Positions 1-64,000 of a stretch of 64,000 bases of DNA are shown here, one piece after another. The position numbers were made by a program, and so were the translations under genes. Below the pieces are notes generated by a model. The model made no database searches. It worked only from the letters and a program-made list of their open reading frames with translations, and had not been told where the DNA came from. Every line of letters starts with the position of its first letter. Position 1 is the stretch's first letter. This DNA is from Eledone cirrhosa. Lineage: Eukaryota. The DNA is taken from positions 78,616,001 to 78,680,000 of the forward strand of contig OZ024744.1 of NCBI GenBank assembly GCA_964016885.1. Direction: 5' to 3'.

Positions 1-149
1 TAATAATAAATAATAATAAATAAAGAAATGAATAAATAAATAAAACAAAATAGACAACGATAAGAGAGAGGAATAAAAACAAATAAAAATAAACAAATAC
101 ACGAGGTGTGCAATTACATAAAAATACAGATACACAAAATAAAATAAAA

Positions 150-250
150 AAAAAAAATATATATATATTTATACATAAATATATATATACATGTATACAC
201 ACATACATACATATATATACACATAAATATATATATATACATGTATGCAC

Positions 251-285
<35 letters not shown>

Positions 286-694
286 ACAAAAAACATGCAC
301 AAACACTCATATACATGTATAAAAACACATACACAAATGTAAGTGTATATACATGTATATATATACATTCACATACACACAAGCGTGCAAATATACATAT
401 ACACATGCATACACGCATATGAAAATAAGCATACAACCAAATATACTAACATACACATAAGCCCTACAAAAAGAGCAAAGGACCTACGTACAAACGTAAC
501 CACATGCGTGTGTGTACTCGCACGTAAAGAACACAAGCAGACAAAGCCATACGTAAGGCTATACCTACAAAAAAACAAAGGCCTATATACAACCGCATAC
601 ACACAACTATGAACGTAATCGCATACATAGAACCATATATAAGTATAATATAAACATAAACTCACACACAAATAAAAATACATACAAGCACATT

Positions 695-779
<85 letters not shown>

Positions 780-912
780 TATATATACAAATACATACGC
801 ACACACATATATATATACACATACATACACGCACATATACACACACATACATGCATATATATATATATACACACACACACACATACACATAAATATACGT
901 ATACAGACATAT

Positions 913-964
<52 letters not shown>

Positions 965-1025
965 GTGTATATATAAGCATATATACACACATATACATAC
1001 ACGCACACATACACACAAACACATG
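150..1025. repeat. Compound (TA)n/(CA)n/(TACA)n microsatellite block
   Basis: Directly visible dinucleotide and tetranucleotide repeats; accounts for all the Y/I/H/C/V-rich ORFs at 108-1214. Confidence 0.95.
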
Positions 1026-1362
1026 TACAAAAGAATAATCAAATGAAATAATAAACGCAATTGTTAAGAATAGGTAATGGAAAAATGTTGTGAAAGGTAT
1101 GCGATGAGATCTAGATAAGAGTATCTGGTTAAAGAGTGAACTGAGTAAAGGATAAAGGTGGTGGGTGTGTATGTATAAAGGGTAAGGTAGAAAGTAGGGG
1201 GAATATAAGTCCATTGAAAAAATCTTAATAGGGAAAAAAAATTTAATAAATATAAGGAGATATAGGAGATCGGGGAGAAAAAGTATATATGGGTAAGAAA
1301 TGTGAGTTCAGAGAGTAATAATATTCGTAGTGAGTGGAAGGCGTAATGAGTAAAGAAGAAGC

Positions 1363-1560
1363 TCAAGATGGTTGAGTCATCGTAGGAATGTCAATCCAGT
1401 TAAAAAGTAGATGCGATTTCAGATGTGGACAACATCTGAAGATCTCGGTCTTGGAGTTGAGGCAAGTGGAAGGTGCTTTCAAATTTTGGAGAATTCTAAA
1501 TTTTCGTTCACTCCTGGCTGGCTGGTTATTAATCAACGGTGTCAATTTGGCCTCATACAC
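1363..1560 (-). mobile_element. Penelope-like element fragment, C-terminus of the GIY-YIG endonuclease ORF
   Basis: Minus-strand ORF ends CLNSKTEIFRCCPHLKSHLLFNW, matching the LNxxxExxxxCxHxxxxLL tail typical of PLE endonucleases. Confidence 0.6.
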
Positions 1561-1648
1561 AATGGATTTGGTATTAAATTTACCCTATATATATTACATT
1601 ATATATATATATATATATATTATAAATATATATGCTATATATATTATA

Positions 1649-2123
1649 TGTAGCGACGTGGTTAGTCTGTCTGGTCACTACTTCTGATCGGATCCGAGAA
1701 TAGCCCTTAGGAGGACTGTTATCGCAAATGGTCTGATCGGATCTGAGGATAGCCCTTAAAAGAACTGTTGTCACATACGGTAAGGATGAACAGACGAAAG
1801 CACAAGTTGCAAGGTGAGAGATGTAGTTTCGATCAGCTATTTATTTTCACATGAAGCGGCGATACAGAGGTACAAGGCGTGTGTGAGTGACAAGTGTGGC
1901 AGAGGAGAGGAACAACGATACACTAGCTGACTCTGCCAAAGGTCGACTGGCGAAAGTGTTTGGAATCACTCTATTTATACAGAAATAATTGTTTGATGTT
2001 TAGCCGCTGCGTAGGCGTTTTATTTTGGTGGTTTTAAGGGTTGTTTGTTTCACGATGAGGTAGCTAGCTAAGCAGATAGATGGAGCTGTTTATTTCACAG
2101 ATGTTATTTCCGGTGGCTGTACA
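1649..2123 (-). mobile_element. Candidate solo LTR (475 bp)
   Basis: GC-richer island bounded by TG(tagc)...(gctgta)CA, flanked by TATA on both sides within a TA tract. AATAAA/TATAAA-like motifs read on the minus strand. Internal ~50-bp direct repeat at 1684-1774. Confidence 0.55.
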
Positions 2124-2189
2124 TATATTATATATAGATATTATATATATTATGTATACGTACATGTATATATACACATATATATATAT

Positions 2190-2592
2190 ATATGTACGTA
2201 TGGATTTACCGAATATTTATTATAATGCTCGGTTTGTTTGTAAACAAACATCCCGAATTAAGCCAGACAGTGTTTAGCAACCATCATTGCCCTTTTGTTC
2301 AACACTGACAAAGGAACGATGTACTAATTTCATTTCTCACTCTTAGTATGGCTGTTCCTTGAATATAAGTATGTATACGTACATACATATATGTATACAG
2401 ACGTACAGTAGTATGTATATATATATATACACACACATGCACACATATATATATGTACCTATGGGTTTACCGAACATTTATTATAATGCTCGGTTTGTTT
2501 GTAAACAAACAGCCCGAATTAAGCCGTACAGTGTTTAGAAACCATCGTTGCCCTTTTGTTCAACACTGACAAAGGAACGATGTACTAGTTTC
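2190..2592 (-). repeat. Two ~135-bp direct repeats (about 2198-2332 and 2458-2593), Penelope pseudo-LTR-like
   Basis: tatgg(a/g)tttaccgaa...aaaggaacgatgtacta(a/g)tttca occurs twice, separated by a TA/TACA tract. The second copy runs into a hammerhead motif. Confidence 0.8.
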
Positions 2593-2619
2593 AAGCTTAT
2601 TAGCTATCGTCAGCATCGT
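2577..2619 (-). ncRNA. Minimal type I hammerhead ribozyme
   Basis: Minus strand reads ACGATG-CTGACGA-tAGCT-aata-AGCTt-GAAA-CTAG-TA-CATCGT. It has a 6-bp stem I, an intact CUGANGA/GAAA core, stem II, a palindromic ACTAGT stem III and a GUA cleavage triplet. Confidence 0.8.
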
Positions 2620-3530
2620 ATACCTTTCTGCCAGATGATTCTGCTATAAGAACCAGATCGTCAGCATAGAGAAGTTCCCATGGGCAGCCAGTCTTAAAAA
2701 ACTCCTCTGTTATGGCTTGGAGGACTATAATGAACAAGAGCAGGCTGACGACTAAACCCTGATGTACTCCTACTTGTATCTGGAATTCCTCACTAAACTC
2801 CATTCCTACCCTCATTTTACTGACAGCACCTCTGTACATAGCTTGCACTGTCCTCATAAGCCATGCCTCTACACCTAGCTTCCTTAGGGACCACCAGATG
2901 ACAGATCGGGGTACCCTATCAAAGGCCTTCTCTAGGTCAACAAAAGCTAAGTATAGTGGTTTATTCTTCTCTAAGAACCTCACTTGTAGTTGCCTCACTA
3001 AGAAGAGGGCATCTGTTGTACTTTTCCGAGGTACAAAACCAAACTGCATCTCATCTAATTTGACCCTTTCTCTAATTAGTTGTGCTAATATTCTCTCTGC
3101 CACTTTCATAACCTGATCCATCAGCTTTATGCCCCTATAATTGCTCCTCTCCAGAGCATCCCCTTTACCTTTGCAGCAATTTATGAGAACACTGCTGCAT
3201 CAGTCTTTGGGTATGACTCCGCCATATATAGCTTGATTGACGATGCGTGCAACCAGTTTAGCACCTACTTCTGATGCCTTCAGCATCTCAGCAACTATCC
3301 CCGACGATCTTGCAGCTTTACCATTTTTCATTTCCTTAATTGTCTCTTGGACCCTATATTCGTCAATGTCAATAGCTGGTCCCTCTCTCGGGTCTACTGG
3401 GGGTAATTTCTCTCTCCCATTTGTTCTCCACATTAATCAGTCTATCATAATGACATTTCCAGGCCTTTTTTTTTTTTTATCATTCGTGACATTATTCCGG
3501 ACGCACTTATCTCCAACAACATCCTGATAT
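2620..3530 (-). mobile_element. RTE-clade LINE reverse transcriptase fragment (degenerate)
   Basis: ORFs 2600-3121 and 3200-3433 contain QFGF, AFVDLEKAFDRV, GVHQG and LLYADDLVL; interrupted by stops and frameshifts. Confidence 0.92.
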
Positions 3531-3541
3531 ATTATATAATA

Positions 3542-3866
3542 CATGGCTTAGTGGTTAGAGCATTGGCCTTGCAATCGAAAGGTTGTGAGTTCAATTCTCA
3601 GACCGGGTGATGTGTTGTTTCCTTGAGCAAGACACTTTATTTCACATTGCTCCAGTTTACTCAGCTGTAGAAATGAGATGATAGGGACTGGGGTCCATAT
3701 CATTCCACTGCAAAGTGGTCGTGTAGGTGCCACGGCAAAAAAGCACTCAGCACTCACTGTAAATGAGGTTGGTGTTAGGAAGGGCATCCAGCTGTAGAAA
3801 TCAAGCCAGAATCAGTTCCCGTCCCACCCTTGCAAGCAGGGAAAAAGTGGACGTGAAATGAAATGA
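3542..3866 (+). mobile_element. tRNA-head SINE family B with RTE-like 3' tail
   Basis: A-box tggcttagtgg, B-box gagttcaattc, central ccttgagcaagacact motif, tail cccacccttgcaagcaggg...ggacgtgaaatgaaatgat. Near-identical copy at 29232-29622. Confidence 0.85.
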
Positions 3867-4390
3867 TATATTATATATATTATATTACATATATACTTCG
3901 GGTGTTTTTCTGCTAGCATGTGTAGTGTGTTTATTGATATAATACGCAAGTATATATACATGTAGATATGATACATGTATATAAAATCGTAATTGACAAT
4001 ATACACAGAAATTGAACGAAGACGTTGTTACACTGTCTTATGTAATCAGTAAAGTAATCCATGATACATTAAAAAAAGACGATATTATATATAAACTGCA
4101 TTAGGAGAAAATTAGTATGTTTATTTAAGTGATCGCCACAGGAAGTTTGGCACTCTCTCTTTCTATATATATGGTAGTTGAAGTGGTGGTGGTGGCAACG
4201 ATATACCGGAAGTGCAACTTTGAAAATAAGTCAATTTTAAATTATTTTTGTTTATGATATTTAGTAGATAAATTATGTAATATTCATTCATTATTTATTC
4301 AAAGTAATCCAACTTATTTTACTAATGGGATAAAAAGAATAAACCGTACACAGTCCCGCAGACCTTCCTTTATTATAATTTAGATATTAG

Positions 4391-4457
<67 letters not shown>

Positions 4458-4647
4458 GTATTGTATATAAAGATTGAATGACCAGTTTAAACTTATAAAA
4501 TGATTTTACTCTATGAACGTTTCAATGTAGGACAGCAGGCCTTACATCAATATATATACTGGGCATTAGTCTGTTGCTCTACAAATCTCCAGGAGTTTGA
4601 ATGTTGTTAGAAGCATGCAGATACAAACATGCAAAACGTGACATAAT

Positions 4648-4837
4648 AATTGTTTCTACTTTAGGCACAAGGCCAGCAATTATCCCAGTGCATTACTGGT
4701 ACTTTATTTTATCGACCCCGTAAGGATGAAAGGCAAAGTCAACCTCGGCGGGATTTGAACTCAGATCATAAAGGGACGTAACTATGCTGGAAAGCATGGC
4801 GTCCGACCCTCTACCGATACTGCCAATCCACCGCCCT
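4648..4837 (-). mobile_element. tRNA-head SINE family A with target-site duplication
   Basis: Reverse complement of the ggcggtggattggcagtatcggtagag...gagttcaaatcc...gtagaaacaattatt family; flanked by direct repeat aaaacgtgacataataat. Confidence 0.9.
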
Positions 4838-4900
4838 AAAACGTGACATAATAATACAGATTACTCGTATTCTATAAAAAAAAACGCATGCCAAGCGTTA

Positions 4901-5081
4901 TTGGCAGTATCGGTAGAGGGTCGGACGCCATGCTTTCCAGCATAGTTACGTCCCTTTACGAACTGAGTTCAAATCCCACCGAGGTTGACTTTGCCTTTCA
5001 TCTTTATGGGGTCGATAAAATAAAGTACCAGTAATACACTGGGTAATTGCTGGCCTTGTGCCTAAATTAGAAACAGTTATT
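4901..5081 (+). mobile_element. tRNA-head SINE family A
   Basis: Same family, opposite orientation to the copy at 4648-4837. Confidence 0.9.
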
Positions 5082-5233
5082 ACATTTAAAAGCAACAGGT
5101 GTAATCAAAAGCATATATATACTTTTTGTGGGTGTTAGTATTTGTTTTTTTTGCAACGTTTAAAAAAATTCATAATTTAGAACATTTACTTTCAAATATA
5201 TATATATATATATGATGTTATATTTTATTTTAG

Positions 5234-5383
5234 TTGAGTGACGCAACATCCATTGACGACTCGCATTTAGTGTTAATGCGGATATATGGGGCAATTCATG
5301 TTGGCTCAACTATAATTTCAATCAAATGTCGGCTGAGCAGGGATGAATCTGTTATTGGAACAATGATGTGGAGTCGTGTTTTG
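5234..5383 (+). CDS. Coding exon A (LSDATSIDDSHLVLMRIYGAIHVGSTIISIKCRLSRDESVIGTMMWSRVL)
   Basis: tattttattttag acceptor, gtgagt donor, 50 open codons. Confidence 0.85.
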
Positions 5384-8313
5384 GTGAGTTAACACTATTT
5401 TTTAATTGGCTTTATTGAACACTTGCATATTGTTCTCGTCATTTCTGTCAACGAAGTTGACCTCTGACCTTCTAGTTTATATAAAGGTACCATCTTTATC
5501 AACTGTATTGACCTCTGACCTTGTAGACTGACATAAAGGTACCATCTCTATCAACTATACTATCGACCTCTGACCTTGTCTAACATAAAGGTACCATCTG
5601 TTTATGCTCTTTAGTTTATTTGTACCATCACTTACAATTTACACTTAACCGGTCAGAATTCTCTCACCTCTTTGTTCAAACTGGCTATAACTAGCCACTC
5701 ATACTGATGTTAAGGTATTGTTCTCAAAATAAATATCAAAATCTTGTAGATTTGATATGATGTGAGAAAACTATGTGAAAATACAATAGTAAATATAGAG
5801 TAATGTAAATGTTAAAGGGTTAATGTATAGATACCATCTCTATCAACTGTAATGTGGACCTGTTTATGCATATAATATATTTATACCTTCTCTATTGACT
5901 TCATGTAATTTCATGGTTTATGTGCCACTGAATACCTGTCAGTGAGATTAAGGGTTTCCTGGTTTTCAAAATAAGGCAAGGGAATAAAATGTTACCCAAT
6001 ATTTGTCAGTTCAAACTCAGAGCTCATAACTGCTACCTTATTTTACCTGGCTGTCAAAAATATCACTATATTCTTACAATCATCTCGCCAACAACAACCT
6101 TGAGCACCTTTTTGATTTCCATGTGTCTAACACACGTGAGCATGCCCACAATGTCAGAAAACAGCACAGCTCCCATGACTTTCAGAAACATTTTTTCACG
6201 CTCAGAGTTGCTGAAGCATGTAACAAACTCCCTGCATCAGTTGTTAGCTGCAAAGACACTGCGTCCTTTAAAACCTCCATGGAACAAACTCCCTGCATCA
6301 GTTGTTAGCTGCAAAGACACTGCGTCCTTTAAAACCTCCATGGAACAAACTCCCTGCATCAGTTGTTAGCTGCAAAGACACTGCGTCCTTTAAAACCTCC
6401 ATGGAACAAACTCCCTGCATCAGTTGTTAGCTGCAAAGACACTGCGTCCTTTAAAACCTCCATGGAACAAACTCCCTGCATCAGTTGTTAGCTGCAAAGA
6501 CACTGCGTCCTTTAAAACCTCCATGCTTCCTGAAATTCGGCAATACTACGCCTGACATCCTCCCTCCATACACATGCACATATATATATATCATGACTCA
6601 TACACTGTTCACTTTCCTGACATTTGTACATTATTCTATGCATTATACATGCACCTTTGATGGGTTATAGCTCACCTGAGCACTGTACACAATAATTTCA
6701 TTATTATTTCATGGTATAAAAAAATTGCTTCTAGCAGTTAAAAAAACATGTTAGCTCCACCAAAATATGTAATTTCTACAGTATGATTCAACAATTTGAT
6801 CAATCAGTTTCCTATTCTAACATTCTTTCTTTTATTTTTTACTTACAGGGACTAAAAATCCAAATAGTCACTCTTGTGTATCATGCTCTGTTTATTATGG
6901 ACAAGTTCACAGTATTTGTAAGTATTTTTACAGTCTAAAAAGGTAGATTGTAACTATTAGTACAGCTTTGCAATATCTTCATATTCCATCAGAAATTAAT
7001 TTTTTTTCTATTCAATTTTTATTTTACTCACTGTAAGCAAGGCAAGACAATAAAAAGCCACTAAGATGCAAAGGTTTACTGAGAAGAAAGCATGACAAGA
7101 AAGAGAGAACAATTCAAAGAGATAGAAAATGATGGTTGATGTTGCTTTTGAATTTTTGCAAATTTTAGTGGTCAGGAAAGTAAGAAGCTGGAAGGGAACT
7201 AATTCCATAGGCGAGATGTGTGAGGGAAGAAACTATTAGAATAGTATTTGCGATTGCATTTAGGAACTTCACCTGTAAATGGATGAGAACTAGACATGAA
7301 TCTGATGCTTCCTTTAACACTTTAGCATTTAAACCGGCCGTATCTGGCCAGAATTCTTTCACCTCTTTCTGTCCAAACCAGTTGTGATCGGCCACTCATA
7401 CCACTGTTAAGGTATTGTTCTCAAAATAAATAACATCAAAATCTTGTAGAATCAATATTAAATAAGATAATTATGTGAGGTAAAGCTTTTACCACAAAAA
7501 TACAATAGTATATAGAGAGTAATGTAAATGGTAAAGGGTTAAACTCATGAAGATGAGGAAAGCTTATCAACACCAAATATTTTGCAGTGAATCTTGGGCA
7601 AATACAGCCTGGAGGAGCATATCCCTCATAATGTATATTGTCAATTATGACATGGTTTGCTAGAAAGGGGCCATGTTATTATCAGGAATGTAGTGCACAC
7701 CAATAAATTATTTTTTCTTCGCCCACTTATTCCTGAGAGGGTCGTGGGGGCAGAGTCCTCAAACACTCCTTCCAGCTGATGCGGCGAGACTAATCAAGCT
7801 CATAAATGTTATCCAACCATCTTGCTCAGTGGTGTCTACCTCTGGGTCTCCTGCCAGCTGGTTTTGCCCATAATATCTGTCCACCCAATTTTTTTTTTTT
7901 TTTTTTTTTTTTTTTACCTGAGACATTCTAACCACATACTCCATAATATTGGAGATGTAGCAGCTCTATCTGGAGTGACTCTCTGTTCTCCAAGCTACAT
8001 ACTCTATCAAGTAATGTTACTCCAAAGACCCTTCGGAGGAATCCCATTTCGGTGGGGCTTGTATTCGCAATCATCTTCTTTTGGTCATTACCTAAGATTT
8101 TAGATGCTAGAAATCAATTAGTATTTAATATTTATTCAGTTATTTCATGTCCAACAATTTTATTTTGTTCTTTAATGTTAACACCACAAAATACTTCTGT
8201 AGCCTGCATATGTGAAAATCTAAAATGAATTCTGTCCTGTAATGATTTATTCAGCCATATCTTTCTTTGGGTTTTCTCTTTGATTCATTATTTGGTTTCA
8301 TTAGTTTGTCTTC

Positions 8314-8357
<44 letters not shown>

Positions 8358-8362
8358 TCTCT

Positions 8363-8418
<56 letters not shown>

Positions 8419-8457
8419 CTTTCTCTCTCTTTCTCTCTCTTTCTCTCTCTTTCTCTC

Positions 8458-8488
<31 letters not shown>

Positions 8489-11400
8489 CGTTCTCTCTCT
8501 CTCGTTCTCTCTCTCGTTCTTTCTCTTTCTCTCTCTCTTTCTCTCTCTCTCGTTCTCTCTCTCTCTTTCTCTCTCTCGTTCTCTCTCTCTCACATATATT
8601 TATTGTTACTAATTCATTTTCTTTTTTTCTTTTTTTTTTTAACAGTTTCTTTACTTCGTTCTTGGCAGCTTTTGTTTGTGGCTAATGGCCACTTTGGTCC
8701 ATCTTCTGAAAAAACGTCCCAAACTTGGCCATTATGAACCTGAAAATATCTTGACATGGGTGATACGCACTGAATTCTTTGTCACTTTCCTGTCAGGGCT
8801 GGCCTATATGGCTTTTCCTCATTTCTTGACCACTCTCTTTGTAAGTTTCTGTCACTTTTCTTTTCAAAGTTTACCTGTATGATTTGTATAGTTTGCTATA
8901 GAGCACTGCTCAATATTACATATTAACCAATTTATACCAGTAATACTAATGTTGATTATATTAATATACCAAAGACAGTAGCCCCTGGTATTCACAGAGA
9001 TTCTGTTCCTCGAGCACCTGCAAAGAGTGAAACACCATGAATATTGGATATGGTCCATAATAATGCCTATAAATATCAAAATATAATGGGAGAGGGGGGT
9101 CTTATGCAAAGGAGCATCCAATAGGCTGGCAAATACGGTATGTTATTAATAATTTAACGTTAAAAAAAAATATATATATATATATATTTCCATGGAAAAA
9201 GCCATAAAAAAAATTGCAGAAGATATTTACGGTTCTGTCAATATGCGGTGGTTTCCATGAACAATTATTAGTTAGGTTCTAAGGAAAATTCTGCAAAAAT
9301 CAGGGGTACACTGTATACTCGAGTATAAGCTGAGGAAAATGTAACCATTGTAAGGTCGTGGGTTTGATTCCCGGTGGTGCGTTGTGTCCTTGAACAAGAC
9401 ACTTCATTTCAAGTTGCTCCAGTTCACTCAACTGTGCCAATAATTTTTGCGTCACACTGAATCTCCCTGAGAACTGCGTTAATGGTATGCATCTTTGTGG
9501 AATGCTCAGCCATTTGCACGTTAATTTCACGAGTAGGCTGTTCCATTGATTGGATCAACTAGAACACTAGTCGTAATCGATGGAGTGCCATTATTGGTAA
9601 AGGGTAGGTCTCCATGCTTTGCAGCATAGTTACATCCCTTTACGGTCTGAGTTGAAATCCCGCCAAGGTTAACTTTGCCTTTCATCTTCACGGGGTCGAT
9701 AAAATAAAGTACCAGTAATGCACTGGGGTAATTGCTGGCCTTGTGCCAAAAGAAGAAACAATTATTAATTATTAACATTCCACAATATTACATATCGACT
9801 ACCGTATTTCCCGGTGCCGAAGACACTTCGTCTTCGAGGACATACCCTAATTTTGACAACCAAAAATTTGAAGAAAAAAAAAAAAAGGCTTCAGCCTCCA
9901 GGACGCACGGTAGATTTTTGAAACTTATTTTCGGAAAAAAAGTAGCGTCTTCGATGTCGGGGAAATATAGTAGTTTACATCAGCAATATTGAATGTTAAT
10001 ATCAACTGAATATGCTGGGAATCTATTTATTGCTTGTATCACCTTTTCTTGTGTAGGCATTCCAGTTGTCTCACATGATCATTGGCATCCAGGGTTGGTG
10101 CATAGACTGACTGCTATGACAAATGCTATAGAAAGTGCCCTTAACCTCTTCAGTGCCATAGACGAGATGACTCGTCTTAACATGTTTGAATTCCTTAACC
10201 CTTTACTGTTCAAACTGGCCAAAACCGGCCAGAATTCTCTACCTCTTTCTGTTGAAACTGGCTGTAACTGGTCACTCAAACTGATGTTAAGGTATTGTTT
10301 CAAAATAAATACTTTCAAAATCTCATAGATTCGATATTATGTGAGATAATTATGTGAGATAAAGCCTTTACCATGAAAATATAATAGTATATATAGAGTA
10401 ATGTGAATGCTAAAGGGTTAATCAACAGTTCATAACTTCAATGGGGTTGCTAAGTTTATTGATGTTTGTCAATCAAAATAGTCATTTTATTGAAAAAAAA
10501 AAAACCTGCACAGCAACTGTAGCTATGTAAAGTATACGTGGTAGTCAACAGGTTGAGACAGATCCAAACTAAACGGAGAAATGGGCTCCCAGCACAACAG
10601 AAATGTTGGCTATTATGTTCACCCATAATTTCACTTCTATATTGCCCTAATGTAACTTGTGCATGCTTATTATTTACATTTACACGCCATACTTTGGCGC
10701 ATAGTTACGGCCCTTGCCATTCTGAGTTCAAATCCTGCTGAGGTTAACTTTGCCTTTCATCCTTACGGGGTCGATAAAATAAAGTACCAGTAATACACTG
10801 GATAATTGCTGGCCTTGTGCCTAACGTAGAAACAATTATTTAGATTTACACTTTCCAGTGGCCAAAGAGATATACTGTTGTCCCCCTGTATTTGGAAGGT
10901 TACGTTCCTAGACCACCTGCAAACAGTGGAAAACCGCAAATATTGGAGCGGTCCATAAAAATGCCTATAAACATTAAAATATAACGTTAAAAACAGGCCG
11001 GTTAATACAGTATATTGTTATTAATAATTTAGGCTTAAAAAACATGAAAAAATATATATTTCCACTAAAAAAAGTCATTAAAAAATTGCGGAAGATATTT
11101 ATGATTCCGCGAATATGCAGTGGTTTCCATGAATAATTATTAGTTAGGTTCTAAAGAAAGTTCCGCAGACTAACCTACATGACCACTTTACAGTGTAGGC
11201 TGGGTACTTTTTGTCGTGACACCTACACAACCACATTTACAGTGTGTATTGGGTACTTTTTGTCATGACACGTACACAACCGCTTTACAGGGTGGTCTGG
11301 GTGCTTTTTGTCGTGACACCTACACAACCACATTTACAGTGTGTATTGGGTACTTTTTGTCATGACATGTACACGACCACTTTACAGTGTAGGCTGGGTA

Positions 11401-14400
11401 CTTTTTGTCGTGACACCTACACAACCACAGTTACAGTGTGTATTGGGTGCTTTTTGTCATGACACGTACACGACCACTTTACTGTGTGGACTGGGTGCTT
11501 TTTGTCGTGACACCTACACAACCACAGTTACAGTGTGTATTGGGTGCTTTTTGTCATGACACGTACACGACCACTTTACTGTGTGGACTGGGTGCTTTTT
11601 GTCGTGACACCTACATGACCACAGTTTAGTGTTGTAGTGTTAAGTGTAGTGTACCCCAGTTTAGTGTTGTAGTGTCAAGTATAGTGTACCCCAGTTTAGT
11701 GTTGTAGTGTCAAGTATAGTGTACCCCAGTTTAGTGTTGTAGTGCCAACAGTGTAGTGTACCCCAGTTTATGTTGTAGTGCCAACAGTGTAGTGTACCCC
11801 AGTTTAGTGCTGTACTGTCAACGCAGTGTAGTGTACTCCACCCCCAACATGGTGTAGTGTGTTCCAGTCATTTCAGCAGTAAATATTTTTTGCCTGATGC
11901 CTTGTTGAAGCATCTTGTTTTTACTTGTTGAATAACTGCTTATCACCAATGTCACTGTTATGGACAGTAAGAAAATATTGTACTGGCTGAGGGATTAGAG
12001 TGGTGGGCTCGCGTCGTAATGTTGTGAATTTGATTCCTTGACTGGGCTGCATATTGTCCTTGAGCAATACACTATATTTCATGTTACTCCAGTTCACACA
12101 ACTGACAAAAATGAGTTGTACCTGTAATTCAAGGAGTCAGTCTTGTTGCACATACTTTGTGCTGAATCTCCCTGAGAACTGCATTAAAGGTGCACCTGCT
12201 TAACCATTCACTCATTAATTTCTTGAGCCAACGTGTTTCACTGCTCTATTTTGGACTATGGGGCTGTGTAAATTGACATCTGGTAGGAACTCAAATTTTT
12301 TTCCTTCATTTGCCATCCTAATTACTGAGGGTTGGAGGCTATGGACAATTGCACCAATACTCTTCACTAGCTCTTCTCCCTTCCCATGTCCATGTACTCC
12401 ACCAGCAGTTTTCCTGTCCATTCCCTGATATCATAATTCCAGCATCTCTTTAGTCTTCCTCTCAATCTTCTGCCATCAATGAATCCGTGCAGGATGCAGG
12501 TAGTGAGGTTCTGGTTCCTGATGTCATGACCAAAGTATTGGAACTTTTGCTTCCTTATGGTCGTGACCATTTCCCTCTCTGTGACCCAACTCCTCCAGGA
12601 TCGGCTCGTTAGTTTTGCAATCTATTCAACACACTTGTAACATGTTTCAAACATCATTTCTTAGGAGTCACTCCACATAGAGCTGCGACTTCTCCAAATT
12701 GAGAGATCACAGCTCCGATACTATGGATTTGTGGTTCGAATGTCTCAAGAAAGAATTGCTGCATGCAAAACCAACCAGCAAAAGACCCAGGCGTAGACCC
12801 CAGGCAAGATGGTTGGATTAACATCCATAAGCTTGGCTGGTCTCATTTGGGGATCCAGCCGAATCAGTTGGAGACAGTTGCTACTAACAGGACCTGCTGG
12901 AAGGAGTGTTTGAGGACTCTGCCCCCACAACCCTCTCAGGAATAAGTGGGTGAAGAAGGTTTCACAGCCATGTAGTGCCACTGGCCAAACTAGGTGTCTT
13001 TAGAAGCTTCAAGTTTTGTGGAGACCTAAATGTAGATCTCACTGCCTCTAGTCAAGTCCTGATCTTGTGACTACAATTCTATGTTTCAGCTATAAATTGT
13101 TCTGCTTGAGCTAGCATGACTCCTTAACATTGAATGCCCAGCTGCACCAGCTCCTTTGTAGCTGTCATGACTCATTTGTTTCCCTAGTGGCTGCTATGGC
13201 ACTTGTCTACCATGTGTTGATCTCAAATTAGTACTCACCAGATCCCTTTTCTACCTCATCAAGCAGTCTTTGGAGTGTCTCTATTGATATTGTTATCAGA
13301 ACAATTTCTTCAACAAAGTTCTTCTTGTGTCCACAAGAGTGTCAGTTACAAAGCTTGGCTAGATGTGGTTCTGCTGCAGATGAACACATTGCTGACCCTT
13401 TCTTGTTAAACTCTGCCAAGTCCAATGCTGTGCAGGAGACATATCAGGAGGTGCTGTGTAGTCTGTGGTTCAATGCTGCAGTCACACACAATGTCCCCCT
13501 CCTTTAAATATCCCCATTTTGCAAGTCTAACACCAGATCTTTGTCTGTTTAGGCATTTCCACACTGCATAGTTTGTATCTGCTCCAGGATGAAGTGCCTT
13601 GCTCGCCTTTAGCGCCATTGCTGTTACAAAGTGAAGTTTGGTGAGATTTTGGCTACCAATAGTTACTCTTATCCAGGATATTTCATCTGCTTATTGACAC
13701 ATGGCTGACATGAGGCAGCCATACATGATGTTTATGTACTTTCCTTGATGTCATCACTCTAGCATCATACTTTTCCAGGTGGTAAACCACTCTGTCAAAT
13801 AGCTTTCTACATATTAGATGTTACATGAATCAATAGCAACAATACCTGTGATGTAGTGGCTTGATTATCTCTCATCTTACTACGTAAGTGACTGAACATG
13901 AGATATTACTCAGTACACAACAGTGTGTGTGTGTGCGCGCGCACGTTGCATTACGTTGCGTGCTGCAGCCAGACACCTGCCAACCTCTAAAAAACCCAAA
14001 TGAAATTTTACATAATTAGAGCTATACCCATTTCCACAAGAGAAGACATGCCCCCCCCCCCCCCCCCAAAAAAAAGAAATTTGGTGGGAGATCTCCCTGC
14101 CTGACAGGGAGAGTTGACGGGCCTGTGGAGATCTCTCTGTCCGACAGGGTGAGTTGACGAGTCAGTTGAGTTGAACTTATACATTAAGAAAAAAAATGCA
14201 TTTTTAAAACTTTAAATTTTTTAATTTTTTACCAATATTAGGTCACAGAAACCTATTAAATCTTTTACTTTTGAATCTATTTATAATGTCCTTAATAATT
14301 GACATTCTATACTGGCAGCAACTGGTTTTACCATTTTAGAGATTATCAACATGGATGTTTGTGTGGTTTTATTCTTATACCTGTTTCTGTCACTAGATGG

Positions 14401-17400
14401 CGTCACCTTATTTTTGTAAAAACATATCCAATACATCCCCATCACTTCATGTTTACTTTACATATGGCCATGGTTGGGTTGTCACAGTTCATTCCCTTAT
14501 TTGGCATTATTGGTCTCCTAGATGAGTTGGAGGGCTACATCTCATTTGTACCTTCCATTTTTGACATGGTTTCTACGGCTGGATACTCTTCTTAATGCCA
14601 ACCACGTTACAGTGTGTAGTGGGTGTATTTTATTGTGACACCAGTACTAGAGAAGTTATGTCTTCAGCAGGACTGTCTACTCTGTGTGGGGCTTGAGCCT
14701 TGTTGGAAGTGTAGGGGCCAGTGAGGATGGGACCAGAGGGCCTTGCTGGAAATTATATATAAATTAAGTATAAATAAATATATATTTTTCATTTTACTAT
14801 ATTTATATATATGTATTATTTGATATTTAATATATTATTATATCTCTACTGCCCCCTTGGACCTTCTTGATGCCCCTTTGAGAACCTCTGTGATAGAGGG
14901 TCACTATAGCTGTGGTACCAAGTCTCTCCATAGGGAAAATAGGGATGTTTAACATGTTTGTAAGAAAGTAGATGGGATGCTGTTTACTGTAGTAGACTGG
15001 GGATAAATATAAAAATCAATCTCTAATTTATAAATGTGCTGGTAAAAACTATAATTATTTTATATTTCAGTCTGCAAAACCTGATTTAATCCATCTCTAT
15101 ATTACTCAACTGGTGGGAGGAGTTACACTTGGCAATATTTGGTTATCTTGGTACAGTACAAGCTTTTATCTAGAAAGAGACATAAGAGGTGTATTACTTA
15201 GTCGTTTTTTTGTAAGTTATATTTTAATTCTTTTTCTACTGAAAAAATTTACATTTTATAAATCAAATTCATATAAATCTACTACTTATTTATATTATCT
15301 CTGTAATAATTCATGGTGTGTGTTGAGATTTCTAAAGTGTGTGTGTGTGTGTGTTTTCACTGTTATCTATATATAAATTTGAGCAACTTCTATCCGTCCA
15401 TCCTTCAATCACACACTAGAGGTGACTGACAAAGGAAGGGATGATTGAGGAAGGAAGGAAGAGGCGATGATGTCACACACTAGAGATGCCTGAGGAAGGA
15501 AGGAATGATGACAAACTACAGAAAACATCACCTAACATTCACTACATTTGTGTATATGTGTGTTTGTGTGAATGTATGTGTGTATTTTTGTAATATTCTA
15601 GTATCTTATAATAATAATAATGAAATTATTGTGTACAGTGCTCAGGTGCACTACAACTCATCAAAGGTGCATGTATAGTACATAGAATAATGTACAAATG
15701 TCAGGAAAATGAACAGTGTATGAGTCATGATATAATAATAACAATAATGAAATATTGTGTACAGTGCCCAGGTGCACCACAACTCATCAAAAAAGTGCAT
15801 GTACAGTACATAGGGCAATGCACAAACATCAGTAAAATGAACAGTGCACGAGTCATGATACACACGTGTGCATGTGTATGGAAGGGGTACATCAGGTGTA
15901 GTTTTGGCGTATTTCGGGAAGCATGAGTGTCTTAAAGGATGCAATGTCTCGGCAGCTAACAACTGACGCAGGCAGTTTGTTCCATGCTTCAGCAACTCTG
16001 AGCGTGAAAAAATGTCTACGAAAGTCATGGGAGCTGTGCTGTTTTCTGATCTTGTAGGCATGTCCACGTGTGTTAGACACATGGAGATCAAAGAGGCGCT
16101 CAGGGTTGCAATTGGCGAGATGGTTAAAAACTTTGTGGGTATTCACCAAGTCCATTGCCAGACATCGGAGCTTCAATGAATCCATGCCCAGGGAAGCAAG
16201 GCGTTCAGAGTATGGTAGGTGTCTGATGGAGGGTATGCGCTTGGTTGCACGTCTCTATTACCGCTCCTCAATTTGTATTTAATAGACATTCACTTCTCTG
16301 CATATGTACAGGCTATTAGGTGATTACAATAATAATTTTAGCCTGGGCATTGTGGATATAAAGTACCTTTGCTTGCTTGAACAGATGAGAGAAAACTAAT
16401 TTAATATTGAGCCATTCATATTCTGTAGGTGCCATGACTGTTTCGTATATGATCATCATCACCGTTTAATGTCCATTTTTTTCCGCGCTGGCATGGGTTA
16501 GTTAGCCTGTTGTGAGCAATGCTAGGTCAGGTAACCATATTTTGCTCATACAGAACTGATTTTGGCTTGATTTCTACAACCTTTCCAAGTTCCAACTATA
16601 TTGACAGTGAGTACTGGTTGCTTTTTGTCATGACACCTACACAATCACTTTACAGTGTGGACTGGGTGCTCTTTGTCATGACACCTACATGACCACTTTA
16701 CAGTGTGGAGTGGGTGCTTTTTGTCGTGTCACCCACACGACCACTTTACAGTGTGGACTGGGTGCTCTTTGTCGTGGTACCTACATGACCACTTTATAGT
16801 GTGGGCTGGATGCTTTTTATCATGATACCTACATGACCACTTTACAGTGAGTACTGGGTACTTTTTGTGATGACACCTACATGACTACTTTATAGTGTGG
16901 GCAGTGCTTTTTGTCATGACACCTACACAACTTCAGTGTGGAGTGGGTGCTTTTTGTCGTGTCACTTACCCGACCACTTTACAGTGTGGGCTGGGTGCCT
17001 TTTGTCATTACACCTACATGACCACTCTACAGTAGGACGCTTTTTGCTGTGTTGCCACCACATATAGTTTGTTGTAATTGCTATACTAACAGAAAGATTA
17101 TTAGAGCTTTCATTGACCCAGTGGCCATCTTGTGGAGATAACACTAGTGAATTGAGTATATATATTCAGTAGGCACCTCTAACAAAATACACCCCCGTCC
17201 CACTACCCCCACCCCATCCACACCACCCCTTTCAATGTAAAGTTATGTTGGTACAACAACATCCATTCCAAAACGAGGTCGTGTAGGTGTCACGACAAAA
17301 AAACACACAGTCCACGCTGTAATGTGGCCGTGTAGGTAACACGGTAACCTCCCAGTCCACACTGTAAACGTGGTTGGTGTTAGGAAGAGCATCCAGCCGT

Positions 17401-19165
17401 AGAAAACCTGCCAGACAGTCCTATGCGAGCAAGACAACCACTCTTGCGTCGTGGGAAAACTCCCGTCCAAACCCATGCAACCGTGGAAGATGGACGTTAA
17501 ACGATGATGATGATGATGAGATATATATATATATATCATGAGAGATGACTGAAAGCTGGTTAGAATATGATTGTTATACAATTTGAAGTATTATTAGTTA
17601 CAACATAAGTCATCTTGTGCAGTTAATGTTAGTAATTTGACAGATATTTATAGGTGTTTAGTATAAGGTCTGGTTTTTATTTTACTTTTACTTCACAGTT
17701 GTATAAAAAGAAATTATAATAATACAATGGCTACAGAACAAAAGCACAAACAAATTACATATGTGTCAAAACCATGTATAATGACACAAAAATATAAAAT
17801 CATGAACAAAAATGATAAAGGAAAGAAGAAAAAAGGGGGAGAGGGCAATTCACCACCAAGTGTGACAATCTGTGCTAGCTGATCTAATAAAATGAAATGG
17901 TTAGATCTAAATTAGGGATCAGTTGGTGCTCCAAAGTACCAGAAAAAAAGGTAATGAAATATTGCACAGTTAATGGGTAGTATATCTATTTTTTGTTCAC
18001 ATTGTAGAAGGATTTTATTAACTTTCATAAATTGGTTAGATATGTCTAATCATTATTGAATTTACATGTTTGCAGTATAGCAGCAGCCTTCTATATTGTA
18101 AGAAATTTTAACTAGATTTTAATATCTGCTTATTGTTCCTTGTAAATGTGTTGATGCACACCAAGTATTATATTTTATCATTGGCTCTTAAGTACTAGGC
18201 CTTCTCTATTCTTGTTCAGTTTGAATTATCATAAACGAAACTCAATTGCTCAAATATATTCATGGCATTTACATCAATCAACATTGGAGAAATTGGTGAT
18301 TCTCTCAACATTTTACAGCCATTTTTTTTCATTGCTGGCATTTATTGACCAAGTTTGTCGTACATAAACTTTCATCTTTTTGAACTCCTTGGTCTATAAA
18401 GAACACCTATGCTCGATCTGGCTTCACAGATTGAACTTAGTTTTTGGAATTATAAGATACTAGAATTTTTATCAACATGCTGCTGTGTATGTGTGCGTGT
18501 GTGTATGCGCATATGTATACATTTATATGTATGAGTATATAAATATAAACGTGCAAAAACAGACACACTTACAAAAATACTCACTCAAACATACATTCAC
18601 ACAAATACACATACTCGCACACAGCGTAGCAAATGGAACACCAGTCGCTGTTTTGCTATAGTTTTTCACCATCCCCTTCCTTTTTTTACACACATACATT
18701 GACGCAAACACACACACACACCTATATTTACACATACACTCAAACACAGCATAGCAAATGGAACGCCAGCCGCTGTTTTGCTATAGTTTTTACACCATCT
18801 CCTTCCTTCCTTTAACACACATATATACATTTACACAAACACATTGTGTGGCAGACAGAAGTCACTCAAATTTATATATAGATTCTTCTTATAATAATCA
18901 ACTGTTGCAACAAACTTTATATATTTCATTCTTATCTGAATCTATTTAAATGTTCTCCAAAATTAATATTCACTTTTCTTTCTCTCTTCAGATAACAATA
19001 ATTATTGGTGCTGTGATAACCCATAGTCACTTTTCAATTGGATATCCCAAACTGGCGAATATATGGCTGCTGTTTACTTGGTTTCTTTCACTTTGCCTTG
19101 CCTGTACTGGTCTTATTTTGATAGCTTCGCGACGAAAATTTCCACTAAAGAGAAAAGCTGATTGA
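5234..19165 (+). CDS. Spliced gene, 5'-partial: uncharacterised multi-pass membrane protein with two TP53I11/PIG11-like halves; join(5234-5383,6849-6917,8646-8840,15071-15211,18992-19165), 242 aa
   Basis: Five exons with canonical pyrimidine-tract AG acceptors and GTGAGT/GTAAGT donors. All lengths are multiples of 3 (150, 69, 195, 141, 174) and join into one stop-free hydrophobic ORF ending RRKFPLKRKAD*. Family similarity is judged by eye. Confidence 0.88.
5645..5823 (+). mobile_element. piggyBac-type MITE (truncated copy)
   Basis: Shares body and the ...aaagggTTAA end with copies at 7314, 10195 and 34169. Confidence 0.65.
6077..6710 (+). mobile_element. CR1-like LINE 3' end containing an internal 5x61-bp tandem array (6220-6524)
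   Basis: Translates to NTR(E/G)H...HFFTLRVAEA(C/W)NKLPASVV, the CR1 ORF2 C-terminus. 3' UTR ends in an (ATT)n-like tail. Confidence 0.85.
6849..6917 (+). CDS. Coding exon B (GLKIQIVTLVYHALFIMDKFTVF)
   Basis: Long pyrimidine tract plus ttacag acceptor, gtaagt donor, 23 codons. Confidence 0.85.
7314..7542 (+). mobile_element. piggyBac-type MITE (~225 bp)
   Basis: TTAA-cactttagcattta ... taaatggtaaaggg-TTAA: terminal inverted repeats with a TTAA target site. Confidence 0.75.
7715..8100 (-). mobile_element. RTE-like LINE 3' fragment (same family as 25180-27030 and 12660-12960)
   Basis: Nucleotide similarity to 25190-25590. Confidence 0.75.
8320..8591. repeat. (CT)n-type microsatellite upstream of the exon C acceptor
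   Basis: Directly visible; explains the SLSLSL/RERERE ORFs. Confidence 0.95.
8646..8840 (+). CDS. Coding exon C (FLYFVLGSFCLWLMATLVHLLKKRPKLGHYEPENILTWVIRTEFFVTFLSGLAYMAFPHFLTTLF)
   Basis: Poly-T aacag acceptor, gtaagt donor, 65 codons; a paralogous copy exists at 32941-33109. Confidence 0.9.
8976..9315 (+). mobile_element. Tc1/mariner (pogo/Tigger-like) MITE
   Basis: cagtagcccctg...caggggtacactgTA termini; same family at about 10872-11170 and 36037-36420. Confidence 0.7.
9800..9972. mobile_element. Short mariner/pogo-like MITE
   Basis: TAccgtatttcccggtgccgaagac ... gtcttcgatgtcggggaaatatagTA inverted termini. Confidence 0.7.
10195..10421 (+). mobile_element. piggyBac-type MITE
   Basis: TTAAcccttta ... 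taaagggTTAA termini. Confidence 0.75.
11172..11845. repeat. Minisatellites: 48/49-bp units (97-bp dimer) to ~11627, then ~34-36-bp units to ~11845
   Basis: Units gacacctacacaaccacatttacagtgtgtattgggtactttttgtcat and cccagtttagtgttgtagtgtcaagtatagtgtac. Confidence 0.9.
12310..12600 (-). mobile_element. RTE LINE 3' fragment
   Basis: ORF contains QYFGHDIR...ILHGFIDGRRLRGRLKRCW, the RTE ORF C-terminus. Confidence 0.8.
13380..13700 (-). mobile_element. Non-LTR retrotransposon ORF2 C-terminal zinc-knuckle fragment
   Basis: WKCLNRQRSG...KWGY...CDC...QTTQHLLIC (CCHC-like motif). Confidence 0.7.
14232..14664 (+). repeat. ~430-bp segment with an inverted copy at about 24757-25137
   Basis: Both copies give the same spurious ORF start MTFYTGSNWFYHFR on opposite strands; they align end to end with small indels. 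Confidence 0.9.
15071..15211 (+). CDS. Coding exon D (SAKPDLIHLYITQLVGGVTLGNIWLSWYSTSFYLERDIRGVLLSRFF)
   Basis: tttcag acceptor, gtaagt donor, 47 codons. Confidence 0.9.
15609..16255 (-). mobile_element. CR1-like LINE 3' end with tandemly duplicated 3' UTR/tail
   Basis: ORF 15892-16185 has NTRGHAYKI...FFTLRVAEAWNKLP. The terminal ~125 bp occur twice (15609-15730 and 15733-15860). Confidence 0.88.
16450..17035 (-). repeat. SINE family B tail with ~9 tandem 48-bp units
   Basis: catcatc...gtttaatgtcc tail followed by repeats of gacacctacatgaccactttacagtgtggactgggtgctttttgtc. Confidence 0.85.
18992..19165 (+). CDS. Terminal coding exon E (ITIIIGAVITHSHFSIGYPKLANIWLLFTWFLSLCLACTGLILIASRRKFPLKRKAD*)
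   Basis: cttttctttctctcttcag acceptor, TGA stop, C-terminal KxKxx motif. Confidence 0.9.
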   Translation: MTIIIGAVITHSHFSIGYPKLANIWLLFTWFLSLCLACTGLILIASRRKFPLKRKAD

Positions 19166-19900
19166 ATACTGTGTCAAATACTCCATTTTGCAACTGCTAT
19201 GCAAAGAATTGTCATACATCTATGTCTGACGCTAATATATTTTTTCAAAATTTCTTTGTAAAATTATTTTTGAAAGAGTCTCCCCTCTCCTATTATATTG
19301 AAATAAAATTACTATAAATTAATAGGATTACTATAAACAGTATCAATAATCTGACATAATTAGATATTAAAGATATTTACACAAGTTCTAGATTAGATTT
19401 TGCTGTTATCTGCTGATTAGTTAAGCAGCTTAATATATTAATTACTCAATTTTTAACATATAGAACCAAGCAGTTGGCTTTTTTTTTTTTTTTTTTTTTT
19501 TTTTGTCACTCTCTAATAGCTAATATCATGATTGTGTTTTCTAATCGATCATTGAATCCATAATAGCTTCAAAGGAACGAGGTAAACCACTGATATCCGT
19601 CCCCCAATGTAATTGGAACTATGATGCAGCAACTAATTTTGAAAGAATTGTTTTTCTTGTTCAGTTATAGTTTTGATTGTCTCCCTTTCCTTTGGTCTTG
19701 TTCGCCAGTGTTGTTACCTCTCACTAATAAATTGAATAGTCACGTTTAAGAAAAGAAAAGTTTAGTGTATGTGTTATTTTTTTTCTTACCCCACCCCCTC
19801 TCCTTTAATATAAAACTAACGAACTAGAAGTATAACATAATTTAAATTTGAAATATTTCAGTAGGTTTATTTAGATAGCCTATATATAAAAAATATATAT

Positions 19901-20037
19901 ATTTATGTTCATACACAGAACGTGTACAAGCGCCTGAAGAAAAGTCACAAATTTGATGCTTCTTGTATTCTGGAGGTATGGTAAATATTGGGCCTTGAAA
20001 CCTCGGGTAGCACTTTCTTACGTGTATGAACATGAAT
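19901..20037 (+). ncRNA. Type I hammerhead ribozyme fold, sense to the gene, downstream of the stop codon
   Basis: aagcgc-CTGAAGA(19934-40)-stem II-GAAA(19997-20000)-cc-tcg-gg-TA-gcactt, giving a GUA triplet at 20007-09. A distal 16-bp helix pairs atttatgttcatacac (19901-16) with gtgtatgaacatgaat (20022-37). Confidence 0.7.
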
Positions 20038-22104
20038 AAATAATATATTATTTCTGCTCTCTTCCCAATTGAGCACTGTTTTCCTTTTTCACAGGTATGG
20101 ATATAGCTACATAAACATACATAATTGCACACACATCTATGTGTATATATATATATATATGGGTATTAGTACAGTCTTGACACCTCACTGAACTGATTTG
20201 TTCTTTGTTTGATAGCCAACTTCTGCTTCCCCTTTACTCTCACATAATCCACATGACTTTTGTGGTTGCTACATTTACTAAATGCAGTTGCCAAATTTTG
20301 TAAGGATTAAGTCACCTCATTTCCTTGGGACACCCACAGATATGAGACAGCACATGAAGATAAGATAAAGCAAAAAATTAACCAGAGTTCTATGTGCAGC
20401 CTTTTAAATGTTATACATAATTATGTCATTCCTTGTTGAACAACTGTAGTAGACTTTATCTTCAGCTCTTAAATAAATATTATCCTTCACTAAGATTTAT
20501 ACCACAATTTTTGCATTGGTGATAACCCAGGAAATCTCAGGTGTTTTACATCAGCTTTTTTTTTCAAATCCTGAAACATACTCCAATCTGAAGTAGTGAT
20601 ATTTATTTAAATAATTCTCATCTTATTTGGGGAGCCTCCTTTATCATTAGCATTTCTTATTTTAAAATTATCTTACTTTGAAGTTCATATTTTCTCAATG
20701 CATGTCTATCATATGTGGGTTGCAAGCTGGAGCAAAAGTGTAAAAGATGAAATTATTTTGGTGAAAAACGAAACTGTTACATGAACTACAAAAATGTAAT
20801 AGTCCCTAAAAATGTCAAGATGTACATTTGGCCCATAATTTCGACAGTTTACACATCTGCCACTAAATGTTCATAGAAATTATGGTAGATTTTTTTTTTT
20901 CTTTTGTGAAAGGAACATAACTGTTTACTTTCATTGTTTTCATTACTCTTGGTTCCAAGTTTGTTGTTCTAAATTTCATCCTGTTCTCACCATGACTAAC
21001 CTGATTAAATACAAATATTAATAATGATTGATCTCATTCATGTTCAGAATTTAAAAAAAAAAAAAAAAAAAAAATTGCATCATTCCAGTTGTGAACTGGA
21101 ATGGACTGTTTGTGAACTGTTGAATATATTTGAATTAATTATTAAGATGGTATTAGTAATATAGCTTAACAAAAGTAACTTTTAACTGCTTAAAGGTTTT
21201 AATTTAAATAGAAATCCTGTAAAATGGCTGCTTTTGTTTCATAGAACCAGAGACTGTTTTGTGTGGGTTGCTATCAAATGAGTTAACAAAAATACTTTAG
21301 AGATACACCACTTTCACTGAAAGAAACCACATAAGTTAGACATATATAAAACATACATAGTGGACTTGTAACTTTTTAGGAGATATGACTATTCAAATTA
21401 TTAGCAACATCTGTTCAAATGAAGTTATTGTGCTTGCCACCTTATGTTTTTTAGCACTGTGGATGCAGGCATGGCTGAGTGATTAAGAAGTTCGCTTTGT
21501 AATCATACAGTCTGGGGTCCAATCCTGTTGCATGGCATCTTGGGCAAGTATCATTTACAACAGCCTCAAGTCGACCCATGACTTGTGAGTGAAATTGGGT
21601 AGGCAAAAGTTGCGTAGAACCCCGTCAAATGGATTGAACCTGTAATTCAAAGGGTCCAGCCTTATATTTTCATGCTGATTTTACGTGAGAAATAATTTAA
21701 AGGTGCATGTCTGCAAAAATACTCATTAAATCATAAGTTGGACAGTCAGTTGATCAAACAACTGAATGAATGCTCAGTGTAAAAACCAAGGGAAGATAAA
21801 TCATGTTAGCATTTCATTGAATTTAACAGAGATATGTTGAATTTGTTGACATTTTTAGGAAGGGTTTGATGGATTTTTACTCCCACACACCTTTTTGTTT
21901 TCTTTCTTTCTTTGCAATGCAGTTTTCTACAATATATCACAAGATAACTTTGGCTTTGTATTATTTTTTTACAATACTTTTTTTTTTTTTTTTTTTTTTT
22001 TGTAATATTTTTGTAATATTTTTGTTTCATGAATAAAGACAGAAGCTTAGATTTTTAAGCTTTTGAATTTACAATATGAATTTCAGTTACATTTTTAATT
22101 ATTA

Positions 22105-22428
22105 TCTATATATATAAAACTGAGGATGTCTGTGTGTGAGTTTGAATCCCTAAAACTAGAGAAGCACCCAACCGACTGTTTTCAAACTTTACACATGTAA
22201 TACCGGTTATTCTGCCACCCTTGCTCAAGACAAATCTCACTCATTCCCCAAACAGTTGGTAAGTGCACACAACTTCTTCCTCACGTTTTAAGCCACAGTG
22301 GTGCTTACTTACATACCACCAGACACTTACTTCTTTGCCAGCCGTGGTTGTGGCAATACTAAGCTTAGTTAAAGCGGTTATATATTTCACAATACTTTAT
22401 CCCGTGCAACGCTGGGTACCACTGCTAG
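22105..22428 (+). mobile_element. Non-autonomous Helitron
   Basis: 5' A|TCTATATATATAAAA start; 3' GC hairpin cccgtgcaacgctggg followed by CTAG; no TSD. Confidence 0.7.
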
Positions 22429-22779
22429 CTCACTGTTTTTCTTGTTTGAGGATTGATAATACTATTTTAGTGTTGCATTGCAGCATTCAGTTAGACATTT
22501 TTATTTTCATATGAATATGAAGTGATAGTGCTGATGCCACAACAAAACTCACCTAGTTCACCCTGTAAGGTGACAGTGTGAGCGTCATGACAAAAAGCTT
22601 CCAGTACACACTGAAAAGTAGTTGACATTAGGAAGAGCATCTAGCTGTAGTAAACAAACCCAAAACAGAACATTTTAGCAAAATAATGTCAAACCCATGC
22701 AAGAATGGAAATTAAACAACCTTTTCGTTATTCTATTTCTAAAGAAAATACTTGATTTTAAATAATTAATAAACAATTT

Positions 22780-23510
22780 AGAGAAATGGCCTTGCTCAGT
22801 ATGCAAGAAAGGAGTAAGTAGAAATTCCATTCTATGTCCCAAATGCAATCTATGGGTACAAAAGAGATGTGGGATCACTGGCAGATACTCGGGTGCAGTA
22901 AGTAGCATTTACCCAAAGAATGTTAGCTCCTTCTACTGCCCAGACAGATCTATAGAAATAGTCAACCCTTTCTGTTACCTGGGTGATGAAATCAGCAGGG
23001 GAGGAGGGTGTTCTGAAAGTACAGTAGCCAGCGTAAGAACAGGATGAAGAAACTTCAGAGAGCTACTACTGCTGTTAGCTACAAAAGGTTTTTCCCTTAA
23101 AATGAAGGGCAGATTGTACGATGTGTGTATATGAATAGCAATGTTACATGGTAGTGAGACCTGGGCACTGTGTGCAGAAGACCTGTGAAGATTGGAAAGA
23201 AATGATGCATGCATGCTTCAATGGATGTATAATAGTAATATATATGATTGGCAAAGAATAAACAGAGAAACTAGGTAAGAAGGATCAGATGCAGTATACT
23301 AGAGAGAAGAATGCATTGGTATGGTCATGTGATGTTTGAAGGATGACAGCTGTATAAATAGGTGCAGGGTGATCAAAATTGATGCGAGCTATGGAGTAGG
23401 AAAACCTGGGACGAGGTCATAAAAGCTGACCTTGCGCAATTGCACCTCTCAAAGATGATGACACAAGATCAAGATCTGTGGCGTTATGCAGTAATACAGA
23501 AGACATGCCT
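22780..23510 (+). mobile_element. RTE LINE 3' fragment with Cys-rich (PHD-like) insert
   Basis: Translates to KWPCSVCKKGVSRNSILCPKCNLWVQKRCG, then EIVNPFCYLGD, LHGSETW and WYGHVM. Confidence 0.8.
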
Positions 23511-24439
23511 TCCCATGTGCATGGACTCAAACATCTTGGAGAGACCTCTTAACCACTATACCCCCTGACCCAACACCCACCCACTTCTGTCCACACCACC
23601 CTTACACTGTAAAATTATGTTGGTATCACAACAAAAAAAGCACCCAGCCCACACTGTAAATGTGGTTGGCATTAGGAAGGGCATCCAGCCATAGAAACCT
23701 AATCAGAAACAGTTCTGTGTGTGCAAGGCATGGTCACCTGACCCAACTTGCCTCTAATGGGTAGAGAGAGCTCTTCAGTTAAGTCAATAATCAACAAACT
23801 CTCTAATGACAGTATCACGATAAAATGCACCCAGTATACTCAGTAAGGTGGTAAGTGTTAGGAAGTGTATCCAGCAATAGAAACTATACCAAAAAGGATT
23901 GTGGGGAAACCTTCAGTGTGTCAAAGGCACAGCAGCCTCCTTCATGTTGGTGACATGATAAATAACACCCAGTACATGCTGTAAAGTGGTTGCTAATAAG
24001 AAGGGTATCAAGCTGTTGAAACCATAACAAAAGGATTAAGTTGTGTCTAATGAAATGTCACAGACACAACATCCTCTCTAGTGCAGGTGCACGTATGTGT
24101 GTGTGAGTAATATTTATGCATAATACATCATCACTCAGGTAATACATGATGGGGTCATAAGCAATTACTGGCATACCTATTATCATCGTTTAACGTCCAC
24201 TTTCCATGCTAGCATGGGTTAGAGGGGTTGTCCCATTTGAGGCAAGGTGGGTCAGGTGAGCCTGTCTTGTTCATACAGATCTGTTTCTGGCAGGATTTCT
24301 ACAACTGGATGCCTTTCATAATGCCAACCACATTTACAGTGAGTACTGGGTGCTTTTTGTCATGACACCTACACGACCACCTTAGTGTTATATAATCATT
24401 AAGTGTTACTAGGGAAAAGTTGATGCACTGGAAAAGTAC

Positions 24440-24750
24440 AACTACAGAAGCATTACACTAATTGATCAAGCGATGATAGTGAAGGAAAGAGTTTTAGCAC
24501 AGCTAATTAAGGAAAGTGTTAAATTAGATAAGATGCAGTTTGGTTTTGTACCAAGAAGGAGCATCACAGATGCCCTGTTTTTAATGAGACAACTACAAAG
24601 TAAGTTCCTAGCTGTGTAGATGAATGACTTGTAAGAGCAGTGTAAGCCATGTACAGAGGAGCTGTCAGTAAAGTGAGAGTAGGAAATGAGTTTAGCGAGG
24701 AATTCAATCTGTAAGTCGATATTTATCGGGGCTGTCATCAGCCCTCACTT
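24440..24750 (+). mobile_element. RTE LINE RT fragment (same family as 2620-3530)
   Basis: ERVLAQLIKESVKLDKMQFGFVPRRSITDALFLMRQLQ. Confidence 0.8.
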
Positions 24751-25179
24751 GTTTATGAAGACATAACTTCTCTAGTGCTGGTGTCACAATAAAATACACC
24801 CAGTACACTTTGTAACGTGGTTGGCATTAAGAAGAGTATCCAGCTGTAGAAACCATGTCAAAAATGGCAGGTACAAATGAGACCAGTAATGCCAAATAAG
24901 GGCAAGAACTGTGACAACCCAATCATGGCCATATGTAAAGTAAACATGAAGTATTGGATATGTTTTTACAAAAATAAGGTGATGCCATCTAGTGACAGAA
25001 ACAGGTATAAGAATAAAATCACGCAAACATACATGTTGATAAGCTCTAAAATGGTAAAACCAGTTGCTGCCAGTATAGAATGTCAATTATTGAGGACATT
25101 ATAAATAGATTTAATAGGTTTCTGTGACCTAATATTGTTAAGCATCTTTAAAAAATATTTAAGCAGTAGCATTAATATT

Positions 25180-27030
25180 TCTTCTTCATCCACTTATTCC
25201 CGAGAGAGTCATGGGGCCGGTCCTCAAACTCTCCCTCCAGTTGGTCCTGTCTAAAGCATCCCTCTCCAACTGATCTTGCGGGACCAACCAAACTCATGGA
25301 TGTTATCCAACCATCTTGTTTGAGGTCTACCCCTGGGTCGGTTGCCGGTTGGTTTTGCCTGTAAAATCTATCCAGCAATTATTTCCTGGGACATTCTAAC
25401 CACATGTCCATAGTATTGGAGCTGTGATCTCTCAATTCGGAGAAATAGCAGCTCTACTTGGAGTGATTCTCTGATCTCCGAGCTACACACTCTATCGAGT
25501 AATGTTAGTCCAAAGAAGACCCTTCGCAGAAACCCCATTTTGGCCACTTGTATTCGCGATCGTATTCTTTCAGTCATTACCTAAGATTCATGACCATAGG
25601 TAAGGGTTGGCACAAATACCGAATTGAAGACAGTGAGTTTGGCTTTTGCACTTACCTCTCTTTTGATTACTGGAGCTGGCACATTACTGCACCAGCTTTT
25701 GAACTTCTCTACCTGCTTTAGTGCAACTCCATTCACACATAGCATGCACTACGCAGGCTTCCTTCAGAGGACGAGTGTCTCAGTTTTCACAACACTGATT
25801 TTCATTCCAGCCATGCAGCACTCAACATCAAACCTATCAAGTGCAAGTTGGAAATCTCCTGTCGAGTTAAGTAACACCATGTCATCCGCAAATTCCAACT
25901 GACTGATTTTACACTCACCAATCGTGATACCATTTCCAACCCGGATGCGTATGTCAATCCTGTTCATGTAAATAATGAACAGGAAAGGTGACAGTACGCA
26001 CCCTTGGTGGAGTCTGACTTCCACATTGAATGGTTTTGATTCAGCACCATTTATCCAAATACAAATACTTGGGCGTTCATATAGAGACATCAGAGCAACA
26101 AGAAGCTGACCATCAATCTCATATTCCTGCACTGCCTTCCACAGCAGGTCCTGAGGAACGCAGTCATATATACTTATTGGCAATATTCCTACGATTTCTT
26201 GAATACATGCCGCAGTGTGAATATTTGGTTGGCTGTGCTGCATCCAGGGCAAAAAACACACTGTTCATCAGTTAGCTTGGACTTGACAATCTCCCTGCAT
26301 CTCTTTGACAGACACTTAGTATAGACTTTACTGGGGAGGCTTAACTTAGTATAGACTTTACTGGGGAGGCCTAACAAGGTTCAATTGGGTCAATTTCTCT
26401 TGTCTCCCTTTTTTGAAAATTGGGTTTATCACTCCCGATTGCTATTGCTTAGGTGCCTTTCCAGAGATCCAAGCCACCTATCACACATGAGTCAGCCAGA
26501 GAATACCTTCTCTATTTAAGGCTTTTAACATCTCGGGCCAGATTTCATTTTCCCCAGTGGCTTTGCCACATTTGACCTCTTTAACTGCTCTTGTGACCTC
26601 AGCCTCTGAGAGATTAGTCACCGCTCCCAGATGTACCTCATGTACATCCGAAGATGCCCTTGTGATCAGGTTTAGAAAATCAGCAAAGTATTCTTTCCAC
26701 CCCACAAGGATGCACCTCTCTGAAGAGAGGAGAACCCCAGATGCTTTCTTGATAGCAGGTTTGGAGGAGGGGTTCCTATTACGAAGTTGGTGGATGGTCT
26801 GCCAGAACATTTTATCTGCTTATCTGAAGTTGGATTCCAAAGTCCTCCCATGTCTCAACTTCCGATGCTTTTACTGTCTCTGCTGTGATTTTTCGTGCTG
26901 GCTTGAACCGCAAGTGCAAGAAGGAGGACTTATTTCCAAGCTTCGTAAGCTTCCTTCTTTGGTTGGATGGCATTTTTGACCTCTTGATTGAACCAAGGAG
27001 TCTGCCTGCCATTTGGTGCCACACCAAGCC
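25180..27030 (-). mobile_element. RTE-like LINE, ~1.85-kb degenerate RT-containing fragment
   Basis: Frameshifted ORFs contain WKEYF, KCGKATG, LHQGCVLSPFLF, QLEFADDMVLL and LQYYGHVVRM. Confidence 0.9.
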
Positions 27031-27059
27031 TCTTTTGCTCACAGTATTAATACAGGGGA

Positions 27060-27670
27060 GTGGATTGGCAGTGTCAGTAGAGTGCTGGACACTATGCTTT
27101 GCAGCATAGAGTTACATCCCTTTACAATCTAAGTTCAAATCCCGCCGAGGTTAACTTTGCCTTTCATCCTTACGGGGTCAATAAAATAAAGAACCAGTAA
27201 TGTACTGGGATAATTGCTGGCCTTGTCCCAAAAATGCAAACAATTATTAATATAATGTTTCAAAACAAAGGTATATGGGCCTATATACAATAATTGTTTC
27301 TACTTTTGGCACAAGGCCAGCATTATCCCAGTACATTACTGGTGCTTTATTTTATTGACCCTTTAAGGATGAAAGGCAAAGTTAACCAGGGCAGGATTTG
27401 ACCTTAGACCGTAAAGGCCCTAACTCTATGCTGCAAAGCATGGAGTCCAACCCTCTACCGATACTGCCAATCCACCGCTTTATACAATAATCGTTTCTAC
27501 TTTTGGCACAAGGCCAGCAATTACCCAGTGCATTACTGGTACTTTATTTTATCGACCCCGTAAGGATGAAAGGCAAAGTAAACCTCGGTGGGATTTGAAC
27601 TCAGAATGGCAAGGACCGTAACTCTTTGCGTCAAAGCATGGCGTTCGACCCCCTACCGATACTGCCAATC
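27060..27670. mobile_element. Cluster of three family A SINEs (+ 27060-27250; - 27289-27478; - 27486-27670)
   Basis: Family consensus match; the two minus copies are bracketed by three copies of tacaataat. Confidence 0.9.
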
Positions 27671-27949
27671 CATACAATAATAAACTTACATAAGTCTCAC
27701 AGTCGGTGATTTTAAATCTGTGATCATGTCACAGCTAACTCAGTAACCATGTAAGAATGCTAAATGCTAGCATTTCAGGATTGTTATCCATCTTCAGTGA
27801 TATTTACTCACTCAGTATGGATGCAAATTATGCTGATAACTTATATGGAGTTTCGCAAATAATACATTTATGGTAACACTCATTTGATTATAATACAAGC
27901 TTGATTGGTTGGTTTTAATTAGTAGCAGCACTAACACAACATGATTCAA

Positions 27950-28862
27950 AATAGAGGCTTATGCTGGTAAATAGAGAAGACTATGCTGGTATGGACATGT
28001 GACGATATGCATGATGATCACTGGGTGAAAAAGTGTCAAGTAATCTCAGTGGAAGGAAGCTGCAGTAGAGGAAGACCAAAGAAAACCTGGGGCAGAGGTG
28101 ATAAAAGTTAATCTCAAATCATTGAAGCTCTCAAAGAAGATGAGAGATCACGACAAGTGGAGAGATGCTGTACTAAGAAGGACCTGTCCAATCCATGCAA
28201 GCATCGAAAAAGCGAACATAAGATGGTGATGATGATGATGGGATCATATACAATACGTATATATATATATGCTTGCTGGCCTTGTGCTGTAGAAAACGAT
28301 GGCATATGAGGAGGGAAAACTCTCCAAATATTTATCGCTCTCAGATAGGTTTGCAGTCAAGCTCGTATCAGTGGAGTCTTCTGGTGTCCTTGTAAAGTCG
28401 GTTGTATGATGCCTGTGTAAGATGCTGCATGGTACTGAGACATGGGCAGCAACTGCGGAGGGCATGCGACGGCCGAAGAGAAATGAAGCAAGCTTGCTCC
28501 GATGGATGTGCAATGTCAATGTGCATGAACGACCAAGCAGAGACAAGTTGAGAGTGAAACTGTATAAGACGGATAAAGTGTAGTGTGCGGGAGAGAAAAC
28601 TGTGTTGAAATGGCCATGTGATGCACATGGAAGATGACCACTGGGTGAAGAAATGCCAAGAAAGTGGAATGGTGGAAGGATGACGCAGTAGAGGAAAATC
28701 ACGAAAAACATGGGTGGAGGTGGTGAGAGCTGACCTCAGATCGCTGAAGTTCACAAAGGAGATGACGAAGGACTGTGATAAATGGAGAGATACTGTGCTG
28801 AAAAAGACCTGTCCCACTCTTGCAAGCAGGAAAAAGCAAACGTAAAATGATGATGATGATGA
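27950..28862 (+). mobile_element. Two RTE LINE 3' fragments (about 27950-28240 and 28298-28862)
   Basis: LCWYGH/HWVKKC/RGRPKKTW-like translations; both end in a stem-loop plus (GAT)n tail. Confidence 0.85.
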
Positions 28863-28894
28863 GTATATGAATATAAACACACATACACTCACAC

Positions 28895-29622
28895 ATCATT
28901 ATCATTTTCATTTTACGTCTGCTTTTTCTCTGCTTGCAAGGGTGGGACGGGAACTGATTCTGGCTTGATTTCTACAGCTGGATGCCCTTCCTAATACCAA
29001 CCTCATTTACAGTGAGTGCTGGGTGCTTTTTTTGACGTGGCACCTCCACGACCACTTTGCAGTGGAATGATAGGGACCCCAGTCCCTATCATCTCATTTC
29101 TACAGCTGAGTAAACTGGAGCAATGTGAAATAAAGTGTCTTGCTCAAGGATGTGTAGCTATTATTATTGTGTGTGTATGTGTGAGTATATGTGTGTTTGT
29201 GTGAATATATTTATACATATTTATACATATGGAGCCACATGGCTTAGTGGTTAGAGCATTGGCCTTGCAATCGAAAGGTTGTGAGTTCAATTCTCAGACC
29301 GGGTGATGTGTTGTTTCCTTGAGCAAGACACTTTATTTGACATTGCTCCAGTTTACTCAGCTGTAGAAATGAGATGATAGGACTGGGGTCCCTATCATTC
29401 CACTGCAAAGTGGTCGTGGAAGTGCCACGTCAAAAAAGCACCCAGCCCACACTGTAAAGTGGATCTGTAGGCGCCACGGAAAAAAAGCACCCAGCACTCA
29501 GTGTAAATGAGGTTGGTGTTAGGAAGGGCATCCAGCTGTAGAAATCAAGCCAGAATCAGTTCCCGTCTCACCCTTGCAAGCAGGGAAAAAGTGGACGTAA
29601 AATGAAATGATGATGATGATGA
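28895..29622. mobile_element. Head-to-head family B SINE pair (- 28895-29150; + 29232-29622)
   Basis: The two copies are reverse complements over ~250 bp. Confidence 0.85.
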
Positions 29623-30132
29623 TATATACTCACACAAATGTAGCAAATCTTTTTTTCTATAGTTTGTCACCACCCACTTCTTTCCTCCATCATCACATAG
29701 ATATGTGTGTATGTAATAATTATTTTGTCTAATGTGTCTGTTTATATATTGTATAGCGGGTCGAATGGTGGTATGGATGGTTGTGTTGTGGGTGTTTATT
29801 CACTGTTGTGGGTGTGCTCCCTTGTAGATTCCTGAGTGGTGGGGTCACTGTTGTGTTAGTATAGGCGAAAAAGCTTGATGTGCCTGATATAGTGTGTCCA
29901 GAGATTGCATGTGGGTAAGTAAGTAAGTGTTCATTAAGATAATGATGATATGATGGTTCCTTGATCACATAGGAAATGAAATATATAAAAAAACACAATA
30001 ACACAAAGCCTGTATGTTACCAATTTATTAAATATAGCTTATGTTAAAGCTCTATGATAATACACTAAGAACAAATAAACACAGATGAATTGTGTGACGT
30101 TATTTGTCAAGATGTGTATGTGTGTTTATAAA

Positions 30133-30490
30133 AATGAAATTATTATGTACAGTGCTAAGGTGCACTACAACTCATTAAAGGTGCATGTATAGTACATAGA
30201 ATAATGTACAAATGTCAGGAAAGTGAACAGTGTATGAGTCATGATATACATGTGTGTGTATGGGTGGGGGGCACATCAGGTGTAGTGTTGGCGAATTTCA
30301 GGAAGAATGGAAGTTTTAAACAACTGATGCAGGTAGTTTGTTCCGTGTTTCAGCAACTCTGAGCATGAAAATATGCTTCCAAAAGTCATGGGAGCTGTAC
30401 TGCTTTCTGACTTTGTAGGCATGCTTACGGGTGTTAGACACATGGAATTCGAAAAGGTGCTCAGGGTTGTTGTTGGCAAGATGGTTAATA
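30133..30490 (-). mobile_element. CR1-like LINE 3' end
   Basis: Same family as 6077-6710 and 15609-16255. Confidence 0.85.
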
Positions 30491-31090
30491 ATTTTGTTTT
30501 CACAGGTATAATGAAAAATGTATTTACCAAAACTTCTGTTGATGAGATGAAATGCACATGTAAGAATGTTACTGGGCCCTTGCCGAGAGGGCCAAAGTTT
30601 TTTGCTAAGTGCTATATCTTGCTAGTTGCTTAATTTGATGTGTCACTTTTGAGGGACCAGAGTAGACTGAGTGAAAAAAGAAGTTATTTTGCTTTCACCT
30701 CAAAATGACATCAACTCAGATTACAGAAAAATGACAATTAGATGTTACCTGGGGGTCACTCCATGAAGAGATTTCACTACATATGTATGCATAGATGTGT
30801 GTGTGTGTTGTGTTTGTAATTCTATTGTCTATTGTATCTTTCCGTTTCAATGAATGGCGAACAAATATATAAATAAACACACATTATATAAATAAACACA
30901 CACTGACTATTATTATAGTTGATAAGCATAAATAAGTCACCATGTGAGAACACCAAATACCAATATTCTGAATCATGATGAGTAAATGTTACTGAAGATG
31001 GCTGAAGATCCTAAATTAGAAGTGGCACTAACATAGTGTCGTTCATAATAGAGGTGTATTTGAAAGAATATACAATATGATTATGTATGA

Positions 31091-31260
31091 TTGGTGTTTG
31101 GCCCTAGGGCTACCTCCCTACTCACCACCATAGGTGCTGAACCAACTAGTCACAGGTGTGAGCCTTGCGAGATGGAATGGCTCTTCCAGCGCATCTCCCC
31201 TACCATCCTCTGGGGAAATGCTTTCTCATTTCTGTCTGCCAGGGCCGTGGGGCAGCCAGC
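31091..31260 (+). mobile_element. CRE-clade non-LTR retrotransposon 3' fragment
   Basis: FGPRATSLLTTIG...EMEWLFQRISPTILWGNAFSFL resembles the FLFQRLSxxIQRGNA terminus of CRE elements. Confidence 0.65.
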
Positions 31261-31285
31261 CCGAGGGACTCCATTTGCTTATAAT

Positions 31286-31506
31286 AATGGTTTCTTATAT
31301 AGGCGCAAGGCCAGCAATTTGAAGGGGAGGGGAAAGTCAGTTAAATCGACCCCCAGTGCATTACTGGTACTTTATTTTATCGACCCCCATAAGGATGAAA
31401 GCAAAGTTAACATCGGTGGGATGTGAACTCAGACCGTGAAGGGCCGTAACTCTATGCTGCAAAGCATGGTGTCCGGCCCTCTACTGAAACTGCTAATCCA
31501 CCGCCT
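31286..31506 (-). mobile_element. tRNA-head SINE family A with TSD ccatttgcttataat
   Basis: Family match plus 15-bp direct flanks. Confidence 0.9.
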
Positions 31507-32532
31507 TCACCATTTGCTTATAATAGTGAGAGATGACAGTGGGAGTTTGGCTCTTCTGTGTTTGGACCTGGTGTGCAGTGTTAGTTGTCCGTAAGGGGGT
31601 AGTGATTCATCTACTATTATCTAGGGTGCTGATCTCCAATTTAACGGAGTAAATACTAACTTTTTCATTTTAATTTATTCCAGATCAACTAAAATCCTAT
31701 TTTAATGTCAACATAAAAAAAAAAAAAAAAAAGCTGAGTCAGTAGCTGGTGAGAATGCCAGACAGGTGTTTCTGGATATTTATCCATCATCAATAACATT
31801 TACTCACTTGTTACTGAAACAAGAATAGGTTATAGCTTTTATGTTATTATTATTTTTTTTGTGTGTGTATGAAACATCAGCTGACTTTGCAGAAAGACTC
31901 ATATATGAATATTATACATATTATACATAAACATATCATATATGCTTTCATATATATCTCTGTGATGAATCACACTATGTTTCTGTTTCTTCAAAGTACC
32001 ACTATCCAGTCAATCTAATCTAATCTGGCCGAGTTTACACTTGCAAATAAGAAGAACCAGGGCCACCCCAAGGAGCATTGGATTTGGCGTACTTCATATT
32101 TGTTTTGGTTGCTGAATACAATCAGGTGTCTGCTTCTCCTGAAGGTCAATAGTTCTCTTCTAACTCAAGCAGGAGTGCATTTCCATTGATCATCTGCAAA
32201 GCTGCATTGTTCTCAGAACCATTACACCAGTCTTTCAATGCGTGCAGCTGGAACTACTGCCACCCATTGATTTGGCAAGATTTCTTTTTTTTTTCTTTTT
32301 AGATGTCAGGTTTTGTGTTTTGTCCTGCTGGGTATCCAAAATCACCCTCCTCACCAAGTACATTTGGTAGGGTTGCCAGTTTTAGTTGCAACGATGACCC
32401 GACTATGCGACAGGTTGTACTGGGTTACATGCTACCAGTAGCACTTAAGAGTATCCAGTCAAGTTCCCACTTTATAAATATAAGCATCGCCCACTGATGT
32501 TTTACGTACACTAATGTAAATTAGTTGCTATG

Positions 32533-32875
32533 TATAAGGGTCGAATGAAAAGTTCATATGCTGACCAAGATACTCTCATGGAATGACCAAATGAGACTCA
32601 GTTTTCAACATAGTCCCTGAAAAGAAACAATGCAGTTATTAATAAGAAGAGTTGAAATTAATGCATGCAAGATTTCATAGCTCTAGCATCACTCCTTCAT
32701 AGACTGACCAGGATACTCTCATGAAATGACCAAAATGAGATTTATCTTTCAACATAGTTCCTTGAAAGAAACAATGCAGTTAATGATAAGAAGATTTGAA
32801 ATTAATGCATGCAAGATTTCATCGCTCTAGCATCACTCCTTCATAGTTAGCCTATGAATTTTCAGCCTACCTCAT
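32533..32875. mobile_element. Mariner-like MITE with internal ~140-bp tandem duplication
   Basis: TAtaagggtcgaatgaaaagttcatatgct ... agcctatgaattttcagcctacctcaTA inverted termini; gaccaagatactctcatg...cactccttcatag occurs twice. Confidence 0.7.
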
Positions 32876-32940
32876 AATACATTGTAAGGTTTTTAAAACT
32901 AAATACAACATTAGTATTAAATAAAAAGTGACAAACTTAC

Positions 32941-33109
32941 AAAGAGAGTGGCCAAGAAATGAGGAAAAGCCATATAGGCCAGCCCTGACAGGAAAGCGAC
33001 AAAGAATTCAGTGCGTATCACCCATGTCAAGACATTTTCAGATTCATAATGGCCAAGTTTGGGACGTTTTCTCAGAATCAAGATGGCCATTAACCACAAA
33101 CAAGAGCTA
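32941..33109 (-). pseudogene. Inverted, decayed duplicate of coding exon C
   Basis: Encodes LWLMAILILRKRPKLGHYESENVLTWVIRTEFFVAFLSGLAYMAFPHFLATLF and retains the aacag acceptor and gtaagt donor. Length is 169 nt versus 195 (20-nt and 6-nt losses), so phase is shifted. Confidence 0.88.
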
Positions 33110-33449
33110 CTGTTAAAAAAAAAAAATAATAATTAGTAACAAAACATAATTAATGAAAAATAAAAAATTAATAAAAAAACAAAATTTGTTTTTGCTCTTA
33201 ACATGGTAGATAGCTAAATGTATTTGTGAGTGAATAATAATAATATAATAATAATCGGTAGAGGGTCGGACGCCATGCTTTGCAGCATAGAGTTACGGCC
33301 CTTTACGGTCTGATTTTAAATCCCACCAAGGTTAACTTTGCCTTTCATCCTTACGGGGTCAATGAAATAAAGTACCAGTAATGCACTGCGATAATTGCTA
33401 GCCTTGTGCCAAAAGTAGAAACAATTCGTGGTGAATAATTAGAATTTTC

Positions 33450-33700
33450 GATGGATGTGCAATAGCAACATAAGTGAATGGCAAAGCATAAATGAACTAC
33501 ATGAGAAATTAGTCATAAGAGCGATCACATGTGTGCAGGAGAGGAGATTATGTTGGTATGGACATGTGATGCGTATGAAGTATGACAGCTGCATAAAAAA
33601 GTGCAGAGTGCTCAAAGTTGATGGTAGCCATGGAATTGGCAGGCCTATGAAGACTTGGGATGAGGTAATAAGAGCTGACTTTGCTCAATTACATCTCACA
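33450..33700 (+). mobile_element. RTE LINE 3' fragment
   Basis: ERRLCWYGHVMRM...GRPMKTWDEVI. Confidence 0.85.
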
Positions 33701-34168
33701 GGAAGACGCACCCACTATTATTCTCGGGTTGAGGCATTTGCCTAGTACACAACACCATTCCCTATGATCTCCTCTCCCGTAAACTTCCTTCCCTTATACC
33801 TGCATCCGCATGAGTGAAACATGGTCCTCCAATCAGATCTCCCACAAAGGGACAGCTCGTCCTACCCATGCTAGCATGGAAGATGGACGTTAAACAATGA
33901 TGAAGATGATGATGGTCTATGTTAACAAGATGGTGTAGATTCAACAGTAATTATGGTGAAAACCTAACCCACAAACAAGGAAATAAATATATACATTATA
34001 TATATTGAAGAACTTACAAAAGCTTATAGTTTAAAGTCAATCCACCACTTGATGATATCAATCCTTCTGGGAATTACAAATGATGAAAGTATAGAAGTAT
34101 GTGTGGACCTGTAACTCCTGATGAAATCATTGGGGTGCCATAGTGACACAAAAGTACATTGTGGGCAT

Positions 34169-34383
34169 TTAAACCCTTTAATATATACATTACTCTATAT
34201 ACTATTATATTTTCATGATAAAGGTTTTACCTCACATAATATCGAATCCATGAGATTTTGATATTATTTATTTTGAGAACAATACCTTAACATCAGTATG
34301 ATGGACTCATTACAGCCAGTTTGAATAGAAAGAGGTAAGAGGGTTCTGGACGGATACAACTGGTTTAAATGCTGAAGGGTTAA
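34169..34383 (-). mobile_element. piggyBac-type MITE between two ~130-bp direct repeats
   Basis: ttaaacccttta...tgaagggTTAA; reverse orientation relative to 7314-7542. Confidence 0.7.
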
Positions 34384-36036
34384 TATTGTAAACTTCCTTG
34401 GAGTCAATCCATCACTTGATGAAGTCAATCCTTCTGGGAACTACAAATGATGAATGTATGGAAGTATGTGTGGACCTGTAACTCCTGATGAAATCACTGG
34501 GGTGCCATAGTGACGCACAAGTACATTGTGGGCATTTTAAACTTGGTGGAGCCCATTCCCTCTCCAGGTCTGGACACAGCCAATTTCTTCCAGAGAAGGC
34601 GAGAGGGGGTGTTAAAAAGAGATCCAGAAGAAGAATTGACTCCAGTAATAGACTGGTACTTTTTTTATTGAACTCAAAAAGGATGAAAGGAAAAGTTGGC
34701 CTCGGCAAGATTTGAACTCAGAACACAGAGAGCCAGACAGAATACCCCAAATGGTTTATCCAATGTTCTAACAAATCTGCCAATTCGCCATCTTGATGAA
34801 AGTACACCAGTCATCAGAAGCAAATATGGATTAATAATTGTTTCTGCTTTAGGCACAAGGCCAGCAATTTAAAGGGGAGGAGAAAGTCGATTAAATGAAC
34901 CCCAGTGTATTACTGGTGCTTTATTTTATCGGCCTCATAAGGATGAAAGGCAAAGCTAACCTCAGCGGGATTTGAACTCAGAACGTAAAGGGCGGTAACT
35001 CTATGCTGCGAAGCATGGTTTCCGACACTCTACTGAAACTGCCAATCCAGTAGATTAATCCAGTTGATTAATAATATCAAAGAATGACCAGCCTGATCCT
35101 TTTCAAAGACGACACCGACCACAGTAGGTCAAATAGACAAGGCAACCATGGGCAAGGGGATTCACTATGACACTTGAGAAACCTTTCAATAGACTTTTAG
35201 CAGAAAAATAATATTATGCCATGTAGGCATAATATTAATAAGAAAGAATATATGTTATTGTTGTTGTTTGTTATAGTGAGAAATGTAATGTCTGTTAAGT
35301 GAGAGAGAGGCAAAGTTAACCATAAAGTGAATGTTTGTTGAAGTAGTTGTAGTTCATTGTAGGCTTTGTAGAAAATAATATTATGAGACTTTATAATATT
35401 TTACAAGCTTTATTTGCAACCGACCACAAATGTTAAGCTGGGTTGACAAGTCAAGGAAAAGAACAAATATAAATTACAGTTTTAAGGAGTAAAGAAAGGC
35501 GCTGTGCCAGGCCGAAGGAGGCCACAGGCCAAAGTGAAAATCTCATTGTTACATAATAGCGTGTTGTCCTTTCAGAGTCCAAAGCAGCAAGAGACTAGTT
35601 TTTACCAAAGAAGCGGGGAAAATCTTCTAGCTGGCAGAAGTTGATATATATCCATACATGGCTTACGATTGGTCTGACTTTAGCCAAATCACACCTGGAT
35701 TGATTATTGATTCATGCCATGCAAGTAGCTCTGCTACAGACTCGTGATAACTATTAATCTGCATTCTACATTTTGATTATGGTAAACATTTAGGGGTTCT
35801 TTTTAAGTTCTCAGTTCTTGCTTTCATTTGACATGAACATATAGCATACGAGTACCTCCTAAATAAGTTGTTTTTGAATGGGGAATTAATTTAACTAAGA
35901 GTAGCTATATATTGTAATGTCCACCAGCCAAGCTCACATCAGGTTCACTGCACATGTGTGAATAAGAGAATTTTAAGGCCATCACTATCAATAAAGCTTG
36001 AAATAAGAAAACAAAAATAACTCATCACATTTGATA

Positions 36037-36420
36037 TACAGTAGTCCCTCGGTATTTACAGAGGCTATGTTCCTAAAGCACCCAGGGAGAGTGAAAAATG
36101 GTGAATATTGCATGTGGTCCATAAAAATGCCTATAAACATCAAAAATATAATGTAAAATATAATTTAAAAAAAAGAGGGAGTGTCTTATGCAAAGGAGCG
36201 TCCAATAGGTCAGCAAATACGATATATTGTTATTAACAATTTAGTGTTAAAAAATATATTGCCATGAAAAAAGTCATAAAAAAAAATCCCGGATGATATT
36301 TACGATCCCGCGTATATGCGTATATGCGGTGGTTTCCGTGAACAATTATTGGTTAGGAAAATGGTGCGAATAACCAGGACTGTGAAAGTTGGGACTGCGA
36401 ACGCTGGGGGGTACACTGTA
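36037..36420 (+). mobile_element. Tc1/mariner (pogo/Tigger-like) MITE
   Basis: TA-cagtagtccctcggtatt ... gctggggggtacactg-TA. Confidence 0.75.
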
Positions 36421-36439
36421 TATATATATATATATATAT

Positions 36440-36842
36440 ATAAAATATTAAACAAATAATGAATAAACAATTCCTTATATTAAACAAAAAAAGTTCATTA
36501 TTTAACGATCGTTTCTAGGATATATATGTGTTAGAATTGGCATGCATATTCAACAGATCTATGTACAAAATTATACAAAATTATACAAACTATCAAGATT
36601 AAATATACATACCAACACATATATACGCCGTCTTCAGAAATAATCTGAAGACGGCGTATATATGTGTTGGTATGTATATTTAATCTTGATAGTTTGTATA
36701 ATTTTGTATAATTTTGTACATAGATCTGTTGAATATGCATGCCAATTCTAACACATATATATCCTAGAAACGATCGTTAAATAATGAACTTTTTTTGTTT
36801 AATATAAGGAATTGTTTATTCATTATTTGTTTAATATTTTAT
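36440..36842. repeat. Perfect palindrome: two 199-bp arms, 5-nt loop (aataa, 36639-36643)
   Basis: Arms read as exact reverse complements by eye, e.g. tatatacgccgtcttcaga / tctgaagacggcgtatata. Confidence 0.95.
36497..36644 (-). ncRNA. Type I hammerhead ribozyme fold with long stem II (Penelope-like)
   Basis: Minus strand: ATTATTT-CTGAAGA-[tatatatgtgtt...aacacatatata stem II]-GAAA-C-GATC-G-TT-AAATAAT. It has a 7-bp stem I, a palindromic stem III (AACGATCGTT) and a GUU triplet; the base of stem II is imperfect. Confidence 0.62.
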
Positions 36843-37352
36843 CTTGACTCTGTATACCGTTTATCTTTCACCGAAAGTGATTTTTCATTACATCTCTTCT
36901 TTCCATGATATCCGGAATACATTGAGTTCTTCATACGGATTGGACACTACCGTAAACTCTTGGTAGATTTATCTACATATATATATATATATATATCATT
37001 ATCAATACATTAACATCAGTATGAGTGGCTTGTTACGACTGGTTTGAACAGAAAGAAGTGAGAGAGCTGGGGGTACACTGTATATATATATATATCATCA
37101 TTATCAATACATTAACATCAGTATGAGTGGCTTGTTACGACCGGTTTGAACAGAAAGAAGTGAGAGAATTTGGGCTGGATATGATTGGTTTAAATGCTGA
37201 AGGGTTAAACCCACTGTCATACCCGCTCACAAAAACATTGTGGCTACAAAAATGGATCCAGAAGTATCTTTTCTTTGTCAATGACCTGAAGTTGTATGGG
37301 CCAAATATTAGCCATGTCAAAAAGCAATTGGACATCATTATTCAATTTTAAA

Positions 37353-37537
37353 GGGCGGTGAATTGGTAGTATCGGTAGAGGGTCGGACGCCATGCTTTCC
37401 AGCATAGTTACGTCCCTTTACGATCTGAGTTCAAATCCCGCCGAGGTTGACTTTGCCTTTCATCCTTATGGGGTCGATAAAATAAAGTACCAGTAAGGGT
37501 AATTGCTGGCCTTGTGCCTAAAGTAGAAACAATTATT
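37353..37537 (+). mobile_element. tRNA-head SINE family A, full length, TSD attattcaattttaa
   Basis: A-box tggtagtatcgg, B-box gagttcaaatc, 15-bp direct flanks. Confidence 0.92.
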
Positions 37538-38056
37538 CAATTTTAATATTTGGTGAGTCCAAATGCACATTTTTGACAATAAAACACGGAAAAGTTGTGC
37601 CCTCCTCTGAAAACTTAAAAATGAATGGCTTGACGATACAACCTCTACAATCAAGTGAGAATTATAGGTAGTTTGGGAATGTCAGATATAATGGACTCAT
37701 AAATATGGAGAGTAAAGAGAATATGGTCATCAGAATTCTCAGTTTACAACAAACACATTGTGCATAATACTTTTGCTGTACCCATCCTAACACCAACATT
37801 TAGCCTGCAAGAACTGAATAAGATGGATATAAGGATTTGCAAGCTGTGCAGTGTTACTGAAAACTTTTACATCAATGGTGTTGTGGATAGGTTATATTTC
37901 TCACACAAGGAGGGTGGCTGAAGCTTAAAAATTCCATATTAACATCACACGAGACCTGGATAATAACACTGAAGCAACATATTCAACAGAAGAAAAGGGA
38001 CAGCAGACATCCTACCCTGGTTTATGAGCATGAAAATAACAGCATTATTAGGATAG

Positions 38057-38246
38057 TGCGGTGAATTGGCAGTATCAGTAGAGGGTTGGACGCCATTTTT
38101 TCTAGCATAGTTATGTCCCTTTGCAGTTTGAGTTCAAATCCCGTCGAAGTTAACTTTGCCTTTCGTCCTTACGGGGTCGATAAAATAAAGTACCAGTAAT
38201 GTACTGGGTAATTGCTGGTCTTGTGCCAAAAGTAGAAACAATTATT
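38057..38246 (+). mobile_element. tRNA-head SINE family A, TSD attattaggatagt
   Basis: Family match plus 14-bp direct flanks. Confidence 0.92.
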
Positions 38247-39021
38247 AGGATAGTCACTGAGCTAGAGGAGTGACATGAAATAAAAGCTAACACAAATCTC
38301 TCTCAGGAACATTGGAACTACTTAATACTTGAATAAAATAAAAAAGAACCAATTCACTGAGAAGGTTGTACATGAGTACTTGAGATGAAAAACACAGACA
38401 ATAGAGGGGAGAAACCATACTAAAACCCTGACATAGAGTTCCAACAAGTTTATAACATTCAACCTTGAAGGATACCGTCCAGCAATCCAGGAACAAGAAA
38501 TCCCCACCAAGTACGTACTGAACAAAGAGAAAAGTCATCAGTTGACAATAAATGACCGAAGATATTGTCCATATTATTGTCAACTGTAGAAAACTGTCTT
38601 CTCATTACAATTTGGAATGATTTACAGAAAAAAAAAAAAAATTATATCTAAAACCTGTCTCAATCCCTGGGGCTAATTAAGCTGGTGCTTAATCTGGTTT
38701 CCTTGGCATTGAGGATGCTGGTCCATTATAGGGTTAATCCCTGGTAACTACCGGAGCAACGTGAAATGAAGTGTTTTACTCAAGAACACAACACAACCCG
38801 GTCCAGGAATTGAACCTACAACATTAAGATCATAAGTCCCACTAGGCCATGTGTCAACAAATAAAGAGTTTAGCTGAGGATTAATTATGATAATAATATT
38901 TGTATCAACAGGGGTCACCAATATAGCAGACATTTAATAGTCGCCAGTTTAGCAGAAAAATAATATTATGCCATGTAATAATAATATCAATGACAACGAT
39001 AATAATAATGATGTATTTTGT

Positions 39022-39529
39022 TGTAGCAGGAAAGGTATGGTTTGGTTATAACAATAAATGTAACGGTTTTGTTATATGGCAATGTTAGTTGAATTGAGGT
39101 TCGGCTGTAAGTCTCAGGTTCTGTTGCTGCAGTGATAATAACTCTGGAAAGGATCTTTCCATATCACAGCAATGGCTGTGGTAATAGTATCACAAGACAT
39201 ATTTTATTTACAAACCAATTACAAAGGTTGAGCTGGCATGCCAAACAAAGGAAATAAACAAATTAAGAGTTTAGAAAGTACGGTCTACTGGCTGAGGTTA
39301 TGTTGTTGTCGTTACATATTGGCTAGTGGTCCAACGGCAACAGAAAAATAGTGTTTACATTTCCACGATTGAAGCTGCAAGAGACAGTGTATCGAAAGAA
39401 AGTGGGAAAATCTCTGTTTAGGCGGAAGTTGAAAATATGTATGCGTGCGCGGCTCACGATTGGCCTGACTTAGTCAAATCACGCACGAATAGCCTATCAA
39501 TGCACCAAAGGAGAAAGTAGCTTGCTACA
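39022..39529. mobile_element. LTR-like element; diverged second copy ends at 35738
   Basis: TGTAGCA...TGCTACA inverted ends; internal blocks are shared with about 35340-35738. No clear TSD. Confidence 0.5.
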
Positions 39530-39857
39530 GAGTATTTAAACACAATGAAATTATTATTATTGCTTACCTAAAATAAGGTAGAAAGGGATTATCCTGGCTG
39601 GAATGTCTTTGATTGTATGTCTGATTAGAAATTACTGGGCAGTTTCTATTTTGAATGCAGATATAGAGACTCTCATTGTATTATGAATGGTAATGTATAT
39701 ATAAAGTCAATTTATATGATAAATGAAAATTAATGAGAGAAAAAGAAACAGATCTGATCTGTCAACATTTAAAACATACCAGATAATGAATAATGTTAAT
39801 AAACACAACTATGCTGGCTTTGAACGAGTCATATACCATTGAACTATATTTTATTAT

Positions 39858-42336
39858 TGTTGTGACTGTTCTTCATTCTGATTCAACATTTTATACATTA
39901 TTCTACTTTCCCTCTACACCTGTTTGTATCACGTGTGCATGACTAATCCTTTTTCATACATTCCCTTGTCTTAACATTAAGCATTACCTGACTCCCCTTT
40001 TGTCTGTTTTTGTACTCAACCAATCATCACGTGCATGAGTCATACCCATTTTAACACCTGTATAAATTGGTGTGTTTTGTTGTAATAAAGGTCTTCTTCC
40101 TTGTGAAGTTGCTAAACGGCTGTTGTCTCGCTGAGTGGATTTTAAACTGTTCCAAAACACTACATTTTGGCGTCGCGATTTTTCAAACAAAATGAAAAAC
40201 ATGTCATCAGGGAGCCAAAATTTCCTCCACCTGATTTCTGACAAGTTAAAATTACATGTAAAGACGCTCAAGCGAATATCAAAATGGAGGTTGATAAAGC
40301 ATCTGCGGCAACGATTATTCCGTTTGGTTTTTATCGCACCCACTTCAATTCTTTATCAATTGTTTCAACTAAGCACAAGTTTTCAAATTATTCCGGTCAA
40401 CGCGTACAGATCAAGGGGTTCATCGTTTGCAGACTAGATGTTGAAGGTGCTTCTGCCTCAAATATTCATGTCTACATCGGTCCAGAAAATATCAAACCAC
40501 TGCTGGGTAGAAATGCAATAATTCATCTTCATTTAACTTCATGGCTCGATAACACAATTTGCTCAATAGACTGTCGACAATTTCAAAACAATTTCCACTG
40601 CTGTTCAGTCCAGGTATTGGCCGTATACCAAAAGCTCAACACCTTATTCAGTTTAAACCTAATGCGAAGCCAGTTGCAATATCTCAACCACGTCTATTTG
40701 CATTGGCTAAGGTGGATGCTGTTAAACAGGCATTGTCCGAAATGGTAGAGGCTGATCTAATTGAAGAAATTGATCGCAGCGAATGGGTGCATCCAATGGT
40801 AGCAGTGATGAAAAAAGACGGTCGAATGCGCATATGTTGTGATCTGCGGCAACTAAACAAGCAAATCATCGTCGATAAATTTGTGATACCGTCATTTGAT
40901 GAACTGTTAGTTAAGCTGGCAGGGGCAAAGTGTTTCTCAGTCCTCGATATAACTAAAGCATATTTCCATCTCGAGCTGTCCGATGATTCAAAGTGTCTTA
41001 CGGCATTTCTTACACCAGTGGGCCTCTTCCAATACAAAGTACTTCCCATGGGTTTGAGCTCAGCACCGGCAGCGTGGCAGAAATTCATTTCTCATGCGCT
41101 TCAAAGTATCAACGGCGTCATAGTTTACATGGATGACATTTGTGTTTTTGGAAGCAATGAATTAACTCACAACTCGACACTTGATAAGGTTCTCACTCAA
41201 CTTGAATCATTAAATCTTCGAATAAATTTAGATAAATGTATATTAAATTCATCCGAAATACCGTTCCTAGGCCACATCATCTCAGCCAATGGAGCTAAAC
41301 CAAGCAAAGAGAACACAATGGCTATTTAGAATGCACCAATTCCACAAAAGGCACAAGTTCGTCAAATTTTGGGTCTTTGTTCTTACACAGAACCAATGCG
41401 TCACCTAACAAAGAAAGATATGACCCTTGAATGGACAAGTGAGCAAGACGAAAGTTTTCAAGCAGTTGAGAATCTGTTAGTCTCAGCACCAGTTCTTTCC
41501 GTATTTGATATAAACAGTTTCTGCAAGAGCATTCTATCAGGCATTCACGAACCGTGACTTACAATCCACAGGCAAATGGGCTGGTAGAAAGATTCAATCG
41601 CTCCATCAAAGACAAAATCCAGACTGCACAGATAGATGGTAAGCCGTGGGCTGATGCCGTTCTCAGTGCTTCTACGACTTTGCGTCAGACCGTGCACGGA
41701 GCAACGGGAAGGACACCAGCAGAGCTGTTTCTTGGCAGGCCGGTGAGAACAAAGCTCAATTCAACCATTCCGACAGCTGCAGTATCGCGTGATTATGAAA
41801 TGAAAATTCGCCAATATCAAGATAATTACTGCGTCGCAGTAGCAACAAGGAAGGTTGGCGACTATGTTCGAACAAAATTTCTCTCATCAAAGAAAGGAGA
41901 GCAGCGTTTTTCAAAGCCACTCAGAATCGTAAGAAAAGTTGGTGAAGCAACATTTGAACTTGAAGATGGACGCAAATGCAACGCTCGAAATTTATTCACT
42001 GCTGACAAGCCTAAAAAGTGAGAGGAAGATGTTGTGACTGTTCTTCGTTCTGATTCAACATTTTATACATTATTCTACTTTCCCTCTACACCTGTTTGTA
42101 TCACGTGTGCATGACTAATAATTTTTCATACATTCCCTTGTCTTAACGTTAAGCATTACCTGACTCCCCTTTTGTCTGTTTTTGTACTCAACCAATCATC
42201 ACGTGCATGAGTCATACCCATTTTAACACCTGTATAAATTGGTGTGTTTTGTTGTAATAAAGGTCTTCTTCCTTGTGAAGTTGCTAAACAGTTGTTGTCT
42301 CACTGAGTGAATTTTAAACTGTTCCAAAACACTACA
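39858..42336 (+). mobile_element. Internally deleted Gypsy/Ty3 (Mag-like) LTR retrotransposon, 2479 bp
   Basis: 307-bp TG..CA LTRs at 39858-40164 and 42030-42336 (about 8 differences counted by eye). 5-bp TSD ATTAT, PBS tggcgtcgcga, PPT aaaaagtgagaggaaga, and pol remnants inside. Confidence 0.96.
40284..42021 (+). pseudogene. pol: Disrupted pol: protease (40284-40560), RT (40559-41329), short RT-RNase H linker, integrase C-terminal part (41554-42021)
   Basis: MEVDKA...LLGRN (retropepsin, D-T/S-G altered); EWVHPMVAVMKKDGRMRICCDLRQLN, LPMGL, YMDD; YNPQANGLVERFNRSIK...HGATGRTPAELFLGR. Frameshift and stop are present. Confidence 0.92.
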
Positions 42337-43397
42337 ATTATGAATAAGAATCACTTTCTACATTCTTTTGAAAACTACATAGAAACTCTATAGTGGTTTA
42401 TGGTTGCGCGTTCGTATCACATTGTGGGTTACCAATATAGGGTTTTTATTTGACCACTATAGAAAATGAATGGTTTGGCTATTTTACTACTTTATTTACT
42501 CCAATTTAGAAATAGTATCAGAAGGTGTTAGGCTGTGTTTAATGTCAATTGGATTGGAACAACAAGATCTAGTCATAACAGTATGAACACAAAATATGTA
42601 TTTATTGAAGAATATATTTTTCAATCGTGTTTGTGAATGTGAACAAGAAGAATACATTTGAACTTGTTAAGACTACAAGGGTGTTTGTGGATAATACAAT
42701 GAAACCTCTACTGGTTGTCAAGACATTATGGATGTCTAATATCCAGTTGGTAGATTAAACATAGCACTCTCTGGTTAGCCATATTTCGTGCCACGTGTCG
42801 CATGCTGAGGACAGCAAATTATTACGTGTTTCTGGTCTGAAACTATCTGCTCTATCTGGTCTGAAACTATCTGCACAATGCATTACTCATCCGATAGATA
42901 GCTGTATCGGATCGTTGACTGGCTAATATTTAGGTGAGGTGAGTTAGTGCAACAGGGATCAATGCGTGTAAATTGACCGATTTAACTGTTCACTACAACT
43001 CTTTGGTACTATTTGTTCCAATGCAGAAACTACCAGTTTGAGAGAAAAGACATCTTGAAGTTGATCATTAAAAAACTATGAAGATTGGAGATAGAATATA
43101 TTGTCAAAGACCAACCAACGATAAACAAGATCCTTCCGTACATTGGGGCCATGAAAAGATTCAACAACAGAAATATTTAGCTGCTTTATAGCTGCCCTTG
43201 TTATTCACTTTATTTAAAAATCATATTTATGCATCTTTTGCTTCCTCTGCGCCTTCCCTCTTTTTATCTGTAAAGAGTGCTAGATATCTCCCCTAGTCTG
43301 TCATGAATTGCTAGCTCTATACGGACGTTTAAATTGAACAAATAAGTAAATAAATAATGTACACACACTTACATGCTACTGGAACAAATGCTGATAG

Positions 43398-43580
43398 CAA
43401 TGTTTCCAAAACCTTTTCAAACGCGGAACCCTTTATGGTTCAGAAACTTTTGGGAGAAGCCCAAAATCTAATACTGTTACATGGTCATAATATAAATATA
43501 CTCTTCTACTTTTTTCATGGAACCCCAGACACTCCTTTGCGGAATCCTTGAGTCCCTTAGAACCCACTTTGGGAACCACT
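43398..43580. mobile_element. hAT-like MITE
   Basis: caatgtttccaaaac ... ctttgggaaccactg termini resemble CAGTGGTTCCCAAA-type TIRs; TSD unclear. Confidence 0.5.
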
Positions 43581-43879
43581 GCTCTGTAAAATACTGTGTA
43601 ACACAACACCATCACAAACAACACCTGGTACTCCAGTAAAGTGAATTGTAAATAATAACAAAAACCTCATTGGCAGCAGTCCAGCTCCCTCAAACATTTT
43701 GAACATCACAGACTGAAAAATGTATTTTACCGATAAAACATGTTAATTCAGAAGATTATCCCATTTGGCTATCTCTATTAGTGACTCTTAGCTTTCATCA
43801 CAGCATCTAGGATGTGGGAAGGAGGAAAAGAGTCATTGACAAGGGCTTCCTATCGAGTCAGACGAATACAGATAGTTAT

Positions 43880-44610
43880 AGGATTAAGGTGGTTTTGCCT
43901 CTGGCTAAAACCCGTTATCAAATCCCACTGTGGTCAACTTTGTCTTTCATTTTTATAGTGTTGATAAAATTAAGTACCTGTAATACACTGAGGTTGTTTT
44001 AATCGACTTTCCTCTTCCCTTAAAATTACTGACCTTTTGCCAGAAGTAGAAATAATTGTTAGCAGCATTGGAGAACATGCTTTGTGGCATATAGTTATGG
44101 CCTTTTATGTTCTGAGTTCAAATCCCACCATCCTTAAAGAGTCAATAAAATAAAGTACCTGTAATTGTGGTTGATTTAACTGACTCTCTCCTTCCTTTTA
44201 AAATGCTGGTCTTGTGCTAAAAGAAGAAACAGACATGTTTTGCAGCATATAGTTTCAGCCTTTTACTCTCTAAGTTCAAATCCTGCCGAGGTTAACTTTG
44301 CCTTTCCTCTTAATGGAGTCAATAAAATAAAGTACCAGTAATGCGCTAGGATCAATTTAACCTACTTTTCCCTACATTGCAAAATTGCTGGCCTTGTGCC
44401 AGATGTAGAAACAATTATTAGGTTCAACCAGAGGATGGTGGATAGGCAGATTCGTTAGATCGTTGGACAAAATGCTTTGTAGCATATAGTTAATACCCTT
44501 TACTTTCTGAGTTCAAAACCTGCCAAGGTCAACTTTCCCTTTCCTCGTGATGATAAAGTAAAGTACTGGTGTTGGTATAATTGACTTTCCTCCAAGTTGT
44601 AGGTCTTATG
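43880..44610 (+). mobile_element. Tandem cluster of about four older family A SINEs
   Basis: Repeated gttcaaatcc...ctttgcctttc...ataaaataaagtacc...gtagaaacaatt modules. Confidence 0.8.
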
Positions 44611-45559
44611 CAACTGTTATAGATAATTGCATCGATTCCTAAGGTTTTGTATATGTTAAATGTTTGGTCTATGTCAGACTCTCTCTAGAGTCCCATGACC
44701 ACATGACCAGGCTGCATTGCTCAAATGATTTGGTGACCCATGTCTACATAAATGCATATCACTGTTTCTATCTAGTTTTCTTCCATCCATGCTTGGTCTC
44801 TTTTGGTGGATAACATCCTTTCTTTTTCAATATAGACTAGATGTCACAGTTAATGACTCTTTTATTCCTTCTTACATCCTCATCGTTGTCGTTGTTTAAC
44901 ATCTATCTTCCACGCTAGCATGGGTTAAATGGTCCTGGATGCTTTTGCACAGGTGAGGGTATCTGCATTCATAGCTGAATGGAATAAAATTCTTATATAC
45001 CCAAAATTATCGGTAAACTTTATTTTTGAGCCAGTGACATTCAAGACATTTTGGAGAGCTGGGCTGCAGACAATGAAGTCAATGAAGTTCTTGTCATTTT
45101 ATTTATCAACCTTCAAAGGAGGAAATCAATGAGAATTATTGAATCCAAATGCAGAGAACCAAAACAAATACTACAAAGCATTCTTATGTTCTAAAATACT
45201 TTGCCAGTTCATTAACTACTGATTAGAAATATCGGCATGAAAACGTCAACCCAATAATTCTGAGTTTGACAAACCAATGATAGTAATTTTACCTCTATCT
45301 TTTTCTCTTTCTCTCTTTATGAAGTGTGTGTCTATGTGTGTGTGTGTGTGTGCAGGGGGGGGGGGTCTTAGAGATGTCCATCCTTTTAATCACCTGAGTG
45401 CATAACGAGAGGCAATTAGATTGACTATACCTGCTTGTTCCTGTTGAAAATCCTTATATTTTCTTACTTTCTGGGTGTCAAGTATCAGTTGGGTTCTAGA
45501 ATTGTTTGTTCCCTCTCACAAAATGTGTGGTCATGTGCTGATGTTTTAAATCCTGATTA

Positions 45560-46150
45560 AGAAGTGGTAATGCTGGTGACATGATAAGATGCATGCAGCC
45601 CACACTATAAAGGGGTAGTGCTGGTGTTATGATAAAATGTACAGAATCCACCTTTTGAGGCAGTAGTGTTGTTGTCATGATAAAACATTCAGCCCACTCT
45701 GATATTGCTGGTGCCACAATAAAATACACTCAGCCCTGTTTGCAAAGCAGTACTGTTGGTACCACAATAAAATGTACCCAGCGCACTCTGTAAAATGATA
45801 GGGATGGTGCTATGAAAAAAAGCATGCAATCCATTTTGTAAAGTGAGAGTGTTGGTGCCACAATAAAATGTACACACCCCACCCTGTAAAGTGGTAGTTC
45901 TGGTGTCACAATAAAATGCAGCCAGCCTATATAGTGATAGGGCTGATATGACAATAAACTGCACACAGCTCACATTATAAAGTGCTGGTGCCATGATAAA
46001 ATATGCCTAGCCCACACTGTGAAAAGCCAGTGCTGGTTTCACAATAAAATACACCTTGCCCACACTTTAAGGTGATAGGTCTGGTGCCAAAATAAAAAGC
46101 ACCCAGTCCAACATGTAAAATGGTGATGTTGGTGCCACAATAAAAAGACT
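45560..46150. repeat. Degenerate ~48-bp minisatellite related to the SINE B internal unit
   Basis: Repeats of gctggtgccacaataaaatacacccagcccacactgtaaagtggtagt. Confidence 0.8.
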
Positions 46151-46766
46151 CCATTCAATCATATACAGTGCGAGTGCTGTTACCTTGACAAAAAGCATGG
46201 TGATAATAATGATGATATTGTACCAACAAAGACCAAATCTGTGTTTTCATTTGCTGCATTCCTGGAAGACCTTTGTTCACTCTATTGTTTTAATACCAAA
46301 ATATTATGTCATTCATCATCATCATCGTTTAATTTCCATCTTCCATGCTAGACTGGGTCGGACATTATTGGCAACAAAAGAAGTTAACTGCTTCAATGAA
46401 TCATCATCATCATTTTACGTCTGCTTTTCCTTCCTTGCAAGGGTTGGCTAAGTCTTATTAAGCACGGCATCTCTCCATTCGTCACGGTCCTTTGTCATCT
46501 CCATGAGTTTCAGCGATCTGTGGTCTGCTCTCACCACCTCTGCCCATGTTTTTCGTGGTCTTCTTCTAATGGGATTTCTTGGCACTTCTTCACCCAGCGG
46601 TCATCCTCCATGCGCATCTTTAGAAGAATGGTATTAGTACAGATATTATTATAACAGTTGTTGTTGAAAGAATAAGAATGGCTGATTTACTTTTTATACA
46701 AAGGTTTACTTCATTGAAGTCAAAATCAACAATAAACATATTACCAATGAGTTACGAAAGTTGTTG

Positions 46767-49700
46767 ATGTTATCTGTGCAGCTGGTTCATGAGGTTGTTA
46801 GTTTGAGAGTTGCTCTTGGCAGGATGTTATCTGTGTAGTTGGTTCATGAGGTTGTTAGTTTGAGAGTTGCTCTTGGCAGGATGTTATCTGTGTAGTTGGT
46901 TCATGAGGTTGTTAGTTTGAGAGTTGCTCTTGGCAGGATGTTATCTGTGTAGTTGGTTCATGAGGTTGTTAGTTTGAGAGTTGCTCTTGGCAGGATGTTA
47001 TCTGTGTAGTTGGTTCATGAGGTTGTTAGTTTGAGAGTTGCTCTTGGCAGGATGTTATCTGTGTAGTTGGTTCATGAGGTTGTTAGTTTGAGAGTTGCTC
47101 TTGGCAGGATGTTATCTGTGTAGCTGGTTCATGAGGTTGTTAGTTTGAGAGTTGCTCTTGGCAGGATGTTATCTGTGTAGTTGGTTCATGAGGTTGTTAG
47201 TTTGAGAGTTGCTCTTGGCAGGATGTTATCTGTGTAACTGGTTCATGAGGTTGTTAGTGAGAGAGTTGCTCTTGGCAGGATGTTATCTGTGTAGTTGGTT
47301 CATGAGGTTGTTAGTTTGAGAGTTGCTCTTGGCAGGATGTTATCTGTGTAGCTGGTTCATGAGGTTGTTAGTGAGAGAGTTGCTCTTGGCAGGATGTTAT
47401 CTGTGTAGCTGGTTCATGAGGTTGTTAGTGAGAGAGTTGCCACTTGGCATGATGTTATCTGTGTAGCTGGTTCATGAGGTTGTTAGTGAGAGAGTTGCTC
47501 TTGGCAGGATGTTATCTGTGTAGTTGGTTCATGAGGTTGGTAGTGAGAGAGTTGCTCTTGGCAGGATGTTATCTGTGTAGTTGGTTCATGAGATTGTTAG
47601 TGAGAGAGTTGCCTCTTGGCAGGATGTTATCTGTGTAGTTGGTTCATGAGGTTGTTAGTTTGAGAGTTGCTCTTGGCAGGATGTTATCTGTGTAGCTGGT
47701 TCATGAGTTTGTTAGTTTGAGAGTTGCTCTTGGCAGGATGTTATCTGTGTAGCTGGTTCATGAGGTTGTTAGTTTGAGAGTTGCTCTTGGCAGGATGTTA
47801 TCTGTGTAGTTGGTTCATGAGGTTGTTAGTTTGAGAGTTGCTCTTGGCAGGATGTTATCTGTGTAGTTGGTTCATGAGGTTGTTAGTGAGAGAGTTGCTC
47901 TTGGCAGGATGTTATCTGTGTAGCTGGTTCATGAGGTTGTTAGTTTGAGAGTTGCTCTTGGCAGGATGTTATCTGTGTAGTTGGTTCATGAGGTTGTTAG
48001 TTTGAGAGTTGCTCTTGGCAGGATGTTATCTGTGTAGTTGGTTCATGAGGTTGTTAGTTTGAGAGTTGCTCTTGGCAGGATGTTATCTGTGTAGTTGGTT
48101 CATGAGGTTGTTAGTTTGAGAGTTGCTCTTGGCAGGATGTTATCTGTGTAGTTGGTTCATGAGGTTGTTAGTTTGAGAGTTGCTCTTGGCAGGATGTTAT
48201 CTGTGCAGCTGGTTCATGAGGTTGTTAGTTTGAGAGTTGCTCTTGGCAGGATGTTATCTGTGCAGCTGGTTCATGAGGTTGTTAGTTTGAGAGTTGCTCT
48301 TGGCAGGATGTTATCTGTGCAGCTGGTTCATGAGGTTGTTAGTTTGAGAGTTGCTCTTGGCAGGATGTTATCTGTGTAGCTGGTTCATGAGGTTGTTAGT
48401 TTGAGAGTTGCTCTTGGCAGGATGTTATCTGTGTAGTTGGTTCATGAGGTTGTTAGTTTGAGAGTTGCAACTTGGCAGGATGTTATCTGTGCAGCTGGTT
48501 CATGAGGTTGTTAGTTTGAGAGTTGCCTCTTGGCAGGATGTTATCTGTGCAGCTGGTTCATGAGGTTGTTAGTTTGAGAGTTGCTCTTGGCAGGATGTTA
48601 TCTGTGTAGTTGGTTCATGAGGTTGTTAGTTTGAGAGTTGCCACTTGGCAGGATGTTATCTGTGCAGCTGGTTCATGAGGTTGTTAGTTTGAGAGTTGCT
48701 CTTGGCAGGATGTTATCTGTGTAGCTGGTTCATGAGGTTGTTAGTGAGAGAGTTGCTCTTGGCATGGTGTTATCTGTGTAGTTGGTTCATGAGGTTGTTA
48801 GTTTGAGAGTTGCTCTTGGCAGGATGTTATCTGTGTAGTTGGTTCATGAGGTTGTTAGTTTGAGAGTTGCCTCTTGGCAGGATGTTATCTGTGTAGTTGG
48901 TTCATGAGGTTGGTAGTGAGAGAGTTGCTCTTGGCAGGATGTTATCTGTGTAGTTGGTTCATGAGGTTGTTAGTTTGAGAGTTGCTCTTGGCAGGATGTT
49001 ATCTGTGTAGTTGGTTCATGAGGTTGTTAGTTTGAGAGTTGCTCTTGGCAGGATGTTATCTGTGTAGTTGGTTCATGAGGTTGTTAGTTTGAGAGTTGCT
49101 CTTGGCAGCATGTTATCTGTGTAGTTGGTTCATGAGGTTGTTAGTGAGAGAGTTGCTCTTGGCAGGATGTTATCTGTGTAGCTGGTTCATGAGGTTGTTA
49201 GTGAGAGAGTTGCCTCTTGGCAGGATGTTATCTGTGTAGCTGGTTCATGAGGCTGTTAGTTTGAGAGTTGCTCTTGGCAGGATGTTATCTGTGTAACTGG
49301 TTCATGAGGTTGTTAGTTTGAGAGTTGCTCTTGGCAGGATGTTATCTGTGTAGTTGGTTCATGAGGTTGTTAGTTTGAGAGTTGCTCTTGGCAGGATGTT
49401 ATCTGTGTAACTGGTTCATGAGGTTGTTAGTTTGAGAGTTGCTCTTGGCAGGATGTTATCTGTGTAACTGGTTCATGAGGTTGTTAGTTTGAGAGTTGCT
49501 CTTGGCAGGATGTTATGTGTGTAGTTGGTTCATGAGGTTGTTAGTGAGAGAGTTGCTCTTGGCAGGATGTTATCTGTGTAGTTGGTTCATGAGGTTGTTA
49601 GTGAGAGAGTTGCTCTTGGCAGGATGTTATCTGTGTAGTTGGTTCATGAGGTTGTTAGTTTGAGAGTTGCTCTTGGCAGGATGTTATCTGTATAGTTGGT

Positions 49701-52700
49701 TCATGAGGTTGTTAGTTTGAGAGTTGCTCTTGGCAGCATGTTATCTGTGTAGTTGGTTCATGAGGTTGTTAGTGAGAGAGTTGCTCTTGGCAGGATGTTA
49801 TCTGTGTAGCTGGTTCATGAGGTTGTTAGTGAGAGAGTTGCCTCTTGGCAGGATGTTATCTGTGTAGCTGGTTCATGAGGCTGTTAGTTTGAGAGTTGCT
49901 CTTGGCAGGATGTTATCTGTGTAACTGGTTCATGAGGTTGTTAGTTTGAGAGTTGCTCTTGGCAGGATGTTATCTGTGTAACTGGTTCATGAGGTTGTTA
50001 GTTTGAGAGTTGCTCTTGGCAGGATGTTATGTGTGTAGTTGGTTCATGAGGTTGTTAGTGAGAGAGTTGCTCTTGGCAGGATGTTATCTGTGTAGTTGGT
50101 TCATGAAGTTGTTAGTGAGAGAGTTGCTCTTGGCAGGATGTTATCTGTGTAGTTGGTTCATGAGGTTGTTAGTTTGAGAGTTGCTCTTGGCAGGATGTTA
50201 TCTGTGTAGTTGGTTCATGAGGTTGTTAGTTTGAGAGTTGCCTCTTGGCAGGATGTTATCTGTGTAGTTGGTTCATGAGGTTGTTAGTTTGAGAGTTGCT
50301 CTTGGCAGGATGTTATCTGTGTAACTGGTTCATGAGGTTGTTAGTTTGAGAGTTGCTCTTGGCAGGATGTTATCTGTGTAGATGGTTCATGAGGTTGTTA
50401 GTGAGAGAGTTGCTCTTGGCAGGATGTTATCTGTGTAGTTGGTTCATGAGGTTGTTAGTTTGAGAGTTGCTCTTGGCAGGATGTTATCTGTGTAGCTGGT
50501 TCATGAGGTTGTTAGTGAGAGAGTTGCTCTTGGCAGGATGTTATCTGTGTAGTTGGTTCATGAGGTTGTTAGTTTGAGAGTTGCTCTTGGCAGGATGTTA
50601 TCTGTGTAGTTGGTTCATGAGTTTGTTAGTTTGAGAGTTGCTCTTGGCAGGATGTTATCTGTGTAGTTGGTTCATGAGGTTGTTAGTTTGAGAGTTGCTC
50701 TTGGCAGCATGTTATCTGTGTAGCTGGTTCATGAGGTTGTTAGTGAGAGAGTTGCTCTTGGCAGGATGTTATCAGTGTAGTTGGTTCATGAGGTTGTTAG
50801 TTTGAGAGTTGCTCTTGGCAGGATGTTATCTGTGTAACTGGTTCATGAAGTTGTTAGTTTGAGAGTTGCCTCTTGGCAGGTTGTTATCTGTGTAGTTGGT
50901 TAATGAGGTTGTTAGTTTGAGAGTTGCTCTTGGCAGGATGTTATCTGTGTAGTTGGTTCATGAGGTTGTTAGTTTGAGAGTTGCTCTTGGCAGGATGTTA
51001 TCTGTGTAGTTGGTTCATGAGGTTGTTAGTTTGAGAGTTGCTCTTGGCAGGATGTTATCTGTGTAGTTGGTTCATGAGGTTGGTAGTGAGAGAGTTGCTA
51101 TTGGCATGGTGTTATCTGTGTAGTTGGTTCATGAGGTTGTTAGTTTCAGAGTTGCCACTTGGCAGGATGTTATCTGTGTAGTTGGTTAATGAGGTTGTTA
51201 GTTTGAGAGTTGCTCTTGGCAGGATGTTATCTGTGTAATTGGTTCATGAGGTTGTTAGTGAGAGAGTTGCTCTTGGCAGGATGTTATCTGTGTAGTTGGT
51301 TCATGAGGTTGTTAGTTTGAGAGTTGCCTCTTGGCATGGTGTTATCTGTGTAGTTGGTTCATGAGGTTGTTAGTTTGAGAGTTGCCACTTGGCAGGATGT
51401 TATCTGTGTAGTTGGTTAATGAGGTTGTTAGTTTGAGAGTTGCTCTTGGCAGGATGTTATCTGTGTAGTTGGTTCATGAGGTTGTTAGTTTGAGAGTTGC
51501 TCTTGGCAGGATGTTATCTGTGTAGTTGGTTCATGAGGTTGTTAGTTTGAGAGTTGCTCTTGGCAGGAAGTTATCTGTGTAATTGGTTCATGAGGTTGTT
51601 AGTGAGAGAGTTGCTCTTGGCAGGGTGTTATCTGTGTAGTTGGTTCATGAGGTTGGTAGTGAGAGAGTTGCTCTTGGCAGGATGTTATCTGTGTAGTTGG
51701 TTCATGAGGTTGTTAGTTTGAGAGTTGCCTCTTGGCAGGAAGTTATCTGTGTAGTTGGTTCATGAGGTTGTTAGTTTGAGAGTTGCCTCTTGGCATGGTG
51801 TTATCTGTGTAGTTGGTTCATGAGGTTGTTAGTGAGAGAGTTGCTTTTGGCAGGATGTTATCTGTGTAACTGGTTCATGAGGTTGTTAGTGAGAGAGTTG
51901 CTTTTGGCAGGATGTTATCTGTGTAGTTGGTTCATGAGGTTGTTAGTTTGAGAGTTGCTCTTGGCAGCATGTTATCTGTGTAGTTGGTTCATGAGGTTGT
52001 TAGTTTGAGAGTTGCTCTTGGCAGGATGTTTTCTGTGTAGTTGGTTCATGAGGTTGCTAGTGAGAGAGTTGCTCTTGGCAGGATGTTATCTGTGTAGTTG
52101 GTTCATGAGGTTGCTAGTGAGAGAGTTGCTCTTGGCATGGTGTTATCTGTGTAGTTGGTTCATGAGGTTGGTAGTGAGAGAGTTCCCTCTTGGCAGGATG
52201 TTATCTGTGTAACTGGTTCATAATGTTGTTAGTGAGAGAGTTGCTCTTGGCAGGATGTTATCTGTGTAGTTGGTTCATGAGGTTGTTAGTTTGAGAGTTG
52301 CTTTTGGCAGGATGTTATCTGTGTAGTTGGTTCATGAGGTTGTTAGTGAGAGAGTTGCTCTTGGCAGGATGTTATCTGTGTAGTTGGTTCATGAGGTTGT
52401 TAGTTTGAGAGTTGCTCTTGGCAGGATGTTATCTGTGTAGTTGGTTCATGAGGTTGTTAGTTTGAGAGTTGCTTTTGGCAGGATGTTATCTGTGTAGTTG
52501 GTTCATGAGGTTGTTAGTGAGAGAGTTGCTCTTGGCAGGATGTTATCTGTGTAGTTGGTTCATGAGGTTGTTAGTTTGAGAGTTGCTCTTGGCAGGATGT
52601 TATCTGTGTAGCTGGTTCATGAGGTTGTTAGTTTGAGAGTTGCTCTTGGCAGGATGTTATCTGTGTAGTTGGTTCATGAGGTTGTTAGTTTGAGAGTTGC

Positions 52701-55700
52701 TCTTGGCAGGATGTTATCTGTGTAGTTGGTTCATGAGGTTGTTAGTGAGAGAGTTGCTCTTGGCAGGATGTTATCTGTGTAGCTGGTTCATGAGGTTGTT
52801 AGTTTGAGAGTTGCTCTTGGCAGGATGTTATCTGTGTAGTTGGTTCATGAGGTTGTTAGTTTGAGAGTTGCTCTTGGCAGGATGTTATCTGTGTAGTTGG
52901 TTCATGAGGTTGTTAGTTTGAGAGTTGCTCTTGGCAGGATGTTATCTGTGTAGTTGGTTCATGAGGTTGTTAGTTTGAGAGTTGCTCTTGGCAGGATGTT
53001 ATCTGTGTAGTTGGTTCATGAGGTTGTTAGTTTGAGAGTTGCTCTTGGCAGGATGTTATCTGTGCAGCTGGTTCATGAGGTTGTTAGTTTGAGAGTTGCT
53101 CTTGGCAGGATGTTATCTGTGCAGCTGGTTCATGAGGTTGTTAGTTTGAGAGTTGCTCTTGGCAGGATGTTATCTGTGCAGCTGGTTCATGAGGTTGTTA
53201 GTTTGAGAGTTGCTCTTGGCAGGATGTTATCTGTGTAGCTGGTTCATGAGGTTGTTAGTTTGAGAGTTGCTCTTGGCAGGATGTTATCTGTGTAGTTGGT
53301 TCATGAGGTTGTTAGTTTGAGAGTTGCCACTTGGCAGGATGTTATCTGTGCAGCTGGTTCATGAGGTTGTTAGTTTGAGAGTTGCCTCTTGGCAGGATGT
53401 TATCTGTGCAGCTGGTTCATGAGGTTGTTAGTTTGAGAGTTGCTCTTGGCAGGATGTTATCTGTGTAGTTGGTTCATGAGGTTGTTAGTTTGAGAGTTGC
53501 CACTTGGCAGGATGTTATCTGTGCAGCTGGTTCATGAGGTTGTTAGTTTGAGAGTTGCTCTTGGCAGGATGTTATCTGTGTAGCTGGTTCATGAGGTTGT
53601 TAGTGAGAGAGTTGCTCTTGGCATGGTGTTATCTGTGTAGTTGGTTCATGAGGTTGTTAGTTTGAGAGTTGCTCTTGGCAGGATGTTATCTGTGTAGTTG
53701 GTTCATGAGGTTGTTAGTTTGAGAGTTGCCTCTTGGCAGGATGTTATCTGTGTAGTTGGTTCATGAGGTTGGTAGTGAGAGAGTTGCTCTTGGCAGGATG
53801 TTATCTGTGTAGTTGGTTCATGAGGTTGTTAGTTTGAGAGTTGCTCTTGGCAGGATGTTATCTGTGTAGTTGGTTCATGAGGTTGTTAGTTTGAGAGTTG
53901 CTCTTGGCAGGATGTTATCTGTGTAGTTGGTTCATGAGGTTGTTAGTTTGAGAGTTGCTCTTGGCAGCATGTTATCTGTGTAGTTGGTTCATGAGGTTGT
54001 TAGTGAGAGAGTTGCTCTTGGCAGGATGTTATCTGTGTAGCTGGTTCATGAGGTTGTTAGTGAGAGAGTTGCCTCTTGGCAGGATGTTATCTGTGTAGCT
54101 GGTTCATGAGGCTGTTAGTTTGAGAGTTGCTCTTGGCAGGATGTTATCTGTGTAACTGGTTCATGAGGTTGTTAGTTTGAGAGTTGCTCTTGGCAGGATG
54201 TTATCTGTGTAGTTGGTTCATGAGGTTGTTAGTTTGAGAGTTGCTCTTGGCAGGATGTTATCTGTGTAACTGGTTCATGAGGTTGTTAGTTTGAGAGTTG
54301 CTCTTGGCAGGATGTTATCTGTGTAACTGGTTCATGAGGTTGTTAGTTTGAGAGTTGCTCTTGGCAGGATGTTATGTGTGTAGTTGGTTCATGAGGTTGT
54401 TAGTGAGAGAGTTGCTCTTGGCAGGATGTTATCTGTGTAGTTGGTTCATGAGGTTGTTAGTGAGAGAGTTGCTCTTGGCAGGATGTTATCTGTGTAGTTG
54501 GTTCATGAGGTTGTTAGTTTGAGAGTTGCTCTTGGCAGGATGTTATCTGTATAGTTGGTTCATGAGGTTGTTAGTTTGAGAGTTGCTCTTGGCAGCATGT
54601 TATCTGTGTAGTTGGTTCATGAGGTTGTTAGTGAGAGAGTTGCTCTTGGCAGGATGTTATCTGTGTAGCTGGTTCATGAGGTTGTTAGTGAGAGAGTTGC
54701 CTCTTGGCAGGATGTTATCTGTGTAGCTGGTTCATGAGGCTGTTAGTTTGAGAGTTGCTCTTGGCAGGATGTTATCTGTGTAACTGGTTCATGAGGTTGT
54801 TAGTTTGAGAGTTGCTCTTGGCAGGATGTTATCTGTGTAACTGGTTCATGAGGTTGTTAGTTTGAGAGTTGCTCTTGGCAGGATGTTATGTGTGTAGTTG
54901 GTTCATGAGGTTGTTAGTGAGAGAGTTGCTCTTGGCAGGATGTTATCTGTGTAGTTGGTTCATGAAGTTGTTAGTGAGAGAGTTGCTCTTGGCAGGATGT
55001 TATCTGTGTAGTTGGTTCATGAGGTTGTTAGTTTGAGAGTTGCTCTTGGCAGGATGTTATCTGTGTAGTTGGTTCATGAGGTTGTTAGTTTGAGAGTTGC
55101 CTCTTGGCAGGATGTTATCTGTGTAGTTGGTTCATGAGGTTGTTAGTTTGAGAGTTGCTCTTGGCAGGATGTTATCTGTGTAACTGGTTCATGAGGTTGT
55201 TAGTTTGAGAGTTGCTCTTGGCAGGATGTTATCTGTGTAGATGGTTCATGAGGTTGTTAGTGAGAGAGTTGCTCTTGGCAGGATGTTATCTGTGTAGTTG
55301 GTTCATGAGGTTGTTAGTTTGAGAGTTGCTCTTGGCAGGATGTTATCTGTGTAGCTGGTTCATGAGGTTGTTAGTGAGAGAGTTGCTCTTGGCAGGATGT
55401 TATCTGTGTAGTTGGTTCATGAGGTTGTTAGTTTGAGAGTTGCTCTTGGCAGGATGTTATCTGTGTAGTTGGTTCATGAGTTTGTTAGTTTGAGAGTTGC
55501 TCTTGGCAGGATGTTATCTGTGTAACTGGTTCATGAGGTTGTTAGTTTGAGAGTTGCTCTTGGCAGCATGTTATCTGTGTAGCTGGTTCATGAGGTTGTT
55601 AGTGAGAGAGTTGCTCTTGGCAGGATGTTATCTGTGTAGTTGGTTCATGAGGTTGTTAGTTTGAGAGTTGCTCTTGGCAGGATGTTATCTGTGTAACTGG

Positions 55701-58700
55701 TTCATGAAGTTGTTAGTTTGAGAGTTGCCTCTTGGCAGGTTGTTATCTGTGTAGTTGTTTAATGAGGTTGTTAGTTTGAGAGTTGCTCTTGGCAGGATGT
55801 TATCTGTGTAGTTGGTTCATGAGGTTGTTAGTTTGAGAGTTGCTCTTGGCAGGATGTTATCTGTGTAGTTGGTTCATGAGGTTGTTAGTTTGAGAGTTGC
55901 TCTTGGCAGGATGTTATCTGTGTAGTTGGTTCATGAGGTTGGTAGTGAGAGAGTTGCTATTGGCATGGTGTTATCTGTGTAGTTGGTTCATGAGGTTGTT
56001 AGTTTCAGAGTTGCCTCTTGGCATGGTGTTATCTGTGTAGTTGGTTCATGAGGTTGTTAGTTTGAGAGTTGCCACTTGGCAGGATGTTATCTGTGTAGTT
56101 GGTTAATGAGGTTGTTAGTTTGAGAGTTGCTCTTGGCAGGATGTTATCTGTGTAATTGGTTCATGAGGTTGTTAGTGAGAGAGTTGCTCTTGGCAGGATG
56201 TTATCTGTGTAGTTGGTTCATGAGGTTGTTAGTTTGAGAGTTGCCTCTTGGCATGGTGTTATCTGTGTAGTTGGTTCATGAGGTTGTTAGTTTGAGAGTT
56301 GCCACTTGGCAGGATGTTATCTGTGTAGTTGGTTAATGAGGTTGTTAGTTTGAGAGTTGCTCTTGGCAGGATGTTATCTGTGTAGTTGGTTCATGAGGTT
56401 GTTAGTTTGAGAGTTGCTCTTGGCAGGATGTTATCTGTGTAGTTGGTTCATGAGGTTGTTAGTTTGAGAGTTGCTCTTGGCAGGAAGTTATCTGTGTAAT
56501 TGGTTCATGAGGTTGTTAGTGAGAGAGTTGCTCTTGGCAGGGTGTTATCTGTGTAGTTGGTTCATGAGGTTGGTAGTGAGAGAGTTGCTCTTGGCAGGAT
56601 GTTATCTGTGTAGTTGGTTCATGAGGTTGTTAGTTTGAGAGTTGCCTCTTGGCAGGAAGTTATCTGTGTAGTTGGTTCATGAGGTTGTTAGTTTGAGAGT
56701 TGCCTCTTGGCATGGTGTTATCTGTGTAGTTGGTTCATGAGGTTGTTAGTGAGAGAGTTGCTTTTGGCAGGATGTTATCTGTGTAACTGGTTCATGAGGT
56801 TGTTAGTGAGAGAGTTGCTTTTGGCAGGATGTTATCTGTGTAGTTGGTTAATGAGGTTGTTAGTTTGAGAGTTGCTCTTGGCAGCATGTTATCTGTGTAG
56901 TTGGTTCATGAGGTTGTTAGTTTGAGAGTTGCTCTTGGCAGGATGTTATCTGTGTAGTTGGTTCATGAGGTTGCTAGTGAGAGAGTTGCTCTTGGCAGGA
57001 TGTTATCTGTGTAGTTGGTTCATGAGGTTGCTAGTGAGAGAGTTGCTCTTGGCATGGTGTTATCTGTGTAGTTGGTTCATGAGGTTGGTAGTGAGAGAGT
57101 TGCCTCTTGGCAGGATGTTATCTGTGTAACTGGTTCATAAGGTTGTTAGTGAGAGAGTTGCTCTTGGCAGGATGTTATCTGTGTAGTTGGTTCATGAGGT
57201 TGTTAGTTTGAGAGTTGCTTTTGGCAGGATGTTATCTGTGTAGTTGGTTCATGAGGTTGTTAGTGAGAGAGTTGCTCTTGGCAGGATGTTATCTGTGTAG
57301 TTGGTTCATGAGGTTGTTAGTTTGAGAGTTGCTCTTGGCAGGATGTTATCTGTGTAGTTGGTTCATGAGGTTGTTAGTTTGAGAGTTGCTCTTGGCAGGA
57401 TGTTATCTGTGTAGTTGGTTCATGAGGTTGTTAGTTTGAGAGTTGCTCTTGGCAGGAAGTTATCTGTGTAATTGGTTCATGAGGTTGTTAGTGAGAGAGT
57501 TGCTCTTGGCAGGGTGTTATCTGTGTAGTTGGTTCATGAGGTTGGTAGTGAGAGAGTTGCTCTTGGCAGGATGTTATCTGTGTAGTTGGTTCATGAGGTT
57601 GTTAGTTTGAGAGTTGCCTCTTGGCAGGAAGTTATCTGTGTAGTTGGTTCATGAGGTTGTTAGTTTGAGAGTTGCCTCTTGGCATGGTGTTATCTGTGTA
57701 GTTGGTTCATGAGGTTGTTAGTGAGAGAGTTGCTTTTGGCAGGATGTTATCTGTGTAACTGGTTCATGAGGTTGTTAGTGAGAGAGTTGCTTTTGGCAGG
57801 ATGTTATCTGTGTAGTTGGTTCATGAGGTTGTTAGTTTGAGAGTTGCTCTTGGCAGCATGTTATCTGTGTAGTTGGTTCATGAGGTTGTTAGTTTGAGAG
57901 TTGCTCTTGGCAGGATGTTTTCTGTGTAGTTGGTTCATGAGGTTGCTAGTGAGAGAGTTGCTCTTGGCAGGATGTTATCTGTGTAGTTGGTTCATGAGGT
58001 TGCTAGTGAGAGAGTTGCTCTTGGCATGGTGTTATCTGTGTAGTTGGTTCATGAGGTTGGTAGTGAGAGAGTTCCCTCTTGGCAGGATGTTATCTGTGTA
58101 ACTGGTTCATAATGTTGTTAGTGAGAGAGTTGCTCTTGGCAGGATGTTATCTGTGTAGTTGGTTCATGAGGTTGTTAGTTTGAGAGTTGCTTTTGGCAGG
58201 ATGTTATCTGTGTAGTTGGTTCATGAGGTTGTTAGTGAGAGAGTTGCTCTTGGCAGGATGTTATCTGTGTAGTTGGTTCATGAGGTTGTTAGTTTGAGAG
58301 TTGCTCTTGGCAGGATGTTATCTGTGTAGTTGGTTCATGAGGTTGTTAGTTTGAGAGTTGCTTTTGGCAGGATGTTATCTGTGTAGTTGGTTCATGAGGT
58401 TGTTAGTGAGAGAGTTGCTCTTGGCAGGATGTTATCTGTGTAGTTGGTTCATGAGGTTGTTAGTTTGAGAGTTGCTCTTGGCAGGATGTTATCTGTGTAG
58501 TTGGTTCATGAGGTTGTTAGTTTGAGAGTTGCTTTTGGCAGGATGTTATCTGTGTAGTTGGTTCATGAGGTTGTTAGTTTGAGAGTTGCTCTTGGCAGGA
58601 TGTTATCTGTGTAGTTGGTTCATGAGGTTGTTAGTTTGAGAGTTGCTTTTGGCAGGATGTTATCTGTGTAGTTGGTTCATGAGGTTGTTAGTGAGAGAGT

Positions 58701-61700
58701 TGCTCTTGGCAGGATGTTATCTGTGTAGTTGGTTCATGAGGTTGTTAGTTTGAGAGTTGCTCTTGGCAGGATGTTATCTGTGTAGCTGGTTCATGAGGTT
58801 GTTAGTTTGAGAGTTGCTCTTGGCAGGATGTTATCTGTGTAACTGGTTCATGAGGTTGTTAGTTTGAGAGTTGCTCTTGGCAGGATGTTATCTGTGTAGT
58901 TGGTTCATGAGGTTGTTAGTTTGAGAGTTGCCTCTTGGCAGGATGTTATCTGTGTAGCTGGTTCATGAGGTTGTTAGTTTGAGAGTTGCTCTTGGCAGGA
59001 TGTTATCTGTGTAACTGGTTCATGAGGTTGCTAGTGAGAGAGTTGCTCTTGGCAGGATGTTATCTGTGTAGTTGGTTCATGAGGTTGTTAGTTTGAGAGT
59101 TGCTCTTGGCAGGATGTTATCTGTGTAGTTGGTTCATGAGGTTGTTAGTTTGAGAGTTGCTCTTGGCAGGATGTTATCTGTGTAGTTGGTTAATGAGGTT
59201 GTTAGTTTGAGAGTTGCCACTTGGCAGGATGTTATCTGTGTAGTTGGTTCATGAGGTTGTTAGTTTGAGAGTTGCCTCTTGGCGGGATGTTATCTGTGTA
59301 ACTGGTTCATGAGGTTGTTAGTTTGAGAGTTGCTCTTGGCAGGATGTTATCTGTGTAGCTGGTTCATGAGGTTGTTAGTTTGAGAGTTGCTCTTGGCAGC
59401 ATGTTATCTGTGTAGTTGGTTCATGAGGTTGTTAGTTTGAGAGTTGCTCTTGGCAGGATGTTATCTGTGTAGCTGGTTCATGAGGTTGTTAGTTTGAGAG
59501 TTGCTCTTGGCAGGATGTTATCTGTGTAGTTGGTTCATGAGGTTGTTAGTGTGAGAGTTGCTCTTGGCAGGATGTTATCTGTGTAGTTGGTTCATGAGGT
59601 TGTTAGTTTGAGAGTTGCTCTTGGCAGGATGTTATCTGTGTAGTTGGTTCATGAGGTTGTTAGTTTGAGAGTTGCTCTTGGCAGGATGTTATCTGTGTAA
59701 CTGGTTCATGAGGTTGTTAGTGAGAGAGTTGCCTCTTGGCAGCATGTTATCTGTGTAGTTGGTTCATGAGGTTGTTAGTGAGAGAGTTGCTCTTGGCAGG
59801 ATGTTATCTGTGTAGTTGGTTCATGAGGTTGTTAGTTTGAGAGTTGCTCTTGGCAGGATGTTATCTGTGTAGTTGGTTCATGAGATTGTTAGTTTGAGAG
59901 TTGCTCTTGGCAGGATGTTATCTGTGTAGTTGGTTCATGAGGTTGTTAGTTTGAGAGTTGCTCTTGGCAGGATGTTATCTGTGTAGTTGGTTCATGAGGT
60001 TGTTAGTTTGAGAGTTGCTCTTGGCATGGTGTTATCTGTGTAGTTGGTTCATGAGGTTGGTAGTGAGAGAGTTGCTCTTGGCAGCATGTTATCTGTGTAG
60101 TTGGTTCATGAGGTTGGTAGTGAGAGAGTTGCTCTTGGCAGCATGTTATCTGTGTAGTTGGTTCATGAGGTTGTTAGTTTGAGAGTTGCTCTTGGCAGGA
60201 TGTTATCTGTGTAGCTGGTTCATGAGGTTGGTAGTGAGAGAGTTGCTCTTGGCAGGATGTTATCTGTGTAGTTGGTTCATGAGGTTGTTTGTTTGAGAGT
60301 TGCTCTTGGCAGCATGTTATCTGTGTAGTTGGTTAATGAGGTTGTTAGTTTGAGAGTTGCTCTTTGCAGGATGTTATCTGTGTAGTTGGTTCATGAGGTT
60401 GTTAGTTTGAGAGTTGCTCTTGGCAGGATGTTATCTGTGTAGTTGGTTCATGAGGTTGTTAGTTTGAGAGTTGCTCTTGGCAGGATGTTATCTGTGTAGT
60501 TGGTTAATGAGGTTGTTAGTTTGAGAGTTGCTCTTGGCAGGATGTTATCTGTGTAGTTGGTTAATGATGTTGTTAGTTTGAGAGTTGCTCTTGGCAGGAT
60601 GTTATCTGTGTAGTTGGTTCATGAGGTTGTTAGTTTGAGAGTTGCTCTTGGCAGCATGTTATCTGTGTAGTTGGTTAATGATGTTGTTAGTTTGAGAGTT
60701 GCTCTTGGCAGGATGTTATCTGTGTAGTTGGTTCATGAGGTTGTTAGTTTGAGAGTTGCTCTTGGCAGCATGTTATCTGTGTAGTTGGTTCATGAGGTTG
60801 TTAGTTTGAGAGTTGCTCTTGGCAGGATGTTATCTGTGTAGCTGGTTCATGAGGTTGTTAGTGAGAGAGTTGCCTCTTGGCAGGATGTTATCTGTGTAGC
60901 TGGTTCATGAGGTTGTTAGTTTGAGAGTTGCCTCTTGGCAGGATGTTATCTGTGTAGTTGGTTCATGAGGTTGTTAGTTTGAGAGTTGCTCTTGGCAGGA
61001 TGTTATCTGTGTAGTTGGTTAATGAGGTTGTTAGTTTGAGAGTTGCCACTTGGCAGGATGTTATCTGTGTAGTTGGTTCATGAGGTTGTTAGTTTGAGAG
61101 TTGCCTCTTGGCGGGATGTTATCTGTGTAACTGGTTCATGAGGTTGTTAGTTTGAGAGTTGCTCTTGGCAGGATGTTATCTGTGTAGCTGGTTCATGAGG
61201 TTGTTAGTTTGAGAGTTGCTCTTGGCAGCATGTTATCTGTGTAGTTGGTTCATGAGGTTGTTAGTTTGAGAGTTGCTCTTGGCAGGATGTTATCTGTGTA
61301 GCTGGTTCATGAGGTTGTTAGTTTCAGAGTTGCTCTTGGCAGGATGTTATCTGTGTAGTTGGTTCATGAGGTTGTTAGTTTGAGAGTTGCTCTTGGCAGG
61401 ATGTTATCTGTGTAGTTGGTTCATGAGGTTGTTAGTTTGAGAGTTGCTCTTGGCAGGATGTTATCTGTGTAGTTGGTTCATGAGGTTGTTAGTTTGAGAG
61501 TTGCTCTTGGCAGGATGTTATCTGTGTAACTGGTTCATGAGGTTGTTAGTGAGAGAGTTGCCTCTTGGCAGCATGTTATCTGTGTAGTTGGTTCATGAGG
61601 TTGTTAGTGAGAGAGTTGCTCTTGGCAGGATGTTATCTGTGTAGTTGGTTCATGAGGTTGTTAGTTTGAGAGTTGCTCTTGGCAGGATGTTATCTGTGTA

Positions 61701-64000
61701 GTTGGTTCATGAGATTGTTAGTTTGAGAGTTGCTCTTGGCAGGATGTTATCTGTGTAGTTGGTTCATGAGGTTGTTAGTTTGAGAGTTGCTCTTGGCAGG
61801 ATGTTATCTGTGTAGTTGGTTCATGAGGTTGTTAGTTTGAGAGTTGCTCTTGGCATGGTGTTATCTGTGTAGTTGGTTCATGAGGTTGGTAGTGAGAGAG
61901 TTGCTCTTGGCAGCATGTTATCTGTGTAGTTGGTTCATGAGGTTGGTAGTGAGAGAGTTGCTCTTGGCAGCATGTTATCTGTGTAGTTGGTTCATGAGGT
62001 TGTTAGTTTGAGAGTTGCTCTTGGCAGGATGTTATCTGTGTAGCTGGTTCATGAGGTTTGGTAGTGAGAGAGTTGCTCTTGGCAGGATGTTATCTGTGTA
62101 GTTGGTTCATGAGGTTGTTTGTTTGAGAGTTGCTCTTGGCAGCATGTTATCTGTGTAGTTGGTTAATGAGGTTGGTAGTGAGAGAGTTCCCTCTTGGCAG
62201 GATGTTATCTGTGTAACTGGTTCATAATGTTGTTAGTGAGAGAGTTGCTCTTGGCAGGATGTTATCTGTGTAGTTGGTTCATGAGGTTGTTAGTTTGAGA
62301 GTTGCTTTTGGCAGGATGTTATCTGTGTAGTTGGTTCATGAGGTTGTTAGTGAGAGAGTTGCTCTTGGCAGGATGTTATCTGTGTAGTTGGTTCATGAGG
62401 TTGTTAGTTTGAGAGTTGCTCTTGGCAGGATGTTATCTGTGTAGTTGGTTCATGAGGTTGTTAGTTTGAGAGTTGCTTTTGGCAGGATGTTATCTGTGTA
62501 GTTGGTTCATGAGGTTGTTAGTGAGAGAGTTGCTCTTGGCAGGATGTTATCTGTGTAGTTGGTTCATGAGGTTGTTAGTTTGAGAGTTGCTCTTGGCAGG
62601 ATGTTATCTGTGTAGTTGGTTCATGAGGTTGTTAGTTTGAGAGTTGCTTTTGGCAGGATGTTATCTGTGTAGTTGGTTCATGAGGTTGTTAGTTTGAGAG
62701 TTGCTCTTGGCAGGATGTTATCTGTGTAGTTGGTTCATGAGGTTGTTAGTTTGAGAGTTGCTTTTGGCAGGATGTTATCTGTGTAGTTGGTTCATGAGGT
62801 TGTTAGTGAGAGAGTTGCTCTTGGCAGGATGTTATCTGTGTAGTTGGTTCATGAGGTTGTTAGTTTGAGAGTTGCTCTTGGCAGGATGTTATCTGTGTAG
62901 CTGGTTCATGAGGTTGTTAGTTTGAGAGTTGCTCTTGGCAGGATGTTATCTGTGTAACTGGTTCATGAGGTTGTTAGTTTGAGAGTTGCTCTTGGCAGGA
63001 TGTTATCTGTGTAGTTGGTTCATGAGGTTGTTAGTTTGAGAGTTGCCTCTTGGCAGGATGTTATCTGTGTAGCTGGTTCATGAGGTTGTTAGTTTGAGAG
63101 TTGCTCTTGGCAGGATGTTATCTGTGTAACTGGTTCATGAGGTTGCTAGTGAGAGAGTTGCTCTTGGCAGGATGTTATCTGTGTAGTTGGTTCATGAGGT
63201 TGTTAGTTTGAGAGTTGCTCTTGGCAGGATGTTATCTGTGTAGTTGGTTCATGAGGTTGTTAGTTTGAGAGTTGCTCTTGGCAGGATGTTATCTGTGTAG
63301 TTGGTTAATGAGGTTGTTAGTTTGAGAGTTGCCACTTGGCAGGATGTTATCTGTGTAGTTGGTTCATGAGGTTGTTAGTTTGAGAGTTGCCTCTTGGCGG
63401 GATGTTATCTGTGTAACTGGTTCATGAGGTTGTTAGTTTGAGAGTTGCTCTTGGCAGGATGTTATCTGTGTAGCTGGTTCATGAGGTTGTTAGTTTGAGA
63501 GTTGCTCTTGGCAGCATGTTATCTGTGTAGTTGGTTCATGAGGTTGTTAGTTTGAGAGTTGCTCTTGGCAGGATGTTATCTGTGTAGCTGGTTCATGAGG
63601 TTGTTAGTTTGAGAGTTGCTCTTGGCAGGATGTTATCTGTGTAGTTGGTTCATGAGGTTGTTAGTGTGAGAGTTGCTCTTGGCAGGATGTTATCTGTGTA
63701 GTTGGTTCATGAGGTTGTTAGTTTGAGAGTTGCTCTTGGCAGGATGTTATCTGTGTAGTTGGTTCATGAGGTTGTTAGTTTGAGAGTTGCTCTTGGCAGG
63801 ATGTTATCTGTGTAACTGGTTCATGAGGTTGTTAGTGAGAGAGTTGCCTCTTGGCAGCATGTTATCTGTGTAGTTGGTTCATGAGGTTGTTAGTGAGAGA
63901 GTTGCTCTTGGCAGGATGTTATCTGTGTAGTTGGTTCATGAGGTTGTTAGTTTGAGAGTTGCTCTTGGCAGGATGTTATCTGTGTAGTTGGTTCATGAGA
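46767..64000. repeat. 57-bp satellite array (~300 units, continues past window end)
   Basis: Consensus gttatctgtgtagttggttcatgaggttgttagtttgagagttgctcttggcaggat with occasional 58-bp variants. The consensus has a stop in all six frames. Confidence 0.99.

What the first reader, a model, noticed from the sequence alone, without database searches (positions are those of the whole stretch)
36440..36976. Perfect 403-bp palindrome folded back exactly at a hammerhead ribozyme
Seen: 199-bp arms with no mismatch found and a 5-nt loop. The symmetry centre abuts the CTGAAGA core. The loop supplies stem I (ATTATTT/AAATAAT) only for the minus-strand copy, so one arm holds a complete hammerhead fold and the mirror arm a stem-I-less one. 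The right arm continues ~135 bp further into a (TA)n tract. Established: Penelope-like elements carry hammerheads in pseudo-LTRs and often insert with inverted terminal segments; long perfect palindromes are unstable and extrude cruciforms. Inference: a very recent non-autonomous PLE/retrozyme insertion formed by fold-back priming. A transcript would be a 199-bp dsRNA hairpin competing with the ribozyme fold.
Basis: partly seen in the sequence, partly recalled or inferred. Interest (0 to 1): 0.75.

Follow-up and report, generated by a model that had tools for sequence, protein, structure and literature searches.

The report
Penelope stub palindrome marks RNA start
This mirror-image DNA is one of hundreds of short back-to-back insertions of a Penelope-type jumping gene in an animal genome, and they all meet at one spot that is likely where the element's capped RNA begins, not where its predicted self-cutting ribozyme would cut.

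Summary
The palindrome is real: 199-bp arms, no mismatch, AATAA loop. It is not unique. It is a stub insertion of a young Hydra-clade Penelope-like element (PLE); a 7.1-kb copy with an intact RT/GIY-YIG ORF is 100% identical to both arms. At least 857 genomic palindromes fold at this point, the 5' edge of hammerhead stem I, 141 nt upstream of the predicted cut; only 17 fold near the cut. Copies stop sharply at TTC|A, an initiator-like site, and an untemplated G there (25% against 9% one base in) looks like a copied cap. In 45 of 50 palindromes one arm carries the 137-nt tail and the other does not; none has two tails or none. Either arm can hold the full 5' end, and some tail arms are too short to have templated their partner. 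Best reading: both nicked target strands prime on one RNA at two start sites, both cDNAs run off its 5' end, and they are end-joined. No RNA data were available. This scan reported the same reading earlier for other palindromes in this genome.

The parts
36440..36644 (-). Tail-less arm: element nt +1 to +205, from the inferred RNA start to the first inferred RT start site
   Evidence: 100% identical to L043 351-555
36644..36978 (+). Tailed arm: element nt +7 to about +342, ending at the second inferred RT start site
   Evidence: 100% identical to L043 357-692
36843..36978 (+). Tail of about 137 nt, present on one arm only
   Evidence: 45 of 50 sampled palindromes have one tailed and one tail-less arm
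36638..36645 (.). Junction. 36644 is the inferred +1 A on the minus strand; 36645 reads G on the minus strand and may be the copied cap, giving 2 nt of microhomology
36497..36644 (-). Type I hammerhead fold: 7-bp stem I, CUGAAGA, 115-nt stem II region, GAAA, palindromic helix III; predicted cut after 36504
   Evidence: Motif scan and constrained fold, -37.9 against -42.0 kcal/mol for the free minimum; activity not tested
36645..36785 (+). Mirror hammerhead core that lacks the 5' strand of stem I
   Evidence: sequence
36515..36612 (-). Intron-like 98-nt stretch inside stem II (+33 to +130): GTATGT donor, CTAAC branch-like site, YAG acceptor ending at the G of GAAA
   Evidence: Sequence; donor word found in 165 of 192 arms; no spliced genomic copy; splice consensus recalled; untested
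36419..36441 (.). Left (TA)n target tract
36978..36996 (.). Right (TA)n target tract
37066..37168 (+). Tandem duplicate of the flank that keeps an empty copy of the insertion site (about 7 TA units)

Best explanation
This is a stub insertion of a young Hydra-clade Penelope-like retroelement in a (TA)n tract, likely made when both nicked target strands primed reverse transcription on one element RNA and both copies ran off its likely capped 5' end. Shown: family identity, the two fixed 3' ends (+205 and +342), the sharp 5' stop at +1, the tail/no-tail pairing, arm identity and the excess G. Inferred: the GIY-YIG/RT protein cuts both strands; one strand primes at +342 and the other at +205 in the 5' pLTR of the transcript; each cDNA is only 205 or 342 nt because the RNA starts at the 5' edge of hammerhead stem I; the cap is sometimes copied as an extra base; the two cDNA ends are joined through 1-2 nt of microhomology or short insertions. 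The ribozyme sits at the centre only because the RNA starts there; these templates were uncut.
For: Source element L043: 7081-bp unit, intact 813-aa ORF, both arms 100% identical. Hydra motifs present. 857 palindromes fold within 30 nt of the core against 17 near the predicted cut. Base before ATTATTT: 4157 templated C, 428 G, 1302 A/T; one base further in only 340 breaks, 29 with G: G share 24.7% against 8.5%, Fisher p about 1e-12. Of 100 arms in 50 palindromes, 47 keep exactly 7 nt upstream of the core and 6 keep more. 45 of 50 are tail plus no-tail, none has two tails or two tail-less arms, 5 have a broken arm; the longer 5' end is on the tailed arm 15 times, the tail-less arm 15 times, equal 15 times. 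Arms within a locus differ by a median of 0, between loci by 7. 8 insertions among 101 sampled arms have a tail arm that covers only +220 or later while the partner covers sequence further 5'. 9 of 12 long inverted insertions show the same two ends. An anole PLE cuts and extends both strands and starts RT at two internal sites that define the tail, on uncut RNA (PMC11167929). Penelope and Chlamys-3 have their start site in the pLTR (PMC2377424; PMC8557442). An extra G marks the cap at full-length L1 5' junctions (PMC11702581).
Against: No RNA data, so the start site and cap are inferred from DNA. 75% of breaks at +1 show A or T, not G. In 7 of 15 sampled G junctions the G could come from the partner arm (my reading). 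An AATAAA lies at -14 to -9, so a 3'-processing cut is a possible source of the same RNA end. The TTC-A-TT initiator match is from memory, and there is no clear TATA or DPE. Identical arms are also what copying one arm from the other would give. The samples are the first 50 of 857 and first 100 of 6237 listed matches, all on contig C1.
Confidence: 0.7

Rival explanations
1. Same two-ended priming, but the RNA end at +1 is made by cleavage/polyadenylation of a read-through transcript, or RT stalls at stem I, and not by transcription start.
For: AATAAA at -14 to -9 and a CA dinucleotide at the boundary. The boundary coincides with the 5' strand of a 10-bp stem I in the full element.
Against: Neither predicts the excess G at -1. 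The hexamer is only 8 nt from the boundary, short by recalled standards. A stall would be expected at the 3' edge of stem I, 7 nt downstream, whereas 47 of 100 arms keep all 7 nt.
Confidence: 0.14
2. Snap-back: one cDNA primed at the tail runs to the RNA end, folds on itself and copies itself back to +205.
For: Arms are near-identical within loci. The centre can be drawn as a small hairpin.
Against: Here the loop reads TTATT on the tail-arm cDNA strand, the wrong sense for its own hairpin loop. The longer end is on either arm 15/15/15, and several junctions keep the full 7 nt on both arms. Eight insertions have a tail arm too short to be the template.
Confidence: 0.1
3. Ribozyme self-cleavage makes the RNA end at which the palindrome folds.
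For: About 4 of 17 palindromes near the predicted cut centre within 1 nt of it, so a little cut RNA may be copied.
Against: The cut lies at +141; 857 centres are at +1 against 17 near the cut. Both arms here read through the cut site.
Confidence: 0.02
4. Sequencing or assembly fold-back chimera.
For: No read set covers this exact locus.
Against: The two flanks differ and only one arm has the tail. 857 loci show varied junctions at one point. Raw Illumina reads of two other samples show strand-switch joints at L043 350/351 and 351/351 (a few reads each), and a contig of another run shows a fold-back centre.
Confidence: 0.02

Closest known systems
Hydra clade of C-terminal EN+ Penelope-like elements (Craig et al. 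2021, PMC8557442; passages, section 11, supplement part 2 read)
   Same: RW(K/R), DKT, CxCX5C linker, CxxC and CxH around the EN E and N, no CCHH, hammerhead, (TA)n targets. An inverted 5'-truncated copy is on record for Penelope-13_HM. U at the cleavage site occurs in 10 of 25 listed Hydra ribozymes.
   Different: Unit of 7.1 kb with a 4.1-kb 3' UTR (listed Hydra elements are about 3 kb or less). Tail about 137 nt against 30-40. Stem II region 115 nt against roughly 10-25. Its ribozyme sequence differs from Hydra-1_Obim.
Poseidon PAc of Anolis in vitro (Frangieh et al. 2024, PMC11167929; parts 1-2 of 4 read)
   Same: Both strands cut and extended; two internal RT start sites define the tail; uncut RNA is the main template; AT-rich targets.
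   Different: Different clade. PAc start sites lie in the ORF; here they lie in the 5' UTR. In the parts read, that work does not explain inverted insertions or link them to the RNA start.
PLE hammerheads (Cervera and de la Pena 2014, PMC4209133; parts 1-2 of 4 read)
   Same: Type I core in the pLTR, extra nucleotide after position 9, palindromic helix III. Dual motifs on opposite strands 100-700 bp apart were noted in Schistosoma.
   Different: No G10.1-C11.1 pair; very long stem II. That paper gives no fold-point mapping in the parts read.
Drosophila virilis Penelope promoter (Schostak et al. 2008, PMC2377424; passages and section 15 read)
   Same: Start site inside the pLTR, a short intron about 46 nt downstream, inverted terminal repeats of variable size.
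   Different: Start site mapped by experiment there, inferred from junctions here; no clear RGACGTGY element at the matching place.
Animal non-LTR retrozymes (bioRxiv 10.64898/2026.07.22.740005; part 1 of 5 read)
   Same: Type I hammerhead, PLE-related, short and non-coding.
   Different: Retrozymes are head-to-tail arrays; this is a head-to-head stub of an autonomous element.

Membership tests
Hydra-clade PLE | Single ORF with RT and C-terminal GIY-YIG endonuclease | tested here: met
   813-aa ORF with YRDD and C-terminal IVY..YIG, R, E, N motifs conserved in 11 aligned homologues. No Pfam hit at E 0.01; the profile finds only a retron RT in PDB, E 0.008.
Hydra-clade PLE | RWK motif and DKG changed to DKT | tested here: met
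   RWR and DKT in P0001; RWK or RWR and DKT in homologues
Hydra-clade PLE | CxCX5C linker; no CCHH; CxxC and CxH beside the conserved E and N | tested here: met
   CNCRNKANC, CRLC and CNH in P0001
Hydra-clade PLE | Hammerhead in the pLTR and insertion into (TA)n | tested here: met
Hydra-clade PLE | Generally short (<3 kb) | tested here: not met
   7081-bp unit owing to a 4.1-kb 3' UTR; a tendency in the paper, not a diagnostic motif
Hydra-clade PLE | Placement in the Hydra clade on an RT tree with reference elements | not tested
   No reference Hydra proteins were held as usable sequences
Type I hammerhead ribozyme | Core CUGANGA, GAAA, UH with stem I and helix III | tested here: met
   Minus strand 36644-36497; helix III CGATCG in 189 of 192 arms
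Type I hammerhead ribozyme | G10.1-C11.1 pair closing stem II | tested here: not met
   C..A flank the stem in nearly all of 192 arms; many listed Hydra ribozymes also lack the pair
Type I hammerhead ribozyme | Self-cleavage | not testable with these tools
   Indirect only: about 4 palindromes centre at the predicted cut
Non-LTR retrozyme | Head-to-tail array of ribozyme-bearing units with no coding parent | tested here: not met
   Head-to-head pair, identical to the pLTR and 5' UTR of an ORF-bearing element

The most novel reading that the evidence does not exclude
These palindromes record the full PLE integration cycle in vivo: one RT/endonuclease dimer primes both target strands at two fixed sites on a single capped RNA, so tail, inverted repeat and stub all come from one reaction. 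In addition, the ribozyme is switched by splicing: removal of a 98-nt intron inside stem II would rebuild GAAA at the exon junction and give a compact Hydra-size hammerhead, so that spliced mRNA is cut while unspliced RNA is the template. That would explain why PLEs keep their introns.
Probability: 0.2. Interest if true: 0.8.

Novelty: new member of a known kind. Interest (0 to 1): 0.5.

Why it matters
How PLEs form their tandem and inverted ends is named as an open problem in Craig et al. 2021. This family gives hundreds of independent junctions, an intact source ORF, and exact predictions: RNA start at +1, RT starts at +205 and +342, one on each target strand. These can be tested with CAGE and the existing in vitro assay. 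The single locus is ordinary. The family has also left at least 857 short, mostly near-perfect palindromes in one genome, each a potential dsRNA source if read through.

Tried and rejected
DNA similarity search of the genome returned nothing because very common words are skipped. Rfam gave only sub-threshold miRNA matches caused by the hairpin and no hammerhead family. Pfam gave no hit for the PLE ORFs. No RNA holder was listed, so expression, start site, splicing and editing could not be examined. Reads laid on the left flank did not cover the locus-specific junction. Spliced genomic copies: 0 matches; this does not refute the intron, since PLEs keep introns. A-to-G hyper-edited arms: none striking among 195 held arms (some loci held twice); the top two had 5 A>G of 13-14 changes. 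The 'keep' columns were off by one and were redone. A splice acceptor at +1 was rejected: no AG precedes it. Literature searches found no paper that maps PLE inversion points to the RNA start; the library lacks most subscription journals and bioRxiv supplements were closed, so this is not proof of absence.

Full report
Observation. The arms at 36440-36638 and 36644-36842 are exact reverse complements around AATAA. A hammerhead scan of the window finds one 7-of-7 stem I motif, on the minus strand from 36644. The right arm runs on about 136 nt into (TA)n and the left arm abuts (TA)n. A 102-bp tandem duplicate at 37066-37168 keeps an empty copy of the target site. The window lies on contig C28 of a 3.0-Gb genome; the repeats look octopod-like from memory, and the best-scoring homologue of the ORF that carries a species name is from Argonauta.

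Family. A 28-mer of the arm occurs 6237 times and an 18-mer of the core 5905 times. I fetched the regions around the first 100 listed matches on C1. L043 holds a full unit: pLTR, tail, 5' UTR, an intact 813-aa ORF from +495, a 4.1-kb 3' UTR and a second pLTR, 7081 bp in all. Both window arms are 100% identical to it, so the insertion belongs to a young subfamily. The protein has 322 homologues at E up to 0.001 among 7989 scored candidates and carries the motifs that Craig et al. give for the Hydra clade. I did not build a tree with reference elements.

Two fixed 3' ends. Of 101 arms, 50 end at +342 (tailed), 49 at +205 (tail-less) and 2 elsewhere. Both ends finish in AT, matching the (TA)n target. 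Frangieh et al. showed in vitro that a PLE protein cuts and extends both target strands and starts RT at two internal sites whose distance is the tail. I infer that +205 and +342 are these sites.

One fixed 5' stop. 857 loci have two cores back to back within 30 nt. In the 101 arms, 32 end between -3 and +8 and 38 run past -300. Genome-wide, the base before ATTATTT is the templated C 4157 times and another base 1730 times; one base further in there are only 340 breaks. In the first 50 listed palindromes (one search fetched the missing 20), 47 of 100 arms keep exactly the 7 nt of stem I and 6 keep more. The predicted ribozyme cut is at +141; 17 palindromes centre near it, about 4 within 1 nt. 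So the fold point is not the cut.

Why there. The boundary reads TTC|ATT, which fits an initiator consensus that I recall. G makes up 428 of 1730 untemplated bases at the boundary and 29 of 340 one base in (p about 1e-12; the two sets exclude different templated bases, C and A). The window-type centre, which gains a second base of microhomology from a copied cap, occurs 25 times against 9 for the neighbouring one-base join. An extra G from the cap is reported at full-length L1 junctions. Penelope and Chlamys-3 start inside the pLTR. Against: most junctions lack the G, about half of the sampled G cases can be read as partner-derived, AATAAA lies at -14 to -9, and there are no RNA data.

Two primings, one template. 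45 of 50 palindromes pair a tailed with a tail-less arm; none has two of a kind; 5 have a broken arm. The arm with the longer 5' end is the tailed one 15 times, the tail-less one 15 times, equal 15 times. In the window the complete end is on the tail-less arm, which cannot have supplied the tail. Among 18 loci picked by eye for, 8 from the C1 sample (L008, L050, L062, L063, L067, L069, L072, L073) have a tail arm that covers only +220 or later while the partner covers sequence further 5'; snap-back from the tail cDNA cannot make these. Arms within a locus differ by a median of 0 and between loci by 7, with 2% of 2450 between-locus pairs identical, so both arms come from one template or one source locus. 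Junctions show 1-2 nt of microhomology in 29 of 50, or short, partly templated insertions, as expected of end joining. Of 12 long inverted insertions, 9 have the same two ends and 3 run on into a further unit. The stubs are thus the short case of the ordinary insertion, made when the RT start sites of the 5' pLTR are used.

The ribozyme. Core, stem I (10 bp in the full element, 7 here) and palindromic helix III are conserved in 192 held arms. The hammerhead fold costs about 4 kcal/mol over the minimum; the full hairpin is -308 kcal/mol, so a read-through transcript would be all hairpin. The G10.1-C11.1 pair is missing and the site is GUU, but 10 of 25 listed Hydra ribozymes also have U there. 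The 115-nt stem II region is unusual. It holds a GTATGT donor-like word at +33, a CTAAC word and a YAG at +130 whose G is the G of GAAA. By eye, splicing would rebuild GAAA and leave a six-pair, wobble-rich stem of usual size. No spliced genomic copy was found, which PLE intron retention would also predict. This is a lead only.

Artefact. The flanks are asymmetric, junctions vary among hundreds of loci, and raw reads of two other samples show strand switches at +1 (1-4 reads per joint). The locus itself was not covered.

Earlier notes. My reading was noted before the look-up. One search showed unreviewed notes on other palindromes in this genome with the same reading; a look-up by sequence found no note on this family. 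They are not counted as evidence.

Verdict. A real but ordinary copy of a new Hydra-type PLE family. The value is in the junction statistics, which turn an open question on PLE integration into exact tests. Interest 0.5.

Noticed in passing
window 36039-36418: A 380-bp element with imperfect terminal inverted repeats that begin CAGT and TA on both sides, like a Tc1/mariner-type MITE (label recalled). The PLE inserted in the (TA)n at its right end.
   Followed up: no
window 46766-63999: A 57-bp satellite array of about 301 copies, 95% alike, with strong strand skew, running to the window end.
   Followed up: no
window 36980-37168: 102-bp tandem duplication with two differences between the copies; it seems older than the insertion and preserves the empty site.
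   Followed up: partly
L098/L099 (C1:23582216-23582280), L095/L096, L114: Junctions with short repeated copies of the first 14 nt of the element, as if the cDNA end re-primed several times before joining.
   Followed up: partly
L051 (C1:34131200-34132700): Triple-arm structure with two window-type centres 268 bp apart, probably a secondary rearrangement of a palindrome.
   Followed up: no
L043 3286-7430: The 4.1-kb 3' UTR is mostly (TA/TG)-rich low-complexity sequence, unusual for Hydra elements listed at about 3 kb or less.
   Followed up: no
L043 about 730-815: A second GTATGT donor-like word and a TTTAG acceptor-like word lie in the 5' UTR between tail and ATG; a possible second intron.
   Followed up: no
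L076 3266-6385: A LINE-type ORF with APE endonuclease, RT and a PHD finger lies beside or within a family copy.
   Followed up: no
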